DNA from: a phage
Length of the DNA stretch: 44,706 nt
Assembly: GCA_021454005.1 (NCBI GenBank)
Contig: GCA_021454005.1_3939.1
Reading direction: 5' to 3' (one strand)
How positions within the stretch are numbered: the stretch's first letter is position 1; each line of letters begins with the position of its first letter. The position numbers and the translations under genes were made by a program. This document shows positions 1 to 44,706 of the stretch, one piece after another. The notes beneath the pieces are model-generated. The model saw only the letters and a list, made by a program, of their open reading frames with translations. It made no database searches and had not been told where the DNA came from.

Positions 1-399
1 CAGGAAGCTGCTTTGTCAGATTTGACTAATAAGATTTCTGCTTCTGCTGAAGCTTTTGGATTTGATGCAAAAGAAGCTGCAACGACTATTTTAGGTGCTG
101 GTCTTGACAACCCTCTGAGTGTTCTGTTTATGAATGCTATGGAAGGTGCTAACCAGAAACTTAATGAAACTATCGCGTCCCATGCTTCTGCAATGGAAGA
201 AAAAGAATCAGAAATCACCAAGCTGAAAGAAACTGCTGGTGCTGTTCTTGAACATTCCAACGCTATGGAAGAAGTGGGTAATGACGGCGAAGCTGATTTG
301 GTTGAAGAAGAAAAAGAACCAGCTAAGAATGCTTCCGAAGACACCGCTGAACAACGCAAACTGGCTCTCCAGAATGCTCTAAAATCTCTTATCAAATAA
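1..399 (+). CDS. head scaffolding-like protein (5' partial)
   Basis: Acidic Ala/Glu-rich ORF directly upstream of decoration-like and capsid genes. Frame is open to position 1; the ORF-track start at 13 is a TTG. Assigned by composition and gene order only. Confidence 0.35.
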   Translation, partial: QEAALSDLTNKISASAEAFGFDAKEAATTILGAGLDNPLSVLFMNAMEGANQKLNETIASHASAMEEKESEITKLKETAGAVLEHSNAMEEVGNDGEADLVEEEKEPAKNASEDTAEQRKLALQNALKSLIK

Positions 400-410
400 G
401 GAACACAATA

Positions 411-788
411 ATGGCATATCAAGGTTTTACTAAGTTAGGTAACAGAGAACCTCTGAATGATATCATTCTTTGGGAACAGATTACCCCAACAGGCCACTCT
501 CGTAAAGAGTACACTCCACAGGCATCTACAGAATATCGTGTAGGCGAGGTTCTGAAAGCAGATGGTACTAAGGTTACAGCAGGGCAAGAAGCTCAGGCTG
601 ATTCGGTATGTATCGTTAATTTCTACGCAGACCTGCAACTGTCTTACCACGGTCAGTTGAAAGTTGTTGGTATCCACCGTGATGCAGAACTAAAAGACCT
701 GCTAATTCTTGAATCAAGCGTTAATGCTGATGAAGTCAAGAAAGCTCTGGCTGCTAAAGGTATTGATTTCGTACCAACTGGCCTGTAA
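411..788 (+). CDS. putative head decoration protein (by position)
   Basis: 125 aa ORF between scaffold-like and major capsid genes, the position of lambda gpD-type decoration proteins. No motif recognised. Confidence 0.3.
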   Translation: MAYQGFTKLGNREPLNDIILWEQITPTGHSRKEYTPQASTEYRVGEVLKADGTKVTAGQEAQADSVCIVNFYADLQLSYHGQLKVVGIHRDAELKDLLILESSVNADEVKKALAAKGIDFVPTGL

Positions 789-821
789 TAACAATAATAA
801 GACATTCTGGAGAATTTTACA

Positions 822-1934
822 ATGTTGACTAATTCTGAAAAAAGCAGATTTTTCCTTGCTGACCTGACTGGTGAAGTCCAGTCTATCCCAAATACTTATG
901 GGTATATTTCCAACTTAGGTCTGTTCCGTTCAGCACCAATCACCCAAACTACTTTCCTGATGGACTTGACTGATTGGGATGTTAGCTTGCTTGATGCGGT
1001 AGACCGTGATAGCCGTAAAGCAGAGACTAGCGCACCTGAGCGTGTTCGTCAAATCAGCTTCCCAATGATGTACTTCAAAGAAGTTGAAAGCATTACTCCT
1101 GATGAGATTCAGGGTGTACGTCAGCCAGGCACTGCAAATGAACTGACTACTGAAGCTGTAGTACGTGCTAAGAAGCTGATGAAGATTCGTACCAAGTTCG
1201 ATATTACTCGTGAGTTCCTGTTTATGCAAGCTCTGAAGGGTAAAGTTGTTGATGCTCGTGGTACTCTGTATGCTGACCTGTACAAGCAGTTCGACGTTGA
1301 GAAGAAGACTATTCACTTTGACCTTGACAATCCTAATGCTGACATCGACGCTTCTATTGAAGAACTGCGTATGCACATGGAAGATGAAGCTAAGACTGGC
1401 ACTGTAATCAACGGTGAAGAAATTCACGTAGTTGTTGACCGTGTATTCTTCAGCAAACTGACTAAGCATCCTAAGATTCGTGACGCTTATCTTGCACAGC
1501 AGACTCCACTGGCTTGGCAGCAGATTACTGGTTCTCTGAGAACTGGTGGTACTGACGGCGTTCAGGCTCACATGAACACTTTCTACTACGGTGGTGTTAA
1601 GTTTGTCCAGTACAACGGTAAGTTCAAAGACAAGCGTGGTAAGGTTCACACTCTGGTTAGCATTGATGGTGTTACTCAGGATGGAACTGTAGGTGTAGGA
1701 CATGCTTTCCCTAACGTTTCTATGCTGGGTGAAGCAAACAACATCTTCGAAGTGGCATATGGCCCATGTCCTAAGATGGGTTACGCGAATACACTTGGTC
1801 AGGAACTGTACGTATTCGAATACGAAAAAGACCGTGACGAAGGTATCGACTTTGAAGCTCACTCTTACATGCTGCCATACTGTACTCGTCCTCAGTTGCT
1901 GGTAGATGTTCGTTCTGACGCTAAAGGCGAATAA
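822..1934 (+). CDS. major capsid protein
   Basis: 370 aa ORF with RBS GGAG 8 nt upstream, at the capsid position of the head module (scaffold - decoration - capsid). Size fits HK97-fold capsid proteins. Confidence 0.65.
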   Translation: MLTNSEKSRFFLADLTGEVQSIPNTYGYISNLGLFRSAPITQTTFLMDLTDWDVSLLDAVDRDSRKAETSAPERVRQISFPMMYFKEVESITPDEIQGVRQPGTANELTTEAVVRAKKLMKIRTKFDITREFLFMQALKGKVVDARGTLYADLYKQFDVEKKTIHFDLDNPNADIDASIEELRMHMEDEAKTGTVINGEEIHVVVDRVFFSKLTKHPKIRDAYLAQQTPLAWQQITGSLRTGGTDGVQAHMNTFYYGGVKFVQYNGKFKDKRGKVHTLVSIDGVTQDGTVGVGHAFPNVSMLGEANNIFEVAYGPCPKMGYANTLGQELYVFEYEKDRDEGIDFEAHSYMLPYCTRPQLLVDVRSDAKGE

Positions 1935-1955
1935 TATTCTTAAGGAGGGTTATGA

Positions 1956-2405
1956 ATGTGTTATACAGGCGACCCAGCCAATAACCCTCTTGATAGAGTA
2001 AGAATCCTCTGCACAGACACTAATAATGATGAAATTCTTATTGAGCAGTCTGTGCTAGAGTGGTTCTATCTAGAATCTGGAAAGGATGAAAAGAAAGCAG
2101 CCATCAAAGCTCTTAAATATTTACTCTTTCAAGTAGCCAAGATGGGAGATGAGAAGGTTGGTGGTGTTTATTTACGCAACTCTTCCAGATTCAAATCTCT
2201 GAAAGCTGTTTATGACGACCTTGTTAAAAGCTCTGTTTCAGGACTACCCTATGCAGGTGGTATTAATCAGTGTGATATTGACATGCGTCGTCAGAATCCT
2301 TGCTCTGTCAAGAAATACACAGAATATGGTGATGCTGCCAGATACGAAGGCAGAGATTACTGCAACCGTGTTAATGGCGTATTTATTATCGAGCGAGATG
2401 AATAA
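1956..2405 (+). CDS. head-tail joining / neck protein (hypothetical)
   Basis: 149 aa ORF with strong RBS AAGGAGGG, first of four small ORFs between capsid and sheath. Confidence 0.3.
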   Translation: MCYTGDPANNPLDRVRILCTDTNNDEILIEQSVLEWFYLESGKDEKKAAIKALKYLLFQVAKMGDEKVGGVYLRNSSRFKSLKAVYDDLVKSSVSGLPYAGGINQCDIDMRRQNPCSVKKYTEYGDAARYEGRDYCNRVNGVFIIERDE

Positions 2406-2887
2406 TGGTTAAAAGGGTTATTCACCCCGCGAGAGCAAAATTAGTCGGGGCTATGAAGAACTTGCAAACGGCTAATGCTCAAGTTGGGTATTTTCAAGAA
2501 CAAGGTCAACATAGCTCTGGTTTTTCTTATCCTGCTTTAATGTATTTACAAGAAGTTATTGGGGTTCCTTCAGCTTCTGGTAAAGTATATCGTAGGTTGT
2601 TTGAAATTACTATGATGCTAAACAAACAGACCTTGTTAGAGCAGACTAAGAAGAATCTATATAAGCAACTTAGCAGTCTCAACACAGACCCTTCAAATAC
2701 CTTAGAAGCATTTGCAAAGAATGCTCAAAAGGCAATTAAAAGAGGTTTTGGTAATTCTGCTATCCTCCCTCCTAACGCACCTTCCACAGTCAAGAAAAAA
2801 GGCTTTAACGCACCTCTTGTTGAGACAGGTGACTTAAGAGATAACCTTGCTTATAAAATTTCTACTAAGAAGGGTATTAAAAAATGA
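2405..2887 (+). CDS. head-tail joining / neck protein (hypothetical)
   Basis: 160 aa ORF, start overlaps the upstream stop (ATGA); position only. Confidence 0.3.
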   Translation: MVKRVIHPARAKLVGAMKNLQTANAQVGYFQEQGQHSSGFSYPALMYLQEVIGVPSASGKVYRRLFEITMMLNKQTLLEQTKKNLYKQLSSLNTDPSNTLEAFAKNAQKAIKRGFGNSAILPPNAPSTVKKKGFNAPLVETGDLRDNLAYKISTKKGIKK

Positions 2888-3285
2888 GACTCTTAAACAG
2901 ACACAGCTTTGTAGTAAAGCGTAAAGTCTCTGAAGATGGTTATTATAATGCTGATGGTGATTGGGTAGCTTCACAAGATATTGTAGAGGTTAACTGTAAA
3001 GGTAATATTCAGCCATATATCAAAGGTTCTGTAAAGAATGGTACACAGATTGCTTTACCGGAAGGTATTAGGCTTACCGATACAAGAATCCTGTATACCA
3101 CATATAAACTTAGAACTTCAGATGATGTAGAGTGGAATGAGTCTGATATTGTTATGATTGATGGTCATGAGTATGAAGTATTTATGACTATGGATTGGTC
3201 ACAGCAATTAGCCCATACGTCCCATTATGAATATATCATTATTAGAAGGGATAAAATGAATGCAGTTAGAAACAGCAGAACTTGA
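2884..3285 (+). CDS. neck / tail completion protein (hypothetical)
   Basis: 133 aa ORF overlapping the previous stop; position only. Confidence 0.3.
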   Translation: MRLLNRHSFVVKRKVSEDGYYNADGDWVASQDIVEVNCKGNIQPYIKGSVKNGTQIALPEGIRLTDTRILYTTYKLRTSDDVEWNESDIVMIDGHEYEVFMTMDWSQQLAHTSHYEYIIIRRDKMNAVRNSRT

Positions 3286-3859
3286 AAAAGGTCTAGTTAG
3301 AACCTTAGTGGATGTTATTGGTCACAGACTAGCTCGTGATAAGAATAATAGACCAAACGTAATTAGAGCTTACCCTTCTGATAACTCAAATGACAAAGGT
3401 TTAAAACCTGACCAGCCATTTATTACCGTATATTGTCAAGATGCTGCAACACCTTATGGTTGGGTTCTTGATAAGTTTGTTGAGGATGATGTAGTTTGCT
3501 ACAGAATTACTTTTCAGATTCCTGTATTAATTACGGTCAATGGTAAAGGTGCTCACAGTATTATGCTTGAGCTTAAACAACGATTAGAGATGAGTTCAGT
3601 CAGGGATTTAATTCTTGAAGAGACAGGAGCTACAGTACTAGACACTGGAGCCATCCCAAATGACTACACTTATCTCAATACAGATTTCGAAAATTCTGCG
3701 CCTCTTGTTGTAACTCTTGTAAAAAATTCAGTCCTGAAAGATGAACGTGGAAGTATTATTGAGCGTGTCATTGTTGATGGTGAGTTGGTTTATGAAGAAG
3801 GACAAGAGCCACCAGAATATACTATCCATCTAGATGTAGACTCCAAAGGGGTAAAATAA
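3260..3859 (+). CDS. neck / tail terminator-like protein (hypothetical)
   Basis: 199 aa ORF immediately upstream of the sheath gene; position only. Confidence 0.3.
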   Translation: MQLETAELEKGLVRTLVDVIGHRLARDKNNRPNVIRAYPSDNSNDKGLKPDQPFITVYCQDAATPYGWVLDKFVEDDVVCYRITFQIPVLITVNGKGAHSIMLELKQRLEMSSVRDLILEETGATVLDTGAIPNDYTYLNTDFENSAPLVVTLVKNSVLKDERGSIIERVIVDGELVYEEGQEPPEYTIHLDVDSKGVK

Positions 3860-5212
3860 ATGTGGAATCCAATTGTTAATGTAGATATTACATTGAACAC
3901 CGCAGGAACTACAAGAGAAGGTTTTGGTTTGCCACTATTCTTAGCTTCAACAGATAACTTTGAAGAAAGAGTCCGTGGTTATACTTCCTTAACTGAAGTT
4001 GCTGAAGATTTCGATGAAAACTCTGCTGCATATAAGGCTGCTAAACAACTTTGGAGTCAAACTCCTAAAGTAACTCAGCTTTATATTGGTAGACGTGCTA
4101 TGCAGTACACTGTATCAATTCCTAATGCTGTTACTGAAAGTACAGACTACTCAATTACTGTAGCTGCTGGCGGTGGAATTTCTCAACCATACCAGTACAC
4201 AGCAGTGGAATCAGACACTGCTGAGAAAGTTTTGCAACAGTTTAAAACACAGATTGAAGCTGACCCAACAATCAAAGATAAGGTTTCTGTGAACGTAACT
4301 GGTAGCAATGGCTCTGCCACAATGATTATTACCAAAGCTGGTGATAATGACTTTGTGAAAGTAACAACCACAGCACAGACTGTGTATATTGCAAGTACAA
4401 CTGCCGATACAGCATCAACTGCTCTGGCAGCTATCGAAGCTTACTCTACTGACTGGTATTTCATTGCAGCAGAAGACAGAACTCAACAGTTTGTCTTAGC
4501 AATGGCTTCTGAGATTCAGGCTCGCAAGAAAATCTTCTTTACAGCTAACTCCGATGTAACAGCCCTGCAAGGTACAGAATTAGCCAGTGCAAATGATGTT
4601 CCAGCACAGCTTGCTAAGAGTATGTACACTCGTACAGTTTGCTTGTGGCATCACGCAGCAGCAGAAGACTATCCAGAGATGGCATACATTGCTTATGGTG
4701 CTCCATATGATGCAGGTTCAATTGCTTGGGGTAATGCTCAGCTAACTGGTGTAGCAGCTTCTCTACAACCATCTAATCAGAGACCTCTGACAAGTATTCA
4801 GAAGTCTGCTTTAGATGTACGTCACTGTAACTTTATTGACCTTGATGGTGGTGTTCCAGTGGTTCGTAGAGGGATTACTTCTGGTGGGGAATGGATTGAT
4901 ATCGTCCGTGGCGTTGACTGGTTAGAATCAGACCTGAAAACTTCTCTGAGAGACTTGCTAATTAACCAGAAGGGTGGTAAGATTACTTATGATGATACTG
5001 GTATTACCCGTATTCGTCAAGTCATTGAAACCTCTCTGCAAAGAGCAGTCAACAGAAACTTCCTGTCATCTTACACAGTTAATGTTCCTAAAGCCTCTCA
5101 AGTTGCTTTAGCAGACAAGAAAGCACGTATCCTAAAAGACGTTACCTTCGCAGGTATCTTAGCAGGTGCTATCTTGGATGTTGACTTGAAAGGTACAGTG
5201 GCTTACGAATAA
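3860..5212 (+). CDS. tail sheath protein
   Basis: 450 aa ORF followed by tube-sized ORF, chaperone pair and tape measure, the P2/Mu order sheath - tube - chaperones - TMP. Confidence 0.55.
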   Translation: MWNPIVNVDITLNTAGTTREGFGLPLFLASTDNFEERVRGYTSLTEVAEDFDENSAAYKAAKQLWSQTPKVTQLYIGRRAMQYTVSIPNAVTESTDYSITVAAGGGISQPYQYTAVESDTAEKVLQQFKTQIEADPTIKDKVSVNVTGSNGSATMIITKAGDNDFVKVTTTAQTVYIASTTADTASTALAAIEAYSTDWYFIAAEDRTQQFVLAMASEIQARKKIFFTANSDVTALQGTELASANDVPAQLAKSMYTRTVCLWHHAAAEDYPEMAYIAYGAPYDAGSIAWGNAQLTGVAASLQPSNQRPLTSIQKSALDVRHCNFIDLDGGVPVVRRGITSGGEWIDIVRGVDWLESDLKTSLRDLLINQKGGKITYDDTGITRIRQVIETSLQRAVNRNFLSSYTVNVPKASQVALADKKARILKDVTFAGILAGAILDVDLKGTVAYE

Positions 5213-5227
5213 TAGAGGTAAATTGGA

Positions 5228-5674
5228 ATGGCTATGTATCAGCAATATTCCCCTAAAGACGTTGTATGTAGCTGGAATGGTATTGCCATTGAAGGCTTTG
5301 CCCCAGACTCATTCTTGCGTCTACAGAGAACATCACCACTTGTGACACCAGTTGTTGGTGCAGGTGGTCAGGTTGCTCTAACAAGAAATGCAGACAAGAC
5401 AGGTACTATTGAGATTGAGTTAATGCAGACTTCTCTCTCTAACCAGATGCTTTCTGCAATTCAAGCTAAACAAGACAATATGGAACTTGAAGAAGATATC
5501 TCTTCTAACTTCGTAATCTACGACCCATCAGGCTCTGTTCTGGCAACCGGTATTAATGCTTGGTTGCAGGAACTACCACAGATTGAACTTGGTCGTGACC
5601 AGAACTCTAAAACTTGGATTTTTGGTTGTGAGAAGTTAGACTACACTTCTACAATTCCAGCGTCAAGTGTTTAA
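5228..5674 (+). CDS. tail tube protein
   Basis: 148 aa ORF after the sheath gene, followed by a strong rho-independent terminator. Confidence 0.5.
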   Translation: MAMYQQYSPKDVVCSWNGIAIEGFAPDSFLRLQRTSPLVTPVVGAGGQVALTRNADKTGTIEIELMQTSLSNQMLSAIQAKQDNMELEEDISSNFVIYDPSGSVLATGINAWLQELPQIELGRDQNSKTWIFGCEKLDYTSTIPASSV

Positions 5675-5685
5675 TAAATCCTATA

Positions 5686-5720
5686 AGGGGGAGACTTTAA
5701 AAGGTCTTCCCCTTTTTTGT
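5686..5720 (+). terminator. rho-independent terminator after tail tube gene
   Basis: GC-rich hairpin (GGGGAGAC / GTCTTCCCC) followed by TTTTTTGTTT. Confidence 0.6.
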
Positions 5721-5747
5721 TTCTTTTAAAAGTATTAAGGAATCACA

Positions 5748-6146
5748 ATGAAAACAGAATCTAGAGTAATTAACGGTAAGAAAGTGAATATCATTCTGCT
5801 TGGGGCAAGAGATGGTATTAAGATGTCTATGAAGTTGGGTAAAATTGTTGTTCCAACTTTTGCACAGATGCTATCAAGTCTGACTGACAAGGGTAAGAAA
5901 GAAGCTCCAATGGTTCCATTTAAAGAACTTGTTGAAGCTTGTTTTGACAGAATTGAAGAAATTAACCTTGAAGAGATGGCTACCTTATTATTTCAAGGGG
6001 CAACTGTTGACGACTTCCCACTTAATATTGATACGTACTTCCAAGCAAACTACGGTGAGTTTATTGATTACTTAGCATTTGCGCTGGAGGCAAACTTCGG
6101 AAGTTTTTTCGAAGCAAGCATTTTCAAAAGCCTAACTTCTCAGTAA
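5748..6146 (+). CDS. tail assembly chaperone (upstream frame)
   Basis: 132 aa ORF directly upstream of the tape measure gene; contains slippery heptamer T_TTT_TTC near its 3' end. Confidence 0.5.
   Translation: MKTESRVINGKKVNIILLGARDGIKMSMKLGKIVVPTFAQMLSSLTDKGKKEAPMVPFKELVEACFDRIEEINLEEMATLLFQGATVDDFPLNIDTYFQANYGEFIDYLAFALEANFGSFFEASIFKSLTSQ
6104..6110 (+). other. candidate -1 programmed ribosomal frameshift site
   Basis: T_TTT_TTC fits X_XXY_YYZ in the zero frame of ORF 5748..6146. The -1 frame is open from 6110 and continuous with ORF 6149..6388, whose ATG has no SD. Confidence 0.45.
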
Positions 6147-6148
6147 AC

Positions 6149-6387
6149 ATGGGTAACACTCTACAGACACCACTAACTGATGCTGCTGTAGAGGCAACCT
6201 ATGAAGAAGCAGACGAGATGAAATTTGTGCTTGCTATTTATGGTATGGAAGGGTGTAAAGAAACACTTGACCAACTCTTTGCTATGACATTCTCTGATTT
6301 ATTATCATTGAGACAATTTCTTGAGATTCAGAGGTCGTATAAAGAGGAAATTGCTTACAACGAACTTAGAAGAGCAGGAAAAATGTA

Positions 6388-6388
<1 letters not shown>
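6149..6388 (+). CDS. tail assembly chaperone, frameshift extension
   Basis: 79 aa ORF in the -1 frame relative to the upstream chaperone ORF, no RBS, ends at the tape measure start. Confidence 0.4.
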
Positions 6389-14407
<8,019 letters not shown>

Positions 14408-14409
14408 TA

Positions 14410-15597
14410 ATGGCAGTAGGTGAAATTCAAATTAGTGCCTTGCCTCAAGCAGCCTTACCAATTGACCTTAGTGATATCTTCCATCTTAAGCAGGGTATTG
14501 AGGATAAGAGATGTACTCTTGAGCAATTACTTGCTCCACACTCAAGCCTAAGAAATAACCCTCATGGTGTGACTAAAACACAAATTGGTTTAGATAATGT
14601 TATTAATTCTCTTCAGTTAGTTGCTGCAAATAACTTATCAGATATTGTTAATGTAGCTGAGGCAAGAGCAAATCTACAGATTATGTCTTCAGAAGAGGTT
14701 AATAACCTTGTTCAACAGCATATTCAGGACAAGAGCAACCCACACAATACAACTAAGGCACAGGTAGGATTGAGTAATGTTCAAAACTGGACAACATCTA
14801 ACCTTTATAATGAAGATGCAGATAAGTATGCTACAGCAAGAGCAGTAAATAACTTGTACAAGGCTGTTCAGGCTTCCTATCCAGTAGGTACTATCCATCT
14901 TTCCATGAACTCTGCAAACCCTTCTACATATTTAATTTGTGGGGGTACTTGGGAGTTAGTTTCAAAAGGTAGAGCATTGGTTGGTTATGACTCTGACACA
15001 AGACCAGCAGGTTCTGTATTTGGTGCTTCAACTGTTACTTTGTCAGTTAATAACATGCCTCAACATTCACACTCCGTGTCTCTTAGTGGTGGTGGTCACA
15101 CTCATAATGCAACTGTGTCAATTTCAGCTTTTGATTATGGAACTAAGACTACCAATTCTTTTGACTATGGAACAAAGACTACTAACACAACAGGTAACCA
15201 CAACCATGTTGGTAGTGGGTCAACAAGTACTGCTGGTGCTCACAACCACAGATTGACATATGAAGCAGGCGGTGGCCTATCGGAAAGACCTGCAATGGTT
15301 TGGTCTACAAGAAATGACCAATCGTGGTACTCAGCAGATGCTGTCTGTGAAGTCGCTGGTGCACATACCCACTCTTTCAGTGTTACCACCAACACAACTG
15401 GTAACCACAACCATACAGTAGGTATTGGTGCTCACAGCCACACAGTTGGTATTGGTTCGCATACACATAATGGTACTGTAACAGTTTCTTCTTCTGAACA
15501 TACGCATAGCGGGAACACTAATAGTGTTGGTGGAGGACAAGCTTTCAACATTGAGCAGCCATCCTTCGTACTGTATGTATGGCAGAGAACAGCTTAA
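14410..15597 (+). CDS. tail fiber protein (short), His-rich tip
   Basis: Two copies of the phage tail-fibre repeat (NPHGVTKTQIGLDNV, NPHNTTKAQVGLSNV); C-terminal FDYGTK repeats and HxH motifs (TGNHNH, AHSHTVGIGSHTH); C-terminal end shared with next gene. Confidence 0.65.
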   Translation: MAVGEIQISALPQAALPIDLSDIFHLKQGIEDKRCTLEQLLAPHSSLRNNPHGVTKTQIGLDNVINSLQLVAANNLSDIVNVAEARANLQIMSSEEVNNLVQQHIQDKSNPHNTTKAQVGLSNVQNWTTSNLYNEDADKYATARAVNNLYKAVQASYPVGTIHLSMNSANPSTYLICGGTWELVSKGRALVGYDSDTRPAGSVFGASTVTLSVNNMPQHSHSVSLSGGGHTHNATVSISAFDYGTKTTNSFDYGTKTTNTTGNHNHVGSGSTSTAGAHNHRLTYEAGGGLSERPAMVWSTRNDQSWYSADAVCEVAGAHTHSFSVTTNTTGNHNHTVGIGAHSHTVGIGSHTHNGTVTVSSSEHTHSGNTNSVGGGQAFNIEQPSFVLYVWQRTA

Positions 15598-15606
15598 TTT
15601 CTTTAC

Positions 15607-15628
15607 AGGGGCTTGATAGCCCCTTTTA
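15607..15628 (+). terminator. weak terminator / attenuator between tail fiber genes
   Basis: Hairpin GGGGC-TTGATA-GCCCC followed by TTTT. Confidence 0.4.
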
Positions 15629-15643
15629 AGAGGAAAATTTATA

Positions 15644-18022
15644 ATGGCAGATTACAAGTTGAGTGAATTAAACTCAATCGATACAATCCGTTCAGATGAC
15701 CTTCTTCACGTCAGGGTTAAAAAGAGACCTGAAATGCTTGGTGATGAAGACCGTCGAATGACCTATCAAGATTTCTTAGCATCTTTTAAACTTGAAAGAT
15801 TTGTTCAGATTGCTGGTAGTACTATGACAGGTGATTTAGGGATTGTTAAGTTACTTTATGGTGGTAAGGTAGTCTTTGACCCAACAGGCTCTTCTGAGAT
15901 TACTATTGGGGATGTTTTAAAGACTTTTAAAATCAACGCAAATGGCCTTAAACTAACTATTGCAGATGCTTCAAGGTCGGCAACTGTTTATCATACTCTG
16001 AATAAGCCAAGTCCTAATGAACTTGGGATGAGAACTAATGAAGAGAATGATGCAAGATACTCAAGATTAGCTGCAAATAACACCTTTAGAGGTACTCAAG
16101 CTATTCTCTCTGACAATGAAGCCCTTATTGTTAAGAATATTACACAAGGGATGCCACTCTATATTCGTGGTCAAGATGCAGATGGCACTAACAGATGGTA
16201 TCTAGGCAATGATAATAAAGGCACAGACAACCTTGTTTTAAAAAACGTTAAATCTGGTGCATACGTAGCGATTTTAGCTAACCTAATCTCTGTGAATAAA
16301 TCAATTCAAATCACTGGTCAAGTACAACCTTCTGACTTCTCTAACTTAGATGCTAGATATTTTACTCAGACAGTTGCTAATCAGAGATTTGCACAGTTAG
16401 CTGGTAATAACACATTTAGTGGTTCTAATATTTTTACTAATTTTGTTGTTAAGAAGAATGCTAATGCTATTACCATTCAAAATGGAGATACAGCTACGGC
16501 TTTGTATATCCAAGCAAGGAAATCAGACGGAACTAATAAGTGGTATATTGGTAATGATGGTGATGAGAACATTGTAAACATCTATAACTATTTAGCAAGA
16601 ACACAAATCTCACTAGGTAACACCATTACCATGAGCAGAACAGTCCAAATTGGTGGTCAAGTTCAACCTTCCGATTGGACTAATATTGACTCTAGATACA
16701 TTCCAGCAGCTACTTTGAATAATCTTGCTAAGATTAATGTTGGTAATACATTCACATTCCAGCAAATTATCCAAGCAAATGGTGAAGCTATTAGACTAAA
16801 AAACTCTTCTGAGAACTCACCGTTGTATATTAGAGGTCAGGACAGCACTGGTGCTAATAGATGGTATGTAGGTAATGGTTCAGGGAATGATAATGTTATC
16901 ATCCACAACTATAAGACAGGCTGTGAAGTGAATCTGTCTAGTGTTGCTGCTATTAATAAAACACTAAGAATCACTGGTCAAGTTCAACCTTCTGATTGGG
17001 CTAACTTGGATGCTAGATACTTTGTTAAGACTCAGTTATTAAATCAATCCTTAATGACTGTATCTGTCGATAACCTTGAAAACCCTTCAGCATTTAATCT
17101 TGGCTACTCAGGTTTTGTAAGAAATAATAGTGTTACTAGTGGCTTGAAAGAGTTGGCAATTCATGTTGCTCACTCTAGTAAGTCTGCTGCACACGCAAGG
17201 GGTATCTCTTTTGTATACGGTTCAAACGGTTTGGCAACATTCACCTATGCCTATGACAAAAATGGTGACTATGCCGGAGAGGCACAGCTTTACACAACTG
17301 ATTTCAAACCAACCCCTTCAGATATCGGTGCATACACTAAAGCTGAGACTGACCAGAAGATTGCACAGGCAGTAAGTGACTCTACAGACCTTAATAAAAT
17401 CTATCCAGTAGGTATTGTGACATGGTTTAACAGCAATATTGACCCTAATACAGCACTTCCTGGGTTAACTTGGACGTACCTGAACAATGGTGTTGGTAGA
17501 ACTATCAGAATTGCAGCAGCAAATGGTTCAGATGTTGCTACAACAGGTGGTTCAGATTCTGTGACGTTAGCTGTTGGTAACTTACCATCACACACCCATA
17601 GTTTCTCTGCTACCACTTCATCTTTTGATTATGGTACGAAGGGAACTAACAGTACTGGTGGTCATGCTCACTCTGTAAGTGGTACAACAAGTGCTGCTGG
17701 TAACCACGCTCACCACTTAGGTTTGTTATTAGTTAATGGTGGTGATGCTTTGTACGGTTATACAACAGTTGGTAACAGTCTCCCTAGAACACTTGACTGG
17801 CTTGACAGAAGGGACAATAAATTCCCTAACACTAACACAACTGGTAACCATACACATACATGGTCTGGTACTACAAGCGGTGCTGGCGACCATTCCCACT
17901 CTGTAGGTATTGGTGCTCACAGCCACACAGTCAGTGGTAACACTGGTGGTACAGGTTCTGGGTCAGCATTTAGTGTTACTAACCAGTTCTACAAGTTAAT
18001 GGCTTGGGTGAGAACTGCTTAA
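15644..18022 (+). CDS. tail fiber protein (long), three internal repeats, His-rich tip
   Basis: 792 aa; three ~112 aa tandem repeats (LYIRGQD..RWY.GN...[13 protein letters not shown]); C-terminal FDYGTK and HxH motifs paralogous to the upstream fiber. Confidence 0.65.
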
Positions 18023-18028
18023 TCCCTT

Positions 18029-18057
18029 GTTGACTGATTGTTAAGATGGTGTTAATA
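18029..18057 (+). promoter_or_regulatory. sigma70-like promoter (TTGACT-17-TAATAT) with overlapping inverted repeat
   Basis: TTGACT at 18029-18034, 17 nt spacer, TAATAT at 18052-18057; inverted repeat AAGATGGTG/CACCATCTT at 18044-18083; RBS GAGGTG before ATG 18102. Confidence 0.35.
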
Positions 18058-18101
18058 TTCTTTATGGGTATTCTCACCATCTTGGCTGATGAGGTGATTA
18101 A

Positions 18102-18296
18102 ATGCCTACAATCCTAGCAATTCTTCTAAAAAATCTAGGTAGCTTCTTCTGGAAACTCATTTTATCCCTTCTAAGTGAATACATGATTGAGAAAGTGTTC
18201 TTTAAGCTTGCAAGATACCTTGCGAGTAAAACAGACACACCTATTGATGATGAGTTCGTAGATAACTTAGAAAAAGCTTTTAAGGGGGAGAAATAA
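18102..18296 (+). CDS. small membrane protein (possible lysis-associated)
   Basis: 64 aa, hydrophobic N-terminal segment, RBS GAGGTG; function not established. Confidence 0.3.
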   Translation: MPTILAILLKNLGSFFWKLILSLLSEYMIEKVFFKLARYLASKTDTPIDDEFVDNLEKAFKGEK

Positions 18297-18668
18297 ATGA
18301 AGTGGCTAGAGGAAGCTTTTAAAAATAATATTGGTGCAATTGTAGTTGGTATTTTTAGTGTTATTGGGATGTATACCACTATGCAAGTTTCAAGTGGTAA
18401 GCAAGAAGTATCTGTCACAACAAAGTTACAGCAGCTAGATAATTATTCCAAAAGTAACTATTCAGCTATTCGTGATTTACAGTCTGACATGAGACTGATT
18501 CAGCTAGGGATGGAGAACCAGAAAGTTCAGTTAGAGAATGTTAAGGGTGAAAACGCAAAACTTACCAAAACTCTTGATAAATTCTCTGACAGTGTGAATA
18601 ATCTGGCTCAATCAGTATCAGCCCTCCAAGCTATTACTGAGAAGAACACAAAGAATACTGAAAAATAA
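18297..18668 (+). CDS. membrane-anchored coiled-coil protein (possible spanin-like)
   Basis: 123 aa with N-terminal TM helix (IGAIVVGIFSVIGMY) followed by heptad-like Q/L/N-rich region. Confidence 0.3.
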   Translation: MKWLEEAFKNNIGAIVVGIFSVIGMYTTMQVSSGKQEVSVTTKLQQLDNYSKSNYSAIRDLQSDMRLIQLGMENQKVQLENVKGENAKLTKTLDKFSDSVNNLAQSVSALQAITEKNTKNTEK

Positions 18669-18676
18669 AATTTTAA

Positions 18677-18708
18677 GGCTCCTTTTGACGGGAGCCTTTT
18701 TTGTTTTT
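18677..18708. terminator. bidirectional terminator at convergence of + and - strand blocks
   Basis: Hairpin GGCTCC-TTTTGACG-GGAGCC flanked by A-run upstream and T-run downstream, between convergent genes ending at 18668 and 18707. Confidence 0.6.
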
Positions 18709-19606
18709 ACTTACCTACTGACAAAGGCGCTTCAATCTTTCCTGCATGTTGGTAGTTGTTAATTCCACCGATAAAGTCACTTGCAGTGAGATGTTTTAGG
18801 TCACTTAAAGTGTTAAGTGGGATACCAATCTCAAAAGTTGGTGCATGGAACTCTTCATTGTTCATCAGTTCATAAACCTGCTTCATATGGTTCTGATAAA
18901 TCTGAGTATCTCCAAAGACACCTATCAAATATCGTGGAGTGTATCCAGTCATCTTACAAAGGACTTCCAGAATAAAACCATAAGATGCAATGTTAAACGG
19001 AAGCCCTAAAAAGGTGTCTACAGAACGCTGATACCATTGTAAGTCAACTTCACCCTCGTTGGTGATATAAATCTGAAACAGAACATGACAAGGTGCTAAA
19101 GCCATTGAGTTTGCTGCAATATCTGCTGCATTCCAAGCGTTAACAAGCATGTAACGGTCTGTGATATCACCCTTCATCTTCGCTACTAAGGTCTCTAACT
19201 GGTCTACAACACAACCATCATGACCCTCAAAGTTTCTCCACTGAACCCCGTAGATTCTACCACCTGCATCCTCTAACCAGTCTTGTTCAGAGGAATAATT
19301 AGAGCTTAACCAGCGTTTAAAATCATCTGACCAGATAGTCCAGCGTTCCCCATCATTTTCACCCCAAGTACGGTAACGAAGTTCACCAAGTTTATTCTCA
19401 CCATTCAGGAACCATAAAGCTTCCCCAATAACTTGCCGTGTAAACACCTGTTTAGATGTTAAGAGTGGGAAACCAGTTCGCATATCAAAACGAAACTGTG
19501 GTGGAGCAAATGCAGAGATAACATCTCCAGTTCGTGTAGTACGCAGTTCACCAACGGATAAAACATGGTTCAGGATATTTTTGTAACTCAAATCAGCTTG
19601 TGACAT
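18707..19606 (-). CDS. thyA: thymidylate synthase
   Basis: Motifs ALAPCHVLFQIY (active-site Cys), YQRSVDTFLGLPFNIASY, GRIYGVQWR closely match E. coli ThyA (recalled). Confidence 0.85.
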   Translation of the reverse strand: MSQADLSYKNILNHVLSVGELRTTRTGDVISAFAPPQFRFDMRTGFPLLTSKQVFTRQVIGEALWFLNGENKLGELRYRTWGENDGERWTIWSDDFKRWLSSNYSSEQDWLEDAGGRIYGVQWRNFEGHDGCVVDQLETLVAKMKGDITDRYMLVNAWNAADIAANSMALAPCHVLFQIYITNEGEVDLQWYQRSVDTFLGLPFNIASYGFILEVLCKMTGYTPRYLIGVFGDTQIYQNHMKQVYELMNNEEFHAPTFEIGIPLNTLSDLKHLTASDFIGGINNYQHAGKIEAPLSVGK

Positions 19607-19607
19607 A

Positions 19608-20153
19608 TCAAAAGTGTCCTTTTACTTGTGGAACATAAATTTCAAAGGTTGCTTTACCATCATCCGATGGCCTTGACTGTACCTTTGCAAATACACGGCT
19701 ATCATACAGCTTCTCAAAGAAGTTTTCAAAAGGTAAATGCACAGTGGCCTCTTCAGTAACTTTATGGAAGACTGTATGGAACACCACACCAGCATACGGT
19801 AAAGCATTGACAAGGACACCTGCACCACCAATTACAAAGACATCTTCATCAATAGAGCTATCAAGATACTTCAAAAATGCTCCAAATGACTCTTTACTGG
19901 CTTTAGCATACATTACATCATCTTTGCCAAAGTCTATGCCTAAGTATGGTACAGAATTTGTTAAGATTAGGTTTGCACGTTCTGGTAGAGGTTTACTACC
20001 CAGAGTCTTAAAAGTCTCATTACCCATCACTACTAAGTTATTTTTAGTGAGTCTCTTAAACTCTTGCATGTCCTGTTTATGTCGAGGCCACGGCATACCA
20101 GTTGGAGTACCAAACTCACCATTTTCACCACTTGCAAAGATTAATTTAATCAT
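19608..20153 (-). CDS. frd: dihydrofolate reductase
   Basis: N-terminus MIKLIFASGENGEFGTPTGMPW with LVVMGNETFKTLG..PLPER matches the DHFR fold signature; adjacent to thyA. Confidence 0.8.
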   Translation of the reverse strand: MIKLIFASGENGEFGTPTGMPWPRHKQDMQEFKRLTKNNLVVMGNETFKTLGSKPLPERANLILTNSVPYLGIDFGKDDVMYAKASKESFGAFLKYLDSSIDEDVFVIGGAGVLVNALPYAGVVFHTVFHKVTEEATVHLPFENFFEKLYDSRVFAKVQSRPSDDGKATFEIYVPQVKGHF

Positions 20154-20410
20154 TTTGTAAATCCTTTCTTAATGAACCAGTTGATAACACTCTTCACAAC
20201 TTTACTATGATGGTAGATAAAATGTGGAGAGGGTTGGTATGAACCATAAGCCCAGAAAGCGATAATTTCATTACACCCTGTGCATCGGGTACTTTCTTCA
20301 GCAATATGACCGTTGACTATTTCACTTACCTCACCTTGTAAGTCTGTACACCCGCAATGTGGACAACGGATAGGTGTTCCATCAGACTCATAGCAGTGTT
20401 CAATTTTCAT
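20150..20410 (-). CDS. small zinc-ribbon protein (hypothetical)
   Basis: 86 aa with CPHCGC...CTGC cysteine pairs; start overlaps DHFR stop. Confidence 0.35.
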   Translation of the reverse strand: MKIEHCYESDGTPIRCPHCGCTDLQGEVSEIVNGHIAEESTRCTGCNEIIAFWAYGSYQPSPHFIYHHSKVVKSVINWFIKKGFTK

Positions 20411-20926
20411 CTATTTAACCTCAAAAACTGGTTCAAGAACCAATATAAAGTCTACACAGTCATCTTCTTCATCCAGAATACCATCAAAGTTCTTAGGTAC
20501 AAAGTCGAAGAGGCTCATAGAATATCGGTCAGAAGTAACCCTGATAGTGTTCCCTATATTCTCTACAGTTAATATTGTACGGCTTTCTGTTACCTCACTT
20601 AGAAGATTACTCACAAAGTCATCTAAGAAGTGTTTCATCAGTGACTTGAAGCCTTTAGGGTAATCTGTACCAGAGTATGTTTCAATCTGAGGAACAAGCT
20701 TAACATTTATACTAGTCTTTGTTAAGAACGTTTTAGAGAACATGCTATCAGGTAGCTTACAAACAGTCTTTCCAGTACCTTCATGTTCAATCTCAACAAA
20801 ACCAGCTTCGTCTCCACATGTAACTATTTTAAAAGATGCTTCATTCTCATACTGTGAAGCCATAAACTTTTTAAGCATTTCTTTAAGGAAATCTGCATGA
20901 GCATCTTGTAAGTAGATATCAATCAT
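20411..20926 (-). CDS. hypothetical protein
   Basis: 171 aa ORF in - strand block; no motif recognised. Confidence 0.35.
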   Translation of the reverse strand: MIDIYLQDAHADFLKEMLKKFMASQYENEASFKIVTCGDEAGFVEIEHEGTGKTVCKLPDSMFSKTFLTKTSINVKLVPQIETYSGTDYPKGFKSLMKHFLDDFVSNLLSEVTESRTILTVENIGNTIRVTSDRYSMSLFDFVPKNFDGILDEEDDCVDFILVLEPVFEVK

Positions 20927-20939
20927 AGTTAATCACCTA

Positions 20940-21299
20940 TTATGGGAACAAGCACTTAATGTCATCGTTTTTGAAAACAAAACTTGTGTAGTTGTGACCA
21001 TCAACATCCAACCAAACAGCCTGAACATCCACACCATCAAGATTGTGGTAAAGTTCTTTGATGAAGTGGTCTTTCACAATCTGGCTGCTAGTTGTTTCCA
21101 GCTTAATGTTCGAGATTGCTGAACCTACAGCCATATAGCCCATGACCCGTTTCTTCTCAGTATGCTTAATCTTACCATCTTTGTAAGCCATAATGAGATT
21201 GGAAAGAATTTTTACACCATAATACTTTTCAAGGTGAGTAGGTACACCATAAAAGCCTAATGCGAAGTTTTCAGAGTGGATAATGTTTTCACGTTTCAT
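20940..21299 (-). CDS. hypothetical protein
   Basis: 119 aa ORF; no motif recognised. Confidence 0.35.
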   Translation of the reverse strand: MKRENIIHSENFALGFYGVPTHLEKYYGVKILSNLIMAYKDGKIKHTEKKRVMGYMAVGSAISNIKLETTSSQIVKDHFIKELYHNLDGVDVQAVWLDVDGHNYTSFVFKNDDIKCLFP

Positions 21300-21300
21300 A

Positions 21301-21600
21301 TTAATCTGCCAACCTTAAATTGAAATTAACACCAAATTTTTCACATACTTCCAACATATACTCAAGGGAGACGTTACCAGTGAGATGGATTATGTTGGAT
21401 ACACGAGCCTGAGAGATACCACAAATTTTAGCAACTTGCTCTTGAGAAAGACCTCTGGATTTAATCTCTCTCTTAAAACGATGTGCAACGAAATCTCTCA
21501 TTTCATCTACATCCATTGGACAAATATAACTCTCCATTTCAGCCTCTCTATCAGCCTCCCAATCATCTTGTGGGGCATAAGGGTCAAAAGCCTCATTCAT
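21301..21600 (-). CDS. putative helix-turn-helix DNA-binding protein
   Basis: HTH-like segment LSQEQVAKICGISQARVSNIIH preceded by acidic N-terminus; start taken at ATG 21600, overlapping upstream stop (ATGAATGA). Confidence 0.4.
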   Translation of the reverse strand: MNEAFDPYAPQDDWEADREAEMESYICPMDVDEMRDFVAHRFKREIKSRGLSQEQVAKICGISQARVSNIIHLTGNVSLEYMLEVCEKFGVNFNLRLAD

Positions 21601-21805
21601 CTTTCTTCTTCCGTTTGCGTGAAGTGTCAATCAATGAATCTATGTTTGTAGCCCTAACCTTTTCACGTTCATCGTTAAGATAATCATCAAGAGCCTTTTC
21701 AATCTGTGAATCATCTTGACAGATAACTGTAAAGACTGTAAAGCCATCTGTATCGTCAATTATCTTACCATAACCGCTTCTGGGATGTAACTTTTTAAGA
21801 GCCAT
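21593..21805 (-). CDS. hypothetical small protein
   Basis: 70 aa ORF with basic C-terminus (RKRKKKDE), coupled to downstream HTH gene. Confidence 0.3.
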   Translation of the reverse strand: MALKKLHPRSGYGKIIDDTDGFTVFTVICQDDSQIEKALDDYLNDEREKVRATNIDSLIDTSRKRKKKDE

Positions 21806-21806
21806 A

Positions 21807-22190
21807 TCAAATACCTGTGCAGCTTCTGTTTTCTAAGAAATACTCAACACCATACATAGCTTTTTGCATCAAATCTTCTTTAAACTGGATACGATGGTTG
21901 AGCATAGCCTGTACATCAATATCATCACGGTGTTTCTCTTTAATATTTGCAGATTGCAGGAAATACTCTGCAAGAACACGATACTGGTAGTCAGTTACCT
22001 TATCAGTCATCTCTGTCAAAGATTCTTCAGAGATTGGTTTAAGTAGTTCACCATTAGCCAGAGCAACACCTTTAACAATCTGGCAAGTGTCTTCTGGAAC
22101 ACCTGATAAGTCCACATTTGGAAGTTCTGTTGCATTGACTGGTAAGTTCATTGCCATAACCATTGCAGTAGCTAATAAAATCTTTTTCAT
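21807..22190 (-). CDS. secreted/periplasmic protein with signal peptide (hypothetical)
   Basis: N-terminus MKKILLATAMVMAMNLPVNA-TE looks like a Sec signal peptide with AxA-like site; RBS GAGGT; own promoter upstream. Confidence 0.45.
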   Translation of the reverse strand: MKKILLATAMVMAMNLPVNATELPNVDLSGVPEDTCQIVKGVALANGELLKPISEESLTEMTDKVTDYQYRVLAEYFLQSANIKEKHRDDIDVQAMLNHRIQFKEDLMQKAMYGVEYFLENRSCTGI

Positions 22191-22234
22191 AATGACCTCA
22201 AAGTTATATTAAATTTTGTATTACATTGAGTATA

Positions 22235-22263
22235 AAAATAAGCTATAACACCTGACTTGTCAA
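22235..22263 (-). promoter_or_regulatory. sigma70-like promoter for signal-peptide gene
   Basis: On - strand: TTGACA (22258-22263), 17 nt spacer, TATTTT (22235-22240); -35 extends as TTGACAAG..GGTG. Confidence 0.35.
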
Positions 22264-22282
22264 CAGACTTTATAGCTTATTT

Positions 22283-22656
22283 GGCAGATTTTTTATAAGG
22301 CTACTGCCATCCTTCCATACCCTACCTTACCACACCTAACCATACCTAACCAAACTACACCATACAATACCTTATTAAAAGACCCTCTTAAAGACCTTTT
22401 AAAAAGGTAAGTCTCATTTTAATGTAGCTGAGACTAACTACCCACACCTTACCTCACCTGACCTGACCTGACCATACCTAGCATTACCGTGCCACACCTC
22501 ACTTAAAAACCCTCTTAGAAGACTCTTAAGTGATGTAATCGGATTTTAATGTAGCTCCGATTAACTACCCGCACTTTACCAAACCTCACCCTACCCTACC
22601 AGACCTTACCTAACCGCGCCGTACCTCATTAAAAGACCCTCTTAAAGACCTTTTAA
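22283..22656. repeat. intergenic modular repeat array A (3 units)
   Basis: Hairpins at 22283-22308, 22410-22435, 22536-22563; G-depleted tracts at 22309-22374, 22436-22499, 22564-22628; second hairpin family at 22375-22402, 22500-22532, 22629-22656. Confidence 0.7.
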
Positions 22657-22678
22657 AAAGGAGCCTCCGAAGAGGCTA
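22651..22678 (-). terminator. rho-independent terminator (UUCG tetraloop) after 146-aa gene
   Basis: On - strand: AGCCTC-TTCG-GAGGCT followed by CC TTTTT; 10 nt after stop of gene 22689..23129. Confidence 0.5.
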
Positions 22679-22688
22679 CCTAGTCAAC

Positions 22689-23129
22689 TTAGAAAGGTTT
22701 TCTACGTTGCTTGTTAATGTTAGCTTTCATAGCAGCTAAATGGTTTTGCTGTTCAATTAGTCGTGAACGTTCTTGATGGCTAAGTACCATAGTGTTCACA
22801 TTCTCAATCGCTTGAGTGGCTTGCTTTAAAGCACGACCAATCTTACCAGACATTTTACGTTTTGCAATAGTTGCTTGATGCTTAGGTTCAACCACACGAT
22901 AACCAACACCCATTGAAGCAACCAGATAAATCTTCTCTTCTTTAAGAAGCTTCTCAATAAACTTCTCAAGTCGATTTAAGCGTGTAAGCGCATAAGCCTT
23001 CATTTCATCTTCGTACTTAACAATGTCACCTTGATAAGTTGGCTTCACAATACCTAAGAAGGTGTCCATCTCAGAATGTGATACAGTGTCACCGTAACTA
23101 AACTTTGCTGCTAATGCTTTTGTATTCAT
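22689..23129 (-). CDS. hypothetical protein (cassette gene 2)
   Basis: 146 aa ORF, basic C-terminus (KANINKQRRKPF); no motif recognised; between repeat arrays. Confidence 0.4.
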   Translation of the reverse strand: MNTKALAAKFSYGDTVSHSEMDTFLGIVKPTYQGDIVKYEDEMKAYALTRLNRLEKFIEKLLKEEKIYLVASMGVGYRVVEPKHQATIAKRKMSGKIGRALKQATQAIENVNTMVLSHQERSRLIEQQNHLAAMKANINKQRRKPF

Positions 23130-23131
23130 AA

Positions 23132-23737
<606 letters not shown>

Positions 23738-23760
23738 TTAGTTGATTGTTAAGTTGTTTG

Positions 23761-24098
23761 TAAAGAACCCTCAATAGAAGACTCTTTAGAAACTTGGTAG
23801 ATTTTTAACGTGGCTACTACCATCCACCCACACTTTGCCATACCTCACCGCGCCTTACCCGACCGGGCTGCACCTTGCCTTGCCAAACATCACTTAAAAA
23901 CCCTATGAGATACCCTATCGAGTATAATTTAAAGGCTCTTAAGTGATGTAAGTCTCATTTTAATGTAGCTGAGACTAACTACCCATACCCTACTTTACCT
24001 TGCCGTACCGTACTTTACCCGACCACACCGGACAATACTTAACCCTACCTCACCCGACCGGACATCACTTAAAAACCCTCTTAGAAGACTCTTAAGTG
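23761..24098. repeat. intergenic modular repeat array B (2-3 units)
   Basis: Second-family hairpins at 23761-23788, 23891-23945, 24066-24098; first-family hairpins at 23796-23821, 23951-23976; G-depleted tracts at 23822-23890, 23977-24065. 24066-24098 equals 22500-22532; 23951-23976 equals 22410-22435. Confidence 0.7.
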
Positions 24099-24131
24099 AT
24101 GCTGGTGAGTACCCGTTGGTCTATGCTGCTC

Positions 24132-24159
24132 AGTATACTCACCAAATTTTCTATGTCAA
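24132..24159 (-). promoter_or_regulatory. sigma70-like promoter firing into repeat array B
   Basis: On - strand: TTGACA (24154-24159), 16 nt spacer, TATACT (24132-24137), just downstream of ligase stop; overlaps inverted repeat GGTGAGTA/TACTCACC (24104-24141). Confidence 0.35.
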
Positions 24160-24165
24160 CAACTT

Positions 24166-25266
24166 TTATTCATAATCTCGTATAACGAGACCAACAGGGA
24201 ACTGTAAAGAACCCTTACGAGTCATCTTCTGGAACTGAACCGTTAAAGGTTTCCCGATAAACTCTTCAGGATGCTCAGCAAGATACTGTTTCTTCTCATG
24301 AGTAGTCTTCCATGAGACATCTACAAAGACGTTAGGAAGAGTCTCTACAACGAACTTACCATGACCACGTTTATCAGTCTTTACACCAGTAACTTTAAAC
24401 TCTTCAGTGTGCATCTTCTTGTGCTTAATCAAGAAGTATGAACGGTGACCACACTCATAGAAAGATTCTTCAGAGATTGAACGGTACATTGCACCTTCAA
24501 ACTTAGCTTCAACCCACTTATCATGAGCTTCATCAAACTCTTCCCAAGAATTTACACGGATAGTCTGTACAGGAACAACTCTACAGGTATCCCCAAGCTC
24601 AACAATAGGTGAGTTATCAATAACTTCACGACGCTCAGGCCAAGATTTTGAATTGTCACAGATATCATACCAGTAGAATTTAAGAAGGTGACGGTCTGGA
24701 TTGTCAGCATTCTTAATCATAGATACAATATCTTCTAAGTCCCAACCATGAGCATAAATCTCTCCGTCAAAGTCTTCAACTTGCGGATGTAATTTAAGCA
24801 ACAAAAGCAAATCTGGGATTAGTTCTGTTGGAACGTTGTAAACAGTATTCTCACGAGAATAAGCTGTGAAACTGACTGAATCAGCATCTCTTGAGATTCT
24901 ACAACGTACACCATCAAGTTTTGGTTGAGCATCAGCAGGGAACTTCAGATACTTTGCATGACTAACCTTTGCAGCATCATGAGCAAGCTGTACACCTACC
25001 TTCTCAGTATTCTGTGCAGACTCTTTTGTGTAAGCATAACCTTTACGGTCAACTTGCTTTTTATACTTAGCAGCAACTTCAAAGAGAGCTTGCTGTTCAG
25101 CGTTACGCTCATTCTTTTTACCGATGTTCTTAGGCTCTGCTGTATACTCTTCAAACATCATCTTGCCATTCTCTTTACCATAGGTTGTAATAACTTTGTC
25201 ACCTACAGCAACACATGACCAGACGTTGAAGGAACCATCTTTATTTTGTTTGTACAGAATTGTCAT
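24166..25266 (-). CDS. ATP-dependent DNA ligase
   Basis: Adenylation motif KLDGVRC (KxDG); size about 366 aa; start set at ATG 25266 with RBS GAGGT. Confidence 0.8.
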   Translation of the reverse strand: MTILYKQNKDGSFNVWSCVAVGDKVITTYGKENGKMMFEEYTAEPKNIGKKNERNAEQQALFEVAAKYKKQVDRKGYAYTKESAQNTEKVGVQLAHDAAKVSHAKYLKFPADAQPKLDGVRCRISRDADSVSFTAYSRENTVYNVPTELIPDLLLLLKLHPQVEDFDGEIYAHGWDLEDIVSMIKNADNPDRHLLKFYWYDICDNSKSWPERREVIDNSPIVELGDTCRVVPVQTIRVNSWEEFDEAHDKWVEAKFEGAMYRSISEESFYECGHRSYFLIKHKKMHTEEFKVTGVKTDKRGHGKFVVETLPNVFVDVSWKTTHEKKQYLAEHPEEFIGKPLTVQFQKMTRKGSLQFPVGLVIRDYE

Positions 25267-25459
25267 TTTTAACCTCTGAGTGATACCAAGTATTGCAAGC
25301 ATTACATGCGTAAAGCTCTAAGTCATTTTTATCTGGTTTGTGGAAACAGTTTGACCCACAACGACACCGGAATAGCTTACCATCAACACGAAGAATGAAT
25401 GTTTCAAGCTCACCATCTTCTGTAAGAACTGCGTTCTTAAATTTATCTTCTACAGTCAT
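25241..25459 (-). CDS. small zinc-finger protein (hypothetical)
   Basis: 72 aa with CRC...CNAC cysteine pairs; 3' end overlaps ligase start. Confidence 0.3.
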   Translation of the reverse strand: MTVEDKFKNAVLTEDGELETFILRVDGKLFRCRCGSNCFHKPDKNDLELYACNACNTWYHSEVKNDNSVQTK

Positions 25460-25662
25460 TTTCTCTTACCACCAATCTCTACGTCGATAACTTGAACATC
25501 GCCAGCAACATCAAACTTATGAATGATGCTTTCCACAGTGTAAGTCCAACCCTCAATGCGAACCAACTCACCTTCTCGTGGGACGATTGGATTACGTTGA
25601 GCTACGGTTGTAGTGGAGTGAACAACATCATAACAATAGATGTAGTTTACTAAGACTTCCAT
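25456..25662 (-). CDS. hypothetical small protein
   Basis: Start set at ATG 25662 with RBS GAGGT 7 nt upstream; the longer ORF-track version overlaps the lipoprotein gene. Confidence 0.3.
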   Translation of the reverse strand: MEVLVNYIYCYDVVHSTTTVAQRNPIVPREGELVRIEGWTYTVESIIHKFDVAGDVQVIDVEIGGKRK

Positions 25663-25672
25663 CGTGAAAACC

Positions 25673-25942
25673 TCACTCAATAACCGTAGTGTGTGATTGA
25701 CCATTTTTGCCATAGCTATAAGATGTTGTTGTTTGGGAGTTTGGACATCTGACAACAACAATATCTCTGCTTATAGCATCACCATGTAACTTGTATACTC
25801 TGCAATCTTGCATCTCTGGTGGGAGACTGTAAGAAGCATTTTTATCTTCATAAGAAGGGTTGCAGCCAGATAGAAAAACAACACCAAGCGCAATTACTGC
25901 TTTCCACATAATACTTCCCCAGAGACTGTACATTTTCTTCAT
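25673..25942 (-). CDS. putative lipoprotein
   Basis: N-terminal hydrophobic segment ending in lipobox-like FLSGC; 89 aa. Confidence 0.45.
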   Translation of the reverse strand: MKKMYSLWGSIMWKAVIALGVVFLSGCNPSYEDKNASYSLPPEMQDCRVYKLHGDAISRDIVVVRCPNSQTTTSYSYGKNGQSHTTVIE

Positions 25943-26172
25943 AGCAACTCCAGAATATCAATACGTTCACCTTTGAGTACTCCAGTACGGTCTTTTGCAA
26001 TCTTACCGTCAACGATAAGGATGTGTGTAGACCTTAAAGTGTCGCTGTTAAAGGTTTTTACGAACTTGCTAGGCATCACTACAATACACATCTCCTGAAT
26101 CAACTCTGGAGTATAGCAATTGTCGTGAAGTTGCTGAATAACGTCTGCAAGTGTCATTTTTGATGTCTCCAA
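25939..26172 (-). CDS. small protein, paralog of 26360..26569
   Basis: C-terminus DGKIAKDRTGVLKGERIDILELL matches GGKIAKDKTGYLKGERVDIENLL in the other copy. Confidence 0.4.
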   Translation of the reverse strand: METSKMTLADVIQQLHDNCYTPELIQEMCIVVMPSKFVKTFNSDTLRSTHILIVDGKIAKDRTGVLKGERIDILELL

Positions 26173-26363
26173 TATTCAATATCTACAAGTTCTTGTGCAA
26201 TGCTTTTAAGGTTACTTTTAAGGAAAACTTTCTCACCACCAGACAGGGAAGTGTTATCAATGAGTCTATTCATTCTCTCAAACAACTTCTGCTTACGGTT
26301 CTTGATAGTTTCCTTTGAAGCACCTTTCATCATCGCTGCATGGGTTCTTCCACGGTGACTCAT
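26154..26363 (-). CDS. small basic protein (hypothetical)
   Basis: 69 aa Lys/Arg-rich ORF between the two paralogs. Confidence 0.3.
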   Translation of the reverse strand: MSHRGRTHAAMMKGASKETIKNRKQKLFERMNRLIDNTSLSGGEKVFLKSNLKSIAQELVDIEYWRHQK

Positions 26364-26569
26364 AGCAAATTCTCGATGTCTACACGTTCACCTTTTAAGT
26401 ACCCTGTCTTATCTTTTGCGATTTTCCCTCCAGCAATAAAGATATCTGCTATACGCAGAGCTTCAGGGTTTACTCTATAACCACTGCAAATAACAATAAG
26501 CATGTCTTCAATCTCTTTTTGAGAATAACCTGCACATTGCAACTGAACTTCAATCTCTGAAAGCGTCAT
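26360..26569 (-). CDS. small protein, paralog of 25939..26172
   Basis: 69 aa; shared C-terminal motif; RBS AGGAGG; conserved TTGACAAGGTG box upstream. Confidence 0.4.
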   Translation of the reverse strand: MTLSEIEVQLQCAGYSQKEIEDMLIVICSGYRVNPEALRIADIFIAGGKIAKDKTGYLKGERVDIENLL

Positions 26570-26630
26570 GTGACCTCCTATACAAGATACAGTATAAGGT
26601 ACTCTTCCATGAGCACCTTGTCAATACTAA

Positions 26631-29330
26631 TTAGTGAACCTCAAGCCAGCTTTTACCAACCTTACCAGTACCTGTAACAAGTGTTTCTTTCTTAAGACCT
26701 AAGTTCTTAGAAGCTTGTCCATAATACCAGTCAGTAACCGCTTTCACCTCTGCCGTCATGCTTTCTGGACATTCCCAACTCGTCTCATCGTGATATGCGC
26801 AGAGTAAACGAGCACCAATAGCTGGTTTGCGACCATTCAACTTCATCAAGCCTTCGTCAATCATACGACGACAAGCAAGGTTAATCGCCTCATTTTGAAT
26901 CTGAGCCTCTGAACCCATCAAAAGATAGTTCAATAATTTGTGTGGAGATTTACACCACAACCAAGCTCCAGCAACCTTTACAAAACCACCTTTAGAGATT
27001 GCAGCAGTCTTACCAAATACCTCTTCAAGTGCCTTTTTAGTTGCTTTGTAGTCAGCTTCCAAGTCATCTAGCAGCTTTTTAATTTTAGGCAAACGAATAA
27101 AGTAAGTCTGTTTAGTCAGCGCACCTTCCTGAGTAGTTGCAGCTTTAATCGTCTTAGCAAACTTCTCATCACCTGCACCGAACAGCAGTGCATAGATACC
27201 ATTCTTAGCTTTCTTACGACCCTTGCTAATCTCATGAAGAAGATTCTCATCCTGAGTAGCTCGACAAGTCAAGATGTCCTGCTCATCGTTCAAGTTAAAG
27301 TAAATACTGTTCAGTGTATGTGCATCAGTCCCTGAATAGACAACGTACAGGTCATTCTCAGAGTCATAGCGAAGGTACTTATCAATCTCTGGGTTAAGGT
27401 ACTCATCAAAGTGTTTACAGTAATAGCGTCCATCTTCTTGACGAATGAACTCAATTTCTTCTTTACCTTGCGTTACCGCTTTGGTGAAGTCTTTATCACC
27501 CATAAAGTTACAAAGAAGAACTAGCTGGGCTGAGTTCATGTCTACAGAGACAACGTTAGTACCTTCCTCACAAATCCACACTGCCCTCATTGGTTCCCCA
27601 TAGACAGCAGCACCAGACGGTACGTTTACAATACCATACTGTGTCATACGTCCAGTTGAAGTACCAAACACCATTGCACCAGCACTAAGGCGACCATCAG
27701 GACGAATCTGGTTCAACCAACCTTTTTCATCATCCTTTGAGTTCTCAATAGTTCTGCGTCGGTGCATCAAAGTGTAGTATTTAGCAATCTTCTGTCCAAG
27801 CTCACCTTCAATCGTATCGTAAGATGATTCAGTAAGTTTTGGTGAAGTACGGATTAAGCAAGGCTCAAGCAAATCTGTGTACTTCTTCACAGACCAGTTA
27901 TGCTCAATGTACTGGACGCCTTCGTGTTCAACATAACTCAAACCACACCGCTCAACCATTTCCTGCCACTTAGGATGCTTTGTAATCATCTTTTTATTGT
28001 CTTTGAAACGACAAACTTTGACAGGGCGACCATCAGAGTCTTTCTTGTAGTTCCAGTCATCTGGAATCCAACCAACTGATTTCAAGTAGTCTTTAACAAC
28101 TGCTACCTGAGTCATACGAGAAACTTCAAACTCAATTGGTGTATATGGTGCATCAATCAAACCTGTGTAGCGACTTGACTCAAGTTCAAAGTGGTTAACA
28201 ACGTGGCTGTTATAGTACTTCACAGTTTTGACTGTTTTTACTGGCTTCCAGTCTTTGCATTTCTTGCCAATCTTTGCGTTCAACTCATTGCAAATTGCAC
28301 GAGCATCCTTCATTGCTACAAAGCCTTCCTTGTACTCTTCACCAGTTACAGTGTTGGTTGGTGTATAGCAATTCCTTTTTTCAATGTTAAAAATCTTTGT
28401 AGTTGGCTTACCAAATGGTTTGATTTCGTATGTCTGCATCTCGCCATTACGTACCTGCTGACGATACTTTGTCTTAGGGTACTTGGTAATTCTTTTCAGT
28501 CCATCTGCATGACCAAATGTTTCAACATACTCATTCCAAGCTTTTGCAAACTCTTCTCCAGTGACTTTACCTTTGGTCTTAATAGTTGGAGGTAGATGTG
28601 GTTCAACCTCTGAAGCAAGCTCATTAGTCAACTTGTCAAGTTCCTTTACATGGAACTCCATAAGCTCTTTATCAGCTTTCCAACCATTGATAGCTTGTTG
28701 ACTCATCCAGAAAGATGTTTCTTTAGCTCGCATGTAGGTTTCATAAGTGTCTATGCCACACTTCTTAAGCTTGAGATACTCATTATCAAGTGCCCGTTTA
28801 GTTTTGGCGTTAATACGGATATCTTCTACAACACGAGTGAAGATTTCTGCATTCCACACACCCCAATGTTCAATCTCTGGTTTACGAACACCGACACGAG
28901 CACCCCATGCAGCCAAACCATGAGCACCTTTATAACCCTTTGGAGTTGGTCTATCCATCCACTGAACACGAGACTGGATAAGAGAATCCTGAAAGAAATT
29001 ACTCCACGGTTTACACTTTGGATTATCAAAGTTCCATAAATCGGGTGCAATGTGATTGAAAACCCACCAGTCATAACCAAGACCATTATGAATGCAAAGA
29101 CGTTTTGCCTTTAACGCAAATTCAATACCTTCACGTAAGCCACCCTTAATGTACTTGGTATACTTGTGACCGAGGATAGGCTCATCTGTAAAGACCCATA
29201 CAGGTGGCTCTTCATCGTCAGATTTATAGTCTGCGAAAGCCATTACGTGCACTTTAGTGAACTCAAGGAGTAAACCATCAGTTTCTGTATCACCAACTAA
29301 ATGTAAGTTTTTAAAATCTACGTTTTCCAT
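26631..29330 (-). CDS. DNA polymerase, family A (T7-like)
   Basis: Exo motif GDTETDGL; Pol A motif B RKKAKNGIYALLFGAG; motif C YHDE; start set at ATG 29330 with RBS GAGGGAG. Confidence 0.85.
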   Translation of the reverse strand: MENVDFKNLHLVGDTETDGLLLEFTKVHVMAFADYKSDDEEPPVWVFTDEPILGHKYTKYIKGGLREGIEFALKAKRLCIHNGLGYDWWVFNHIAPDLWNFDNPKCKPWSNFFQDSLIQSRVQWMDRPTPKGYKGAHGLAAWGARVGVRKPEIEHWGVWNAEIFTRVVEDIRINAKTKRALDNEYLKLKKCGIDTYETYMRAKETSFWMSQQAINGWKADKELMEFHVKELDKLTNELASEVEPHLPPTIKTKGKVTGEEFAKAWNEYVETFGHADGLKRITKYPKTKYRQQVRNGEMQTYEIKPFGKPTTKIFNIEKRNCYTPTNTVTGEEYKEGFVAMKDARAICNELNAKIGKKCKDWKPVKTVKTVKYYNSHVVNHFELESSRYTGLIDAPYTPIEFEVSRMTQVAVVKDYLKSVGWIPDDWNYKKDSDGRPVKVCRFKDNKKMITKHPKWQEMVERCGLSYVEHEGVQYIEHNWSVKKYTDLLEPCLIRTSPKLTESSYDTIEGELGQKIAKYYTLMHRRRTIENSKDDEKGWLNQIRPDGRLSAGAMVFGTSTGRMTQYGIVNVPSGAAVYGEPMRAVWICEEGTNVVSVDMNSAQLVLLCNFMGDKDFTKAVTQGKEEIEFIRQEDGRYYCKHFDEYLNPEIDKYLRYDSENDLYVVYSGTDAHTLNSIYFNLNDEQDILTCRATQDENLLHEISKGRKKAKNGIYALLFGAGDEKFAKTIKAATTQEGALTKQTYFIRLPKIKKLLDDLEADYKATKKALEEVFGKTAAISKGGFVKVAGAWLWCKSPHKLLNYLLMGSEAQIQNEAINLACRRMIDEGLMKLNGRKPAIGARLLCAYHDETSWECPESMTAEVKAVTDWYYGQASKNLGLKKETLVTGTGKVGKSWLEVH

Positions 29331-29376
29331 TTTTACTCCCTCTAAAATCATTAACCTCATACATTACTGCAAAAAA

Positions 29377-29382
29377 TTATAA
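29377..29382 (-). promoter_or_regulatory. candidate -10 (TATAAT) for DNA polymerase gene
   Basis: Perfect TATAAT on - strand about 47 nt upstream of the pol start; no well-spaced -35. Confidence 0.25.
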
Positions 29383-29526
29383 AAAGCAAGTTGACAATGC
29401 ACTTGACAAGGTGCTAATCTTTGCGAAGTGGGTTTTTACTTAAAAGGTTACTTAACAGTTTAACTATACAGATACTTTAAAACTCTTAAAAGATTATTTA
29501 ATAGCTTTTAAAAAGCTTTAAAGTAT

Positions 29527-29543
29527 AACGTATAGAATACGTT
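29527..29543 (+). promoter_or_regulatory. palindrome overlapping TAGAAT -10-like hexamer
   Basis: AACGTA-TAGAA-TACGTT inverted repeat in AT-rich region; TAGAAT at 29533-29538 matches the -10 of promoters at 33910 and 34249. Confidence 0.3.
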
Positions 29544-29587
29544 AAGATAAAAGATTAAAACTCAATAGTTACTTAAAAGAGGCTTAC

Positions 29588-30010
29588 ATGCAGAAAATGT
29601 TTGTTCACCCAGACATAGCTGACTTTGTTAGAGCTTTGCAGAAGTTGGAAGAACTTGACATTGCTGCTCAACGGGAATATGCTCACCATCACAGGAGAAT
29701 GGTTGATATACAACATGAAATAGAGTTGTCTGAAAACTATGAAGATGACTTAAAATGCTCTGTATTTGAGCATATGAAAGATGTTGCTACAGCAAGACGT
29801 AAAGCTAAAGACACAGTTGCTTTACTAGATTCTCTTAAAAAGAGGTTGCAAAGTGGTACAGACCTGTGTAATCTAGCATCACTGATTAACGATGTCGAAA
29901 CTTCTTGGGATAGACACTACTATCCACGTTCTGAAAAGACACTTGACTTTTCTTCATCAGAAAACTTAAAATGTTCTAGAAAGAAACTTAACCAACTGAG
30001 AGAGAAATAA
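29588..30010 (+). CDS. hypothetical protein
   Basis: 140 aa ORF, first gene of + strand block; no motif recognised. Confidence 0.35.
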   Translation: MQKMFVHPDIADFVRALQKLEELDIAAQREYAHHHRRMVDIQHEIELSENYEDDLKCSVFEHMKDVATARRKAKDTVALLDSLKKRLQSGTDLCNLASLINDVETSWDRHYYPRSEKTLDFSSSENLKCSRKKLNQLREK

Positions 30011-30011
30011 T

Positions 30012-30824
30012 ATGAATATCAATGTGGAACAGATGCTTGAAGAGAAAGGTGTTGATGAAGCATTCTTAATCAATGCCGTAGAAAGCATGGCTATGATTCT
30101 TCGTGGAAATAACTACACAGAACAGTTTATGCCTGCAAGCTACAACTTACCTGAAGACAAGTCTGATAGTAGTGCTTTTGCAGAGCAGGTTAATATGATG
30201 CTGTGTGACAAAAAGCTTGCTTTAGCATCTATCGTTGTAGGTGTCGATGCTCTTGCAGAGTTCATTTTTTATGAGATGCAGAAAAATGACTATATTGCCA
30301 TGACATCTGAAGAAAAAGACTCGCTGCTGCTCTTAGATAATGATGAGCTAGTTGGCCTGTTAATTTCTTCAACGAGTGCTGTTATGGCTGCTCTTGAGAA
30401 GCGTATGAATGAGAAGTTGTCACGGTATGAAAAACTTGATTGGGGCGTAGAAGAATTAAACCCACGAATCAAAGAGATTATCCAGCAAACCAAAGCTTCT
30501 TTGGAAGAAGCTGTGAAAGATGATTATGTAGCTGGCATAGAACCACTACAGGTGAAAGTTGCATTGATGATGCCAGCTATCTCTACGATGATGAATATCG
30601 TTGCATTAATCCAGCTTTCACAGATGATGGGTACAACCATCGAGTTCATTGAGAGTATGACTGGTGGTGTCAGTATGCAAGCAATCAATGATGTTTTGGT
30701 GAGCATTGGAGCTTCAATCATTGAAGAGAAACTGCGCATTAACTTTGGTGACGATTTTGTGAAGCAAATCGCAGCTATGGCTGAAAAAGAACACTCACAG
30801 ATTACCACTGAACAACTGCACTGA
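30012..30824 (+). CDS. hypothetical protein
   Basis: 270 aa acidic ORF; no motif recognised. Confidence 0.35.
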   Translation: MNINVEQMLEEKGVDEAFLINAVESMAMILRGNNYTEQFMPASYNLPEDKSDSSAFAEQVNMMLCDKKLALASIVVGVDALAEFIFYEMQKNDYIAMTSEEKDSLLLLDNDELVGLLISSTSAVMAALEKRMNEKLSRYEKLDWGVEELNPRIKEIIQQTKASLEEAVKDDYVAGIEPLQVKVALMMPAISTMMNIVALIQLSQMMGTTIEFIESMTGGVSMQAINDVLVSIGASIIEEKLRINFGDDFVKQIAAMAEKEHSQITTEQLH

Positions 30825-30842
30825 GTTTTTATAAATGTTACA

Positions 30843-30868
30843 AGCCTCCTTAGTTGGGGGCTTTTTAG
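30843..30868 (+). terminator. rho-independent terminator
   Basis: AGCCTCC-TTAGTT-GGGGGCT hairpin followed by TTTTT. Confidence 0.5.
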
Positions 30869-30885
30869 TAATTAAGGGAGATAGA

Positions 30886-31629
30886 ATGAGTAATATTATC
30901 GCATTTACTGGAAAGGCACGCTCTGGAAAAGACACCTCATGTTCTATTGTGAAGAACATCTTAGAGGATGAGTATGGCTACAATGTTGCTGTAATGGCCT
31001 TTGCAGACAACCTTAAAATGTCTGCATCAAAGATATTTGACCTGACTTGGAATGACCTGTATGGTGAAACTAAAGAGACTCCACAGGTATTTGACTTATC
31101 ATATCCTGAACTGATGTTTAAAGTTACGGAAGCTATGGAGTTCACCTTCAGAGATGAACGTTACCATATGGACTTCAAGCTTATGTCAGAGTTAACCGGA
31201 CGATTAATCATGGAGCTTAAGAAGGTTGCTAAACCTACCCTATTAACACGTCTGGGATTTAGTAAAAAGTATAAATTCTCATCAAGACAAATTCAACAGA
31301 TTTGGGGTACTGAAGTTGTCCGTAAAGTAATGGGCAACAAGTTCTGGTCTAAAGACCTTGAAAAAAGAATGGTTAGATTCCATGAAATGTGCTCACTTAG
31401 AAATCAATATGGTTTTGTCTTAATCAGTGATTTAAGATTTGACTCTGAAGCTGAATGGCTGAGTAGATTTGCACACCAAACTATTGAAGTAAAAAGAGAC
31501 AATGTGGACAAAGTTTCATCACATGTTTCAGAAAATGGGATTTCTACAAAATATGAGCGTGACATTATTCATAATAATGGTACTCTTGCAGACCTTGAGA
31601 ACAAGCTAAGAGCCATCATTAAAGTTTAA
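30886..31629 (+). CDS. deoxynucleoside monophosphate kinase (T4 gp1-like)
   Basis: P-loop FTGKARSGKDT matches T4 dNMP kinase LSGVKRSGKDT (recalled); start set at ATG 30886 with RBS AAGGGAG. Confidence 0.7.
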   Translation: MSNIIAFTGKARSGKDTSCSIVKNILEDEYGYNVAVMAFADNLKMSASKIFDLTWNDLYGETKETPQVFDLSYPELMFKVTEAMEFTFRDERYHMDFKLMSELTGRLIMELKKVAKPTLLTRLGFSKKYKFSSRQIQQIWGTEVVRKVMGNKFWSKDLEKRMVRFHEMCSLRNQYGFVLISDLRFDSEAEWLSRFAHQTIEVKRDNVDKVSSHVSENGISTKYERDIIHNNGTLADLENKLRAIIKV

Positions 31630-31637
31630 AAGAGAGA

Positions 31638-31838
31638 ATGAAGATGAGAGTAAAAGACAATTTTAAAGTTATTGACCACCGTTTAGTGGAACTCTCATCT
31701 CTTTCCAATGAGGTAATGATTGAACGTCTTAAGAGAGTTGAATCACGAAGGAAAGAGATTGCAGATGAAATTCATGAACTGGACAAGATTGAAAATGGAT
31801 TGAAGGCAGAACTACAACGAAGAGGTGCTAATGTCTAA
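31638..31838 (+). CDS. hypothetical small protein
   Basis: 66 aa charged, helical ORF; position only. Confidence 0.3.
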   Translation: MKMRVKDNFKVIDHRLVELSSLSNEVMIERLKRVESRRKEIADEIHELDKIENGLKAELQRRGANV

Positions 31839-33816
31839 AGGTCGTAAATTGAAAGAGGCTGGTCAGTTTGTTGGTCATTGCGCATGTCCACGTTGTGGCT
31901 CATCAGATGCTGGTTCAATCTATCATCATGACGATGATTCTTATTCAATGACTTGCTTTAGTTGTAACAAAGGTTTCCCAGAGTGGGATTTTGATAAAGG
32001 ACAAATCGTGAGCACTTATTCTACTGGTTCAGACAATAAAAACCGTACTTTCCGTGGAATGGATTTAGACGATGTAAAAGAAAACCTAGAAGCAATGGAC
32101 TTGAAAGATAGGAAGATTCCTGCAAAAGTCCTTGAACGCTTAGGTATCAAGGTTGACATTGACAGTGATGGTGAAATTGACGCGCATTTCTATCCAACTT
32201 ACAAACGTAATGAAGATGGTAAGCTAGAGCACGTTGGCTACCGTGTTCGTCACCGTTACCCAGAAGACCATCCAAAAGAACACCTACGAGGTAAGTTAAA
32301 AGACTTTTCTGGTGGTGTTGGAGACATTAAAGGTGAACTGGCAATGTTCGGTTCATGGATTGCTCCAGAAGGTGGTAACCGTCTATTCATCTGGGAAGGT
32401 GAGATGGAATGTGCGACAGCAATCTATATGACTTCTCTTGCGATTAAGGATAAATCTCGTCGTAAGAATTACTGTCACGTATCTGTTCCATCAGGTGCAA
32501 ACATCAAGTCTATCAAAGATAACTATCAGTACATTACATCATTTGATGAGATTTACTTGTGCTTTGATAACGATGAAGCAGGTGCTAAAGCCACTAAAGA
32601 GGCTGCTGGTATCCTACCTATTGAGAAGGTTCGTTTATTCCAGTATCCAGAAGGCGTAAAAGACCTTAACGAGTGGTGGACAAAGTTCTATAAAGAGAAA
32701 GACACAGTTCTGGAAGGATTTAAGCAGCGTATCTACAATGCACCTCGTTACTGTCCTGCTGGTATCAAGAACTTTGCAGATGGTTTTGAGGCAATGAAGA
32801 ATCGTGGTCAGATTCCATTGATTCCTTTCCCAGAATCTTTCGGAGATTTGAACAGGCTGACTTATGGTGGTTACGGTTTAGGTGAGATTACAACTATTGC
32901 AGCACCATCTTCAGTAGGTAAGTCAGCTTACACTCGTGAGATGATTTATTCAGCTTGGAAAGAAACTGATTATAATATCGGTGTAATTCCTGTAGAAGAT
33001 ACCTATGAAGAGTTGATGGAGATGCTCTGTGCAATCCACCTGAGCAAGCAGATTTCTGAGATTCCTTATGACGAACGTGATTGGGATGAATTGAAGAAGG
33101 CACACGCAGAACTGTCTAAGGGTCGTCGTATCCACATCGTTGACCATCAAGGGGCAATTGACCAAGATAACTTGCTGGAGTTTGTTGACTATCTTGTTAA
33201 CAGCTTAGACTGTAAGATTATTATTCTTGACCCTATTACGTTGGCTCTGTCACGTTCAGATACGGATGAAGAGGAAGTTTTATCTGAGCTATTGCGTCGT
33301 TGCAAACGCTACCAGTATGCACAGGTGAACGTCTGTCACGTTCGTAAGAGTGCAGGTGGTCAGAAGGCTAACTCCGAAGGTGGAGATATCTCTGAAGAGG
33401 ATATTAAAGGTTCTGGTGCGTATTTCCAGATTTCTATGAACAACATTCTATTAATGCGTAACAAGGTTGACTCAGACCCTGTTAAGAAAAACTTGACAAA
33501 AATCAAGTTAACTAAATGCCGTCGTCATGGTAAGTCAACAGGTATTGCTGGTCATACTTGGTACAATCCAGATACAGGACGTCTCATTAAAGCCTCTGGT
33601 TGTGGAGTTGACATTGATGGTGCAGCAGAAAATATTCGCCAACAGTTTGGTATTGGTGAAGCTGAAGACCATTACGATGACTCTTTGCCACATTATGAGG
33701 ATGAAGTGTTTGACCGTGAGACTGGTGAAGTCTATACTGAAGAGCAGCGTCAAAGCTCAACGATTCCACCTGTATTAAGTGAGGATGCAGATGACTGCCC
33801 GTTCGAAACTGAGTGA
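31831..33816 (+). CDS. DNA primase/helicase (T7 gp4-like)
   Basis: N-terminal zinc ribbon CACPRCGSSD...CFSCNKG; Walker A APSSVGKS and Walker B IIILDP in C-terminal half; start at ATG 31831. Confidence 0.8.
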   Translation: MSKGRKLKEAGQFVGHCACPRCGSSDAGSIYHHDDDSYSMTCFSCNKGFPEWDFDKGQIVSTYSTGSDNKNRTFRGMDLDDVKENLEAMDLKDRKIPAKVLERLGIKVDIDSDGEIDAHFYPTYKRNEDGKLEHVGYRVRHRYPEDHPKEHLRGKLKDFSGGVGDIKGELAMFGSWIAPEGGNRLFIWEGEMECATAIYMTSLAIKDKSRRKNYCHVSVPSGANIKSIKDNYQYITSFDEIYLCFDNDEAGAKATKEAAGILPIEKVRLFQYPEGVKDLNEWWTKFYKEKDTVLEGFKQRIYNAPRYCPAGIKNFADGFEAMKNRGQIPLIPFPESFGDLNRLTYGGYGLGEITTIAAPSSVGKSAYTREMIYSAWKETDYNIGVIPVEDTYEELMEMLCAIHLSKQISEIPYDERDWDELKKAHAELSKGRRIHIVDHQGAIDQDNLLEFVDYLVNSLDCKIIILDPITLALSRSDTDEEEVLSELLRRCKRYQYAQVNVCHVRKSAGGQKANSEGGDISEEDIKGSGAYFQISMNNILLMRNKVDSDPVKKNLTKIKLTKCRRHGKSTGIAGHTWYNPDTGRLIKASGCGVDIDGAAENIRQQFGIGEAEDHYDDSLPHYEDEVFDRETGEVYTEEQRQSSTIPPVLSEDADDCPFETE

Positions 33817-33886
33817 TAGCTATAAAAGAGGGGGGTTCACACCCTTATTTGAAGAAAAAAGTTTAAATAAATTTCATGAAGAGTGT

Positions 33887-33915
33887 TTGACAAAGATTGA
33901 TAGGTTCTATAGAAT
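33887..33915 (+). promoter_or_regulatory. sigma70-like promoter TTGACA-17-TAGAAT
   Basis: TTGACA 33887-33892, 17 nt spacer, TAGAAT 33910-33915. Confidence 0.45.
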
Positions 33916-34068
33916 GCTCCACATGAAATGCGATGGAGAAGTTGAAATAGAACAGCAGTTCCATCAAAGCATGATTACAGTCATCATTACACTGCCTCAG
34001 CATAATATTGGTTGGCTGTTTATAATGAAAGAAAATGTGTTTGAATATCAAGTATATCGGAGAATATC

Positions 34069-34218
34069 ATGAAACACTCTAAAGCATTTGAAAAAGTTTT
34101 TGGGGATTCCTTAAAAGCCACTGCTGGAAAACCAGCAAAATACTATGAAGAAAAACGTGTAAGAACTGGAAAAACTGCACGTAAAGCAGCTTCTAAAGAT
34201 AAGCACAACTTCCAGTAA
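34069..34218 (+). CDS. small basic protein (49 aa), absent from ORF track
   Basis: ATG 34069 preceded by GGAGA 8 nt upstream; encodes MKHSKAFEKVFGDSLKATAGKPAKYYEEKRVRTGKTARKAASKDKHNFQ, Lys/Arg-rich. Confidence 0.3.
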   Translation: MKHSKAFEKVFGDSLKATAGKPAKYYEEKRVRTGKTARKAASKDKHNFQ

Positions 34219-34225
34219 TTAGCAT

Positions 34226-34254
34226 TTGACAATAGAGTATCAACAAATTAGAAT
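34226..34254 (+). promoter_or_regulatory. sigma70-like promoter TTGACA-17-TAGAAT
   Basis: TTGACA 34226-34231, 17 nt spacer, TAGAAT 34249-34254; same architecture as 33887. Confidence 0.45.
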
Positions 34255-34290
34255 TGGTACTCTTCATAAATTGAGATAGAGGTTTAAATA

Positions 34291-35148
34291 ATGTCTAAAG
34301 TTGTTAAAATGAAAGCTCCGGTAGAGAAGTACAACGGTACTGAACGTCAAACTCTGCGTTACCTGCTGAAAGATGTCTGGTTTTATTACCTGAACACTTC
34401 ACCGCGTCCGGGAAAAGGTAAGTCTATTGATAAGAAATTCCCAGGCAAGGACTGTAACTACAGCGTATCAATTCTGGCAGAAGACGGTAACAAACTGTTT
34501 AAAGAGTTTACTAAGTCTAAGAAGAACCCAGAAGGTTGGGATAAAGTTACTACTGAAGCAGTTGATGCAGATGACTTCGAAGAGAAGTTTGGCTGCAAAC
34601 CACCTTTTGAAGCAGACACTTACTACATCTTGAAAGTAAGTCGTGCAGCAGCTTATAAAGATGGTGCTGTATGGACAGCTAAACAGTCATTCCCTGTAAT
34701 GCTGATTGAAGAAGTAAACGGTAAACGTGTAGCTGTTAAACAGCCGATGAAGAAAATCAAAGCTCAAGCATCTGATAAGCATGAAGATGATAAGAACTAT
34801 GATGTAATTCATCCAGATATTGCAGTTGGTAACGGTTCTTTTGGTAGTGTGATTCTTTCTACTCACTTCTACACTTTTGAGAACAATGTTCTGACTAAAC
34901 CTATTCAGGAACAGTTTATCATTGATACTCTTGTACCTTACACTGGTGGTAACGGTGCTAATGGTGAACCTGAACTGGATGAAGATGAACTGGCTATGCT
35001 TGGTCTTGATGGTGTCGAAGATAACGGTGAAATCACTGAAGAAGACGCAACAGACCATAAATCTTCGAATGATTCTGATGATGGTGATGATGAAGATTTG
35101 CCAGACCCAGATGACGAAGAGGATGAAGACTTCGATACAGAAGATTAA
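34291..35148 (+). CDS. single-stranded DNA-binding protein (T7 gp2.5-like)
   Basis: Highly acidic C-terminal tail ending DEEDEDFDTED with aromatic residue near the end; sits with primase-helicase and exonuclease. Confidence 0.45.
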   Translation: MSKVVKMKAPVEKYNGTERQTLRYLLKDVWFYYLNTSPRPGKGKSIDKKFPGKDCNYSVSILAEDGNKLFKEFTKSKKNPEGWDKVTTEAVDADDFEEKFGCKPPFEADTYYILKVSRAAAYKDGAVWTAKQSFPVMLIEEVNGKRVAVKQPMKKIKAQASDKHEDDKNYDVIHPDIAVGNGSFGSVILSTHFYTFENNVLTKPIQEQFIIDTLVPYTGGNGANGEPELDEDELAMLGLDGVEDNGEITEEDATDHKSSNDSDDGDDEDLPDPDDEEDEDFDTED

Positions 35149-35165
35149 TCTCTAAAGTTACTTTA

Positions 35166-35193
35166 AAGCCCTGTACTCCGTATGGGGCTTTTT
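35166..35193 (+). terminator. rho-independent terminator
   Basis: AAGCCC...GGGCTT hairpin followed by TTTTT. Confidence 0.45.
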
Positions 35194-35209
35194 CATATGG
35201 AGAGCCATA

Positions 35210-36250
35210 ATGGAGAAGTACACATTAACAAAACTTCCCGATTCAGTTACACATGTTTTTATTGACTCTGACAGTATTGCCTATAAAGGTGCTTGTGTAG
35301 TTGAGAAATCAAAATATAAATACGTCAATAAACTCACAGCAGAAGAATCTGAGCCATTTGATAATGCGAAAGATGCTGCAAGATGGTTAGCAGACCAGAG
35401 AATCCTTGTGGAAGAACTTGGCCTGACATTTGATGAAGATGAATGGGAAAGACAAACTTGGAAAGAAGCTAAGAGTGAAAAAGAAGCTATCATGGCTACT
35501 CAACAGGTGCTTCAGGAATGGCTTAAGATTGTTGGTAAAGAAAGAACTTGGGTAGGCTATTTAACAGAGAAAGGTGTGCATAAACATAAAGACATTAAAG
35601 GTCTTGAGCACCAATATCAAGGGAACCGTAAAGATGCTGTCACACCAACACACTTAGTTGCTTGTCGTGAGTATCTTCTGTCAAGACCAGAGTTCAAACT
35701 CTTAAAGGGAGGATTCGAAGCCGATTCAATCGTAATTGCTAAAGCTGAAAAGATGGGTAAGAAAGCTGCTCTTATGAGTATTGACAAAGACCTTCGACAA
35801 GCTGAAGGAACTTATTGTATTGATATGACTTATGAAAAATCACCACTAATTTTTATTGCTGATAATAATGTTGGTGATATCTGGGATTGTCCTATCAAAT
35901 CAAAACCAAAAGCTGCAAAAACAGTTGGTGTAGGTTTTAAATTCTTGTGTTATCAGGCTGTTGCTGGAGATAATGCAGACAACTACTTCGGCCTAAAAGG
36001 GGCTGGTAAAGTAGCTGTGATGAATGCTTTAGATGGTAAAGAGACCTACAAAGAGTGTCTTGATGCTATCTATGAACTCTATGCTAAAAAAGACTCTTAT
36101 ACCTATGTGTCATGGGATGGACAGACTGTTACAAAGACACCGTTAGAGTTAATGGAACAGCATTTCTGGATAGCATATCAAGAGAGAAATCCAAAAGACA
36201 ATTTCTCTTTCAAGAAATATAATTGGGAGCCGTGTATGAATGAAGATTAA
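35210..36250 (+). CDS. 5'-3' exonuclease (T7 gp6-like)
   Basis: VTHVFIDSDSIAYKGA, SIDKDL and QAVAGDNADNYFGLKGAG match recalled T7 gp6 segments. Confidence 0.75.
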   Translation: MEKYTLTKLPDSVTHVFIDSDSIAYKGACVVEKSKYKYVNKLTAEESEPFDNAKDAARWLADQRILVEELGLTFDEDEWERQTWKEAKSEKEAIMATQQVLQEWLKIVGKERTWVGYLTEKGVHKHKDIKGLEHQYQGNRKDAVTPTHLVACREYLLSRPEFKLLKGGFEADSIVIAKAEKMGKKAALMSIDKDLRQAEGTYCIDMTYEKSPLIFIADNNVGDIWDCPIKSKPKAAKTVGVGFKFLCYQAVAGDNADNYFGLKGAGKVAVMNALDGKETYKECLDAIYELYAKKDSYTYVSWDGQTVTKTPLELMEQHFWIAYQERNPKDNFSFKKYNWEPCMNED

Positions 36251-36737
36251 AGGATTTGGCAATTGCCCTACCTACGGTCATTGGGTATCTTTATGTGGGG
36301 AAGTTGACCCCACTAAACATTTTGGCTTTGTCTATTTAGTACACTGTAAGAAGACTGGACAATATTATATAGGAAAGAAACAGCTTAACAGTGTGACCAA
36401 AAGAAAAGTTGCTGGGAAGACTCGGAAGAAGGTAGTCACTAAGGAAAGTGATTGGATGACTTACGAAACCTCTTCTGAGTATATTAAAAAAGATATTGAG
36501 AGTTTTGGAAAAGAATTTTTTGACTTTTACATTATTCAGACCTATTACACAAAAGGTGGCCTAGTCTATGGTGAAGCAAACCTTCAACATAAATTCGATG
36601 TAATGACAAAAAGGATTGACTCTAAGCTCAGACTCTTCTACAATGCCAATATTGCAGCAATTAAGTTTATCACTAAAGAAACTTATGAAGATGCTGAAAA
36701 AAGAATCCATAAGGTAATGAAAGCAAATTGTGCTTGA
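36240..36737 (+). CDS. GIY-YIG family endonuclease (homing endonuclease-like)
   Basis: GFVYLVHCKKTGQYYIGKK shows GIY...YIG spacing with downstream R/E residues; overlaps exonuclease stop by 11 nt. Confidence 0.55.
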   Translation: MKIKGFGNCPTYGHWVSLCGEVDPTKHFGFVYLVHCKKTGQYYIGKKQLNSVTKRKVAGKTRKKVVTKESDWMTYETSSEYIKKDIESFGKEFFDFYIIQTYYTKGGLVYGEANLQHKFDVMTKRIDSKLRLFYNANIAAIKFITKETYEDAEKRIHKVMKANCA

Positions 36738-36743
36738 TAACTA

Positions 36744-36989
36744 TTGAGAGAGAATAAAATGTTTAACAAAAGCAAAGCTGTGAGTCATGTAGCAAAAGTT
36801 GACAGCAAGATTGAAGAACTTGAGCGCATCCTTGCAAATGCTAGAGAGTCAATAATCAAAGAAGTTGAAGCTGTTGAATCTCAAATGCAGCACCTAATGC
36901 TTAAACGCCAAGAGCTACGTGAGCATCTGGAATATATTGAAACACGAGAGCTAAAGGTTAACAGATTTTTAAGGAGTCCAAATGTTTAA
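36744..36989 (+). CDS. hypothetical small coiled-coil protein
   Basis: 81 aa charged helical ORF. Confidence 0.3.
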   Translation: MRENKMFNKSKAVSHVAKVDSKIEELERILANARESIIKEVEAVESQMQHLMLKRQELREHLEYIETRELKVNRFLRSPNV

Positions 36990-37737
36990 CTCAAGAGAAG
37001 CAGTAAAAAACTGGAATCTTCGTTGTGGAAACACTCAAAAGCAACCTTACAGTGATGAGTATTGGGAATCTTTAAAATCCCAGTCTCTGTGTATGCTGGA
37101 AGAAGCAAAAGAGCTTGTAAAAGCAATTGAAGAGAAAGACCCCATTGAGACACTGGATGCTCAGGCAGATTTGCAATATGTTCTTGACGGTTTGATTTAC
37201 CTGTCACAACATGACCATAACGGTGCTATGAAAGCTGTTTGCCGTAATAATGACCTGAAGTACACAGATGACTATGAAGAAGCTTTAAAACGTCTTGCAG
37301 ATATTGAGAAGCGTACTGGTCAAGAGTGTATTATCAGAATGTCAGTAGTTGATGGTAAAGAGTGGTATGCCATTGTTCGTGCAGCAGATGGGAAGATTAT
37401 GAAGCAATCGAATCTCCCTAAAGTACAGCTTGGTGAATACATTGTAGAACTTGAAAGCCAAGAACTTTTTGTGGTAGTATCTGAGACATGCGTTATCTGC
37501 AAAGGTATTGTAGATAGTTTAAAGGATTTGGGTGTAGATGGTTTTGTAGAAGTTAATCCAATTACCTCTAAAGCAGATAAAGACTTCTGTAAAGAGAATG
37601 GACTATGGATTGCAGATATTGTCTATTATGATGGTGAGCAGTTCCATGTAACCTCATACCCGAAACTGAATTATGATGCTAATAACCTGAAGTGCTGGTT
37701 AAAAGGGGTTGGTTATAATGGATTCACAGAACATTAA
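36982..37737 (+). CDS. hypothetical protein, possible MazG-like domain
   Basis: N-terminal segment LEEAKELVKAIEEKDPIETLDAQADLQYVLDGL resembles the MazG/HisE helical motif (weak, by eye). Confidence 0.3.
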   Translation: MFNSREAVKNWNLRCGNTQKQPYSDEYWESLKSQSLCMLEEAKELVKAIEEKDPIETLDAQADLQYVLDGLIYLSQHDHNGAMKAVCRNNDLKYTDDYEEALKRLADIEKRTGQECIIRMSVVDGKEWYAIVRAADGKIMKQSNLPKVQLGEYIVELESQELFVVVSETCVICKGIVDSLKDLGVDGFVEVNPITSKADKDFCKENGLWIADIVYYDGEQFHVTSYPKLNYDANNLKCWLKGVGYNGFTEH

Positions 37738-38041
37738 TAAAGAGGGTGTGGCTCAGAAGAGCCACTTCTCAAACTACAATATTTCTATGACGGTGTTCAT
37801 GAATGACCCGTTACTAGAAAAATATGGTGAGACTCCAGATACACTTCTGGACAATGAACAAGTTTTAAAAGCAGTCCTGTACAAATATGGGATTGATATT
37901 GAGAAAGAATATTCCTTTGAAATCTGCCAACACAGGAATACTTTCGGTAAAGTTGTGATGGCTCCACTCTTTATGGGTGTAGAAAGGACTGACTATGGTT
38001 GGTTATATCTAAAAAGAAACTTGGAGAAATACCGTGTCTAA
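37709..38041 (+). CDS. hypothetical protein
   Basis: 110 aa ORF; no motif recognised. Confidence 0.3.
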   Translation: MVIMDSQNINKEGVAQKSHFSNYNISMTVFMNDPLLEKYGETPDTLLDNEQVLKAVLYKYGIDIEKEYSFEICQHRNTFGKVVMAPLFMGVERTDYGWLYLKRNLEKYRV

Positions 38042-38372
38042 AGCAAAAAAGCTATCTTATGATGATATTGTCTCAGGTGCTAAGTTAGGCGTTGACAGCC
38101 TCGGACAAGATGTTAAGCACGGGGACACAGTTATGTACTGTGATGACCGAAGAGGTAGAAGTGCAATCTTGTTTGGAAGAATTGTTTGCAAGATGCGAGG
38201 CAATTACGTTGTTGCAGACATGGATGTGAACGTTACACAAAAACTTGAAACACTTATGGATGATAATACATCATCATGGTTCTCCCTGAATTGTATGCAC
38301 ACTTCTTCAGTCACAAAAGTAAGTGATAAGTTTTACGATATGTGGCAGAATGAGCAAATTTTCAAGATTTAA
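38034..38372 (+). CDS. hypothetical protein
   Basis: 112 aa ORF followed by terminator. Confidence 0.3.
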   Translation: MSKAKKLSYDDIVSGAKLGVDSLGQDVKHGDTVMYCDDRRGRSAILFGRIVCKMRGNYVVADMDVNVTQKLETLMDDNTSSWFSLNCMHTSSVTKVSDKFYDMWQNEQIFKI

Positions 38373-38376
38373 ACTA

Positions 38377-38402
38377 GGGAGCCTCTTCGGAGGCTCTTTT
38401 CA
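38377..38402 (+). terminator. rho-independent terminator (UUCG tetraloop)
   Basis: GAGCCTC-TTCG-GAGGCTC followed by TTTTCAT; same hairpin as the - strand terminator at 22661-22678. Confidence 0.55.
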
Positions 38403-38418
38403 TCTGTAGGATTCAAAA

Positions 38419-40653
38419 ATGATTAAGACAATTAAAAAATCAAACGGTACAGTAGTAAGCTTTGACCCAGAAAGACTGAATAAGTGGGCATCATGGGCAG
38501 ATAAACGTGGAATTATCTGGTCAGAAGTCACTATGGAAGCTATGAAACGTGTCTATGAGGGTTGCACTACAAAAGAGATGCACCAAGCCATGATTGATGT
38601 TTGTGTTGATAAACAAACTCAAGAGTACTCAGATATGGCTGGACGGCTACTTTTGGGTATTATCTACAAAGAAGCCTTTGGAGGCTTTACTAAGGTTCCT
38701 ACGCTGGTTACCTTCGTTAAAAATATGGAGAGAGCAGGACTTTGGGAGAAGATGGACTACTCACAGGAAGAGCTTGAATACCTGCAAGGTTACATTGTGC
38801 ACTCAAAAGATATCTCTTACGGTTATGCAGTCTTGAAACAGTTCAGAGACAAGTATGGTATCCGTGATATTAAAACGGGAAGACTTTTTGAGTCACCACA
38901 ATTTATGTTCATGGGTATGGCTATGAAAGCCTTTGAGAAGCAACCAAAGCACCGTAGACTGCAAGATGTTATCAAGCTGTACACTTACCTATCTGACCTG
39001 AAGATTAACGCGCCTACGCCATATTTAAACGGTTTAAGAGCAACTAAATCAGGTTATGCGTCATGCTGTTTGATTAAGGCAAATGACACTGCCGAATCTC
39101 TCGGTATTGCTGCAAAGGTTGCTTATGATATGACTACAAAGCAAGCTGGCATTGGGATGCTGATGGAGACTCGTACTATTGGTGATGGTATCCGTCAAAA
39201 TACTATTGAGCACATGGGTAAACTCCCTTATTACAAGCTTGTACGCTCATCTGTAGAGGCAAACAAACAGAAGAGTCGTGGTGGTTCAGCTAATAACTTC
39301 TACACTGCTCTAGACCCGCAGATTGAAGATTTACTGCGTTTGAAGCACCCTACAACGGTTCCTTCTAAACGTATTAATGAGATGGACTACTCATTCGGCA
39401 CAAACGATTATTTCTGGCAGTGTGTTCAGTATGATACAGATTGGTTGCTATTCTCTTACAAAGATGCACCAAAACTCTATGACATGTTCTACACAGCATC
39501 TGCTGATGAGTTTGCTATGGCAGTTGGTCATGCAGTACATTCAGGTGTTAAGCACAGACGGGTAAAGGCTCGTGAAATTGCTAAGCTGTTTATTCAACAG
39601 CGTTATGCTACAGGTCGTGTGTATCCATTCTTCACTAACAATGCAAACACACATACACCATTTAAAGAACCATTGAAGATGTCAAATCTTTGTATGGAAA
39701 TTGTGTTGCCAGTGTACGGCTTTGAGAAAGAGACAGACCTTTACAGAGATGATGCTATGAAAGAGGATGGTGAGGTAGCTCTTTGCTTCCTAGCTAGTTT
39801 GGTTGCAGGGAGAATTTCAGAAGATGAATACGCTGACGTTGCTTATTATGCTCTTGCAATGGTTGACTCCGTTATTGACCTTATGGATTATCCGTATCCG
39901 TCGATGCGTAACCATGTTCAGAAGCGTCGTTCTGTTGGGATTGGCCTTACAAATGTGGCTCATTACCTTGCGAAGAACTACGTGAACTACTCTTCACGAG
40001 CAGGTAAAACGAAACTTCATGAACTGGCAGAGATGCACTCTTACTATCTGCATGAAGCCTCTCTGAGACTTGCTAAAGAGCGTGGAGTTCCAGAGTACAT
40101 GAAGTTCACTAAGTATCCTGAAGGCTGGGTTCCTCCAAAGACAGCCAACAAGAAGATTGATGAAAAGCATGATGCAAAACTACGATATGATTGGGATGAC
40201 TTAGCACAACGTATCAAAGAAAATGGTGGAATCCGAAACTCTGTATTAGAAGCTTACATGCCTAATGAGAGTTCTTCACTAGCAACTAATACGACAAATG
40301 GCTTGTACCCAATTCGTGACTTTATTTTAACTAAAAAGTCTGCAACTGGTAACGTGCTGTTTATTGTTCCAGATTATGAAGAGTTGAAGTATGTATATGA
40401 AATTGCTTGGGGTATTGACACCTTTGACCTGATTGATTGTTATGCAATTGTTCAAAAGTTCACTGGTCAAGCTATCTCTTCAGATTTCTATGTTGACTAC
40501 GCAAAAGCTAAGAAGGTATCATTGGCTCAAGCTTTGAAGTACATGATTTATGCCAACTCGGTAGGTATGAAAACCATGTACTACCTTAACAGTCGCATTG
40601 GTGTAGGTAAATCTGCACTGCAAGATGCTTATTGCGAGGGTTGTGGTGTTTAG
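38419..40653 (+). CDS. nrdA: ribonucleotide reductase class Ia alpha subunit
   Basis: N-terminal ATP-cone-like segment; SNLCMEIVLP, GEVALCFLAS, RRSVGIGLTNVAHYLAK and C-terminal CEGCG match recalled E. coli NrdA motifs. Confidence 0.85.
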   Translation: MIKTIKKSNGTVVSFDPERLNKWASWADKRGIIWSEVTMEAMKRVYEGCTTKEMHQAMIDVCVDKQTQEYSDMAGRLLLGIIYKEAFGGFTKVPTLVTFVKNMERAGLWEKMDYSQEELEYLQGYIVHSKDISYGYAVLKQFRDKYGIRDIKTGRLFESPQFMFMGMAMKAFEKQPKHRRLQDVIKLYTYLSDLKINAPTPYLNGLRATKSGYASCCLIKANDTAESLGIAAKVAYDMTTKQAGIGMLMETRTIGDGIRQNTIEHMGKLPYYKLVRSSVEANKQKSRGGSANNFYTALDPQIEDLLRLKHPTTVPSKRINEMDYSFGTNDYFWQCVQYDTDWLLFSYKDAPKLYDMFYTASADEFAMAVGHAVHSGVKHRRVKAREIAKLFIQQRYATGRVYPFFTNNANTHTPFKEPLKMSNLCMEIVLPVYGFEKETDLYRDDAMKEDGEVALCFLASLVAGRISEDEYADVAYYALAMVDSVIDLMDYPYPSMRNHVQKRRSVGIGLTNVAHYLAKNYVNYSSRAGKTKLHELAEMHSYYLHEASLRLAKERGVPEYMKFTKYPEGWVPPKTANKKIDEKHDAKLRYDWDDLAQRIKENGGIRNSVLEAYMPNESSSLATNTTNGLYPIRDFILTKKSATGNVLFIVPDYEELKYVYEIAWGIDTFDLIDCYAIVQKFTGQAISSDFYVDYAKAKKVSLAQALKYMIYANSVGMKTMYYLNSRIGVGKSALQDAYCEGCGV

Positions 40654-40666
40654 TTTTAACAACTAT

Positions 40667-40687
40667 GAGGGTCGTAAAAGACCCTCT
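40667..40687 (+). other. stem-loop after nrdA without U-tract
   Basis: GAGGGTC-GTAAAA-GACCCTC followed by A-rich sequence; shares AAAAGACCCTCT with the repeat-array hairpins. Confidence 0.35.
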
Positions 40688-40708
40688 AAAAATAACTTTG
40701 GAGAGACC

Positions 40709-40966
40709 ATGAAAGATTTAATAGAAAAACATGAGCGACCAATATACTTGCTCTACAAACCCCGCAAAGCATTGTACTATGTGAGCAGCACAGGTATCAT
40801 GATAAAGCAGAATGATGACTTATGGGTCACTGGAGCCTCTTATATCTCTACAGCAGATGGTAAAATTTACGCAAGACCTTATGAGATGTTTAACAAAGAA
40901 AATTGGGAAGTTTTAGACAGAAAACAAGCCTTAGAAATGATAAAGAAAGGAGAAATCACGCTATGA
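40709..40966 (+). CDS. hypothetical small protein between nrdA and nrdB
   Basis: Start set at ATG 40709 with RBS GGAGAG; 85 aa. Confidence 0.3.
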   Translation: MKDLIEKHERPIYLLYKPRKALYYVSSTGIMIKQNDDLWVTGASYISTADGKIYARPYEMFNKENWEVLDRKQALEMIKKGEITL

Positions 40967-42036
40967 TTAACCAGCACCCAATCTTTTTAGGTGGTGAGAG
41001 AAAAACTTTTGACTCACTTAATAAACACTACCCAAAAATCTTTGAACTTTATAAACAACAAAAAGCACAAGACTGGTCAGAAGATGAGTTCCCTTTTGAA
41101 CAATCACGTCTTGATTTTGAGAGTGTCCCAGCATCAATGTCAGGTGTAATGCTTGAGATTCTTAAGTGGCAGTGGGAAGCAGATACTCAAGTTGCTAAGA
41201 GCTTGGCATTTGCCTTTGCACCATTTATCTCTGATGACATCTATGCAACTGCAATTATGAAGCAGTCTGAGATTGAAAACCTACATGCCCTTACTTACTC
41301 AGAGATTGTAAGGCAATGTATTAAAAACCCTGAAACAATCTTAGATGAGATTAACCAGAATGTTGCTGTGCAAGACCGATTAAAAACTGTGAATCGTGTT
41401 CTTGAAGAATTACTGGATGAAGGTATAAACTATCGTCTGAGTTATGTGCGTGATTCACTTCTGGACAAAGACCCTTTACACTTCCATAAAGTGATTCTAA
41501 AAGGTCTATTTGCAGTGACTGCACTTGAAGGTATATCTTTTATGGCATCCTTTGCATGCACTTTTGCACTTGATGCTCAAGATAAATTTCAGGGTATTGC
41601 TCAAGCTGTGCAGAAGATTATGCTTGATGAAATCCTTCACACTAAAATTGATATTGAAGTTTTAAAAGAAACTTTAAGAGATGATGAGTGGCAGAAAGCT
41701 TTTCAACAAATTCTTCCAGAGATTAAAGTAATCTTAGATGAAGTAGTTGAAAGTGAAGAGAAATGGTCGTATTATATCTTCTCCGAAGGACGTGCTGTAG
41801 TTGGCTTAAATACAAAGCTTCTTCATGAGTGGGTTTACTATAATGCTGCCCCACTGTATGATATGTTTGGCATTCCCAGAGATTTTGTAGCTCCTAAAGA
41901 ACCACCTTTGAAGTACATGATTAAGAAGATGGAAATTGATAAAGAGCAGAATGCTAATCAGGAACAACAGAATGGCGCGTACCTATTGAATACTGTTGTA
42001 GATGATTTGAATAGTGGATTTTTAGAGGTTCCTTAA
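40963..42036 (+). CDS. nrdB: ribonucleotide reductase class Ia beta subunit
   Basis: EGISFMASFACTFAL resembles the E. coli NrdB EGIFFSGSF region; size and position after nrdA; start at ATG 40963 with RBS AAGGAG. Confidence 0.8.
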   Translation: MINQHPIFLGGERKTFDSLNKHYPKIFELYKQQKAQDWSEDEFPFEQSRLDFESVPASMSGVMLEILKWQWEADTQVAKSLAFAFAPFISDDIYATAIMKQSEIENLHALTYSEIVRQCIKNPETILDEINQNVAVQDRLKTVNRVLEELLDEGINYRLSYVRDSLLDKDPLHFHKVILKGLFAVTALEGISFMASFACTFALDAQDKFQGIAQAVQKIMLDEILHTKIDIEVLKETLRDDEWQKAFQQILPEIKVILDEVVESEEKWSYYIFSEGRAVVGLNTKLLHEWVYYNAAPLYDMFGIPRDFVAPKEPPLKYMIKKMEIDKEQNANQEQQNGAYLLNTVVDDLNSGFLEVP

Positions 42037-42278
42037 TGACTTATGTAATTTACTCCAAAACTGGATGCCCTCAGTGCGAGACTGCAAAGAATTTTGCAAA
42101 AGCTCGTGGTATTGACCATGTTGTGAGAATGTTAGGGCAGGACTATGAACTATCAGACCTGATTGATATTGCACAGATGCCAGTTCGTCAGATGCCATTC
42201 ATCATGAAAACTGATGGGCAAAACCTAAAACCTGTTGGTACGCTACAGAATTTTATGGCAGAGGTGAATAATGCTTAA
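42036..42278 (+). CDS. glutaredoxin/NrdH-like redoxin
   Basis: 80 aa with CPQC redox motif near N-terminus (YSKTGCPQCETAK), between nrdB and nrdD. Confidence 0.65.
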   Translation: MTYVIYSKTGCPQCETAKNFAKARGIDHVVRMLGQDYELSDLIDIAQMPVRQMPFIMKTDGQNLKPVGTLQNFMAEVNNA

Positions 42279-42477
42279 ACGCATTTGGGAAGGTTTGGTT
42301 GTTGATGCACCAGCTATTGTGATTGGTATGCTTATCGTTAACCTATTTACTGACTTTGAACAAGGTTCATTGTTTGGAGCCATGTTACTATGGGTTATCT
42401 TCGAAATATTAGAGATACAGTTAGGTATCACTGAAAAACTAAGAGAACTCTTTGCGAAGTTTTCTAAAAAGATTTAA
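42271..42477 (+). CDS. small hydrophobic membrane protein (hypothetical)
   Basis: 68 aa with two hydrophobic segments; overlaps redoxin stop. Confidence 0.3.
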   Translation: MLKRIWEGLVVDAPAIVIGMLIVNLFTDFEQGSLFGAMLLWVIFEILEIQLGITEKLRELFAKFSKKI

Positions 42478-42483
42478 AATGAA

Positions 42484-42507
42484 AGGGTCTCTTCGGAGAC
42501 CTTTTTA
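42484..42507 (+). terminator. rho-independent terminator (UUCG tetraloop)
   Basis: AGGTCTC-TTCG-GAGACCT hairpin followed by TTTTT. Confidence 0.55.
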
Positions 42508-42525
42508 GCATGTAAAGGGGCAATA

Positions 42526-44670
42526 ATGAACAAAGTACAGATTATTAAAAAGAATGGCTCACTTGAAGAACCTGATATCAAAAAAGTTTTAGCAGCAGTC
42601 ACAAAGTCAGCTAACAGAGTTGGTTATAAAGAGCTTCCACCAGATGTTACTCAAGCTCTTGAGTCAGCATTTATGAGGATTCTGGTAAAGTCCACTAAGC
42701 AGAATAATTTGCTAATTTCGGTAAATGATATTCACAGTATTGTTGAGGGTGCTTTGGCAGAAGTCAATCACGAGATTTATGAGTCTTACTCAACATATAG
42801 AAATTACCGTAAAGAGGTTGCTCAAAATTGGGATGAACTCTACCAGAAGACTAAAGATACACTCTTCTTAGGTGACCGAGAAAACGCTAATTTTGACAGC
42901 AGTTTAATTTCTACAAAAGGTTCAATTATTCGTGGTTATCTGACTAAAGAAATCTTTAAACAGTACCATTTAACACCAGAGGAACTTGAAGCCATTGAAA
43001 AAGGGTTTATCTACATCCATGATTTAAGAGACCTAATTTTTGGTGGTATCAACTGTTGCCTGTTTGACATTGGTAAAGTCCTGAAAGGTGGCTTTGAAAT
43101 GTCTGGCATCGAATATTGTGAACCGAAGTCTGTACTGTCAGCCTTACAGGTTATTGGTGATGTAGTTCTTTCAGCAACTGCACAGCAATTTGGTGGCTTT
43201 ACTTTAGCAGAGATTGATAAGGTACTTGTACCGTATGCTAAGAAGTCTCTACACTATCATGCTGAGAAAGCAGCATCTTATGGTATTCCTAAAGAACATT
43301 ACCACAATTATGTCATGGAGCAGCTACAGATTGAACTGACTCAGGGTTTCCAGTCACTTGAAATGAAACTAAACACTGTACCTTGTAGTCGTGGGGATTT
43401 TGCATTCACAACTTTGACATTCGGGTTACTTGACTCAGATATGTCCAATGAAGATAACCGACTGCAATACATGATTGCAAGTACTCTCCTAGATGTTCGT
43501 ATGAATGGACAAGGTAAGAGCAAGAAGCCTGTTGTATTCCCTAAACTGGTTTATATTTATGACCAGAAGAGACACGATGAGAATATCTGTCAAGGCCACC
43601 TGTACAGTAAAGCTATTGAGTGTTGCTCTAAAGCAATGTATCCAGACTTCTTAAGTGTATCTGGTCATGGTGCTGTAGCAGAGGCTTTTGAGCGTTCTGG
43701 TAAGGTTATTTCACCAATGGGTTGCAGAGCTTTCTTGTCTCCATATCTTAATGAGGATGGGGAAGAGTTCTACGTTGGTCGTGCTAACATTGGTGCTGTA
43801 TCTTTGAACTTACCAATGATTTACCAGTATTCTAAAGAGAATGGATTAGACTTCTGGACAGAACTTGATAAATATCTCGAAATGATTCGTAGCTTCCATA
43901 AGAAACGCTACGAAATGATTGCTAATATGCCAGCAAGTTCTAACCCTCTTGCATTCACACAAGGTGGTCTGTACAAAGGAACTAAGAAACCTACTGACAA
44001 GGTTGGTTGGGATATTGTGAAGTCCTTCACAGCTTCTTTTGGTGTTACTGCGCTTGATGAGTTGTCTGTTCTTGCTGAAGGTAAACGACTTCATGAAGTT
44101 GGAAGCTATAGTTTTGCATATGATGTTCTGGCATACATCAACATGAAAACCGAAGAGTTTAAAAATGAAGATGGCTTCTTATATGCCGTCTATGGTACTC
44201 CAGCAGAATCACTATGTGGGACTCAGCTAAAACAGTTCAGAGATATGTTTGGGGTTATCAAAGGTGTTTCCGATAAGGAATACTTTACAAACAGTTTCCA
44301 TATGAATGTTGCAGCAGACATCTCGCCATTTGAGAAGCAGGACTTAGAAGAGCGATTCTTCCATATCTGTAGAGGCGGTAGAATCCAGTATGTAAGAGTA
44401 GCTAACCCAGAAAACTTAACAGCACTTAAAAGTTGTATTACAAGAGGGATGTTGAAAGGTTTCTATCAGGGGCTTAACTTTGACTTAGCAATCTGTGAAC
44501 ATTGTGGTAACAGACCAAAGGCTGATGTTGAAGAATGTGAGGTTTGCCATTCACATGATATCTCTGTGATTAACAGGGTGTGTGGGTATCTTGGATGGAC
44601 TAAGATTAAAGGTGAATCCCGAATGAACGATGCAAAAATCGCTGAGATTCGTGATAGAGTCTCTATGTAA
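42526..44670 (+). CDS. nrdD: anaerobic ribonucleotide reductase class III
   Basis: C-terminal glycyl-radical motif RVCGYLG preceded by Cys cluster CEHCGN...CEVCHSH; N-terminal ATP-cone-like segment; 714 aa. Confidence 0.85.
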   Translation: MNKVQIIKKNGSLEEPDIKKVLAAVTKSANRVGYKELPPDVTQALESAFMRILVKSTKQNNLLISVNDIHSIVEGALAEVNHEIYESYSTYRNYRKEVAQNWDELYQKTKDTLFLGDRENANFDSSLISTKGSIIRGYLTKEIFKQYHLTPEELEAIEKGFIYIHDLRDLIFGGINCCLFDIGKVLKGGFEMSGIEYCEPKSVLSALQVIGDVVLSATAQQFGGFTLAEIDKVLVPYAKKSLHYHAEKAASYGIPKEHYHNYVMEQLQIELTQGFQSLEMKLNTVPCSRGDFAFTTLTFGLLDSDMSNEDNRLQYMIASTLLDVRMNGQGKSKKPVVFPKLVYIYDQKRHDENICQGHLYSKAIECCSKAMYPDFLSVSGHGAVAEAFERSGKVISPMGCRAFLSPYLNEDGEEFYVGRANIGAVSLNLPMIYQYSKENGLDFWTELDKYLEMIRSFHKKRYEMIANMPASSNPLAFTQGGLYKGTKKPTDKVGWDIVKSFTASFGVTALDELSVLAEGKRLHEVGSYSFAYDVLAYINMKTEEFKNEDGFLYAVYGTPAESLCGTQLKQFRDMFGVIKGVSDKEYFTNSFHMNVAADISPFEKQDLEERFFHICRGGRIQYVRVANPENLTALKSCITRGMLKGFYQGLNFDLAICEHCGNRPKADVEECEVCHSHDISVINRVCGYLGWTKIKGESRMNDAKIAEIRDRVSM

Positions 44671-44672
44671 AA

Positions 44673-44684
44673 CTTGACAAGGTG
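44673..44684 (+). promoter_or_regulatory. conserved CTTGACAAGGTG box after nrdD
   Basis: Same 12-mer as 29402-29413 (+) and 26615-26626 (- strand); contains TTGACA; downstream gene is outside the window. Confidence 0.35.
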
Positions 44685-44706
44685 ATGTGGGTCTTGATAG
44701 GCTTAC

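What the first reader, a model, noticed from the sequence alone, without database searches (positions are those of the whole stretch)
5748..6388. Candidate -1 programmed frameshift in the tail assembly chaperone pair
The slippery heptamer T_TTT_TTC (6104-6110) lies in the zero frame near the end of ORF 5748..6146. The -1 frame is open from 6110 through ORF 6149..6388, which has no RBS of its own and ends at the tape measure start. This matches the conserved chaperone frameshift of tailed phages (lambda G/GT, P2 E/E+E').
Basis: partly seen in the sequence, partly recalled or inferred. Interest (0 to 1): 0.4.

Follow-up and report, generated by a model that had tools for sequence, protein, structure and literature searches.

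The report
Tail chaperone frameshift in Felix O1-like phage

Summary
The window is a Felixounavirus (Felix O1-like E. coli myophage). The gene order is sheath, tube, chaperone (5748..6146, Pfam Phage_TAC_15), a -1-frame ORF open to 6388, then tape measure (6388..8616). T_TTT_TTC (6104-6110) sits in phase in the 79-nt overlap. It is the only one of 49 in-phase heptamers in the window whose -1 frame runs past the stop. ATG 6149 has no Shine-Dalgarno pairing.

Comparative evidence is strong. T_TTT_TTY is in phase at the homologous Phe-Phe in all 30 metagenomic relatives and in phiEa21-4, P778, rV5, phiTE, PT11-V22 and H101, down to about 28% protein identity. The downstream ORF has no start codon in phiEa21-4 and has ATA in one Felixounavirus. 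The -1 peptide is conserved upstream of the ATG.

The event is already annotated. The fusions I predicted for phages Mushroom (same genus) and Mijalis/Moogle are identical to deposited proteins. No experimental proof was found for this group.

Best explanation: tandem tRNA-Phe -1 slippage gives a 213-aa fusion beside the 132-aa chaperone, as in P2 E/E+E'. A GGAGG upstream and a clade-specific RNA domain downstream are unproven stimulators. Novelty: already known. Interest is low.

The parts
5685..5714 (+). Intrinsic terminator hairpin plus T-run between the tube gene (5228..5674) and the chaperone gene. This is context: it probably lowers read-through into the chaperone/tape-measure genes.
   Evidence: Terminator scan, 13-bp stem. 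The same element is annotated as a terminator in Citrobacter phage Mijalis.
5737..5741 (+). Shine-Dalgarno AAGGA, 6 nt before ATG 5748. It is the single translation start for both chaperone products.
   Evidence: Sequence. Anti-SD duplex -6.1 kcal/mol. An RBS is annotated at the same place in Mijalis and Mushroom.
5748..6146 (+). Zero-frame tail assembly chaperone gene (132 aa; the 'G/E-like' short product).
   Evidence: Pfam Phage_TAC_15 E=2.8e-19. phrog_1613 'tail assembly chaperone' E=2.6e-48.
6086..6090 (+). SD-like GGAGG, with 14 nt between it and the second base of the heptamer. A possible upstream frameshift stimulator (inferred).
   Evidence: Sequence. It meets the criterion of Sharma et al. 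[quoted passage not shown] It is present in the Felix/Moogle clade, rV5 and H101 but not in phiEa21-4, phiTE or P778.
6068..6146 (+). Overlap in which both the zero and -1 frames are open. From 6110 on, both frames are translated (dual-coding).
   Evidence: Nucleotide diversity among 30 unique relatives falls to 0-0.016 at 6093-6137. It is the only stretch that blastn can still align to the Erwinia phages (6093-6133, 92.7%).
6104..6110 (+). Slippery heptamer T_TTT_TTC (zero-frame codons AGT TTT TTC). Site of the proposed -1 tandem slippage of two tRNA-Phe.
   Evidence: It is conserved in phase in 30/30 IMG/VR loci and in 7/7 deep lineages as T_TTT_TTC or T_TTT_TTT. The synonymous-site choice has a joint p of about 7e-5. 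H_HH.U_UU.Y is among the most efficient motifs in E. coli (PMC4066793).
6110..6388 (+). -1-frame extension (92 codons plus TAA): the 'T/E'-like' C-terminal domain of the 213-aa fusion. It includes the mechanically called ORF 6149..6388.
   Evidence: phrog_4963 'tail assembly chaperone' E=2.8e-55. The -1 peptide FFRSKHFQKP is conserved upstream of ATG 6149. The window's predicted fusion differs at 3 residues from my predicted Mushroom fusion, which is identical to the deposited Mushroom protein YP_009600435.1.
6113..6126 (+). 5' arm of a candidate long-range helix, starting 2 nt after the heptamer. Clade-specific and unproven.
   Evidence: MFE of 6111-6240 is -38.9 kcal/mol, z=-4.4. The same helix is predicted in L026, L029 and Mijalis. 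The arms are almost invariant, so there is no covariation. It is absent in phiEa21-4 and P778.
6219..6235 (+). 3' arm of the candidate long-range helix.
6159..6193 (+). Inner hairpin of the candidate structured domain.
   Evidence: Two pairs change on both sides and keep pairing (6169/6184 A-U to C-G; 6172/6181 A-U to G-C). Support is weak: 16 of 500 shuffles reach the observed number of pairs with a change on both sides, counted over all 27 pairs of the tested structure.
6388..8616 (+). Tape measure protein gene. Its ATG overlaps the stop of the -1 ORF (TAATG).
   Evidence: Pfam TMP_3 and phrog_4036. Sequence.

Best explanation

All ribosomes start at ATG 5748. Most of them terminate at TAA 6144-6146 and give the 132-aa chaperone. 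A minority slip while tRNA-Phe occupies the P site (TTT 6105-6107) and the A site (TTC 6108-6110). Both tRNAs re-pair one base back on TTT TTT (6104-6109). Decoding then resumes at CGA 6110-6112 and runs to TAA 6386-6388. The result is a 213-aa fusion: 121 aa of the chaperone N-domain plus a 92-aa -1-frame domain, with the junction ...GSFF|RSKHFQKP...

By analogy with lambda gpG/gpGT and P2 gpE/gpE+E', the shared N-domain would coat the tape measure protein and the extra C-domain would recruit tube protein. The slip frequency would then fix the ratio of the two products.

Shown here: the anatomy, the conservation of site and phase, the dispensability of ATG 6149, and the coding conservation of the -1 frame from the slip site onward. 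Inferred: that slippage occurs on the ribosome, its efficiency, and the roles of the two products.
For: Context:
- The order sheath, tube, TAC, -1 ORF, tape measure was confirmed by Pfam and PHROGs.
- It is the same order as P2 FI-FII-E-E'-T.

Site:
- T_TTT_TTC is in zero-frame phase inside the 79-nt overlap.
- It is the only one of 49 in-phase heptamers whose -1 frame continues past the stop.

Conservation:
- The same heptamer and phase occur in 30/30 IMG/VR relatives.
- T_TTT_TTC or T_TTT_TTT lies at the aligned, invariant Phe-Phe in phiEa21-4, P778, rV5, phiTE, PT11-V22 and H101, at 28-52% protein identity to the window. In each, the -1 frame is open 68-89 codons past the stop up to the tape measure gene, and the +1 frame is closed.
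- In P778 the -1 frame opens only 3 nt before the heptamer, which pins the site.
- The wobble base of the preceding codon is T and the first Phe codon is TTT in 7/7 deep lineages. The joint probability from local codon usage is about 7e-5.

No independent start:
- ATG 6149 has no SD (-0.1 kcal/mol).
- It is ATA in L009 and is at a different position in the Moogle-type phages.
- There is no start codon at all in phiEa21-4.

The -1 frame is read from the slip site:
- FF[RH]xx[HRL]F[QR]KP is conserved in the -1 frame upstream of the ATG, even in rV5.
- Diversity is close to zero at 6093-6137.
- This is the only DNA still alignable to the Erwinia phages.

Prior annotation:
- A joined CDS is annotated in Salmonella phage Mushroom (Felixounavirus) and in Citrobacter phage Mijalis.
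- My predicted fusions are identical to YP_009600435.1 and YP_009145710.1.
- The frameshift is stated in PMC4319497 and PMC5543628.

Motif competence:
- H_HH.U_UU.Y is among the most efficient -1 motifs in E. coli (PMC4066793).
- P2 uses T_TTT_TTG (PMC3091744; verified in sequence).
Against: - There is no direct evidence for this phage group. I found no report of the fusion protein, a reporter assay or a heptamer mutant.
- No downstream stimulatory structure is conserved across the subfamily. The RNAalifold consensus is -0.74 kcal/mol with no compensatory pairs.
- The upstream GGAGG is present in only 3 of 7 deep lineages.
- The protein made by ribosomal slippage is identical to the one that insertion of one U by RNA polymerase would give. 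Conservation alone therefore cannot separate the two mechanisms.
- In Felixounavirus an ATG lies 2 nt after the zero-frame stop, so some extra reinitiation cannot be excluded.
Confidence: 0.9

Rival explanations
1. There is no recoding. ORF 6149..6388 is a separate 79-aa gene translated from its own ATG, perhaps by termination-reinitiation after TAA 6144-6146 (TAA-AC-ATG), and the heptamer is incidental.
For: An ATG lies 2 nt after the zero-frame stop. Many public records annotate two separate genes: Felix O1 ORF158/159, dune, Alf5. PHROGs holds the 79-aa ORF as its own family.
Against: - No SD; it has the weakest anti-SD pairing of 19 starts.
- The ATG is ATA in L009, shifted in the Moogle-type phages and absent in phiEa21-4, where no ATG/GTG/TTG occurs before the conserved domain.
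- The -1 peptide is conserved upstream of the ATG.
- The heptamer is conserved at synonymous sites in 7 deep lineages.
Confidence: 0.04
2. Transcriptional slippage. RNA polymerase occasionally adds one extra U in the T6 run (6104-6109), giving an mRNA in which standard translation yields the same 213-aa fusion.
For: There is a homopolymeric run of 6 T, and of 7 T in PT11-V22 and H101. The protein would be identical, so all the comparative evidence for a fusion fits this equally. A weak hairpin directly precedes the T-run; the terminator-like hit at 6084-6100 could favour pausing.
Against: From established knowledge, not tested here: E. coli RNA polymerase slips appreciably only on runs of about 8-9 or more A/T. 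The run has stayed at 6-7 over deep divergence rather than lengthening. The run always begins exactly at the wobble base of the preceding codon, the X_XXY_YYZ phase that tandem tRNA slippage needs; polymerase slippage has no such phase requirement. U_UU.U_UU.Y is a proven efficient ribosomal -1 motif in E. coli.
Confidence: 0.05
3. Chance arrangement. The heptamer and the open -1 frame have no function.
For: In-phase X_XXY_YYZ heptamers occur about once per 270 codons in this window.
Against: The heptamer, its phase and the -1 ORF are conserved across lineages that share only about 28% protein identity. The -1 ORF is a recognised protein family.
Confidence: 0.01

Closest known systems
Annotated chaperone frameshift of Ounavirinae phages: Salmonella phage Mushroom (Felixounavirus, YP_009600435.1) and Citrobacter phages Moogle, Mijalis and Michonne (Mooglevirus)
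   Same: Same genes, same heptamer and same junction. The window's predicted 213-aa fusion differs from the Mushroom protein at 3 residues. The frameshift is stated in the genome announcements.
   Different: Nothing of substance. Many other Felixounavirus records, Felix O1 included, still list two separate ORFs.
Phage P2 gpE / gpE+E' (-1 frameshift at T_TTT_TTG; Christie et al. 2002)
   Same: Contractile-tail phage with the order sheath, tube, chaperone, -1 extension, tape measure. A U6-type heptamer lies in phase near the end of the upstream ORF. The -1 ORF ends at or over the tape measure start. No stimulatory structure is required in P2.
   Different: No detectable sequence similarity (blastp E>10). 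Different Pfam families: Phage_TAC_7 plus Phage_P2_GpE versus Phage_TAC_15. The last base of the heptamer is G rather than C. The products are 91/142 aa versus 132/213 aa.
Phage lambda gpG / gpGT (-1 frameshift at G_GGA_AAG; Levin et al. 1993; Xu, Hendrix and Duda 2004, 2013, 2014)
   Same: Two chaperone products from one start, encoded between the major tail protein and the tape measure. The ratio is set by low-level -1 slippage. Neither product is in the virion (PMC5009743).
   Different: Lambda is a siphovirus with a different heptamer and different tRNAs (Gly/Lys), and different Pfam families (Phage_TAC_2 plus Phage_tail_T). There is no sequence similarity.
TAC genes of rV5-like (Vequintavirinae) and marine myophages (PT11-V22, H101) in Pfam Phage_TAC_15
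   Same: Homologous chaperone domain. T_TTT_TTY lies at the aligned invariant Phe-Phe. The -1 frame is open to the tape measure gene.
   Different: The zero-frame tail after the slip site is longer, about 25-35 codons against 13. The -1 domain is longer and only weakly similar. The public records I looked at do not join the ORFs.

Membership tests
Conserved tail-assembly-chaperone -1 frameshift of tailed phages (Xu, Hendrix and Duda 2004) | Two ORFs lie between the major tail/tube gene and the tape measure gene. | tested here: met
   Tube 5228..5674 (phrog_280, Pfam KPP10_Orf10), TAC 5748..6146, -1 ORF to 6388, TMP 6388..8616.
Conserved tail-assembly-chaperone -1 frameshift of tailed phages (Xu, Hendrix and Duda 2004) | The downstream ORF is in the -1 frame, overlaps the end of the upstream ORF and lacks its own translation start signals. 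| tested here: met
   The -1 frame is open 6068..6388. No SD before ATG 6149. The ATG is missing in L009 and phiEa21-4.
Conserved tail-assembly-chaperone -1 frameshift of tailed phages (Xu, Hendrix and Duda 2004) | A slippery X_XXY_YYZ heptamer lies in zero-frame phase within the overlap. | tested here: met
   T_TTT_TTC at 6104-6110, phase 0.
Conserved tail-assembly-chaperone -1 frameshift of tailed phages (Xu, Hendrix and Duda 2004) | The slip site and the two-frame arrangement are conserved among relatives. | tested here: met
   30/30 IMG/VR loci and 7/7 deep lineages.
Conserved tail-assembly-chaperone -1 frameshift of tailed phages (Xu, Hendrix and Duda 2004) | The fusion protein is made at a low fixed ratio and is required for tail assembly. 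| not testable with these tools
   This needs proteomics, reporter assays or genetics. No such report was found for Ounavirinae.
Pfam PF21822 Phage_TAC_15 | Score above the gathering threshold of the family model. | tested here: met
   70.3 bits against a cut-off of 22, covering profile positions 1-124 of 127. The rV5 and PT11-V22 homologues also match.
P2 gpE/gpE+E' family (Pfam Phage_TAC_7 + Phage_P2_GpE) | Sequence homology to P2 gpE / E+E'. | tested here: not met
   No blastp hit at E<=10. P2 E+E' matches PF10109 and PF06528, and the window protein matches neither.
P2 gpE/gpE+E' family (Pfam Phage_TAC_7 + Phage_P2_GpE) | Same operon architecture and a U6-type slip site. | tested here: met
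   In P2, T_TTT_TTG is in phase 0, 21 nt before the stop, and E+E' ends just inside gene T, 8 nt past its start. In the window, T_TTT_TTC is 33 nt before the stop.
Lambda gpG/gpGT family (Pfam Phage_TAC_2 + Phage_tail_T) | Sequence homology to lambda G/GT. | tested here: not met
   No blastp hit. Different Pfam families.

The most novel reading that the evidence does not exclude
In the Felixounavirus/Mooglevirus clade, the frameshift may be tuned by an unusual stimulator. This would be a roughly 120-nt structured RNA domain closed by a long-range helix (6113-6126 with 6219-6235). The helix begins only 2 nt after the heptamer and encloses the zero-frame stop, ATG 6149 and a hairpin (6159-6193) with two compensatory pairs. 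It might act together with the GGAGG upstream. Sister lineages (phiEa21-4, P778, rV5) keep the same slip site without this domain. The group could therefore be a natural series for asking how much a structure adds to a U6-type site. The evidence is z-scores of -2.6 to -4.5 in four lineages and weak covariation. The helix arms are invariant, so the helix itself is untested.
Probability: 0.15. Interest if true: 0.3.

Novelty: already known. Interest (0 to 1): 0.12.

Why it matters
It matters mainly for annotation quality. Most Felix O1-like records, including Felix O1 itself, dune and Alf5, list two separate small genes. Some relatives leave the -1 ORF unannotated (phiEa21-4) or give it an odd start (rV5 ORF50). 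The comparative data collected here justify annotating a joined 213-aa chaperone at T_TTT_TTC across Ounavirinae, and a homologous T_TTT_TTY frameshift across the Pfam Phage_TAC_15 family. These phages are used in Salmonella and E. coli diagnostics and therapy and are being engineered, for example Bas63. Anyone recoding or deleting in this region needs to know that 6093-6146 is read in two frames. The finding opens no new question about recoding.

Tried and rejected
1. I looked for a family-wide downstream stimulatory structure. RNAalifold on eight lineages gave -0.74 kcal/mol with no compensatory pairs, so this was rejected as a conserved feature.

2. Local hairpins within 60-90 nt of the slip site in the window are no better than shuffles (z +1.2 and -1.1). 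A hairpin that includes the heptamer itself (6095-6114) is not significant (z 0.07) and is not conserved.

3. Rfam scans of the whole window at gathering threshold and of 5900-6500 at E<=1 gave nothing relevant.

4. A second profile-based scan of viral contigs with the seven-lineage alignment failed, because no stretch was conserved enough. The deep-lineage sample therefore stays at seven.

5. The +1 frame was considered as an alternative. It closes 1-11 codons past the stop in every lineage, so it was rejected.

6. I looked for other slip motifs in the overlap. There are none in phase. In P778 the -1 frame opens 3 nt before the heptamer.

7. The second terminator-like hit (6084-6100 plus the T-run) is the slip site read as a T-tract after a weak G-U-containing stem. 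The number of hits is within shuffle expectation, so I do not take it as a real terminator.

8. Literature searches for experimental proof in Felix O1-like or rV5-like phages, including the Bas63 and phiTE cryo-EM papers and the Bas63 gene-essentiality study, found no mention of the chaperone frameshift.

Full report
**What the window is.** Megablast of 3800-8700 finds 298 phage records. The best is Felixounavirus LF110P1 at 98.5% identity over 100% of the query, and the rest are mainly Escherichia, Salmonella and Shigella Felix O1-like myophages. The window is therefore part of a Felixounavirus (subfamily Ounavirinae).

**Check of the observation.**
- The ORF table gives 5748..6146 (132 aa), 6149..6388 (79 aa) and 6388..8616 (742 aa), all on the + strand.
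- Translation of the three frames shows that the frame of ORF 6149 is -1 relative to 5748. It is open from 6068 to TAA 6386-6388.
- The bases at 6104-6110 are TTTTTTC and the zero-frame codons are AGT TTT TTC, so the phase is T_TTT_TTC.
- The stop of the -1 ORF overlaps the tape measure ATG as TAATG.
- The 22 nt upstream of ATG 6149 pair with the anti-SD at -0.1 kcal/mol. The 18 other + strand starts between 13 and 13248 give -4.3 to -12.6.

**Chance.** In 47 crude gene calls (about 13,300 codons) there are 49 in-phase X_XXY_YYZ heptamers. A heptamer in a 26-codon overlap is not rare, roughly 1 in 10. But the one at 6104 is the only T_TTT_TTC. It is also the only one whose -1 frame continues beyond the zero-frame stop, with 94 open codons, 80 of them past the stop. 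The runner-up has 37 open codons in the middle of a 489-aa gene.

**Identity of the genes.**
- 3860..5212 is a tail sheath (phrog_205; Pfam DUF3383).
- 5228..5674 is the tube protein (phrog_280; Pfam KPP10_Orf10).
- 5748..6146 is a tail assembly chaperone (Pfam Phage_TAC_15, 70.3 bits against a cut-off of 22; phrog_1613).
- The 79-aa ORF is phrog_4963, 'tail assembly chaperone'.
- 6388..8616 is the tape measure (Pfam TMP_3; phrog_4036).
- A strong intrinsic terminator (5685-5714) separates the tube gene from the chaperone gene. It is annotated as a terminator in phage Mijalis.

**Comparative evidence: site and phase.**
- The heptamer T_TTT_TTC is in phase 0 in all 30 IMG/VR relatives, at 39-100% protein identity.
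- It is also in phase in Felix O1, Mushroom, Alf5, Mijalis, Erwinia phage phiEa21-4 and Yersinia phage P778.
- tblastn finds more distant homologues at 27-32% identity. I examined four of them: rV5, Pectobacterium phage phiTE, Alteromonas phage PT11-V22 and Pseudoalteromonas phage H101. All four carry T_TTT_TTC or T_TTT_TTT in phase.
- In these four the -1 frame is open 68-89 codons past the stop up to the tape measure gene, while the +1 frame closes within 1-10 codons.
- In a protein alignment of the seven deep lineages, the two Phe residues encoded by the heptamer are among only seven invariant columns. The site is therefore homologous.
- In P778 the -1 frame opens 3 nt before the heptamer, which leaves no other place to shift.

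**Comparative evidence: selection at the nucleotide level.**
- The codon before the Phe pair encodes Ser, Cys or Gly in different lineages but always ends in T. The first Phe codon is always TTT. Given local codon usage, the joint probability over seven lineages is about 7e-5 if they are treated as independent.
- Among 30 unique Felix/Moogle-type sequences, nucleotide diversity is about 0.06-0.25 along the chaperone gene and falls to 0-0.016 at 6093-6137.
- blastn against the Erwinia phages aligns only window 6093-6133, at 92.7%.
- Dual coding explains this. The third positions of the zero frame are the first positions of the -1 frame, and both peptides are conserved: zero frame FFEASIFK and -1 frame FFRSKHFQKP. 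The -1 motif FF[RH]xx[HRL]F[QR]KP persists even in rV5, where the zero-frame tail differs. The -1 frame is thus read from the slip site on, upstream of any ATG.

**Comparative evidence: the ATG at 6149 is dispensable.**
- It is ATA in one Felixounavirus contig (L009).
- It lies at a different position in the Moogle-type phages.
- There is no start codon in phiEa21-4. There the depositors left the 236 nt between the chaperone and the tape measure unannotated.

**Prior knowledge.**
- RefSeq NC_041923 (Salmonella phage Mushroom, Felixounavirus) and KY654690 (Citrobacter phage Mijalis, Mooglevirus) carry a two-piece joined 'tail assembly/tape measure chaperone' CDS over exactly these genes.
- I built the fusions predicted by slippage at the heptamer for Mushroom and Mijalis. 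Both are found by exact look-up: YP_009600435.1/AJF40599.1 (213 aa) and ARB06563.1/YP_009145710.1 (212 aa). Michonne has an equivalent 212-aa entry. The deposited junction is therefore the one proposed here.
- The window's predicted fusion differs from the Mushroom fusion at three residues.
- The genome announcements of Moogle (PMC4319497) and Mijalis (PMC5543628) state the frameshift and cite Xu, Hendrix and Duda 2004.
- I found no experimental demonstration for this phage group.

**Mechanism.**
- The simplest model is tandem -1 slippage of two tRNA-Phe from TTT TTC to TTT TTT, with the next codon CGA at 6110-6112.
- This gives 121 + 92 = 213 aa with the junction GSFF|RSKHFQKP.
- Sharma et al. 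2014 place H_HH.U_UU.Y among the most efficient -1 heptamers in E. coli. They list U_UU.U_UU.C and U_UU.U_UU.U among motifs giving more than 0.1% frameshifting without any stimulator (PMC4066793).
- P2 uses T_TTT_TTG without a stimulatory structure (PMC3091744). I verified the phase and the gene order FI-FII-E-E'-T in the P2 record.
- The functional reading is taken from the lambda work as summarised in PMC5009743: the shared domain binds the tape measure, the extension recruits tube protein, and the ratio is set by slip frequency. This is inference here.

**Possible stimulators.**
[quoted passage not shown] This is within the 6-17 nt criterion of Sharma et al.. It is shared by the Felix/Moogle clade, rV5 (GGAGG) and H101 (AAGGAG), but not by phiEa21-4, phiTE or P778. 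It overlaps an invariant Glu codon, so coding constraint may partly explain it.
- *Downstream.* 6111-6240 folds at -38.9 kcal/mol against -24.9 +/- 3.2 for shuffles (z -4.4). The fold is closed by a helix of 6113-6126 with 6219-6235. The same outer helix appears in L026 (z -4.5), L029 (-3.6) and Mijalis (-2.6), but not in phiEa21-4, P778, rV5, phiTE, PT11-V22 or H101.
- The helix arms are almost invariant, so they say nothing about covariation. An inner hairpin (6159-6193) has two both-side changes. Counted over all 27 pairs of the structure I tested, the number of pairs with a both-side change exceeds shuffles only modestly, with 16 of 500 shuffles reaching it.
- RNAalifold finds no consensus structure across the subfamily.
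- I treat the structure as a clade-specific candidate only.

**Rivals.**
- *Independent initiation at ATG 6149.* Contradicted by the missing SD, the dispensable ATG and the conserved -1 peptide upstream of it.
- *Transcriptional slippage on T6.* It would give the same protein and cannot be excluded by sequence comparison. It is disfavoured because the run is short; from general knowledge, E. coli RNA polymerase needs about 8-9 or more. The run is also fixed in the tandem-slippage phase.
- *Chance.* Excluded by conservation.

**Comparison with known systems.**
- The locus works like P2 E/E+E' and lambda G/GT.
- It is not a sequence-level member of those families. There is no blastp hit. P2 and lambda match different Pfam models from the window: PF10109/PF06528 and PF06894/PF06223 against PF21822.
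- It is a member of Pfam Phage_TAC_15.
- It is the same feature as the annotated frameshift of Mushroom, Moogle, Mijalis and Michonne.

**Verdict.** The feature is already known, as a prediction and an annotation rather than by experiment. The only modest additions are two. First, the T_TTT_TTY site is homologous across the sampled Phage_TAC_15 lineages, Ounavirinae, rV5-like and marine myophages, and most public records miss it. Second, there is a candidate clade-specific RNA domain. Interest is low.

Noticed in passing
window 6111-6240 (helix 6113-6126 with 6219-6235; inner hairpin 6159-6193): An unusually stable predicted RNA domain lies directly after the slip site (-38.9 kcal/mol, z -4.4). 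The same closing helix is predicted in three sister lineages (z -2.6 to -4.5) but not in more distant relatives. Two compensatory pairs occur in the inner hairpin. A second low-diversity stretch (6198-6272) covers the 3' arm.
   Followed up: partly
window 6086-6090: [quoted passage not shown] It is also present at the same place in rV5, and as AAGGAG in H101, but is absent in phiEa21-4, phiTE and P778.
   Followed up: partly
window 5685-5714: A strong intrinsic terminator (13-bp stem plus T-run) lies between the tube gene and the chaperone gene. The chaperones and tape measure are therefore probably expressed by terminator read-through at a lower level than sheath and tube.
   Followed up: no
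L004 (Erwinia phage phiEa21-4, EU710883) 1270-1505; L038 (rV5, NC_011041) 1524-1892; L036, L037, L039: Public records of distant relatives miss the frameshift. phiEa21-4 leaves the -1 ORF unannotated. rV5 ORF50 is given a start inside the overlap, at a CTG codon. phiTE, PT11-V22 and H101 annotate only short 3' fragments of the -1 ORF.
   Followed up: partly
L009 (IMGVR_UViG_3300045988_004167) about 1902-1904: This is a Felixounavirus contig in which the ATG equivalent to window 6149 is ATA (VNIGNTLQ). It is a natural 'start-codon knockout' of the downstream ORF.
   Followed up: yes
window 6084-6110: The terminator scan flags a weak G-U-containing stem (6084-6100) followed by the T6 run of the slip site. 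This is probably a chance match. It is mentioned because a pause there would be relevant to the transcriptional-slippage rival.
   Followed up: no
cluster members: Proteins from the same 90%-identity cluster as the Felixounavirus chaperone are deposited under Staphylococcus hyicus (WP_252560994.1) and under many E. coli and Shigella assemblies. This probably reflects phage contamination or carry-over in bacterial assemblies.
   Followed up: no
window 1-44706: There are no tRNA genes and no Rfam family at gathering threshold anywhere in the window, although Felix O1-like genomes carry about 22-25 tRNAs elsewhere (PMC5543628).
   Followed up: no

Follow-up and report, generated by a model that had tools for sequence, protein, structure and literature searches.

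In a Felix O1-like coliphage, adjacent genes encode a short and a long tail fiber that probably both end in a T4 gp37-type tip. The collar and needle stems of this tip are common to the two fibers and the tip subdomains differ, and specificity would change by replacement of a cassette. We hold this explanation as a whole with high confidence. The DNA analyzed, referred to as the window, is a phage stretch of 44,706 nucleotides (NCBI GenBank assembly GCA_021454005.1, contig GCA_021454005.1_3939.1). Across positions 14000-18100, 264 phage records were matched, the best at 93-98% nucleotide identity and nearly all belonging to Felixounavirus, and the source is identified by its sequence as a member of this genus, a Felix O1-like myophage of Escherichia coli. 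The two genes, termed fiber A and fiber B, and their neighbors are as follows.

11776-13245, + strand: baseplate wedge protein 2 (full-length match to 9NDY_H, 'Wedge protein 2 (gp023)', 1055.8 bits; Pfam Baseplate_J)
13248-14105, + strand: baseplate wedge protein 1, 285 aa (PHROG 4017 baseplate protein, E 8e-175)
14105-14407, + strand: long tail fiber (LTF) platform protein, 100 aa (full-length match to 9NDY_S, 'LTF platform protein (gp025)', E 3.6e-65)
14410-15597, + strand: fiber A, predicted short tail fiber (STF), 395 aa, ending in VLYVWQRTA (PHROG 2097 tail fiber, E 1e-137; 9NDY synteny; 2XGF match)
15644-18022, + strand: fiber B, predicted LTF, 792 aa, ending in KLMAWVRTA (PHROG 4277 tail fiber over its full length, 1244 bits; 2XGF match)
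18675-18698, either strand: bidirectional hairpin terminator from a terminator scan, closing the plus-strand structural operon and a convergent minus-strand thyA/frd block

The original prediction of two adjacent tail fiber reading frames with VWQRTA and AWVRTA ends at 14410-15597 and 15644-18022 was correct. In the structural module of Felixounavirus, the fiber genes come directly after wedge protein 2, wedge protein 1, and the LTF platform protein. Wedge protein 1 has the length and position of its equivalent in Bas63, and in that phage the short fiber is attached to wedge protein 2 (PMC12609058). Because the upstream genes match wedge protein 2 and the LTF platform protein of Bas63 over their full lengths (9NDY), we regard the fibers as orthologs of those of Bas63, and synteny with the Bas63 baseplate (PDB 9NDY) identifies fiber A as the short and fiber B as the long tail fiber. 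The Bas63 fiber chains themselves were absent among the PDB sequence matches of fibers A and B. The counterparts of fiber A are Bas63 gp26, Sf14 gp52, and VpaE1 gp74, and those of fiber B are Bas63 gp27, Sf14 gp53, and VpaE1 gp75; in these Felixounavirus and Mooglevirus pairs, the gene order, the sizes, and the two-fiber architecture with gp37-like tips are as in the window (PMC4690856, PMC12609058, PMC11821841), with lengths of 395 and 792 aa here and 391 and 792 aa in Sf14. The terminator scan gave no terminator-like site between the two fiber genes, and promoter-like sites were not enriched (14, compared with 13.0 +/- 3.5 in shuffled sequences). Two small open reading frames 3' of the long fiber gene (18102-18296 and 18297-18668) belong to PHROGs of unknown function and had no Pfam match above the cut-off.

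We compared both proteins with known structures. Fiber A matched PDB 2XGF, the structure of T4 gp37, over aa 146-367 (chain 18-228, E 1.3e-26), and fiber B matched it over aa 647-771 (chain 104-218, E 2.6e-21), where the needle alone was covered. On this basis, the last ~240 residues of each fiber are assigned as a receptor-binding tip of the T4 gp37 type. The domain limits and seven Fe sites of T4 gp37 (PMC6957217) served as the reference for the following map of fiber A.

14557-14781, + strand: two shaft motifs NPHxxTKxQ(I/V)GLxNV, aa 50-64 and 110-124 (regular expression on the translation)
14872-15060, + strand: N-terminal part of the collar, aa 155-217 (aligned to T4 gp37 811-881; Pfam Gp10_C; T4 gp10 structures)
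15061-15249, + strand: ascending needle stem, aa 218-280 (70% identical to T4 gp37 882-931)
15250-15345, + strand: tip (head) subdomain, aa 281-312, predicted receptor-contacting insert (aligned to the position of the T4 gp37 tip, 932-959)
15346-15516, + strand: descending needle stem, aa 313-369 (60% identical to T4 gp37 960-1009)
15418-15446, + strand: His-box DNA island, 29 nt, an exact copy of 17903-17931 (longest exact match between the fiber genes)
15517-15594, + strand: C-terminal return into the collar, aa 370-395, ending in VWQRTA (aligned to T4 gp37 1010-1026)

The corresponding map of fiber B is as follows.

16055-17044, + strand: three tandem shaft repeats of ~110 aa, R1 (aa 138-246), R2 (aa 248-359), and R3 (aa 362-467) (Pfam gp37_trimer in three stretches, E 1.5e-56)
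17378-17587, + strand: N-terminal part of the collar, aa 579-648 (alignment; Pfam Gp10_C 23.5 bits, under the cut-off of 27)
17588-17713, + strand: ascending needle stem, aa 649-690 (74% identical to T4 gp37 882-931)
17714-17830, + strand: tip (head) subdomain, aa 691-729, predicted receptor-contacting insert (domain alignment)
17831-17941, + strand: descending needle stem, aa 730-766 (76% identical to T4 gp37 960-1009; Pfam Phage_fiber repeat at aa 755-767)
17903-17931, + strand: His-box DNA island, 29 nt, an exact copy of 15418-15446 (longest exact match; T4 gene 37 is identical over the adjacent 36 nt)
17942-18019, + strand: C-terminal return into the collar, aa 767-792, ending in AWVRTA (domain alignment)

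Upstream of these modules, the region of fiber A with the NPHxxTKxQ(I/V)GLxNV motifs matched many PHROG tail-fiber families, and the shaft repeats R1-R3 of fiber B were 42-50% identical in pairwise comparison (z 31-43). Like both fibers, T4 gp37 (D10/D11; 2XGF) has a collar, a six-stranded HxH needle, and a tip insert in the same order, near-verbatim FDYGTK and (S/T)VGIGAH(S/T)HTV His boxes, and a C-terminus of the form VR(T/L)A. HxH motifs are located at aa 219, 230, 264, and 278 (ascending) and 319, 333, 342, 351, and 364 (descending) in fiber A, at aa 650, 674, and 688 and 736, 750, and 759 in fiber B, and at 883, 915, and 929 and 966, 980, 989, and 998 in T4 gp37, giving nine, six, and seven motifs, respectively. 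Those of the fibers align column by column with the seven iron-binding motifs of T4, with aa 230 and 364 of fiber A set in brackets in this register. The HxH motifs had been described as T4-type from the letters alone, and their register with those of the T4 gp37 needle (2XGF; PMC6957217) bears this out; the quoted 20-residue string and GNHTHTW are also present. FDYGTK repeats had been described in both proteins, and this holds only for fiber A, in which the motif occurs in tandem (nt 15130-15147 and 15160-15177; aa 241 and 251), whereas fiber B has a single copy (nt 17624-17641; aa 661). For the Bas63 STF, seven di-histidine motifs are reported (PMC12609058), compared with nine HxH motifs in fiber A, and the proteins or the counting may differ. 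In Bas63, HHxH is placed at aa 692-695 (PMC12609058), whereas in fiber B HAHH lies at aa 688-691.

The fibers also differ from T4 gp37. The needle stems were 60-76% identical to those of T4, about as close as the two fibers are to each other (62-64%), but the collars were only 24-25% identical and the tip subdomains were unrelated in sequence (12-21% identity). Fibers A and B are single polypeptides placed directly on the baseplate, whereas T4 gp37 is the distal half of a four-protein fiber and uses gp38 and gp57A for assembly. By tblastn, which has low sensitivity for gp57A (an 80-aa coiled coil), neither protein had a detectable homolog in the window (no match under E 0.16) or in the complete genome of the relative KhF2 (no match under E 1.1). 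This dependence on chaperones is a property of T4 gp37 and not of the fold. An AlphaFold2 monomer of the fiber A module (aa 136-395), calculated from an alignment with two rows, both taken from the window, was too poor to be of use (mean pLDDT 29, pTM 0.15).

The collar raises another reading of fiber A, namely that it is a gp10-like baseplate pin or structural strut whose His-rich end serves only for trimer stability. Gp10_C is the best Pfam match of fiber A (67.9 bits, above the cut-off of 27), its collar motif YP(V/I)GT...W..(L/F)..G..LVG matches the C-terminal domain of T4 gp10 (2FKK, 5HX2), the Moogle homolog is annotated as 'baseplate wedge subunit and tail pin', and a gp10-like domain was remarked on by the authors of the Sf14 study. 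However, the likeness is confined to the collar of ~80 residues, gp10 lacks an HxH needle, and the match to the gp37 needle spans 222 residues. In addition, the Bas63 homolog was found by cryo-electron microscopy to be a fiber of 430 Å that is anchored on wedge protein 2 and has a gp37-like tip (PMC12609058), and the tip cassette of fiber A is swapped among relatives, as expected of a specificity determinant. We therefore consider a pin or strut unlikely and retain the assignment of fiber A as a receptor-binding fiber.

Next, the C-terminal modules of the two fibers were compared with each other. BLASTP aligned A136-346 with B560-763 at 36% identity (E 2e-21), within a colinear module of ~240 aa common to both fibers. 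Both ends have a strong composition bias, and shuffled sequences reached local scores of up to 112, as would be expected if the two tails were unrelated by descent and alike only in being low in complexity and rich in Gly, Ser, Thr, and His. When Smith-Waterman scores were tested against 1000 residue shuffles, however, the module as a whole had a z of 24.7. Its His-rich part alone scored 227, compared with a mean of 63 after shuffling (z 16.4), and the collar by itself had a z of 7.5 (39% identity), so that the fiber B collar is homologous to that of fiber A despite its sub-cut-off Pfam score. The collar assignment is firm for fiber A and weaker for fiber B. For the N-terminal parts, z was 0.1. 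Both proteins also match 2XGF independently, with their motifs in the same order. These values indicate colinear homology, as originally predicted for the C-terminal regions, and leave a purely compositional likeness with a negligible probability.

Identity between the modules was uneven, at 38-39% in the collars, 62-64% in the needle stems, and 26%, with gaps, in the tip inserts. The part common to both fibers is, by alignment, the scaffold of collar and needle stems, and the predicted receptor-contacting insert differs. The two fibers had been thought to share a tip on different shafts; instead, the collar and stems are common, and the tip insert (A 281-312, B 691-729) is the divergent part. 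The expectation that the DNA should align also failed for the most part, since the codon-aligned nucleotide identity of the two modules was 54% and the only long common stretch was the 29-nt match 15418-15446 = 17903-17931, which encodes ten residues. This exact match and the colinear homology (E 2e-21) would suit a recent within-genome duplication or gene conversion of the module, with both fibers binding the same receptor. Against this, identity apart from the 29-nt island is too low for a recent duplication, and the same codon is used at only 51 of the 92 identical degenerate residues. The tip subdomains differ in length as well as in sequence, and the stems are as similar to T4 gp37 as to each other. 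Moreover, the fiber B cassette is 92% identical to gp37 alleles of T4-like phages and much less similar to fiber A. A recent duplication or conversion is thus very improbable, and the two modules appear to be old paralogs or separate draws from a gp37-type pool. Of the original proposal of duplication or recombination of the module, recombination is retained, with the qualification that it occurs between phages; the documented exchanges include exchanges across families, and none was found between fibers A and B.

These exchanges were traced by nucleotide identity profiles against T4-like gp37 genes and by comparison of alleles, giving one putative cassette per fiber gene.

15180-15405, + strand: fiber A equivalent exchangeable cassette, approximate bounds, from after the second FDYGTK to before the VGIGAHSH box (allele comparison)
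17616-17919, + strand: fiber B exchangeable needle-plus-tip cassette, from the SFDYGTK box (5') to an 11-residue His box (3') (nucleotide identity profile against T4-like gp37)

The 304-nt fiber B cassette was 91-93% identical to gp37 of the Tequatrovirus phages SHBML-50-1, AV122, sutha, N2, and BYEP01; for SHBML-50-1, identity was 92.4% without gaps, compared with 43-45% in the flanks. The 39-residue tip peptide is identical in gp37 of SHBML-50-1 and AV122 (94% nucleotide identity), and the DNA at the tip is closer to these two than to three sampled Felixounavirus alleles of the same type. Outside the cassette, the collar, last needle units, C-terminus, and shaft of the T4-like phages are T4-type, with DNA unrelated to the window, and gp38 lies immediately downstream of gp37 in these phages. 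Among seven Felixounaviruses, the fiber B cassette occurs as three alleles with the same boundaries. The LTF of one Felixounavirus, NBEco005, has a T4-type cassette with the tip of T4 itself (89.2% identity over 288 nt), and the tip allele in the window (HAHH followed by a 15-residue stretch) differs from this and from that of VpaE1. In fiber A, whose tip subdomain in the window shares 12% identity with that of T4 and 26% with that of fiber B, NBEco005 and ULIM9 carry an unrelated allele in place of a block that includes the tip, with flanks 86-98% identical. Each shaft-repeat core of fiber B is likewise a variable block that assorts independently, and five variable blocks do so among six relatives. 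These results suggest that Felixounavirus LTFs and Tequatrovirus gp37 use one needle-plus-tip cassette pool, swapped across families at the FDYGTK and His boxes, which we consider likely. Our incomplete literature search found no paper stating this idea.

Allele junctions at SFDYGTK (5') and the His box (3') were observed between the window and T4-like phages and in both genes among Felixounaviruses, and the positions of these breakpoints point to the boxes as candidate recombination anchors. The fiber A island is kept in seven of seven aligned Felixounavirus alleles. Given codon bias, a 29-nt identity has only a moderately low probability (P about 6e-4 to 2e-3 for each box, uncorrected for the number of boxes), and the anchor role is therefore put forward with caution. 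Alternatively, the boxes may be kept by the demands of the fold together with codon bias, other junctions having been selected out, so that the boxes are not preferred crossover sites. In T4, mutation of the metal ligands and core residues encoded by the boxes is lethal (PMC6957217), and chance identity of nine codons is not extreme. By contrast, in four independent comparisons the junctions lay no more than a few tens of nucleotides away from the boxes, and T4 gene 37 is identical to fiber B over 36 nt at the box but only ~45% identical further 3'. Recombination at conserved adhesin motifs is described for T-even phages (Tetart 1996, 1998, summarized in PMC3157838), and experimental crossovers within such short motifs are also reported (PMC3157838). 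Selection without preferred crossover is thus a real but less favored possibility, and we continue with the boxes as putative anchors.

Taken together, the C-terminal module of each fiber is, by homology, made up in this order of a gp10/gp12-type collar, an ascending strand with one or more FDYGTK units and three to four HxH motifs, a short variable tip, a descending strand with three to five HxH motifs, and a return into the collar. In gp37-type proteins, the chain extends outward through the needle, folds into the tip subdomain at the turn, and comes back, with the C-terminus in the collar (PMC12609058, PMC6957217), and both the STF and LTF of Bas63 have a collar, an HxH needle, and a head, with a chain that doubles back (PMC12609058). 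By analogy with the T4 and Bas63 structures, each fiber is expected to be a homotrimer with its N-terminus on the baseplate, the short fiber on wedge protein 2 and the long fiber on the 100-aa platform protein. By homology, the needle is predicted to bind metal, the chain to form a hairpin, and the tip to bind the receptor. The six strands of the trimer would form the needle, in which each HxH triplet (six His) may hold one axial metal ion, with up to nine predicted sites in the short fiber and six in the long fiber, compared with seven Fe in T4. The tip subdomain at the hairpin turn would contact the receptor; LPS-core structures are the most likely receptor in this genus. Since this subdomain differs between the fibers, they probably bind different ligands on one common scaffold. 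Specificity would shift when the cassette flanked by the FDYGTK and His boxes is replaced, most likely through homologous recombination in the short conserved DNA of these boxes, and T4-like phages would draw from the same pool.

Fiber pairs with gp37-like tips were already described in this genus in 2015 (VpaE1) and in 2025 (Bas63 cryo-electron microscopy), and the general principle of mosaic adhesins is old. For the window itself, the finding of two host-recognition fibers of a Felix O1-like coliphage with T4 gp37-like metal-binding needles is therefore routine. Its useful part is a precise map, according to which the internal insert (A 15250-15345, B 17714-17830), and not the C-terminus, should set receptor choice. 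The natural unit of exchange would be the cassette from the FDYGTK box to the His box, offering ready-made junctions for host-range engineering of therapeutic Felixounavirus and T4-like phages. The map also predicts that the long fiber described here and gp37 of SHBML-50-1 and AV122 bind the same receptor. If the common pool is real, one cassette folds both beside a gp38 gene and in a genome without detectable gp38 or gp57A, and receptor specificity would be portable between 88-kb Felix O1-like and 168-kb T4-like phages.

Both fiber genes, referred to as fiber A and fiber B, are part of a + strand structural operon, and the following features of the window bear on them:

11776-13245, + strand, wedge protein 2 (full-length match to a chain of the Bas63 baseplate structure, PDB 9NDY, 1056 bits)
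14105-14407, + strand, long tail fiber (LTF) platform protein (full-length match to a 9NDY chain, E 4e-65)
14410-15597, + strand, fiber A, 395 aa
15644-18022, + strand, fiber B, 792 aa
18102-18296, small ORF after the long fiber gene (PHROG 402, function unknown)
18297-18668, second small ORF after the long fiber gene (PHROG 4038, function unknown)
18675-18698, both directions, bidirectional hairpin terminator at the operon end (terminator scan)
18707-19606, - strand, thymidylate synthase, first gene of the convergent block (Pfam E 6e-73)
19608-20153, - strand, dihydrofolate reductase (Pfam E 4e-21)

By synteny, fiber A is the short tail fiber, the counterpart of Bas63 gp26, Sf14 gp52, and VpaE1 gp74, and fiber B the long tail fiber, corresponding to Bas63 gp27, Sf14 gp53, and VpaE1 gp75. 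A terminator scan of the window detected no terminator-like site between the two genes, and the hairpin at 18675-18698 divides the structural operon from the convergent - strand block. The record of phage KhF2 carries a Rho-independent terminator annotated on the opposite strand between the fiber genes (locus L009, 1709-1724), to which the scan found no equivalent at this place in the window, and a 'cos site' annotated within the long fiber gene (3375-3384). The 4.1 kb around the fibers matched 264 phage records, nearly all from Felixounavirus, with identities reaching 98%. Members of this genus are Felix O1-like myophages whose hosts are E. coli and Salmonella. Campylobacter phage A132 (MG065664.1, 70.7 kb; ~70% identity over the 3' end of the short fiber gene) and one Staphylococcus-labelled record also match Felixounavirus fiber genes; these are likely mislabelled or contaminated entries.

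The two fibers share a C-terminal module, located where the original prediction had placed it. In BLASTP, residues 136-346 of fiber A aligned with residues 560-763 of fiber B at 36% identity (E 2e-21). When local alignment scores were compared with 1000 shuffles, the complete module reached z = 24.7, its His-rich part by itself 16.4, and the collar by itself 7.5; similarity of composition only is therefore ruled out. The N-terminal parts showed no similarity in the same kind of comparison (z 0.1, 1000 shuffles). The FDYGTK motif, said to be repeated in both fibers, forms a tandem pair in fiber A (aa 241, aa 251) and occurs once in fiber B. In the N-terminal half of fiber A, the motif NPHxxTKxQ(I/V)GLxNV occurs twice (14557-14601 and 14737-14781); this region matches more than 10 different PHROG tail-fiber families, which suggests a shaft element with a wide distribution.

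The shared module is homologous to the T4 gp37 receptor-binding tip. Residues 146-367 of fiber A and 647-771 of fiber B matched its crystal structure, 2XGF, with E 1.3e-26 and 2.6e-21, respectively. Pfam detected the collar domain Gp10_C in both fibers (in fiber B below the cut-off, 23.5 against 27 bits), three gp37_trimer repeats in the shaft of fiber B, and the Phage_fiber repeat. A three-way alignment with the published T4 gp37 limits (collar 811-881 and 1010-1026, stem 882-931 and 960-1009, tip 932-959; PMC6957217) assigned the segments below.

Segments of the C-terminal modules (three-way alignment)
Collar, N-terminal part: A aa 155-217; B aa 579-648
Ascending stem: A aa 218-280; B aa 649-690
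Tip: A aa 281-312; B aa 691-729
Descending stem: A aa 313-369; B aa 730-766
Return to collar: A aa 370-395; B aa 767-792

In this alignment, the HxH motifs of both fibers (nine in fiber A; six plus an HAHH in fiber B) are in register with the seven iron-binding motifs of T4. The feature is already described for the genus: the C-termini of both VpaE1 fibers were found to resemble the T4 adhesin in 2015 (PMC4690856), and cryo-EM of both Bas63 fibers revealed a collar, an HxH needle, and a small head at which the chain doubles back (PMC12609058). The sequence shows the domain order, the HxH register, and the cassette boundaries. By analogy with the homologous structures, each fiber would be a trimer whose six strands form a needle, with one metal ion in each HxH triplet and the tip at the hairpin turn; the short fiber would be attached to wedge 2 and the long fiber to the platform. 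An AlphaFold2 monomer model of the fiber A module had a pLDDT of 29.

The module is not uniformly conserved. Identity between fibers A and B was 39% in the collar, 64% in the ascending stem, 26% (gapped) in the tip, 62% in the descending stem, and 38% in the C-terminal return. The stems are 60-76% identical to T4 gp37, that is, as close to T4 as to each other, and the most divergent segment is the tip, the receptor-contacting part in T4. On these per-domain identities, the fibers share a needle scaffold and carry different tips, which corrects the proposal of a shared tip. The DNA of the two modules, expected to align, was only 54% identical in codon alignment, with one exact 29-nt island at the His box (15418-15446 and 17903-17931) and otherwise no exact match longer than 17 nt. 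This near-saturated divergence rules out a recent event, whether duplication or gene conversion, between the fiber A and fiber B genes; the modules are either old paralogues or separate acquisitions from a gp37-type pool. We infer that fibers A and B recognise different ligands, which, in line with other members of the genus, are probably LPS-core structures.

The T4 gp37 tip needs gp38 and gp57A, whereas the window fibers bear gp37-type tips with no homologue of either detectable by tblastn in the window (1-44706) or the complete KhF2 genome, a search of low sensitivity for gp57A. Where T4 has gp38 and a holin, the window has the ORFs at 18102-18296 and 18297-18668, which are candidates for lysis or fiber assembly. 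The latter showed sub-threshold likeness to an Rz-like spanin (PHROG, E 0.009) and to DivIC (Pfam, 20.1 bits against a cut-off of 28.9).

Recombination, also proposed originally, is real but acts at another level than between the two fiber genes. The needle and tip of fiber B (17616-17919) aligned without gaps, at 92.4% identity, to gp37 of SHBML-50-1, a T4-like phage of Shigella (4001-4304 of its locus); identity to gp37 of AV122 (1501-1804 of its locus), sutha, N2, and BYEP01 was 91-93%. All five are Tequatrovirus, and the DNA flanking their cassettes matches T4 at 83-97% identity and the window at 43-45%. In these T4-like carriers, gp38 lies directly downstream. The window, SHBML-50-1, and AV122 have the same 39-residue tip peptide, and at the nucleotide level the window tip resembles those of these T4-like phages (94%) more than it does the alleles of its own type in CRP22, LF110P1, and KhF2 (85-92%). 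In the reciprocal case, the Felixounavirus NBEco005 has in its long fiber the gp37 stem-plus-tip cassette of T4 itself (STNGEHTHYIEAWNGTG...; about 3709-3996 of its locus), with 89.2% identity to T4 gene 37 (nt 2691-2978) across 288 nt. Near-identical cassettes in unrelated flanks point to recent exchange across virus families.

The same cassette, bounded 5' by an SFDYGTK box and 3' by the His box, was found among seven Felixounaviruses; fiber B has three alleles of it and fiber A has two. Comparison with six relatives in a 60-nt identity scan resolved five independently assorting variable blocks (the tip of fiber A, the three shaft repeats of fiber B, and the tip of fiber B), in a combination that differs in each relative. 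The ~110-aa shaft-repeat cores (16040-16300, 16400-16640, and 16700-16990) are replaced independently, at 40-60% identity, and their junctions (QVQPSDWxNLDARY) are kept at 83-96%. Fiber B and T4 gene 37 have 36 identical nucleotides at the His box. For the nine identical codons that fibers A and B have in this box, the chance probability is only about 1e-3. The boxes may be true crossover hotspots or merely points where viable hybrids can join. The cassette pattern was known earlier from T-even adhesins (Tetart et al. 1996/1998, as summarised in PMC3157838). Cross-family sharing of near-identical tip cassettes is the only element for which the literature searched yielded no earlier statement; it widens a principle already known and adds no new one. 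For the phage itself, we infer that the specificity of the long fiber is that of SHBML-50-1 and AV122 gp37.

Follow-up and report, generated by a model that had tools for sequence, protein, structure and literature searches.

The window, by which we mean the whole stretch of 44,706 nt of phage DNA that was analysed, carries the long tail fiber (LTF) gene of a Felixounavirus-like myophage (Table 1). Felixounavirus (Felix O1-like) myophages of E. coli and Salmonella match the DNA of this ORF with 90-97% nucleotide identity, and NCBI already holds the identical protein, as TPA 'hypothetical protein [Escherichia coli]'. On its upstream side, the LTF gene is preceded by genes that encode a baseplate wedge of 285 aa, a protein of 100 aa, and a second fiber of 395 aa whose collar is of the Gp10_C type; thymidylate synthase and DHFR are encoded downstream. 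The order of the fiber locus, with a 489-aa wedge, the 285-aa wedge, the 100-aa protein, the ~395-aa short fiber, and the 792-aa fiber, was kept in every related locus that we retrieved, namely in phage ECP2307 and in three metagenomic loci. This order also fits the wedge sizes and gene numbers published for Bas63, in which wedge 2 (489 aa) is gp23, wedge 1 (285 aa) is gp24, the LTF platform is gp25, the STF is gp26, and the LTF is gp27 (PMC12609058). Bas63 gp27 and Mooglevirus Sf14 gp53, which were both analyzed by cryo-EM and AlphaFold in 2025, resemble the window in gene order and wedge sizes, and Sf14 gp53 also has 792 aa; this likeness was drawn from published descriptions, sizes, and gene order. 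At the protein level, phrog_4277 (tail fiber) covers the whole chain (aa 1-792 against profile positions 1-780, 1244 bits). Because of this end-to-end match, the conserved locus order, and the fit to the Bas63 and Sf14 sizes, the label 'long tail fiber', which an earlier note on this DNA had attached to the gene, is correct, and the protein belongs to the Ounavirinae LTFs both by full-length homology and by its position after the wedge, platform, and short-fiber genes. In the repeat region of the gene, we found no further ORF of at least 60 aa and no Rfam family.

Table 1. Features of the long tail fiber gene; positions are those of the window, aa numbers those of the fiber protein.
Feature	Position	Strand	Remarks
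Long tail fiber (LTF) gene	15644..18022	+	792 aa plus stop; 2,379-nt ORF; Felixounavirus-like myophage
Shaft domain U0	15755..16054	+	aa 38-137; C-terminal end ...NDARY; highly conserved in relatives
Repeat unit 1	16055..16354	+	aa 138-237; PF20744 core aa 159-248; cassette type C
Variable body, unit 1	16064..16300 (approximate)	+	collinear nt identity to ECP2307 48-65%; flanks 90-98%
Conserved linker 1-2	16310..16417	+	conservation 0.81-0.94; putative recombination breakpoints; predicted short helices
Repeat unit 2	16355..16693	+	aa 238-350; PF20744 core aa 274-358; cassette type A
Conserved linker 2-3	16649..16753	+	conservation 0.81-0.92; P0116 deletion junction inside
18-nt motif TGGTCAAGTTCAACCTTC, first copy, end of unit 2	16654..16671	+	left edge of the 321-nt deletion
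TGGTCAAGTTCAACCTTC, second copy, end of unit 3	16975..16992	+	321 nt downstream of the first copy
Repeat unit 3	16694..17014	+	aa 351-457; PF20744 core aa 381-464; cassette type D
Variable body, unit 3	16724..16957 (approximate)	+	collinear nt identity to ECP2307 43-62%; flanks 90%+
Domain U4	17015..17386	+	aa 458-581; marginal PF12604 (gp37_C) match
T4 gp37-like receptor-binding tip	17393..18019	+	collar, needle with six HxH motifs, variable head (aa 690-745)

For the shaft part of this fiber, the earlier note had claimed three tandem repeats of about 112 aa at 16150-17035. Self-BLASTP of the fiber protein returned the diagonal only, and Smith-Waterman alignments with shuffles were used in its place. 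The three units, which share 40-49% pairwise amino acid identity, aligned with each other at scores of 193-246 in comparison to a shuffle mean of about 30 (z = 27.7-41.5), and none of 500 shuffles equalled any unit-against-unit score. The tandem repeat was thereby confirmed, and the self-alignment of the gene product revealed significant internal likeness well beyond the short motifs. The positions of these motifs had been given correctly to within 1-2 nt: the LYI(R/Q)... motif starts at aa 172, 287, and 394 (nt 16157, 16502, and 16823) and the I(T/G)GQVQPSD motif at aa 223, 336, and 443 (nt 16310, 16649, and 16970). Period and extent required revision. The repeat is tandem but not of uniform length, with a first period of 113-115 aa and a next one of 107 aa, and as the unit includes the linker RY…LA.NNTF, the repeat is somewhat longer than had been proposed: it is present in that interval but reaches further upstream, and with this linker counted in, the whole array covers nt 16055-17014. 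Unit 2 carries a longer linker than the other units.

The repeat can also be recognized in the DNA, in which a repeat search found two families of three copies each, one at 16160/16505/16826 and the other at 16290/16629/16950, with 63-79% nucleotide identity between copies and with spacings of 339-345 and 321 nt. Tandem Repeats Finder reported no array when applied to 16000-17100. As the DNA copies are too diverged for this program, its null result is a limit of sensitivity and no argument against the repeat.

All three units belong to a curated domain family. PF20744 (gp37_trimer) matched the whole protein in three stretches with 188.8 bits, and each unit taken alone scored far above the curated gathering threshold of 21.7 bits, with 85.3 bits (3e-24) for unit 1, 50.2 bits (2.6e-13) for unit 2, and 79.2 bits (2.4e-22) for unit 3. 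The family name notwithstanding, T4 gp34, gp36, and gp37 did not match PF20744. Residues 371-464 of T7 gp17 scored 137.5 bits, and this PF20744 region of T7 gp17 is the crystallographic 'pyramid' domain, which is followed by a PF12604 tip domain at 466-542. When the whole fiber protein was searched against the PDB with phmmer, only the T4 gp37 tip was found; T7 gp17 was reached only with a profile built from 18 diverse units, which matched residues 368-438 of T7 gp17 (PDB 4A0T/4A0U/7BOZ) with an E-value of ~3e-8.

The fold of the units was addressed with AlphaFold2. The full-length monomer model was poor (pLDDT 43), with only the three unit cores reaching 70-87, and we therefore used a model of a single unit for the fold search. 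The model of unit 1 had a pLDDT of 82.7 and contained five beta strands. Foldseek superimposed it on residues 371-553 of T7 gp17 (4A0U, 4A0T) with an rmsd of 1.3-1.4 Å over 64-65 columns and a probability of 1.0, and these two entries were the sole matches in the PDB at E <= 0.001; the compared fold is a predicted model, and AlphaFold2 may have learned the 4A0T fold. In this single-unit model, each chain supplies a five-stranded antiparallel sheet. Trimeric fibers have been reported for Bas63 (PMC12609058) and Sf14 (PMC11821841), and by analogy with these fiber models and the T7 crystal structure, each unit would give one triangular beta knob built from three chains.

The sequences on both sides of the array differ from it. 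The domain in front of it, U0, had no Pfam match and is conserved at 0.89-1.0 among relatives. The regions aa 38-137 (U0) and aa 458-571 were considered as degenerate fourth and fifth copies of the unit and rejected on sequence grounds (z = -1.3 to 2.4; for U0 against units 1-3, z = -0.3 to 2.4). These two regions have a weak likeness to each other (z = 6.0) that comes with a common motif. Domain U4 resembles the PF12604 family marginally: as an isolated fragment, aa 497-581 scored 23.0 bits against a cutoff of 22.5 bits (E 9e-05), and 17.8 bits were obtained when the whole protein was scanned. Some relatives have a clear PF12604 allele at the position of U4, where alternative alleles occur as well. 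The C-terminal part is a tip of the T4 gp37 type, with homology of aa 647-771, which include the needle, to PDB 2XGF (T4 gp37; E 2.6e-21), with six HxH motifs at aa 650-761, and with a collar at aa 584-691 whose match to PF21939 Gp10_C, at 23.5 bits, stayed under the Pfam cutoff of 27 bits. The fiber is therefore chimeric, as a baseplate-binding N-terminus is followed by an unrelated beta domain, pyramids of the T7 type in three copies, a domain with a marginal likeness to the T7 tip, and finally a tip of the T4 type.

That these fibers contain repeated domains, and of which nature they are, is already known from Bas63 gp27 and Sf14 gp53. The Bas63 cryo-EM study describes an LTF of 630 Å with repeat domains that are poorly conserved and invariant in number among the ICTV Felixounavirus species, and its authors compare these domains to the T4 gp34 rod and not to T7 gp17 (PMC12609058). 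Domains like the T7 gp17 pyramid have been described in Sf14 gp53 (PMC11821841). In the form in which it was first stated, the finding is therefore ordinary: a curated Pfam domain occurs three times, the architecture has been known from publications since 2025, and NCBI has an entry for the identical protein. One difference concerns the number of related domains, in that both papers count five structural domains, whereas in the window sequence only the middle three are detectably homologous to one another, which we add to the published description.

We also add the assignment of the shaft knobs, whose closest demonstrable homolog, judged from profiles and the predicted fold, is the T7 gp17 pyramid and not the T4 gp34 rod. 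The gp34 rod (PDB 5NXH) and the LTF type of the window are alike in that both are trimeric fibers in which short helical motifs lie between triangular beta domains. Membership of the units in the T4 gp34/gp37 shaft families, to which the Pfam name and the Bas63 comparison had pointed, was nevertheless rejected: T4 gp34, gp36, and gp37 lack PF20744, gp34 and gp37 carry the gp34-type families PF21446 and PF21560, a Pfam scan of the window protein gave no match to PF21446 (Gp34_trimer) or PF21560 (Gp34_2nd), and 5NXH was not among the 50 best matches that Foldseek gave for the unit model. The resemblance to T4 gp34 is architectural, and homology is not detectable. With the T7 gp17 pyramid (residues 371-447; 4A0T/4A0U), the units share the Pfam family and the close superposition, and a PF12604-type domain follows the last unit, marginal as that match is here. 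The arrangement differs, as T7 gp17, the fiber of a podovirus, has a single pyramid at its C-terminal end that leads straight into the receptor-binding tip, whereas the window has three tandem pyramids in the middle of a myovirus fiber, with the T4 gp37-like collar, needle, and head coming later.

Conserved linkers and variable bodies alternate along the shaft. Among 118 full-length homologs, linker conservation was 0.81-0.95, that of the unit bodies 0.46-0.74, and that of the tip head 0.53-0.58, which means that the bodies vary about as much as the receptor-binding head. The low-conservation body of unit 1 is sharply bounded by the NTF and ITGQV motifs. When bodies were clustered at >= 80% identity, 21 body types were obtained that occur in 26 arrangements, with the window being C-A-D. 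Body types are not confined to one position: type D was at position 1 in 35 protein clusters and at position 3 in 20, and one protein was D-H-D. The unit-3 body of the window has 97% amino acid identity to the position-1 body of the homologs P0096 and P0094, and when compared over 245 nt with the cassette at position 1 of phage ECP2307, it has 93.5% nucleotide identity; this cross-position identity equals the genome-wide identity of the two phages. We infer from such junctions that recombination took place at the linkers, and the data suggest an evolution of the shaft in which cassettes are replaced and shuffled between positions, the breakpoints being in the NTF and ITGQVQPSD motifs. This cassette exchange at conserved linkers, movement between positions included, is a further addition to the published picture. 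Cassette exchange is a familiar style of tail-fiber evolution, and our literature search found nothing specific on cassette shuffling in Felixounavirus fibers.

As the earlier note had proposed that unequal recombination between the repeats allows length variation, and had suggested a comparison of repeat numbers among related phages, we counted the units by HMM in 237 clusters of close homologs. Three units were present in 235 of the 237 clusters, two in one (P0116, 673 aa), and five in another (P0121, 1015 aa), and when 1.84 billion representative proteins were searched exhaustively with a profile, an ortholog with four units (P0122, 901 aa) was found as well. The 2-, 4-, and 5-unit alleles came only from metagenome/SRA assemblies (ENA ERZ27237763 and ERZ28599557; Logan SRR22802239), in which the surroundings of all three, on contigs of 21-87 kb, are syntenic with the window. 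The comparison thus did bring out variants, and these orthologs differ by whole, in-register units, while variation is rare. Three units are the strongly preferred state, and the unit number seems to range from 2 to 5, being not strictly fixed and at the same time strongly held at three. Perhaps three units are selected for through the docking of the retracted fiber on the sheath.

The junctions of the length variants are informative. The 2-unit allele (L001, P0116) is without exactly 321 nt, corresponding to 16654..16974 of the window and thus to the period from unit 2 to unit 3, and the junction of the deletion falls inside TGGTCAAGTTCAACCTTC, the longest stretch that units 2 and 3 share exactly and in register. 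Such a deletion is the footprint that unequal crossing-over or slippage would be expected to leave. Within the gene, exact in-register matches between units comprise 10-18 nt only. A homology of 10-18 nt is short for recombination of the RecA/UvsX type. The 5-unit allele is an exact insertion of two units at the NTF motif in comparison to 3-unit relatives that are 81-83% identical. A simple tandem duplication was rejected as its origin, as the extra units of P0121 are <= 64% identical to their neighbours, and they have 71-75% identity to position-1 cassette types of other phages. The insert points to an out-of-register recombination between different genomes. The proposal of length variation by unequal recombination therefore holds in part, with the 2-, 4-, and 5-unit alleles and the deletion at TGGTCAAGTTCAACCTTC on its side, but length variation is rare, and what is mostly seen instead is cassette replacement, which is far commoner than length change among the sequences compared. 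The Bas63 and Sf14 papers differ in this respect, as they report no repeat-number variation, whereas metagenomic 2-, 4-, and 5-unit orthologs and positional cassette shuffling were found here.

We conclude with a probability of roughly 80% that the shaft of this Felix O1-like LTF contains three tandem trimeric pyramid domains of the T7 gp17 type whose linkers act as recombination patches. In this arrangement, the knobs would be separated by conserved linkers of the form …ITGQVQPSD(W/F)xN(L/I)DxRY…LAxxNTF, which are predicted to be partly helical, with helices at aa 229-232 in linker 1-2 and at aa 342-347 and 355-358 in linker 2-3 of the low-confidence full-length model. By analogy, the array may keep the baseplate-binding N-terminus at a distance from the T4 gp37-like tip of collar, needle, and head, as a rigid spacer of modular build. 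The conserved linkers would provide patches of homology for recombination, such that an in-register exchange would swap one unit body for another allele, while an out-of-register exchange would shift a body to another position, as exemplified by type D, which is at position 1 in some phages and at position 3 in others. In rare cases, an out-of-register exchange might drop or add whole units and thereby give rise to the 2-, 4-, and 5-unit alleles.

The reading of the Bas63 paper, that the units are a structural spacer of fixed number that changes by point-mutation drift only and without recombination between units, agrees with the 235 of 237 clusters that have three units, with protein lengths that cluster at 779-797 aa, with the published invariance among the ICTV Felixounavirus LTFs (PMC12609058), and with intragenic in-register matches that are as short as described. 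It is confronted with one and the same cassette (93.5% nt and 97% aa identity) being at position 3 in the window and at position 1 in ECP2307 and P0096, where it is sharply delimited against flanks of ~93% identity, with 26 arrangements of 21 body types, and with unit-exact deletion and insertion alleles in syntenic loci. Judging from the sequences, drift should be unable to yield relocated cassettes, such arrangements, or unit-exact indels, and we regard a drift-only spacer as very improbable and largely refuted. The number of units could still be invariant if the 2-, 4-, and 5-unit alleles were assembly artefacts of a repeated gene, as might be suspected from their origin in metagenome/SRA assemblies, from the 5-unit protein being on one contig only, and from the result that no cultured phage was found that is close to the 4- or 5-unit proteins or carries such a form. 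In these alleles, however, whole units differ exactly and in frame, the genes being intact otherwise and lying on syntenic contigs of the above-mentioned lengths; P0116 was recovered on two contigs and P0122 on three, and the additional units in P0121 have sequences of their own and do not duplicate their neighbours. In addition, exact identities of 10-18 nt should be too little to mislead an assembly with k=111 (contig k111_2436), and we consider an artefact to have little probability.

A different question is whether the unit bodies do more than space the tip from the baseplate. They might be interchangeable lateral modules for binding or escape, with alleles kept by balancing or diversifying selection and with host range altered by shuffling, and their targets may be host surface glycans, the phage's own sheath when the fiber is retracted, or host defence. 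In favor of this, the linkers are conserved whereas the bodies vary as much as the tip head does (0.46-0.66 against 0.53-0.58), and discrete allele classes have been combined anew into many arrangements. Host recognition or escape from defence is what the Bas63 authors list as possible reasons for the domain variability (PMC12609058), and the domain after the units has a marginal match to the family to which the LPS-binding tip of T7 gp17 belongs (tip function: PMC11821841). The same pattern could be produced by relaxed constraint on exposed spacer surfaces in combination with frequent recombination. Moreover, the T7 pyramid domain is not known to bind a receptor. We hold a binding or escape role to be possible and rather doubtful. 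A more far-reaching and, in our estimation, unlikely proposal is that the shaft is a combinatorial, position-independent cassette system in which the linkers are built-in recombination sites by which co-infecting Felix O1-like phages reorder, replace, lose, or gain knobs, and in which the knobs are functional surfaces for lateral glycan contact, sheath docking, or defence escape, with their order and number tuning the host range. If this cassette-system reading were true, host-specificity information would be carried by the shaft of the fiber in addition to its tip.

Irrespective of such functions, the published statement of an invariant repeat number is qualified by the alleles with 2, 4, or 5 units, rare as they are, and by the cassette shuffling. 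Felix O1-like phages are widely used in Salmonella and E. coli typing and biocontrol, and the NTF and ITGQVQPSD motifs offer engineers natural, tolerated junctions at which shaft modules of these phages can be swapped or changed in number.

The pyramid array with its linkers as candidate recombination patches has a parallel in the distal fiber genes of T-even phages, for which Tetart and colleagues in 1998 reportedly described recombination at conserved 'His boxes' in gp37. There, likewise, short conserved motifs flank variable segments and are the crossover points at which phages swap fiber modules with one another. Unlike in T-even gp37, the swapped modules in the window are paralogous tandem shaft domains, and the variable part consists of knobs and not of the adhesin tip. 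As the swapped modules are paralogous and arranged in tandem, the linker motifs would also permit an out-of-register exchange, by which a unit can change its position or be lost or gained.

Directly after the third of its tandem pyramid repeats (PF20744), the long tail fiber (LTF) has a segment, aa 458-581, at which homologs show several unrelated-looking alleles. The window's own allele is of an AIHVAH…ARGISF type with a marginal PF12604 match (23.0 bits, cutoff 22.5), and the alleles of homologs at the same position include a clear PF12604 type (…NGGMWYRT.RD..GFE..WSKVYT) and longer inserts of 130-225 aa. We regard aa 458-581 as a further swappable module that is probably homologous to the tip family of T7 gp17. 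The other hypervariable segment is the head of the T4-like LTF tip, with conservation scores of 0.53-0.58 in the profile over 118 full-length homologs, and it contains an indel relative to L001, a contig with a two-unit LTF allele. This head is presumably the main receptor-contact site.

Coordinates of variable segments and repeats in the two tail fibers
Feature	Protein (aa)	Window (nt)	Detail
LTF, segment after unit 3	458-581	17015-17386	
LTF, tip head	690-745	17712-17878	
LTF, indel in tip head		17812-17841	30 nt, vs L001
Short tail fiber ORF	395 aa in length	14410-15597	
NPH(G/N)(V/T)TK(T/A)Q(I/V)GL(D/S)NV, two copies	50 and 110	~14557 and ~14737	spacing 60 aa
FDYGTKTTN, two tandem copies	241 and 251	15130-15186	period 10 aa
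27-nt tandem repeat, 2.1 copies		15399-15456	codes for the HxH-needle sequence HTVGIG(A/S)H(S/T)H

The Pfam names of the two families, 'gp37_trimer' (PF20744) and 'gp37_C' (PF12604), are misleading: T4 gp37 matches neither of them and T7 gp17 matches both, with PF20744 corresponding to its pyramid (371-464) and PF12604 to its tip (466-542). In the representative library, the pyramid-unit profile gave 10-17 weak matches in the giant proteins P0129 (2080 aa), P0152 (3832 aa), and P0150 (1711 aa), suggesting that related domains may form very long arrays in other fibers; a stricter HMM count found only 0-3 units per protein.

The called start of the four-unit homolog on contig L003 (P0122, 901 aa), MLGDEDR, corresponds to aa 31 of the window's LTF protein, and a 150-nt gap separates it from the preceding gene (L003 3849-4000). 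Probably, the real start lies about 30 codons upstream of the called one, or else the 5' end is disrupted.

The host labels of two database records are also worth mentioning. The NCBI entry for the near-identical Felixounavirus fiber P0304, on an 88-kb contig, is titled 'tail fiber protein [Methanobrevibacter gottschalkii]', and the one for the window's own LTF protein (P0001) names an E. coli hypothetical protein. The sources of both look like phage contigs within host or contaminated assemblies.

The second, short tail fiber also has internal repeats. Its NPH motif is present twice, and the FDYGTKTTN and HTVGIG(A/S)H(S/T)H repeats are minor in-frame duplications, which could allow changes in needle length.

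Follow-up and report, generated by a model that had tools for sequence, protein, structure and literature searches.

A probable native sigma-70 promoter at the 5' edge of the type II VIPR cassette of a Felix O1-like phage

The window analysed here (the whole stretch of 44,706 nucleotides; GenBank assembly GCA_021454005.1, contig GCA_021454005.1_3939.1) is assigned to a Felix O1-like myovirus (Ounavirinae). Over the 3.6 kb that surround the site under study it is 96% identical to Felixounavirus LF110P4, and this segment matches 260 phage records, mostly at 90-95% identity. On the - strand, a ligase gene is followed by a promoter-like site, termed P_vipr, a first array of repeats (array B), the genes vipr and vap, and a second array (array A). 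In the direction of transcription, the features are:

24166-25302, - strand: ligase gene (ATP-dependent ligase by PHROG and Pfam), with the stop codon TAA at 24168-24166
24132-24159, - strand: sigma-70-type promoter-like site P_vipr, with -35 TTGACA (24159-24154), a 16-nt spacer and -10 TATACT (24137-24132)
24104-24143, - strand: inverted repeat, GGTGAGTA (24143-24136) / TACTCACC (24111-24104), with 8-bp arms and a 24-nt loop
24063-24101, - strand: first spacer hairpin, CATCACTTAAGAGTCTTCT-AAG-AGGGTTTTTAAGTGATG, a 19-bp RNA stem with G.U pairs that adjoins the 5' end of vrRNA-B1 (-20 to -22 kcal/mol, z -3.1); putative processing element
23952-24062, - strand: vrRNA-B1, with 16 YNNGG repeats (24062-23983) and a 3' tail (23982-23952) containing the hairpin GTCTCA/TGAGAC and the pseudoknot GTAG/CTAC; predicted mature ends
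23888-23948, - strand: long spacer-hairpin variant between B1 and B2, with an 18-bp outer stem and an inner stem-loop (-29.2 kcal/mol, z -7.9)
23796-23887, - strand: vrRNA-B2, with 12 repeats (23887-23828) and a terminal-type tail GTGG..GGTAG..CCAC..CTACC (23827-23796)
23756-23793, - strand: terminal spacer hairpin, present in every locus compared, with which array B closes (-13.6 kcal/mol, z -3.4)
23132-23719, - strand: vipr, 195-aa RAMP-like effector, 190/195 identical to PDB 36pp_D, 'SUSP1 Vipr protein' (E 1.5e-127)
22689-23129, - strand: vap (VIPR accessory protein, vap1 type), 146 aa, 144/146 identical to SUSP1 vap1 and in the same position; phrog_5926
22652-22677, - strand: terminator-like hairpin after vap, AGCCTC-TTCG-GAGGCT + CCTTTTT, stem 22677-22662 (-13.6 kcal/mol, z -3.3); also in SUSP1
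22283-22661, - strand: array A, with a spacer hairpin (22661-22624), vrRNA-A1 (22623-22538), vrRNA-A2 (22496-22411) and vrRNA-A3 (22369-22283), and spacers between them
22235-22282, - strand: array A end, an AU-rich 13-bp hairpin plus T-run (22282-22236), terminator-like (-15.8 kcal/mol, z -3.1)

VIPR (Viral Interference Programmable Repeat) is described in two 2026 bioRxiv preprints (10.64898/2026.04.26.720920; 10.64898/2026.04.26.720927). According to these, its parts are: (i) Vipr, a minimal RAMP protein of ~20 kDa with an RRM core, a G-loop and a thumb; (ii) vap; and (iii) vrRNAs of ~100 nt, in which 9-16 YNNGG repeats precede a ~40-nt 3' tail with a hairpin and a pseudoknot. Each GGY is reported to be bound by one Vipr protomer, while the NN dinucleotides pair with double-stranded DNA, every third base being skipped, and transcription is repressed. 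For phage SUSP1, the preprints show vrRNA expression, RNP formation, the skip rule and silencing. This phage carries one vrRNA upstream and three downstream of vipr-vap, all of them seen when small RNAs from infected cells were sequenced, and its natural targets lie mostly in an E. coli satellite phage. The same source defines the SUSP1 clade by more than 90% identity to SUSP1 Vipr and proposes VIPR as ancestral to the CRISPR RAMP effectors.

The present locus can be assigned to the type II VIPR systems, SUSP1 clade, which are already described. The start of vipr is GTG 23734 in the list of open reading frames and ATG 23719 in the database proteins and the PDB chain, with a ribosome-binding site GGAG at 23732-23729. 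The protein aligns to SUSP1 Vipr without gaps at 97% identity, the five substitutions being at residues 18, 119, 159, 190 and 191, and a profile built from it also matched PDB 36pp_D (E 9e-80). The GGY-binding residues reported from the cryo-EM structure in the preprints (H17, R138, D177, W178 and R179) are all identical in the window. The structure predicted for Vipr (pLDDT 95.7) has as its top Foldseek matches Csm3/Cas7 of type III and VII CRISPR systems, and a Cas7/Csm3-like fold is accordingly predicted. Pfam gave no match for either vipr or vap; the latter lies directly downstream of vipr and is 99% identical to SUSP1 Vap1. Furthermore, the 200-aa protein encoded between the arrays has six distant relatives (37-40% identity) in unrelated metagenomic phages, and in all six GGT or GGC pentamer tracts surround the same gene pair. 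Since unrelated phages carry both together, the tracts travel with vipr.

Arrays B and A comprise two and three vrRNA genes, respectively, that is, five tracts of 11-16 YNNGG units, each with a tail. The array unit measures ~127 nt and consists of a long hairpin, GGT triplets in strict 5-nt phase and a short hairpin with a conserved loop. Nowhere else in the window are there GGT-phased tracts, and those of the arrays are all on the - strand. Between otherwise near-identical phages the NN dinucleotides differ and the flanks are constant, and the number of vrRNAs in array B ranges from 1 to 3. The tails were compared in a set of 33 distinct sequences from 20 phage loci and six satellites. For tail hairpin and pseudoknot together, 91% of the cells are paired and 9/11 pairs present double compensatory changes; none of 500 shuffles reaches the real value and slid controls are 28-40% paired. 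The pseudoknot helix is 100% paired, with 3/4 pairs covarying, and 6/7 pairs of the tail hairpin show double changes. Rfam gave no match in the window at gathering thresholds and, on the distant VIPR loci, no hammerhead or other family, the only matches being the host REP-type naRNA4 beside the satellite.

A CRISPR array was ruled out: the units are 61-75% alike, the variable part is made up of pentamer repeats and there is no contiguous spacer. In the window, no cas-like genes turned up apart from the RAMP-like vipr. Several other candidates for the GGTNN tracts were dropped after the match to PDB 36pp and the RNA covariation, namely: (i) a TRAP-like ring binder; (ii) R-loop origin or primase sites; (iii) two-tier G-quadruplexes; (iv) Shine-Dalgarno-like standby sites; and (v) a Rho-loading site on the opposite strand.

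The guides were compared with a satellite element that had been located independently through its own vrRNA tail, the target matches coming only afterwards. A vrRNA-like tail is present in 53/5426 complete E. coli genomes, and the satellite is an island of 10-12 kb with serine recombinase, baseplate and tape-measure genes. The test included 63 unique guides (8-19 units) from 20 phage loci against six satellite islands, with a threshold of at least 80% NN match. This threshold was reached by 39 guides with a 1-nt skip, as opposed to 1 with no skip, 4 with a 2-nt skip, 2 with a 3-nt skip and 1 when the guides were shuffled (1-nt skip), and hence the published 1-nt-skip (NN-x) rule was reproduced independently. 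Four of the five window guides match the E. coli satellites at 86% NN or more:

Guide B1: 30/32 NN, L032 10269-10223, within a satellite gene of 184 aa, the NN coinciding with codon positions 1-2
Guide A3: 20/22 NN, 30 nt upstream of the same 184-aa satellite gene
Guide A1: 21/22 NN, 57 nt upstream of a 234-aa satellite gene
Guide A2: 19/22 NN, inside a 107-aa satellite gene

Guide B2 has no convincing target in the six satellites (best match 18/24). Self-targeting in the window did not rise above background under any skip rule; as a control, skip 3 recovers the vrRNA genes. The satellite guides gave only background against the window, and scans of IMG/VR with the exact NN-x patterns of guides A1, A2 and B2 returned 0 matches.

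These matches bear on how array B is to be understood. It had been proposed that a transcript would begin with about 400 nt of array B before gene 23719, as a leader of that mRNA. The distance holds (~405 nt from the expected start to the ATG), but the leader reading does not, because the array contains two separate vrRNA genes; a conserved RNA hairpin delimits each of them, and both form a unit with the effector gene vipr downstream. As the guides match satellite DNA under the 1-nt-skip rule, array B consists of two guide-RNA genes, not a leader. It is very unlikely that array B is a long structured 5' leader, a cis-regulator of the downstream gene's translation or stability, even if it does lie between a promoter and the vipr ribosome-binding site, and even if processing of a precursor could incidentally alter vipr mRNA stability. 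The same units also follow the genes (array A), and satellites that lack vipr carry one as an orphan; their variable dinucleotides match foreign DNA under the skip rule; their number goes from 1 to 3 among near-identical phages; and in SUSP1, according to the preprint, they accumulate as discrete RNAs of ~100 nt bound to Vipr. A DNA-level element, in which G-rich non-template pentamers would form R-loops or G-quadruplexes and serve as a replication origin or primase-loading zone, has a practically negligible probability. The sense strand of the arrays has a strong G>C skew, replication genes are adjacent and a promoter lies upstream, all of which would suit such an element; against it, the G.U-containing hairpins and the covarying pseudoknot point to selection at the RNA level, the tracts accompany vipr in unrelated phages, and the structure of the Vipr-vrRNA complex has been solved.

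Regarding the start of the cassette, the sequence-only reading had taken TTGACA, 16 nt and TATACT on the - strand for a good sigma70-like promoter located within 10 nt of the ligase stop. Both points were borne out: P_vipr scores 11/12 to consensus, the top score within 20000-28000 in a consensus scan, and its -35 lies 6 nt beyond the stop codon. Its -35 and -10 are near consensus, the spacer is within 16-18 nt, the DNA is non-coding and the site is oriented toward the downstream genes; the expected start is at ~24124-24127 on the - strand. On the sense strand of the 446-nt ligase-vipr intergenic region, a site of at least 11/12 has a chance probability of P~0.007, and just four intergenic sites of at least 10/12 exist in the window, P_vipr being one of them. 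Over the whole window, sites of at least 11/12 are not rare (3 observed vs 1.4 expected). The interiors of arrays A and B are devoid of further sites of at least 9/12 in the consensus scan. Two candidates for internal promoters were rejected: TTAAAA-17-TTTAAT, in the A-type spacer, since position 2 of its -10 does not have the essential A; and TTTACA-18-TAAAGT (23764-23735), since its start would fall in the vipr ribosome-binding site.

Some observations count against the promoter reading. The spacer is 16 nt long instead of the optimal 17; the -35 drifts to CTGACT and TTGACC in two relatives; and, without a terminator after the ligase gene, read-through from upstream promoters could account for part of the RNA, or for all of it.

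In its full form, this last possibility holds that the hexamers are conserved only as part of a conserved leader or of a cassette boundary, and that the locus is read through from promoters upstream of the replication cluster (polymerase to ligase), the site itself contributing little or nothing. We consider this unlikely. The absence of any terminator from the ligase stop to the site agrees with it, and so does the fact that sites of at least 11/12 are not enriched window-wide. The 28-mer of P_vipr is unchanged in 17/19 other related loci compared, SUSP1 (L017) included, the exceptions being L014, with one spacer change, and L018, with TTGACC as -35. In SUSP1, the same 28-mer precedes an identical arrangement of leader, a single spacer hairpin and vrRNA1, an RNA detected by sRNA-seq in the preprint and located 70 nt downstream of the promoter. 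The site is, as had been claimed, a good sigma-70-type promoter in the correct orientation directly upstream of array B; it is also very strongly conserved, SUSP1 included. Each of 231 phage records contains the 71-nt promoter-leader a single time (225 of them at 95% identity or more), almost always without annotation. The entire 71 nt, beyond the hexamers, are as conserved as the hexamers themselves, so conservation does not single the hexamers out, and this, like a degenerate -35 in vB_SflM_004, is in favour of read-through. Conversely, the most divergent record has CTGACT as its -35 but shows no change in its -10, in the distance between the hexamers or in either arm of the inverted repeat, and the retention of -10 and spacing argues against read-through.

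In 20/20 loci (window included), similarity starts 6-7 nt upstream of the -35, irrespective of whether the 3' end of the ligase gene or unrelated DNA precedes it. Because similarity begins there whatever the preceding DNA, P_vipr constitutes the 5' edge of the VIPR cassette, a position that speaks against a locus fed only from upstream. Between ligase gene and promoter, SUSP1, L006 and several relatives have ~150-185 nt of other sequence; the promoter has no fixed tie to the ligase gene. Also against read-through, the solo vrRNA of the satellite, an orphan with no upstream operon, has an equivalent promoter of its own (TTGACA-17-TAAGAT), 45 nt upstream, and a terminator directly after its tail. 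Of six distant VIPR loci, L025 presents TTGACT-16-TATTAT upstream of its first tract; no E. coli-type promoter was found upstream of the other five (L020-L024) or of L026 (Rhodococcus), an uninformative negative, as these hosts may not be enterobacterial.

Felix O1-like phages lack an RNA polymerase of their own and depend on the host enzyme, and the five promoters listed for Felix O1 do not include the P_vipr site (Whichard et al., 2010; PMC3185647). No published transcription-start map was found for any Felix O1-like phage. In the preprints, as far as the text searched extends, inducible vectors were used, native transcription and maturation of the guides in the phage are not addressed, and there is no mention of the native promoter, the spacer hairpins, processing or the inverted repeat. 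The sRNA libraries described there were treated with CIP/PNK, which makes primary and processed 5' ends indistinguishable.

The inverted repeat had been proposed to embed the -10. The repeat was confirmed, with its 8-bp arms; of the -10, no more than the initial two bases fall within the 5' arm, and the 3' arm covers approximately +15 to +22. Neither arm varies among 20 loci (the window and L001-L019) or in the divergent L035, and the loop varies at five positions. A repeat of this kind appears in 1.8% of shuffles. As RNA, its fold has -14.1 kcal/mol (z -2.5). Given that the 5' arm is upstream of the expected start, it could not fold in RNA initiated at P_vipr, only in read-through RNA. The element is possibly either a candidate operator or an RNA hairpin limited to read-through transcripts. 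According to the former reading, a phage regulator, with Vap1 as the candidate, would occlude the -10 and time or autoregulate guides and effector. Vap1 is predicted to bind DNA in the preprint, and the position of the arms, one abutting or overlapping the -10, their invariance next to a variable loop and the rarity of the repeat among shuffles all suit an operator. We nonetheless find this improbable: the repeat is a single copy, with no second copy of its half-sites in the window (sought in order to define a regulon) and none near other promoters; a loop of 24 nt is long for a dimeric operator; the first arm is perhaps conserved merely as the flank of the -10; and the repeat could equally be the above-mentioned hairpin in read-through RNA.

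Downstream of the leader, every tract is preceded by a spacer hairpin of 17-20 bp with a tri- or tetraloop, and another one closes array B. All 50/50 short variants share one fold, in which 6/15 pairs have double compensatory changes; the long variant found between B1 and B2 exists in L002 and L016 too. Three positions are predominantly U.G, and on the opposite strand these would be A.C mismatches. As G.U pairs work only in - strand RNA, the spacer hairpins are selected as RNA and are transcribed in the direction of P_vipr, within a longer RNA; and as a mature vrRNA comprises just tract and tail, in all ~100 nt, the hairpins have to be taken out. The spacer hairpins are likely candidates for the sites of vrRNA processing.

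Array A has different transcriptional surroundings from array B, as initially described: it lies between a terminator-like hairpin, after vap, and a promoter-like site. Both flanking elements exist. The T-run of the vap terminator is at the same time the 5' arm of the spacer hairpin with which array A opens, and the hairpin at the array end encloses TTGACA-17-TATTTT (22263-22235), which scores 10/12 and would serve the next gene (21807-22190). There is no promoter-like site inside array A, and hence it would most simply be supplied by transcripts from P_vipr that read through the vap terminator.

Taken together, the site is probably the native sigma-70 promoter of the type II VIPR cassette and would give rise to a precursor that is then processed into vrRNAs. 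The firing of P_vipr, the position of its start, the processing of the precursor and the read-through into array A are all steps that we infer from the sequence. The proposed pathway would comprise the following steps: (i) transcription by the host RNA polymerase would begin on the - strand near 24124-24127; (ii) the precursor would contain, in order, a ~25-nt leader, the 19-bp spacer hairpin, vrRNA-B1, the second spacer hairpin, vrRNA-B2, the closing hairpin, vipr and vap; (iii) vrRNAs of ~100 nt would be cut or trimmed from it, likely at the spacer hairpins; (iv) the remaining RNA would be protected by the 3' pseudoknot and by a Vipr filament that covers the repeats; (v) one GGY per repeat would be bound by a Vipr protomer, so presenting the NN dinucleotides; (vi) these would read double-stranded DNA with a one-base skip, and transcription would be silenced; and (vii) the guides of the window phage would be aimed at the chromosomal satellite element of E. 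coli. As a tentative extension, about which we are rather doubtful, VIPR guide biogenesis might be a minimal version of a CRISPR leader-array: one sigma-70 promoter gated by an operator (possibly bound by Vap1), one precursor, and G.U-rich hairpins of 17-20 bp cleaved by host RNase III or another double-strand-specific enzyme.

What is added here to the known VIPR system is modest: a probable native promoter at the edge of the cassette, covarying spacer hairpins, an invariant inverted repeat and guide-target assignments. The first three offer handles on native expression and guide biogenesis, and none of the four is surprising given the preprints. Felix O1-like phages are widely used in the typing and therapy of Salmonella and E. 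coli. Their 'repeat regions' should be annotated as vrRNA genes, and the satellite elements that a given phage is able to silence can be predicted from its set of guides.

The closest known system is the VIPR locus of SUSP1. Both share Vipr (97% identical) and Vap1 (99% identical), the gene order with vrRNAs on both sides, the YNNGG repeats, two types of pseudoknot tail, the promoter 28-mer, the vap terminator and the signals at the array end, and both target the same kind of E. coli satellite. But the window differs in its guide repertoire and carries two vrRNAs upstream where SUSP1 has one; its vrRNA-B1, with 16 repeats, is at the top of the published range; it has the long spacer-hairpin variant between B1 and B2; and its ligase gene directly abuts the promoter.

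In Class 1 CRISPR-Cas systems, a Cas7/Csm3 backbone assembles on the crRNA, and the pre-crRNA is transcribed from a leader promoter and then processed. In VIPR, too, a RAMP-fold protein polymerises on a guide RNA, the array of guide units has a promoter at one end, a precursor is proposed to be cut to unit length, and a conserved structured element flanks the variable parts. Unlike CRISPR-Cas, the VIPR locus has no cas1/cas2, Cas6, identical direct repeats or contiguous spacer; its guide information is dispersed as NN between GGY anchors; and it is encoded by a phage and directed against satellites.

Another protein that reads regularly spaced RNA triplets is TRAP, whose binding site in the Bacillus trp leader is (G/U)AG N2-3 x 11. 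In both cases, one subunit is used per trinucleotide, with a 5-nt spacing and ~55-60 nt of RNA. By contrast, Vipr forms an open helical filament, not a ring, its spacer dinucleotides are informative, and its output is DNA targeting, not attenuation.

Finally, the early promoters of Felix O1 that are served by host sigma-70 include P45 (TTGACA-17-TATAGT) and P102 (TTGACC-17-TATACT) (Whichard et al., 2010; PMC3185647). P_vipr uses the same types of hexamer; unlike those promoters, it would drive non-coding guide RNAs first and proteins second.

Every vrRNA (guide RNA gene) of the window is bracketed by spacer hairpins of 17-20 bp, rich in G.U pairs, which are located as follows:

24063-24101, 23888-23948 and 23756-23793, - strand: spacer hairpins of array B, upstream of vipr
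22624-22661, 22497-22535 and 22370-22408, - strand: spacer hairpins of array A, downstream of vap

In array B, n guides are accompanied by n+1 spacer hairpins. The stems are of at least three types, and the loop is similar across types. These hairpins, of which the available part of the VIPR preprint text makes no mention, may be processing sites. The spacer between B1 and B2 (23888-23948) is a long variant, where an insertion of about 22 nt generates an extra inner stem-loop (-29 kcal/mol). This variant, upstream in the window, recurs in the downstream arrays of two related phage loci (L002 and L016) and, hence, spacer types move between array positions.

Array A ends close to a gene whose promoter-like TTGACA lies inside the loop of a hairpin:

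22235-22282: overlapping terminator-like and promoter-like elements (AU-rich hairpin with a 13-bp stem, then TTTTT)
21807-22190: gene 3' of array A, 127 aa, with a signal-peptide-like N-terminus (MKKILLATAMVMAMNLPVNA)

The AU-rich hairpin has the appearance of a terminator for array A and, since it encloses the promoter-like TTGACA of the next gene, terminator and promoter would overlap. Besides the promoter-like site of vipr, the window contains only two 11/12 sigma-70 matches, 340 nt apart, which may be promoters of the rightward gene block:

33887-33915, + strand: TTGACA-17-TAGAAT
34226-34254, + strand: TTGACA-17-TAGAAT

The vrRNA content of related phages was compared among those with Vipr proteins 96-100% identical, in the following regions:

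L002-L019, around 2450-3000 and 4050-4560: vrRNA intergenic regions

The number of upstream vrRNAs is one in SUSP1 (the type phage), two in most loci and three in L006, and the length of the downstream intergenic region ranges from 249 to 516 nt among L002-L019. Guide sets are almost wholly different between phages; a few guides are shared in related form (e.g., B1 of the window, L011 and L006). For vrRNA-B2 (23796-23887), no match of at least 80% was found in six satellites or in the window, and an exact-pattern search of IMG/VR returned none.

Escherichia coli chromosomal satellite islands (10-12 kb) carry one orphan vrRNA each:

L029, 14903-15094; L030-L034, near 12000: satellite orphan vrRNA region

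Each orphan has its own sigma-70-like promoter, a pseudoknot tail of the Felix type and an intrinsic terminator. No vipr gene is present in these islands (L029-L034) and, in consequence, Vipr is presumably borrowed from a helper phage. Some satellite guides show an 81-86% match to other satellites. Genes for a serine recombinase and for baseplate, tape measure and HNH proteins (in one case, also Dam) are present in the islands, whose insertion sites differ (e.g., wrbA/ymdF or yecD/yecN).

In distant VIPR loci, the arrays are built differently: (i) units of ~100 nt in which a conserved GC-rich hairpin separates short tracts (L020, 4100-5000), without a hammerhead match in Rfam; (ii) pentamers dominated by GGC (L021, 3545-3660); and (iii) a ~450-nt run of tracts with vipr on one side and vap on the other (L023, 3600-4060). 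Finally, a Vipr homologue, 42% identical, is found in an actinobacterial chromosome (L026, 3719-5106, a Rhodococcus globerulus contig), flanked by one gene of 92 aa and one of 176 aa, each separated from it by hardly any intergenic DNA.

Follow-up and report, generated by a model that had tools for sequence, protein, structure and literature searches.

Two anciently diverged paralogs of a small hypothetical-protein family behind the DNA polymerase gene of Felix-O1-like phages

Introduction

Why a phage should carry two similar small genes on either side of a third one, directly behind its DNA polymerase gene, is the question raised by the DNA stretch analyzed here, a phage contig of 44,706 nucleotides (GCA_021454005.1_3939.1; denoted here as the window). 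A sequence-only reading of this DNA had described the two outer ORFs as tandem paralogs, and had attributed their presence to selection for dosage or for diversification in a compact phage genome. Phages of the Felix O1 type are widely used against Salmonella and E. coli, in therapy and biocontrol as well as for typing, and most of their small middle genes lack a known function.

The Small-Gene String Between the Polymerase and Ligase Genes

Contrary to what had been supposed, the genome is not compact. The window region showed 91-95% nucleotide identity to many Felixounavirus genomes of ~83-98 kb (Felix-O1-like myoviruses), so that it represents roughly half of a Felixounavirus myovirus genome of ~88 kb. 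Both outer ORFs were found on the minus strand, within a string of small genes whose upstream neighbor is a family-A DNA polymerase gene (26631..29360, minus strand) and whose downstream end is an ATP-dependent DNA ligase gene (24166..25302, minus strand), both assigned from ORF calls and from the annotations of relatives. On the same strand, the string comprises copy B (26360..26569, 69 aa from an ATG start), the middle ORF, denoted here as M (26154..26363, 69 aa), copy A (25939..26157) and, as the next cistron after A, a lipoprotein-like ORF of 89 aa (25673..25942; phrog_902).

The ORF of copy A is real; the 77 aa first given to it (25939..26172) are due to an upstream TTG chosen by the ORF finder. 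Its start is most likely the ATG at 26157, giving a product of 72 aa, because this ATG overlaps the stop codon of M as ATGA and because the orthologs mio_64 and Felix01p173 are annotated at 219 nt. The same ATGA overlap occurs at all three junctions, that is, between the B stop and the M start, the M stop and the A start, and the A stop and the ATG of the lipoprotein-like ORF, which indicates that the string from B, M, A and the lipoprotein-like ORF to the ligase gene is translationally coupled, with B as cistron 1, M as cistron 2 and A as cistron 3. In Felix O1, the polymerase-to-ligase region lies within the transcription unit ORF96→80 (PMC3185647).

The lipoprotein-like ORF has a chimeric N-terminus, the first 11 residues of which match the start of Felix O1 ORF92 (bas63_0043), a small ORF located between A and the lipoprotein gene in most relatives. 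This implies a probable deletion of ~130 bp, with fusion, in the lineage of the window, common to the IMG/VR loci L009, L010 and L012.

The string starts at a conserved cassette of 55-60 nt that spans from the polymerase stop codon to the first small gene (26570..26630, minus strand). In each of the 28 loci compared, its 55-nt sequence, TTGACAAGGTGCTCAnGGAAGAGTACCTTATACTnTATCTTnTATAGGAGG, was found directly ahead of the first gene, regardless of whether this was B, M or A, and it is 93-100% identical across genera. The cassette contains a perfect -35 hexamer (TTGACA, 26624..26619) and a strong Shine-Dalgarno sequence (AGGAGG, 26579..26574). A scan with the sigma-70 consensus did not call it as a promoter, because the -10 hexamer at a spacing of 17 nt is weak (TACCTT); judging from its conservation and position, the cassette is a putative promoter.

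The 12-mer that heads the cassette, TTGACAAGGTGC, recurs exactly at 29403..29414 (plus strand), in the divergent intergenic region that precedes the polymerase gene, and with one mismatch at 44674..44685 (plus strand), after an ORF ending at 44670. In total, it gave 10 matches against 4.7±2.0 expected, which is not clearly above chance, and it may be a phage-specific promoter motif.

A and B Are Full-Length Paralogs of One Family

When the two proteins were aligned by BLASTP, they matched from end to end, with 33 of 72 residues identical (46%), a single three-residue gap and an E-value of 5e-18. The common C-terminal motif that had first drawn attention to the pair was confirmed (DGKIAKDRTGVLKGERIDILELL in A and GGKIAKDKTGYLKGERVDIENLL in B), as was the resemblance at the N-terminus (MTLADVIQQL in A and MTLSEIEVQL in B). 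Moreover, the phrog_4230 HMM was matched over profile positions 1-72 by A (residues 1-72, E=9.9e-43) as well as by B (residues 1-69, E=5e-33), and both mio_62 and mio_64 carry a VOG9270 note, a pVOG assignment that places the copies in this group by orthology and not by HMM. Copy B shows 100% identity to mio_62 and 82% to gp105 of the Mooglevirus Sf13, and copy A is 85% identical to mio_64 and 89% identical to Felix01p173 (ORF93). The description of the ORFs as tandem paralogs is therefore upheld by their full-length identity and their common membership in phrog_4230.

Both proteins are mildly acidic, with a pI of 5.5 for A and 4.8 for B. Residues invariant across the whole family comprise M1, Q9, L10 and Y15 in the N-terminal helix, together with the GKIxKDxTGxLKGE loop, the differences between A and B are found mainly at residues ~11-24 and 28-45, and the residues following the GER of the loop vary with the downstream neighbor. 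The AlphaFold2 model of B, built on a broader alignment, reached a pLDDT of 92.7 and a pTM of 0.80; that of A, built on a shallow one, reached a pLDDT of 79.8. As had been proposed as a check on the pair, structures were predicted for both paralogs, and the order of elements was equal: each model runs from two short helices through a strand, a further helix and a beta-hairpin to the conserved loop, and ends in a short C-terminal helix. The similarity is thus not confined to a short stretch between proteins of unrelated fold.

The impression that no known family could be recognized also stood: Pfam gave no match for either protein, NCBIfam gave only sub-threshold chance matches, and PADLOC, which covers defense proteins and not anti-defense proteins, gave no match at E <= 1, leaving only the PHROG and VOG groups of unknown function. 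All orthologs in phrog_4230 and VOG9270 are listed as hypothetical proteins in public annotations, and a literature search on phrog_4230, Felix01p173 and VOG9270 found no paper discussing these genes. Profile searches against the PDB returned only non-significant matches, namely de novo designs, the UBL domain of Ddi1 and DotG repeats, the latter matching only the generic helix-cap motif QLkaaGYt..E. The fold of B is confidently predicted, and no solved structure was found to resemble it.

Three known types of protein were considered and rejected. A beta-grasp or ubiquitin-like protein (ThiS/MoaD, UBL) would show that fold and, in the case of ThiS/MoaD, a C-terminal Gly-Gly, an HU/IHF-like DNA-binding protein would show the HU fold with its basic beta-arm or match the corresponding profile, and a HAD or P-type ATPase protein, suggested by the DKTG motif, would match a Rossmannoid HAD domain with motifs I-IV; none of the three found support in A or B.

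The bracketed ORF is, as first described, a Lys/Arg-rich protein of 69 aa (15 K+R, pI 10.3), and it proved unrelated to A and B. It belongs to phrog_5180 (VOG1491) and is a narrow orphan, limited to 40 protein clusters, each with an identity of 73% or more and each from Felix-O1-like phages; its distribution is narrower than that of the phrog_4230 family, and it is missing from 11 of the 35 loci compared. In several independent records, namely Pr103Blw (Pr103Blw_00092, at 2352..2531 of locus L002), ULIM3 and BPS17L1, a frameshift cuts M to 59 aa. This could reflect either a dispensable C-terminus or a recurrent sequencing or assembly artifact.

Age of the Two Copies and Selection on Them

The divergence between the two copies is old. 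The A and B genes of the window share ~55% nucleotide identity, with a dN of 0.52 and a saturated dS of 1.56, and a neighbor-joining tree resolved three deep clades: one with A and the Michonne-type members, one with B and the Mooglevirus members, and one with the distant pair of metagenomic contigs L036 and L037. In the A clade, the median dN/dS over 322 pairs from 26 unique sequences was 0.136; in the B clade, where substitutions are few, dN/dS ranged from 0 to 0.3. Both copies are real genes under purifying selection. Altogether, A and B are anciently diverged paralogs, representing clades A and B of an alpha/beta family of ~70 aa.

Positive selection in the variable middle segment was considered and rejected: codons 28-45, the most variable part, are more relaxed, but with a dN/dS of 0.26 they give no sign of arms-race evolution. 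A hybrid origin of the genes in A-only genomes, by recombination between B and A, was likewise discarded, since their proteins are A-type throughout; many carry Ser4 as in B, which is suggestive at most.

The Two-Copy State Is a Mosaic Minority

The family is narrowly distributed. By tblastn, it was found at 288 places in 253 phage records, so that ~35 records (~14%) carry two copies; a profile search of 1.84 billion representative proteins returned only 11 representatives at E <= 1e-3; and all 27 IMG/VR loci lie on Felix-like contigs of ~51-94 kb, most of them of ~88 kb. The family is thus confined to Felix-O1-like phages, that is, Felixounavirus, Mooglevirus, Suspvirus and a few unclassified relatives, and in the three named genera it is always present.

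When the polymerase, HNH, B, M, A and downstream genes were mapped in 35 loci, four arrangements emerged. The order polymerase-B-M-A was found in only four loci (the window, mio, Pr103Blw and UAB_Phi87), and the remainder presented, with or without an intervening HNH gene, M-A (15 loci, including Felix O1 and Bas63), A (11 loci, including wV8, VpaE1 and SUSP1) or B-M (five loci, including those of Mooglevirus). The two-copy state is thus a mosaic minority: most Felixounavirus genomes carry A only, those of Mooglevirus carry B only, and some phages carry A without M. The window itself illustrates how it can arise. An IMG/VR locus with the order HNH-M-A and no B (L009) shares 98-100% identity with it over the segment from M to the ligase gene, and mio and Pr103Blw carry B copies with 97% identity to its own, the breakpoint being located at the B/M boundary. 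On these comparisons, the window is a probable recombinant, mio-like on the B side and practically identical to a B-less relative from M to the ligase gene, and its two copies appear to be due to mosaic recombination rather than to local duplication.

The place of the family gene between the polymerase and ligase genes is maintained even in the distant contigs L036 and L037, each of which has a single copy. L036, a Logan contig of 57.6 kb (SRR31815898) from an unclassified distant Felix-like phage, presents the minimal interval (3033..7352), consisting of the polymerase gene, an ORF of 75 aa, the family gene (81 aa) and the ligase gene; the 75-aa ORF bears a weak resemblance (E=0.002) to the ORF that immediately follows the polymerase gene in Erwinia phage phiEa104. 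The distant member P0125 gave no match when searched by tblastn against the phage records.

Gain or loss of the B locus between closely named isolates or derivatives is suggested by VpaE1 (KM657822; H47), which has copy A only, at one place, and VpaE1_ev035 (LR699048; H31), which has B and A at two.

In relatives, a free-standing HNH/AP2-type homing endonuclease gene is variably present at a site flanked directly by the polymerase stop codon and the cassette (for instance, at 740..1243 in L006, at 922..1449 in L005 and at 30207..30734 in Bas63, L004); in the window, where the site corresponds to ~26630, it is absent. Within Felixounavirus and Suspvirus, a small and phylogenetically non-independent sample, it was found in 17 of 26 loci without B and in none of the four B-M-A loci. 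Homing endonucleases are associated in T4-like phages with gene polymorphism, by marker exclusion or co-conversion. The present case is alike in that the HNH/AP2-type gene comes and goes between the polymerase gene and the cassette and, in Felixounavirus and Suspvirus, occurs only in B-less loci, but it differs in that the Mooglevirus phages Sf13 and KPS64 carry both HNH and B. Co-conversion with the HNH gene might explain the loss of B.

These arrangements raise the possibility that the redundancy is accidental. A and B would then be positional alleles (xenologs) from different Ounavirinae lineages, in which the family gene precedes M (Mooglevirus) or follows it (Felixounavirus), juxtaposed by recombination through M or the cassette, and the presence of two copies would not be selected. 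The exclusive B-M order of Mooglevirus, the M-A order of most Felixounavirus genomes, the visible mosaicism of the window with its breakpoint at the B/M boundary and the low frequency of two-copy records all agree with this proposal, and the strong conservation of the cassette and M across genera would offer the homology needed for crossover. However, both copies are present together in several Felixounavirus backgrounds (the four phages with B-M-A) whose A copies differ by 4-15%, which suggests persistence rather than a one-off event; B is intact and constrained in the two-copy genomes; and the opposite gene orders are not explained unless a B-M-A ancestor existed. We regard this explanation as rather doubtful, though well short of negligible.

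Expression and Fitness Effects of Orthologs

Functional information on the family can be drawn from three published studies. In Felix O1, ORF93, the ortholog of A, is transcribed with a peak at 25 min, in the same class as the polymerase (ORF96) and ligase (ORF88) genes (PMC3185647, Table 3). The second study used Bas63, which naturally lacks B and in which a homing endonuclease gene adjoins the polymerase gene, in the PhageMaP knock-out screen, where a fitness below 0 denotes an essential gene (bioRxiv 10.1101/2024.10.10.617714). In its supplements, the sole A copy (g44) scored from +0.04 to +0.33 and M (g45) from +0.50 to +0.88 on S17, MG1655 and two defense strains, compared with -0.8 to -2.6 for the polymerase in the same screens, and the scores of g44 and g45 were unchanged on TerY-P and one further defense strain; the text of the preprint does not mention either gene. 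The third study, a CRISPRi-ART knock-down in SUSP1, which has A only and no M, gave a fitness of -0.30 (p=0.79, "Not Fit") for AVU07_agp044, annotated there as phrog_4230 / Felix01p173, and scored the polymerase agp046 as "Fit" (PMC11879866, supplements). Preprints on HIDEN-SEQ and on transposon mutagenesis include no Felix-like phage.

Since g44 scored above 0 in Bas63 and agp044 was "Not Fit" in SUSP1, the sole copy is dispensable on laboratory E. coli, even though phages of Felixounavirus, Mooglevirus and Suspvirus always carry the family. In the PhageMaP screen, g44 (~0.2) falls below typical neutral genes (~0.7-1.1), and for this reason A may have a modest general fitness role. The argument that tandem paralogs imply selection for the duplication is not supported by these data, given that a sole copy can be dispensed with in Bas63 and SUSP1 and that so few of the records carry both.

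Possible Roles of the Pair

The explanation that we favor, and to which we give an even chance, is that A and B are anciently diverged, non-essential accessory paralogs that probably bind a host, defense or phage partner, and that both are kept in the window either for diversification or as a legacy of recombination. The mechanism is proposed by analogy. T7 gp5.5, gp5.7 and gp5.9 are small non-essential proteins encoded among the replication genes, and they inhibit the host proteins H-NS, sigma-S RNA polymerase and RecBCD. A and B are likewise small, encoded beside the DNA polymerase gene, co-expressed with replication genes and dispensable on laboratory hosts, but no similarity to the T7 proteins in sequence or fold was found, so the likeness would be one of working and not of membership. 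Because of this analogy to small non-essential proteins among T7-like replication genes, we infer that the binding of a host, defense or phage protein is the most likely mechanism; synteny with the polymerase and ligase genes and co-expression with them would fit a replication-linked role equally well. The unchanged g44 and g45 scores on the two defense strains and the lack of an arms-race signal, even in codons 28-45, speak against the proposal.

In this proposal, the proteins would be conditionally useful factors, and the partner would be bound through the invariant surface, formed by the N-terminal helix MT(L/I)x(D/E)(I/V)xxQL...Y and the loop GKIxKDxTGxLKGE(R/H). A and B would probably differ in partner or allele specificity, since their divergence is concentrated at residues ~11-24 and 28-45, so that this middle segment would set the specificity. 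The basic protein M might be a partner, although not an obligatory one. Of the two motives for keeping both copies that had been put forward at the outset, diversification may be the better half, and dosage does not agree with the saturated dS.

A bolder version holds that phrog_4230 is an effector family with a new fold, directed against a host or defense protein, in which A and B are specificity variants, the slot behind the cassette is a site of allele swapping helped by homing-endonuclease co-conversion, and M is a co-factor or regulator. Taken as a whole, this is unlikely; if a host- or defense-targeting effector were indeed involved, the natural arrangement variants of A, B and M would constitute a ready-made panel for the mapping of specificity.

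The family protein could also assist the adjacent polymerase or ligase in processivity, loading or coupling, with one paralog for each of two partners. Two observations speak for this role: wherever the family occurs, the compact interval of L036 among these cases, its gene is located between the polymerase and ligase genes, and ORF93 has its 25-min peak in common with both enzymes. Against it, the sole copy is dispensable under conditions in which the polymerase is strongly required, and neither clamps nor thioredoxin nor any other known accessory factor was found to resemble the family in structure. In addition, the C-terminal 299 aa of the polymerase matched 303 records, compared with 253 for the family, the excess being mainly due to Kolesnikvirus (Erwinia phages), whose polymerase is homologous (73-75% identical over these 299 aa) and yet has no family member encoded downstream. 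A role as a replication accessory factor is, on balance, quite unlikely.

Very improbable, in turn, is that A and B are autoregulators of the operon, transcriptional or translational, acting on the cassette in the manner of RegA beside T4 gene 43. The first cistron behind this highly conserved cassette is always M or a family member, and within the cassette a short inverted repeat lies beside the Shine-Dalgarno sequence; however, the fold of the leader RNA was no better than that of shuffled sequence (z = -0.81), A and B are acidic and matched no HTH, RHH or other nucleic-acid-binding profile, and the basic M would be a better candidate than either. A search of the whole window against Rfam gave no match.

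Finally, the notion that a second copy is retained to raise the amount of a single product agrees with their common operon and predicted fold, but a recent tandem duplication would have left adjacent copies of high identity and low dS, and those found here are old (dS ~1.6), both under purifying selection, 46% identical in protein and ~55% in nucleotide sequence, separated by M and placed in different deep clades, while most relatives manage with a single, dispensable copy, so that dosage is exceedingly improbable and is effectively excluded by the divergence of the copies and the rarity of the two-copy state.

Relation to Annotated Genes

The genes and their family assignment are already known from public annotations. 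Felix O1 ORF93, Bas63 gp44 (bas63_0044), SUSP1 AVU07_agp044, mio_62, mio_64 and Sf13 gp105 belong to the same family by HMM and BLAST, and they occupy the same position downstream of the polymerase gene, behind the same upstream cassette. The window does not differ from them in kind; it presents the less common B-M-A arrangement, also found in mio, Pr103Blw and UAB_Phi87. What is new is modest: the full-length paralogy, the series of arrangements behind a fixed cassette, the mosaic origin of the two copies in the window, the confident prediction of a fold without a solved counterpart and the link to two published fitness data sets. The A/B pair is an ordinary accessory-gene polymorphism that would not surprise a phage genomicist, in which cassette-like recombination behind a fixed putative promoter changes the number of copies and their order.

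Two further ORFs of the window have close counterparts in Bas63 that were reported as triggers of bacterial defense systems. A Cys-rich (CxC...CxxC) ORF of 72 aa (25244..25459, minus strand) is 97% identical to Bas63 gp40, which is reported to trigger the hhe defense system and has a strongly negative knock-out screen score of -2 to -3 (PhageMaP; bioRxiv 10.1101/2024.10.10.617714). The ORF at 21304..21600 (minus strand) shares 99% identity with Bas63-035, a putative HTH transcriptional regulator that is reported to be what triggers the DRT7 abortive-infection system on the phage side (bioRxiv 10.64898/2026.04.18.719102).

Follow-up and report, generated by a model that had tools for sequence, protein, structure and literature searches.

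A recurrent TTGACA-containing box in Felix O1-like phages as the probable -35 region of host sigma-70 promoters

A short sequence, the 11-mer TTGACAAGGTG, recurs in the intergenic DNA of Felix O1-like phages, where its setting suggests that it is probably the -35 region of early or internal promoters read by the sigma-70 RNA polymerase of the host. We studied this box in a window of 44,706 nucleotides, the whole stretch of phage DNA that was analysed. The window derives from a phage of the Felix O1 type (Felixounavirus): across 4 kb around the box it is 95-97% identical to many Felixounavirus genomes, and the best match is Felixounavirus LF110P2 (96.9% identity over these 4 kb). The Felix O1-like relatives of the window are myoviruses of E. 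coli, Salmonella and Shigella, widely used in Salmonella typing and biocontrol. Since the phage is Felix O1-like, the host polymerase is taken to be an E. coli-type sigma-70 holoenzyme. Neither an RNA polymerase nor any known polymerase-modifying protein is encoded by Felix O1, according to its genome paper (Whichard et al. 2010, PMC3185647), which also states that the timing of Felix O1 transcription and the passage through its many terminators are unknown. We found no mapped transcription starts and no polymerase-binding data for Felix O1-like phages in the searchable literature, and no relevant paper on the 11-mer as such; the BPROM promoter table of phage UAB_Phi87 gives hexamers only. Transcription starts, polymerase binding and termination at the box sites are what we infer from sequence. 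No known RNA families or tRNAs were found in the window.

Recurrence and promoter-like features of the box

The preliminary description of this DNA had placed an exact 12-mer at three sites. Two of these stand: CTTGACAAGGTG occurs at 29402-29413 (+) and 44673-44684 (+), the only two copies in the window, and no copy appeared in any shuffled sequence. The third site, ATTGACAAGGTG at 26625-26614 (-), has one mismatch to the 12-mer, and its coordinates had been off by 1 nt. What all three share is the 11-mer TTGACAAGGTG, with three copies in the window against 0.07 expected and three copies reached in none of 100 shuffles. The C that precedes it in the 12-mer is not conserved: the polymerase site can have A, G or C there, and the nrdD site, in other genera, G or A. 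By itself, TTGACA shows no enrichment in the window (47 observed versus 49 expected).

Whole-genome checks were made on LF110P2 (complete, 87,144 bp) and Felix O1, and box position and orientation were determined in three complete genomes. LF110P2 contains four exact copies of TTGACAAGGTG, namely the three of the window, which we call sites A (after the DNA polymerase gene), B (between the divergent polymerase and replication genes) and C (after nrdD), and a fourth, site D, outside the window. In Felix O1, three copies are exact and site D reads TTGACAAGGTA. In LF110P2, AGGTG directly follows TTGACA in 4 of 108 cases (binomial P ~1e-5); together with the shuffles, this rules out chance recurrence, so that the earlier judgement that the repeats are unlikely to be accidental holds for the 11-mer. 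The tabulation against gene starts that had been proposed as a check came out in favour of the box: all four exact copies in LF110P2 and all three in Felix O1 are non-coding and oriented toward the next gene, at roughly 50-180 nt from its start codon. The intergenic share of the genome is about 10%, counted as DNA not covered by a crude gene call or unannotated in the records.

The features expected of a sigma-70 promoter are largely present, in line with the earlier suggestion of promoter DNA. The -35 hexamer TTGACA is perfect (6/6) at all copies, lies in non-coding DNA upstream of a gene read in the same direction, and is conserved together with a TAnnnT -10 at 17-18 bp; both hexamers are kept as other positions drift. 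The candidate -10 hexamers in the window are TACCTT (N17) at site A, TAATCT (N18, counted from an upstream TTGACA) at site B and TAGGCT (N18) at site C. All four -10 hexamers, including that of site D, match TATAAT at only 3/6 positions, and a stricter consensus promoter scan did not call sites A, B or C. Compared with E. coli sigma-70 promoters of the kind that early genes of lytic coliphages use, including those of the extended -10 class, the box sites thus share TTGACA, a 17-18 bp spacer and the T1, A2 and T6 of the -10; sites B and C also share the extended -10 (TGn), and site B the upstream A-tract. They differ in their 3/6 -10 hexamers, in the five identical extra bases past the -35 at four sites, and in a second conserved TTGACA within the spacer at sites B and D. 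We know of no base-specific sigma-70 contact to the five bases after the -35.

Several other readings of the box were considered and rejected. MotA boxes of T4-type middle promoters have the consensus (a/t)(a/t)(a/t)TGCTTtA, centred at -30, replace the -35 hexamer and need phage motA and asiA; the box is a perfect -35 hexamer instead. A Shine-Dalgarno sequence (AAGGUG) for a small ORF does not fit either: many relatives have AGG in place of the ATG at site A, site B lacks a start codon, and at site C relatives have GTG-TGA directly after the box. In an informal comparison, none of the consensus sites of host transcription factors (FNR, PhoB, CRP, IHF, DnaA and others) fits the box. It had also been described as a possible UP-like element. 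UP elements are A+T-rich tracts at -40 to -60, and the box, at about -36 to -25, is not one; the A-tract AAAAAG upstream of the first TTGACA at site B is a separate element.

Sites after the DNA polymerase and nrdD genes

At site A, the box (26614..26624, -) starts 7 nt past the stop codon of the DNA polymerase gene, with its proposed -35 TTGACA at 26624-26619. The proposed -10, TACCTT (26596..26601, -), follows 17 nt past TTGACA and matches the consensus at 3/6 positions, A2 and T6 among them. Transcription is predicted to start near 26589 (-), ahead of the ATG of the downstream gene at 26569, and TTGACA-N17-TACCTT would act as an internal promoter for the small genes downstream. Among 28 close relatives, which were fetched through homology of the polymerase protein and not through the motif, 27 keep TTGACAAGGTG and the remaining one has TTGACAGGGTG. 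Many relatives have an insertion of ~500 bp between the polymerase gene and the box that replaces everything 5' of TTGACA. Despite this insertion they retain TTGACAAGGTGCTCA[T/G]GGAAGAGTACC[T/A]T, with TACCTT or TACCAT as the -10. The preliminary description had reported a spacing of 17 to 22 nt, a variability that disappears once the -10 is corrected: TATACT at N22 is TATACA in many relatives, without the essential final T, and it is TACCTT at N17 that keeps the key T, A and T.

More distant relatives allow the promoter hexamers and the tail of the box to be told apart. PMBT37 and the IMG/VR locus L029, which belong to a different genus (63-64% polymerase identity), have TTGACA-N17-TATCTT right after the polymerase gene. 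The tail after that TTGACA is TGATG, not AGGTG, and TTGACAAGGTG is absent anywhere in these sequences.

Site A also contains a hairpin, AAGGUGCUC-AUGGAA-GAGUACCUU (26596..26619, -; 9 bp, -13.8 kcal/mol, z -2.9), which fills the promoter spacer and overlaps the -10, with no U-run. One common polymorphism (T/G) falls in the loop, and there is no compensatory change; as a conserved element the hairpin has moderate standing. The orthologous site in PMBT37 likewise has a hairpin in its spacer, of 8 bp, which is not significant alone (z -1.2).

At site C, CTTGACAAGGTG (44673..44684, +) starts 3 nt past the nrdD stop codon, with the proposed -35 TTGACA at 44674-44679. This hexamer is kept in 17 of 18 distinct ortholog sequences, the other being TTGACG. 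An overlapping stretch (44679..44706, +) forms the 5' arm and loop of a hairpin with AAGGTG as the stem base; its 3' arm and U-run lie past the window end. Relatives continue as AAGGTGATGTGGGTCTTGATAGGCTTACATCACCTTTTTTATT, a 16-bp hairpin (-24.1 kcal/mol, z -7.3), followed by the U-run UUUUUAUUU. The hairpin and U-run therefore point to an intrinsic terminator of nrdD, and a stable hairpin with a U-run just past a gene and compensatory pairing was found at site C only. Across 12 distinct orthologs, 98.4% of cells are paired. In two lineages the G that ends the box has become A and its partner C has become T, which turns a G-C into an A-U pair, and six further pairs change on one side only with pairing kept. 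This covariation shows that the constraint on AGGTG at site C is RNA pairing; at site A, it is probably RNA pairing as well. Box positions 7 (A7) and 10 (T10) vary too (TTGACATGGTG, TTGACAAGGCG).

Over this terminator lies a proposed extended -10, TGaTAGGCT (44695..44703, +), in the hairpin loop and 3' arm, with TAGGCT 18 nt past TTGACA and 3/6 matches. All 12 aligned orthologs share the loop TCTTGATAGGCTT without change, although stem positions differ, and the loop sequence TGATAGGCT is likewise invariant among them. TTGACA-N18-TGaTAGGCT may thus be a re-start promoter laid over the nrdD terminator. The record of phage wV8 (NC_012749.1, 82047-82078) annotates a Rho-independent terminator on the same stretch, covering the GGTG...CACC of site C; the overlapping -35 and extended -10 are not marked there. 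The hairpin is omitted from the Felix O1 terminator table (PMC3185647).

These hairpins raise the question of whether the recurring part is an RNA element only, in which AAGGUG would be the 5' base of hairpins for terminating or stabilising the upstream message, with TTGACA beside it by accident. The stability, U-run, covariation and wV8 annotation of the site C hairpin would fit, as would the site A hairpin with its variation confined to the loop, and similar hairpins follow TTGACA between rIIA and rIIB and at the Felix O1 terminator t42. We nevertheless regard this as improbable: the most invariant part, TTGAC, is not within the stems, and the invariance of TGATAGGCT at site C is not needed by a hairpin alone. 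Moreover, no stable conserved hairpin is present at sites B and D (-3.2 kcal/mol, z +2.0 at site D), and both head divergent units, where no upstream transcript is expected in that direction.

Some observations accompany these two sites. Promoter-like sites that overlap hairpins are also seen elsewhere, at positions 58100 and 81278 of LF110P2 (L004:14100 and L004:37278) and at 2298 and 23547-23575 of Felix O1. In the rIIA-rIIB gap a hairpin lies in the spacer after the -35 (TTGACAAGGGGCTTCAAAGCCCCTTAAAAT), and the published Felix O1 terminator t42 has TTGACA inside its hairpin and TAATAT after it. Superimposing terminator and promoter signals looks habitual in this family. The annotated starts of the small membrane-protein gene after nrdD, at 79310 in Felix O1 (ORF118) and 82060 in wV8 (gene 125), corresponding to ~44685 onward in the window, fall inside the terminator hairpin, and in several relatives the would-be first codon is directly followed by TGA. 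The true start is probably the ATG past the U-run, and the existing annotations look too long. Insertions directly 5' of the box occur in many relatives, both past the polymerase gene (~500 bp; an HNH endonuclease gene in Felix O1) and past nrdD. Their junctions lie at TTGACA or within ~10 nt of it (26625-26633 and 44668-44673 in the window; L008-L033, L046 and L058-L062 among relatives), and because they lie so near, the gaps with these putative promoters appear to be insertion hot spots.

Tandem TTGACA modules in divergent early regions

The gap with site B measures 227 bp and separates the DNA polymerase gene from the divergently oriented replication genes. No comparable promoter sequence was reported for the corresponding region of Felix O1, genes 96-97 (PMC3185647). 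Here the box CTTGACAAGGTG (29402..29413, +) is the second of two TTGACA copies 12 bp apart, and taken as a -35 its own TTGACA has no usable -10 at N15-19. The upstream TTGACA (29391..29396, +), preceded by the A-tract AAAAAATTATAAAAAG (29371-29386), is the proposed true -35 of a rightward early promoter. The proposed -10, TAATCT (29415..29420, +; 3/6 matches), lies 18 nt past it with TGc before, so that the box falls inside the spacer of this promoter, and the TG at the end of the box (29412-29413) would supply the extended -10 TG. Transcription is predicted to begin near 29427 (+), before the conserved AGTGGGTTTT. In 28 relatives, AAAAAGCAAGTTGACAA, CTTGACA[A/G]GGTG and TA[A/G]TCT are constant, whereas DNA further upstream diverges and four of the 6 nt that separate the two TTGACA copies vary. 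The -10 region reads TGtTAATCT, TGgTAGTCT or TGtTAGTCT in relatives, with TGn always kept. Site B would thus be the head of a rightward transcription unit, with the upstream TTGACA as its -35.

Two further candidates at site B were discarded. On the opposite strand the box could be the -35 (TTGTCA) of a promoter leading leftward into the polymerase gene; the one TATAAT present would give spacers of 10 and 22 nt and is not conserved. A longer palindrome around the box (GCACTTGACAAGGTGC at site B) is not conserved at sites A, C or D.

Site D is a paralog of site B, with the same A-tract, two TTGACAA copies and ACTTAAAAGGTT 24-25 nt further. Its upstream TTGACA is that of the published putative Felix O1 promoter P41, TTGACA-N15-TATAGG at 21515-21541 (Whichard et al. 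2010, PMC3185647); the second TTGACA and the 11-mer TTGACAAGGTG are not remarked on in that paper. We place the -10 of site D at TAGGCT (N17) instead of TATAGG, because TAnnnT persists in other genera: both TTGACAA copies and TAGGCT, TAGCCT or TAAGTT (TAnnnT at N17) are found across genera. Site D may likewise head a rightward transcription unit, with the upstream TTGACA as -35 and the box in the spacer. A T4-late-type sequence beside it, TATAAATA, was set aside, since other genera have TAATAAAA there. The tandem layout recurs, without AGGTG, in a third module, E (TTGACA-N7-TTGACATTGG-TAACTT), and modules B, D and E align over ~100 bp. PMBT37 has a tandem module as well, TTGACA-N6-TTGACAGGGGC-TAAAGT, whose second TTGACA lies 5 nt before TAAAGT. 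At sites B and D, all orthologs that extend over the region keep the second TTGACA, although this copy lacks a -10 of its own.

That the upstream TTGACA at sites B and D was chosen after the fact is a weak point of the promoter reading. In IMG/VR, at least 120 rows match the pattern AAAAAG-N3-4-TTGACA-N6-7-TTGACA. Among the matches listed, at least 20 rows are B or D modules of Ounavirinae, and at least 74 environmental viral contigs (L099-L218) share one module, ACCATAAAAAGTTGTTGACAAAGGGCTTGACAtgtgtTATAGT, whose first 18 nt are identical to site D. Also among the matches listed, TAnnnT lies exactly 5 nt past the second TTGACA, and hence 17 nt past the first, in 70 of these 74 contigs, which supports the upstream TTGACA as the -35. 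The pattern does not force this placement of TAnnnT; it does require both TTGACA copies, so their conservation in these contigs cannot be deduced from the scan. The one such contig that was checked, L175, has uvsY, uvsW and gp46/47-like neighbours and is thus from a T4-like phage; its module ACCATAAAAAGTTGTTGACAAAGGGCTTGACAtgtgtTATAGT (L175:6434-6480, -) points antisense into the end of a neighbouring gene. Several other unrelated contigs (L143, L144, L162 and L194) have the same tandem layout. By their sequence, these matches show a second TTGACA in the spacer to be a recurring design, in unrelated phages too.

The lambda CII sites offer a partial parallel, as they are TTGC-N6-TTGC direct repeats flanking a -35. 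The tandem modules resemble them, without being members of that class, in having a TTG-containing direct repeat about one helical turn apart in the -35 region. They differ in that the period is 12-13 bp instead of 10 and the repeat is the full -35 consensus.

Downstream of site B follow ~160 nt of A+T-rich untranslated DNA containing three copies of CTTAAAAG, and similar motifs follow modules D and E. This motif has 13 copies in the window (29439, 29485 and 29572 on the + strand and 10 elsewhere) against 3.25 expected, and none of 100 shuffles reached 13. One leader copy, ACTCTTAAAAG, is followed by the hairpin AGCTTTTAAAAAGCT and loosely recalls a lambda nut site with its boxA and boxB. Promoters combined with unwinding elements serve as replication origins in T4 (oriF, oriG) and T7. 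The tandem modules (B, and D and E elsewhere) with their long A+T-rich leaders might accordingly be read as origins of transcription-primed replication, and the repeats of CTTAAAAG as well as the place of site B, between divergent polymerase and replication genes at the minimum of the cumulative GC skew, would agree with that. The switch in skew coincides with the switch in transcription direction, though, which explains it equally well, and we consider a role as origins very unlikely.

The conserved AGGTG tail and a possible phage regulator

If the box sites are sigma-70 promoters, the identical AGGTG past the -35 still calls for an account. We suggest that this tail has no single common reader. 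At sites C and A it would form the base of the RNA hairpin with which the upstream gene ends, and at sites B and D it abuts the -10, its TG serving as the extended -10 TG at site B. Most likely, promoter modules were copied within the genome and the five nucleotides were then held by overlapping local constraints. Copying is proposed because modules B, D and E are clearly related and because Felix O1 has 39-bp direct repeats that begin with TTGACA (PMC3185647). Identical AGGTG at four sites with otherwise dissimilar flanks remains awkward for pure copying followed by drift.

Another account is that TTGACAAGGTG is an operator for a phage DNA-binding protein. Because the site overlaps the -35 or the spacer, a single factor could then switch a set of early promoters off or on. 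The candidate is a 109-aa Cro/C1-type helix-turn-helix (HTH) protein encoded in the window (21301-21630, -), an HTH_3 match (E = 6e-10) with weak, sub-threshold similarity to sigma-70 region 4, and the only obvious phage-encoded candidate regulator among ten proteins scanned. Its gene is the last of a three-gene run (22190-21301, -). Upstream of this run lies a close variant of the box, which the preliminary description had also read as a -35: TTGACAAGTCAGGTG at 22263-22249 (-) with TATTTT 17 nt downstream would give TTGACA-N17-TATTTT (22235..22263, -). The exact recurrence at four promoters (P ~1e-5), the weak -10 hexamers at all of them and the 4-1-4 palindrome CTTGaCAAG at sites B, C and D could all reflect such a regulator. 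So could the phylogenetic distribution: relatives of the HTH protein occur in 261 phage records, roughly coinciding with the 263 records that have a match to the box-bearing window DNA, and no relative is detectable in PMBT37, which also lacks the box. By record, 259 of the 261 are Felixounavirus and close kin, the other two being weak matches elsewhere. Many other genes likely have the same distribution, however, so that co-occurrence carries little weight.

The variation within the box argues against a common regulator site, which the preliminary description had also proposed. At site D, AGGTG is AGCTG or ACGTG in other genera and AGGTA in Felix O1, with TTGACA and the -10 kept. At site C, the last G changes along with its hairpin partner, and A7 and T10 vary too. 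The palindrome is the only dyad present; its leading C is missing at site A, where the dyad is broken, and at site C in other genera, and so the dyad expected of a Cro/C1-type operator was not found. Finally, module E has the tandem layout without AGGTG. An operator is therefore an unlikely explanation of the box. We are equally doubtful of the broader idea that TTGACAAGGTG, or the second TTGACA 12 bp past the true -35, is a dedicated control site that times early transcription; if it were, the HTH protein or a second contact of sigma region 4 would act there to time the early transcription of Felix O1-like phages.

Near the variant site, the window contains two long non-coding stretches (22191-22688 and 23720-24165, transcribed on the - strand) with five copies of a ~127-nt unit. 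Each unit consists of 11-13 consecutive GGTNN pentamers in strict period 5 with the hairpin GGGTAGTTAGTCTCAGCTACATTAAAATGAGACTTAC after them. These stretches gave neither a tRNA nor an Rfam match, and only part of the region is labelled, as a direct repeat, in the wV8 record. Transcription from a strong promoter-like site, TTGACA-N16-TATACT (24159-24132, -), would run into the second cluster. From their sequence, the period-5 GG arrays look like multi-site protein-binding RNA, and they seem odder than the TTGACA box itself.

Part of what is described here was already known, namely the site D module, published as the putative promoter P41, and the site C hairpin, which the wV8 record marks as a terminator. 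For Felix O1-like phages, the box sites supply testable promoter positions for the gap between the polymerase and replication genes and for two re-start points directly after long genes. Promoters and terminator hairpins would be superimposed in very short intergenic gaps, which makes for useful annotations and not for a new principle. Of wider interest is the conserved second TTGACA in the spacer of the strongest-looking promoters, in these phages and in unrelated ones.

Follow-up and report, generated by a model that had tools for sequence, protein, structure and literature searches.

Predicted divergent early promoters and a conserved palindromic leader between the DNA polymerase gene and the gp97 homologue of a Felix O1-type phage

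Described systems and the 96/97 gap

Divergent promoter-operator regions in temperate phages such as lambda (pR/pRM), 434, and P22 are controlled by dimers of Cro/C1-type helix-turn-helix (HTH) proteins. Structured leaders located just downstream of early promoters are found in the lambda pL-N leader, at the RNase III sites of T7 early mRNA, and in the put RNAs of HK022. At the primary replication origin of T7, the promoters phi1.1A/1.1B precede an AT-rich segment that contains a primase site.

The locus analyzed in this study resembles each of these systems in part. With the lambda/434/P22 operators, it shares back-to-back (here predicted) promoters, short palindromes, and an XRE-type HTH protein encoded by the phage; in contrast, it belongs to a virulent phage, and its palindromes lie outside the core promoters and do not co-vary with the HTH recognition helix. 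As in the pL-N, RNase III, and put leaders, a terminator-rich operon is preceded by a long leader immediately after a strong (here predicted) early promoter, and this leader contains a hairpin of about 26 bp with interruptions, but no sequence or Rfam similarity was found, and the helix is very AT-rich and marginally stable. Similar to the T7 primary origin, transcription would enter an AT-rich segment in a phage whose polymerase and primase-helicase are of the T7 type and whose relatives have short terminal repeats. The predicted promoters are, however, host promoters of the sigma70 type, and the AT-rich DNA is palindromic and conserved base by base.

Divergent promoters at this position are not new. 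They were assumed to lie in the 96/97 gap of Felix O1 by Whichard et al. 2010 (PMC3185647), yet no obvious promoter was recognized, and the rightward one is already present as a promoter feature (TTGACA-N18-TAATCT) in a single GenBank record (NC_028825, phage AYO145A). In Felix O1, transcription of ORF96, encoding the DNA polymerase (pol), is reported to begin no later than 5 min after infection; the genome encodes no RNA polymerase of its own, and none has been reported for this phage group (PMC3185647). Neither transcription-start mapping or transcriptomes nor replication-origin mapping for Felix O1-like phages was found in the searchable literature, and the text of the Bas63 PhageMaP preprint gave no result for this gap.

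On the evidence presented below, the interval is likely to be a conserved early control region, in which two back-to-back promoters (P_L and P_R) are combined with a constrained, putatively base-paired transcribed leader that would most likely act after initiation.

The interval and its flanking genes

The window, i.e., the whole 44,706-nt stretch of DNA analyzed, represents about half of a Felixounavirus genome, with identities of 98% to LF110P2 and 95% to wV8; its position 29.4 kb corresponds to 66.3 kb in wV8. The interval at 29331-29587 is the counterpart of the Felix O1 gene 96/97 gap (an orthologous locus with 95-98% DNA identity), and is flanked by the pol gene on the left (- strand, start at 29330) and by the homologue of Felix O1 gp97 on the right (+ strand, start at 29588). 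Its G+C content was 26.8%, compared to 39.2% for the window. The sequence and an ORF check, in which no ORF of at least 20 aa was found inside the interval, agreed with the preliminary description of a non-coding region of 257 nt.

Across three genera, the non-coding DNA of the interval was far better kept than the genes on either side. Identity to Mooglevirus was 90-96% at 29383-29432 and 81-83% at 29433-29587, compared to 68-70% in the adjoining coding DNA of gp97. It is this conservation that lifts the motifs noticed in the preliminary description above chance. All of them were present, including TTGACA hexamers at 29391 and 29403, TTAAAAG repeats at 29440, 29486, and 29573, and a box, CTTGACAAGGTG, that was nearly invariant across genera; the TATAAT of the - strand had to be moved by one base, from 29377-29382 to 29376-29381. 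The palindrome at 29527-29543 was also present together with the TAGAAT hexamer overlapping it (29533-29538), although arms of 7+3+7 described it better than the split originally given. The palindrome at 29503-29517 and a larger inverted repeat (29451-29546) had been overlooked.

The ATG of pol at 29330 and its Shine-Dalgarno sequence were kept in all genera compared, and the same start is annotated in mistaenkt and Michonne. Two in-frame upstream ATGs (29351 and 29360), which are used in several GenBank records, were not conserved and were lost in Mooglevirus. The left edge of the interval is set by this choice of start, and 29330 corrects the start that many records give for pol. The gp97 homologue belongs to PHROG 4039, in which no function is assigned, and a search gave only nine homologues, one of them near-identical and another a fragment. 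Its predicted fold was a helical hairpin (pLDDT 71), for which the best PDB matches were generic coiled coils. A role for gp97 as a DNA- or RNA-binding regulator was rejected given this hairpin, the lack of a Pfam match, and the lack of a match to a DNA-binding fold. An antisense promoter within gp97 flagged by the promoter scan (TCGACA-17-TAGATT) was also rejected, as it was not conserved.

Table 1. Positions of features in and beside the interval (window coordinates; promoters are predictions).
Feature	Position	Strand	Description
pol gene start	ATG 29330..29328	-	Shine-Dalgarno GAGGGAG 29342..29336; invariant in 20 sequences from 3 genera
P_L, predicted sigma70-type promoter of pol	29361..29389	-	-35 TTGCTT 29389..29384, 17-nt spacer, -10 TAATGT 29366..29361
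TATAAT of the preliminary description	29376..29381	-	inside the P_L spacer; probably not a -10
P_R, predicted sigma70-type early promoter	29380..29420	+	A-tract TAAAAAG, -35 TTGACA 29391-29396, 18-nt spacer, TG 29412-29413, -10 TAATCT 29415-29420
CTTGACAAGGTG box	29402..29413	+	second TTGACA, within the P_R spacer; nearly invariant across genera (one A/G column) though spacer DNA
AGTGGGTTTTT	29427..29437	+	near-invariant start of the predicted P_R transcript; invariant alignment columns G98-T106
CTTwAnAG-type octamer array	29439..29579	+	eight octamers; three pairs 11-12 bp apart
Octamers, first four	29439, 29451, 29464, 29485	+	CTTAAAAG, CTTAACAG, CTATACAG, CTTAAAAG
Octamers, last four	29497, 29516, 29561, 29572	+	TTTAATAG, CTTTAAAG, CTCAATAG, CTTAAAAG
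Imperfect palindrome/hairpin, 96 nt	29451..29546		helices 29451-56/29541-46, 29464-69/29530-35, 29475-81/29517-23, 29486-92/29505-11
Palindrome AGCTTTT-A-AAAAGCT	29503..29517		near the centre of the large inverted repeat
Palindrome AACGTAT-AGA-ATACGTT	29527..29543		overlaps TAGAAT 29533-29538
gp97 homologue start	ATG 29588	+	Shine-Dalgarno AAGAGG 29577-29582; from sequence; first gene of the rightward block

Predicted promoters and the paralogous junction

For the promoters, the interval was compared with Suspvirus, Mooglevirus, Kolesnikvirus, and one Pectobacterium phage. The -35 hexamer of P_R was invariant in 21 sequences, and its 18-nt spacing, TG, and TA[AG]TCT were invariant as well, with the n of TGn varying among C, T, and G. 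The -10 agreed with TATAAT at only 3/6 positions, of which T1, A2, and T6 were invariant. The layout of A-tract, TTGACA, 16-18 nt, and TAnnnT occurred at about 15 intergenic sites in wV8 and at 7 in the window, and P_R fits this promoter family of the phage itself. At the equivalent position, single promoters were found in Kolesnikvirus and Arno162 (TTGACA-17-TACATT/TAGGCT). From a predicted start at about 29427, P_R would transcribe rightward into the block of gp97, dNMP kinase, and primase-helicase.

In P_L, TTGCTT was invariant and the spacer was always 17 nt long across seven different spacer sequences, while the -10 occurred as TAATGT, TAAGGT, TAGTGT, or TAGGGT, with T1, A2, G5, and T6 kept. 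These hexamers were about the sole invariant columns within the otherwise variable 29343-29382. Both hexamers matched the consensus at 3/6 positions, and the -35 retained only TTG---. Its -35 is separated by one base from that of P_R (AAGCAA-G-TTGACA). Transcription from P_L would proceed leftward from about 29355 (predicted start, 29354-29356) and provide the pol mRNA with a short leader containing the Shine-Dalgarno sequence.

The preliminary description had proposed divergent early promoters, and this proposal gained comparative support. The rightward promoter would use the first TTGACA (29391), and the leftward promoter of pol would be a different one from the TATAAT on the - strand. As a -10 for pol, that TATAAT lacks a partner: nothing resembling a -35 is present at 15-19 nt, where AGTGCA at 16 nt came closest, and TTGTCA is located 10 or 22 nt away. 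It was not conserved in Suspvirus/Mooglevirus, and GAAACT, GTGTCG, AAAAAA, or GAAGAT were found in its place in other genera. The leftward promoter feature in the AYO145A record overlaps a wrongly assigned start of pol and departs from the conserved TTGCTT-17-TAATGT.

A consensus promoter scan yielded 4 sites, compared to 4.5 in shuffles, and picked neither P_R nor P_L; the TTGACA sites were missing from it because their -10 hexamers are weak. A hairpin at 29399-29414, which the scan had flagged as an intrinsic terminator, was rejected: its stem has 5-6 pairs including one G-T, and the tail TAATCTTTGC has no T run. With T or G at 29414, nearly all relatives lack its outer G-C pair. Overall, the comparison with related genera supports two back-to-back sigma70-type promoters in the interval, with activities and start sites as deduced from sequence. 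Both would be used by the host RNA polymerase (sigma70-type).

The second TTGACA (29403) has no usable -10 at 16-18 nt downstream (AAGTGG). Elsewhere, the CTTGACAAGGTG box occurred as a single -35 at 44673 (+) and 26614 (-). When up to two mismatches were allowed, the 12-mer was found 12 times window-wide, compared to 5.4 expected, and was not enriched; two exact copies and one copy with a single mismatch were all intergenic and adjoined -10-like hexamers. The box CACTTGACAAGGTG of the spacer is partly palindromic and nearly invariant. A reading of two promoters with a leader does not account for the second TTGACAAGGTG in the P_R spacer or for the near-invariant AGTGGGTTTTT, and ordinary promoter function does not account for the constraint on the leader element and the twin -35 cassette.

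The promoter module is paralogous with that at the other divergent junction of the genome. The module GTTGACAA-N3-ACTTGACAAGGTG, followed by ACTTAAAAGGTT and palindromes, recurs at 23.8 kb in wV8, and the double -35 is present at this junction in Felixounavirus genomes; P41 of the Felix O1 40/41 region (PMC3185647) corresponds to the paralogous module. Analogues of the leftward promoter were recognized by eye beside the rightward one both at the other junction (TTGACT-17-TACCAT) and in Arno162 (TTGACC-17-CATACT). The twin -35 cassette of 23-35 nt (TTGACAAAGyACTTGACAAGGTG) was found base for base in unrelated phage contigs, from a Clostridium-phage-like family and from a single marine contig of T4-like type. 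This may point to a promoter design that is either transferable or convergent and has an extra function. A scan of bacterial genomes for the twin -35 module gave only two matches, both in coding DNA and probably due to chance, and a scan of metagenomes gave no new lineages.

The AT-rich leader and its possible roles

The AT-rich stretch of 160 nt between P_R and gp97 would be transcribed as a leader, and it was more conserved than the neighboring coding DNA. Its octamer array was the densest in the window (6 matches on the + strand against 0.31 expected from Markov shuffles, with the motif defined post hoc). In wV8, this density was reached only here and in a non-coding stretch of 1.6 kb at 13.9-15.5 kb. 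Clusters of the octamer family are confined to three non-coding places of the genome: besides this gap and the 1.6-kb stretch, only the other divergent junction has one. Arrays were also present in the leaders of Kolesnikvirus and Arno162, and ordinary intergenic DNA showed no genome-wide bias toward the sense strand (19 sense, 26 antisense). At the other divergent junction, a related module is located directly downstream of the paralogous early promoter.

The 96-nt palindrome at 29451-29546 was seen as an inverted repeat, in the MFE fold, and in the RNAalifold consensus (26 bp in 4 helices). In its outer helix, two pairs were changed on both sides (A-U to U-A and C-G to U-A) and none was broken; these compensatory changes are located at 29454/29543 and 29456/29541. 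The covariation amounts to two substitution events in three clades, and the full MFE structure scored no higher than one of its slid controls. In the palindrome at 29527-29543, 100% of cells pair and 2/7 pairs are compensatory, compared to 0 in slid controls. For that at 29503-29517, 18 distinct sequences were compared; 98% of cells pair, and a single U-A pair became U-G. The fold was marginally better than shuffles, with z values of -1.95 for the + strand and -2.53 for the opposite strand. The + strand RNA is not singled out, because the opposite strand folds as well. The long hairpins of Arno162 and Kolesnikvirus were not clearly stable (z -1.3 and -0.6, respectively). Some of the pairing potential is a by-product of the repeat array, because octamers such as CTTTAAAG can pair with themselves. 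A predicted pairing of the 5' end AGUGGGUUUUU (the AGTGGGTTTTT segment, helix 1) with the gp97 Shine-Dalgarno region was set aside, as it had no covariation support. In the whole window, Rfam gave nothing at gathering score, and the sole match of the interval at a permissive threshold was a plant miRNA model (E = 4.5).

These features are consistent with a leader whose sequence is constrained because it would form, or be composed of, a base-paired palindrome (29451-29546) consisting of the repeated octamers. Such a leader would most likely act after initiation, through RNA processing or stability, gp97 translation, or read-through of downstream terminators. Several intrinsic terminators are present in the rightward block, as judged from the wV8 annotation and sequences, with terminators at 35.17, 38.38, and 42.49 kb, and in a block rich in terminators, control of read-through or processing by the leader would have a purpose.

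An alternative, which we regard as unlikely, is that the AT-rich segment, with its octamers and two palindromes, is mainly an array of binding sites at the DNA level, comparable to a lambda/434/P22 operator, through which a phage or host regulator would shut off or modulate both promoters or a weak second promoter at TAGAAT. One candidate regulator is the XRE-type HTH protein with its gene at 21301-21600, which is of the Cro/C1 type (HTH_3, E 5e-10; PHROG 1373 "transcriptional regulator"). The 15- and 17-bp palindromes fit dimer operators, the octamer family is confined to the three non-coding places, and CACTTGACAAGGTG in the P_R spacer is partly palindromic and nearly invariant. One of the palindromes also overlaps a conserved -10-like hexamer: TAGAAT, TAACAT, or TATAAT was kept at 29533-29538 in all genera examined, and TAGAAT may possibly serve as the -10 of a weak second rightward promoter, for which the best -35 was only TTAAAA at 19 nt. 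Against a DNA-level array, the palindromes are located 80-120 bp downstream of the P_R start. Moreover, the recognition helix (ISQ[A/S]RVSNII) was essentially unchanged where the palindrome went from AAC to TAC to TAT. Its sequence was ISQARVSNII in Felixounavirus as well as in one Mooglevirus; members of the Michonne-like lineage had ISQSRVSNII. The palindrome changed twice. The link between HTH protein and palindrome suggested in the preliminary description thus found no support. Further, CTTAACAG (29451-29458) and both arms of the 29527-29543 palindrome changed together, while the other octamers were fixed. Such pair-specific changes agree more closely with base pairing than with an altered specificity of a protein.

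It is similarly doubtful that the interval, besides its promoters, is a primary origin of the T7 type, as the preliminary description had also suggested, in which transcription from P_R opens or primes the AT-rich palindromic segment for bidirectional synthesis by the T7-like polymerase and primase-helicase. The architecture is compatible with a T7-like origin. P_R reads straight into 160 bp of about 25% G+C, origins often contain direct repeats and a large palindrome such as those seen here, and the flanking genes on both sides point away. In addition, the polymerase of the phage belongs to family A and its primase-helicase is gp4-like (PMC3185647), and the related UAB_Phi87 has short direct terminal repeats like those of T7 (PMC4837284). 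The sole GTC triplets (the T7-primase core site) are on the - strand as TTGTC inside both TTGACA boxes, but this coincidence is an automatic consequence of TTGACA, and the AT-rich part contains no GTC. The skew minimum at the interval follows gene orientation, because the sign changes at every strand switch of wV8; GC skew and cumulative skew, with extremes at all four switches, were therefore rejected as an origin marker. No DnaA boxes, IHF sites, or GATC were found in the interval, and a motif scan found neither TTWTNCACA (up to one mismatch) nor WATCAANNNNTTR there; MotA boxes and T4-late motifs were likewise absent. No initiator-like protein is encoded next to the interval, given the fold of gp97. 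Moreover, an unwinding element needs AT-richness rather than position-by-position conservation. The larger iteron-like array at 13.9-15.5 kb in wV8, about 1.6 kb of non-coding DNA with CTGTTAAG/CTTGTTAG repeats phased at 10-11 and 31 bp, is at least as good a candidate. The origin idea has no positive evidence.

Finally, an AT-rich spacer with only two functional ribosome-binding sites, in which promoter-like hexamers and small palindromes arose by chance, would agree with the consensus scan, the Rfam result, and the ease with which TATAAT- and TTAAAA-like words arise in AT-rich DNA, but it is very improbable in view of non-coding DNA far better kept than the flanking genes in three genera, hexamer spacing that is fixed while spacers vary, compensatory changes, and duplication of the module at the other divergent junction.

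Judged as a whole, this probable early control region is an element of an ordinary kind, in which some of the conserved details lack an explanation. In the sources searched, no description was found of the palindromic leader, the octamers, or the paralogy of the two divergent junctions. Tentatively, and with a rather low likelihood, the octamer-built palindromic leader may represent a cis-acting element of a kind undescribed for this phage group, either a read-through RNA, which would be factor-independent (put-like) or dependent on RNase III, or an origin at which transcription activates a T7-type replisome, in this case that of a myovirus.

Typing and biocontrol of Salmonella and E. coli make wide use of Felix O1-type phages, and this analysis provides concrete coordinates for the two predicted promoters that would launch their replication genes. 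Should the leader prove to be an antiterminator or an origin, a real gap would be filled for the phage group; otherwise, the interval would be a normal divergent promoter region. If the leader is a read-through RNA, it would allow the host polymerase to pass the numerous intrinsic terminators in the early operons, which would answer a question left by Whichard et al. 2010.

Conservation of the gap between the DNA polymerase and gp97 genes

The window covers roughly half the genome of a Felixounavirus, a myovirus of the Felix O1/wV8 type (Ounavirinae). Over 5.1 kb spanning the 257-nt interval between the DNA polymerase gene (pol) and the Felix O1 gp97 homologue, the DNA was 98% identical to that of Felixounavirus LF110P2 and 95% identical to that of wV8; 263 phage records matched this stretch. 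The gp97 homologue is followed by a gene annotated as minor tail protein, then by genes for dNMP kinase and T7-like primase-helicase. Divergent promoters in exactly the gp96/gp97 gap were assumed to start early transcription by Whichard et al., who could recognise no promoter there and reported that Felix O1 ORF96 was transcribed no later than 5 min after infection (PMC3185647). Two pattern-based promoters are annotated in the gap in one GenBank record, that of AYO145A (NC_028825); no transcription-start or origin mapping for Felix O1-like phages was found in a literature search.

The G+C content of the interval was 26.8%, versus 39.2% for the window, and no ORF of at least 20 aa was present in it. 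A consensus promoter scan yielded 4 sites (4.5 in shuffles) and, over 15 kb, 39 (versus 40.9), with no excess over chance, so that the case for promoters rests on comparison with relatives. The gap was aligned for 20 sequences (18 distinct) from Felixounavirus, Suspvirus, and Mooglevirus, and the gaps homologous to it in Kolesnikvirus (Erwinia phages) and in Pectobacterium phage Arno162 were also inspected. Segment identities to Mooglevirus indicated that most of the non-coding DNA is more constrained than the adjoining gp97 gene. This cross-genus conservation supports a real, strongly constrained divergent early-promoter region here, as the preliminary description had proposed.

Features of the interval and its flanks
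Feature	Position	Strand	Remark
Family A DNA polymerase (Felix O1 gp96)	left of interval	-	
Interval	29331-29587		
Left segment	29331-29382		56-71% nucleotide identity to Mooglevirus
Middle segment	29383-29432		90-96% nucleotide identity to Mooglevirus
Right segment	29433-29587		81-83% nucleotide identity to Mooglevirus
Felix O1 gp97 homologue	right of interval	+	coding sequence 68-70% identical to Mooglevirus (nucleotides)
Predicted P_L, -10	29366..29361	-	TA[AG][TG]GT
Predicted P_L, -35	29389..29384	-	TTGCTT
Predicted P_R, -35	29391-29396	+	TTGACA
Predicted P_R, TG	29412-29413	+	
Predicted P_R, -10	29415-29420	+	TA[AG]TCT
Palindrome helix	29451-29456 / 29541-29546		RNAalifold
Palindrome helix	29464-29469 / 29530-29535		RNAalifold
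Palindrome helix	29475-29481 / 29517-29523		RNAalifold
Palindrome helix	29486-29492 / 29505-29511		RNAalifold

Putative back-to-back promoters and related sites

In the aligned sequences, the hexamers, the 18-nt spacer, and the TG of the predicted rightward promoter toward the gp97 block (P_R) were invariant, while the base separating TG from the -10 hexamer varied (C, T, or G), a pattern that would be expected of an extended -10 promoter. Its start is predicted at about 29427. The A-tract TAAAAAG lies upstream. The layout of A-tract, TTGACA, 16-18 nt, and TAnnnT recurs in intergenic DNA, at about 15 sites of wV8 and at 7 of the window, which makes the predicted P_R a member of the host-type promoter set carried by the phage itself. 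In Kolesnikvirus and Arno162, a single TTGACA-17-TACATT or TAGGCT occupies this position.

For the predicted leftward promoter toward pol (P_L), the -35 hexamer was invariant, and the spacer was exactly 17 nt in every lineage despite seven different spacer sequences. T1, A2, G5, and T6 of the -10 hexamer belong to the handful of columns that do not vary in the surrounding, otherwise variable segment. Constant hexamers held at a constant distance by a freely varying spacer are the classical signature of a promoter, although both hexamers are weak relative to consensus. The -35 hexamers of P_L and P_R are one base apart, which would place the promoters back to back. By eye, comparable leftward promoters stand beside the rightward ones in Arno162 (TTGACC-17-CATACT) and at the other divergent junction of wV8 (TTGACT-17-TACCAT).

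All motifs listed in the preliminary description are present, with the minus-strand TATAAT shifted by one base (29376-29381). As a leftward -10, this TATAAT was rejected: it falls within the P_L spacer with no -35 at a workable distance, and other genera have unrelated sequence in its place. The left edge given for the interval was correct, since ATG 29330 and its Shine-Dalgarno sequence GAGGGAG were kept in all genera compared. Many GenBank records (wV8, KhF3, AYO145A) begin pol at the counterpart of ATG 29351, 21 nt upstream of that position. The in-frame ATGs 29351 and 29360, used as the start in several records, were lost in other genera, which likewise favours 29330. P_L is predicted to start at about 29354-29356, leaving a short leader with the pol Shine-Dalgarno sequence.

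The second TTGACA, in the CTTGACAAGGTG box inside the P_R spacer, was nearly invariant (one A/G column) and had no usable -10 at 16-18 nt. The twin module GTTGACAA-N3-ACTTGACAAGGTG is duplicated in Felixounavirus genomes: its second copy, outside the window, lies at the other divergent junction (Felix O1 genes 40/41; wV8 23.8 kb). There, ACTTAAAAGGTT and palindromes follow some 20 nt further on, as they do at the interval. The control regions of the two junctions are paralogous.

As a single -35, the CTTGACAAGGTG box occurs at 26614 (- strand), directly past the pol stop, and at 44673, past nrdD. At the former (26570-26630, - strand), a promoter-like ATTGACAAGGTG-...-TACCTT precedes the next small genes and would supply the post-pol genes with their own start. 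At the latter (44673-44706, running off the window's end; wV8 82040-82090), a promoter-like TTGACA-18-TAGGCT lies within a terminator hairpin. In wV8 this hairpin reads AAGGTGATGT...ACATCACCTT with a T run after it, and the AGGTG at the site begins the annotated hairpin. A comparable promoter, TTGACA-AGGGGCTTTGAAGCCCCT-TAGAAT, whose spacer holds a hairpin, was seen in the rIIA/rIIB gap (wV8 2298).

The 23-nt twin -35 module TTGACAAAGyACTTGACAAGGTG also occurs between genes on unrelated low-G+C phage contigs in IMG/VR (L038, L051, L054, L068, L079, and L083 (one family), L090, and L057), where TATGAT or TACATT follows 17 nt from the first TTGACA. One family is Clostridium-phage-like, and the marine T4-like contig L090 shares 35 identical nt with the Felixounavirus 23.8-kb junction. 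The only two matches in bacterial genomes, both within coding DNA, are probably due to chance.

Predicted AT-rich leader between P_R and gp97

Eight CTTwAnAG-type octamers, with three pairs spaced 11-12 bp, were located at 29439-29579. This cluster is the densest in the window, and wV8 equals its density only at this locus and in a 13.9-15.5 kb stretch; Kolesnikvirus and Arno162 have similar arrays downstream of the promoter. The octamers are laid out as an imperfect palindrome (29451-29546), for which RNAalifold gave four helices. Two base pairs of the outer helix differ between lineages in both partners (A-U to U-A and C-G to U-A). The small palindrome AACGTAT-AGA-ATACGTT carried the same two compensatory changes, with 0 broken pairs and 0 in slid controls. 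CTTAACAG (29451-29458) and both arms of the small palindrome co-changed twice and the other octamers stayed fixed, which favours base pairing, in RNA or in DNA, over a specificity shift of a binding protein, on two compensatory events only. At z -1.95 the fold is marginal, with the opposite strand folding comparably (z -2.53), and the hairpin was not clearly stable in Kolesnikvirus and Arno162.

The small palindrome had been proposed as a possible binding site of the protein at 21301-21600, which is a Cro/C1-type HTH protein. This link was not supported, as the protein's recognition helix was unchanged, or Ala to Ser only, in lineages with an altered palindrome. Same-family octamers (CTTTACAG, CTCTAAAG, CTTTAAAG, CTTAAAAG) were present in other intergenic gaps (15598-15643, 34073-34120, 35149-35175), a few bases past stop codons and adjoining terminator hairpins.

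Replication origin and repeat regions

The interval had also been proposed as a replication origin. Its predicted promoter and AT-rich DNA resemble the architecture of the T7 primary origin. Relatives have short terminal repeats (PMC4837284). The GC-skew minimum falls at the interval, but in wV8 the skew reaches an extreme at each of the four strand switches, so the signal follows gene orientation. DnaA boxes, IHF sites, and GATC are all absent from the interval, its GTC triplets occur only inside TTGACA boxes, and gp97 has no recognisable DNA-binding fold. The origin claim is unsupported and of low probability.

A rival candidate is a 1.6-kb region of wV8 (13885-15530, outside the window) without annotated genes, between convergent gene blocks. 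It is filled with phased repeats (CTTGTTAG, CTGTTAAG, CTTAAAAG, CTATAAAG; spacings 10-11, 20, and 31 nt) and facing inverted arrays of CTTAACA and TGTTAAG, and shares the octamer family with the leader. This iteron-like region is a candidate origin or protein-binding array.

Two further non-coding stretches in the minus-strand block, 22191-22688 (498 nt) and 23735-24165 (431 nt), consist of ~127-nt repeat units with 5-nt periodicity (ACCTN on the + strand, read as NAGGT in the direction of the minus-strand genes) ending in a conserved hairpin-like GGGTAGTTAGTCTCAGCTACATTAAAATGAGAC. They correspond to wV8 'DR_4' and had no Rfam match. A good sigma70-like promoter lies near the downstream end of the former (- 22263) and at the upstream, higher-coordinate end of the latter (- 24159).

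A divergent early-promoter region is of a well-known kind, and its presence in the gp96/gp97 gap was postulated before. New here are the conserved P_L, a corrected start codon for pol, the finding that the two junctions are paralogous, and the octamer-built palindromic leader together with its compensatory changes.
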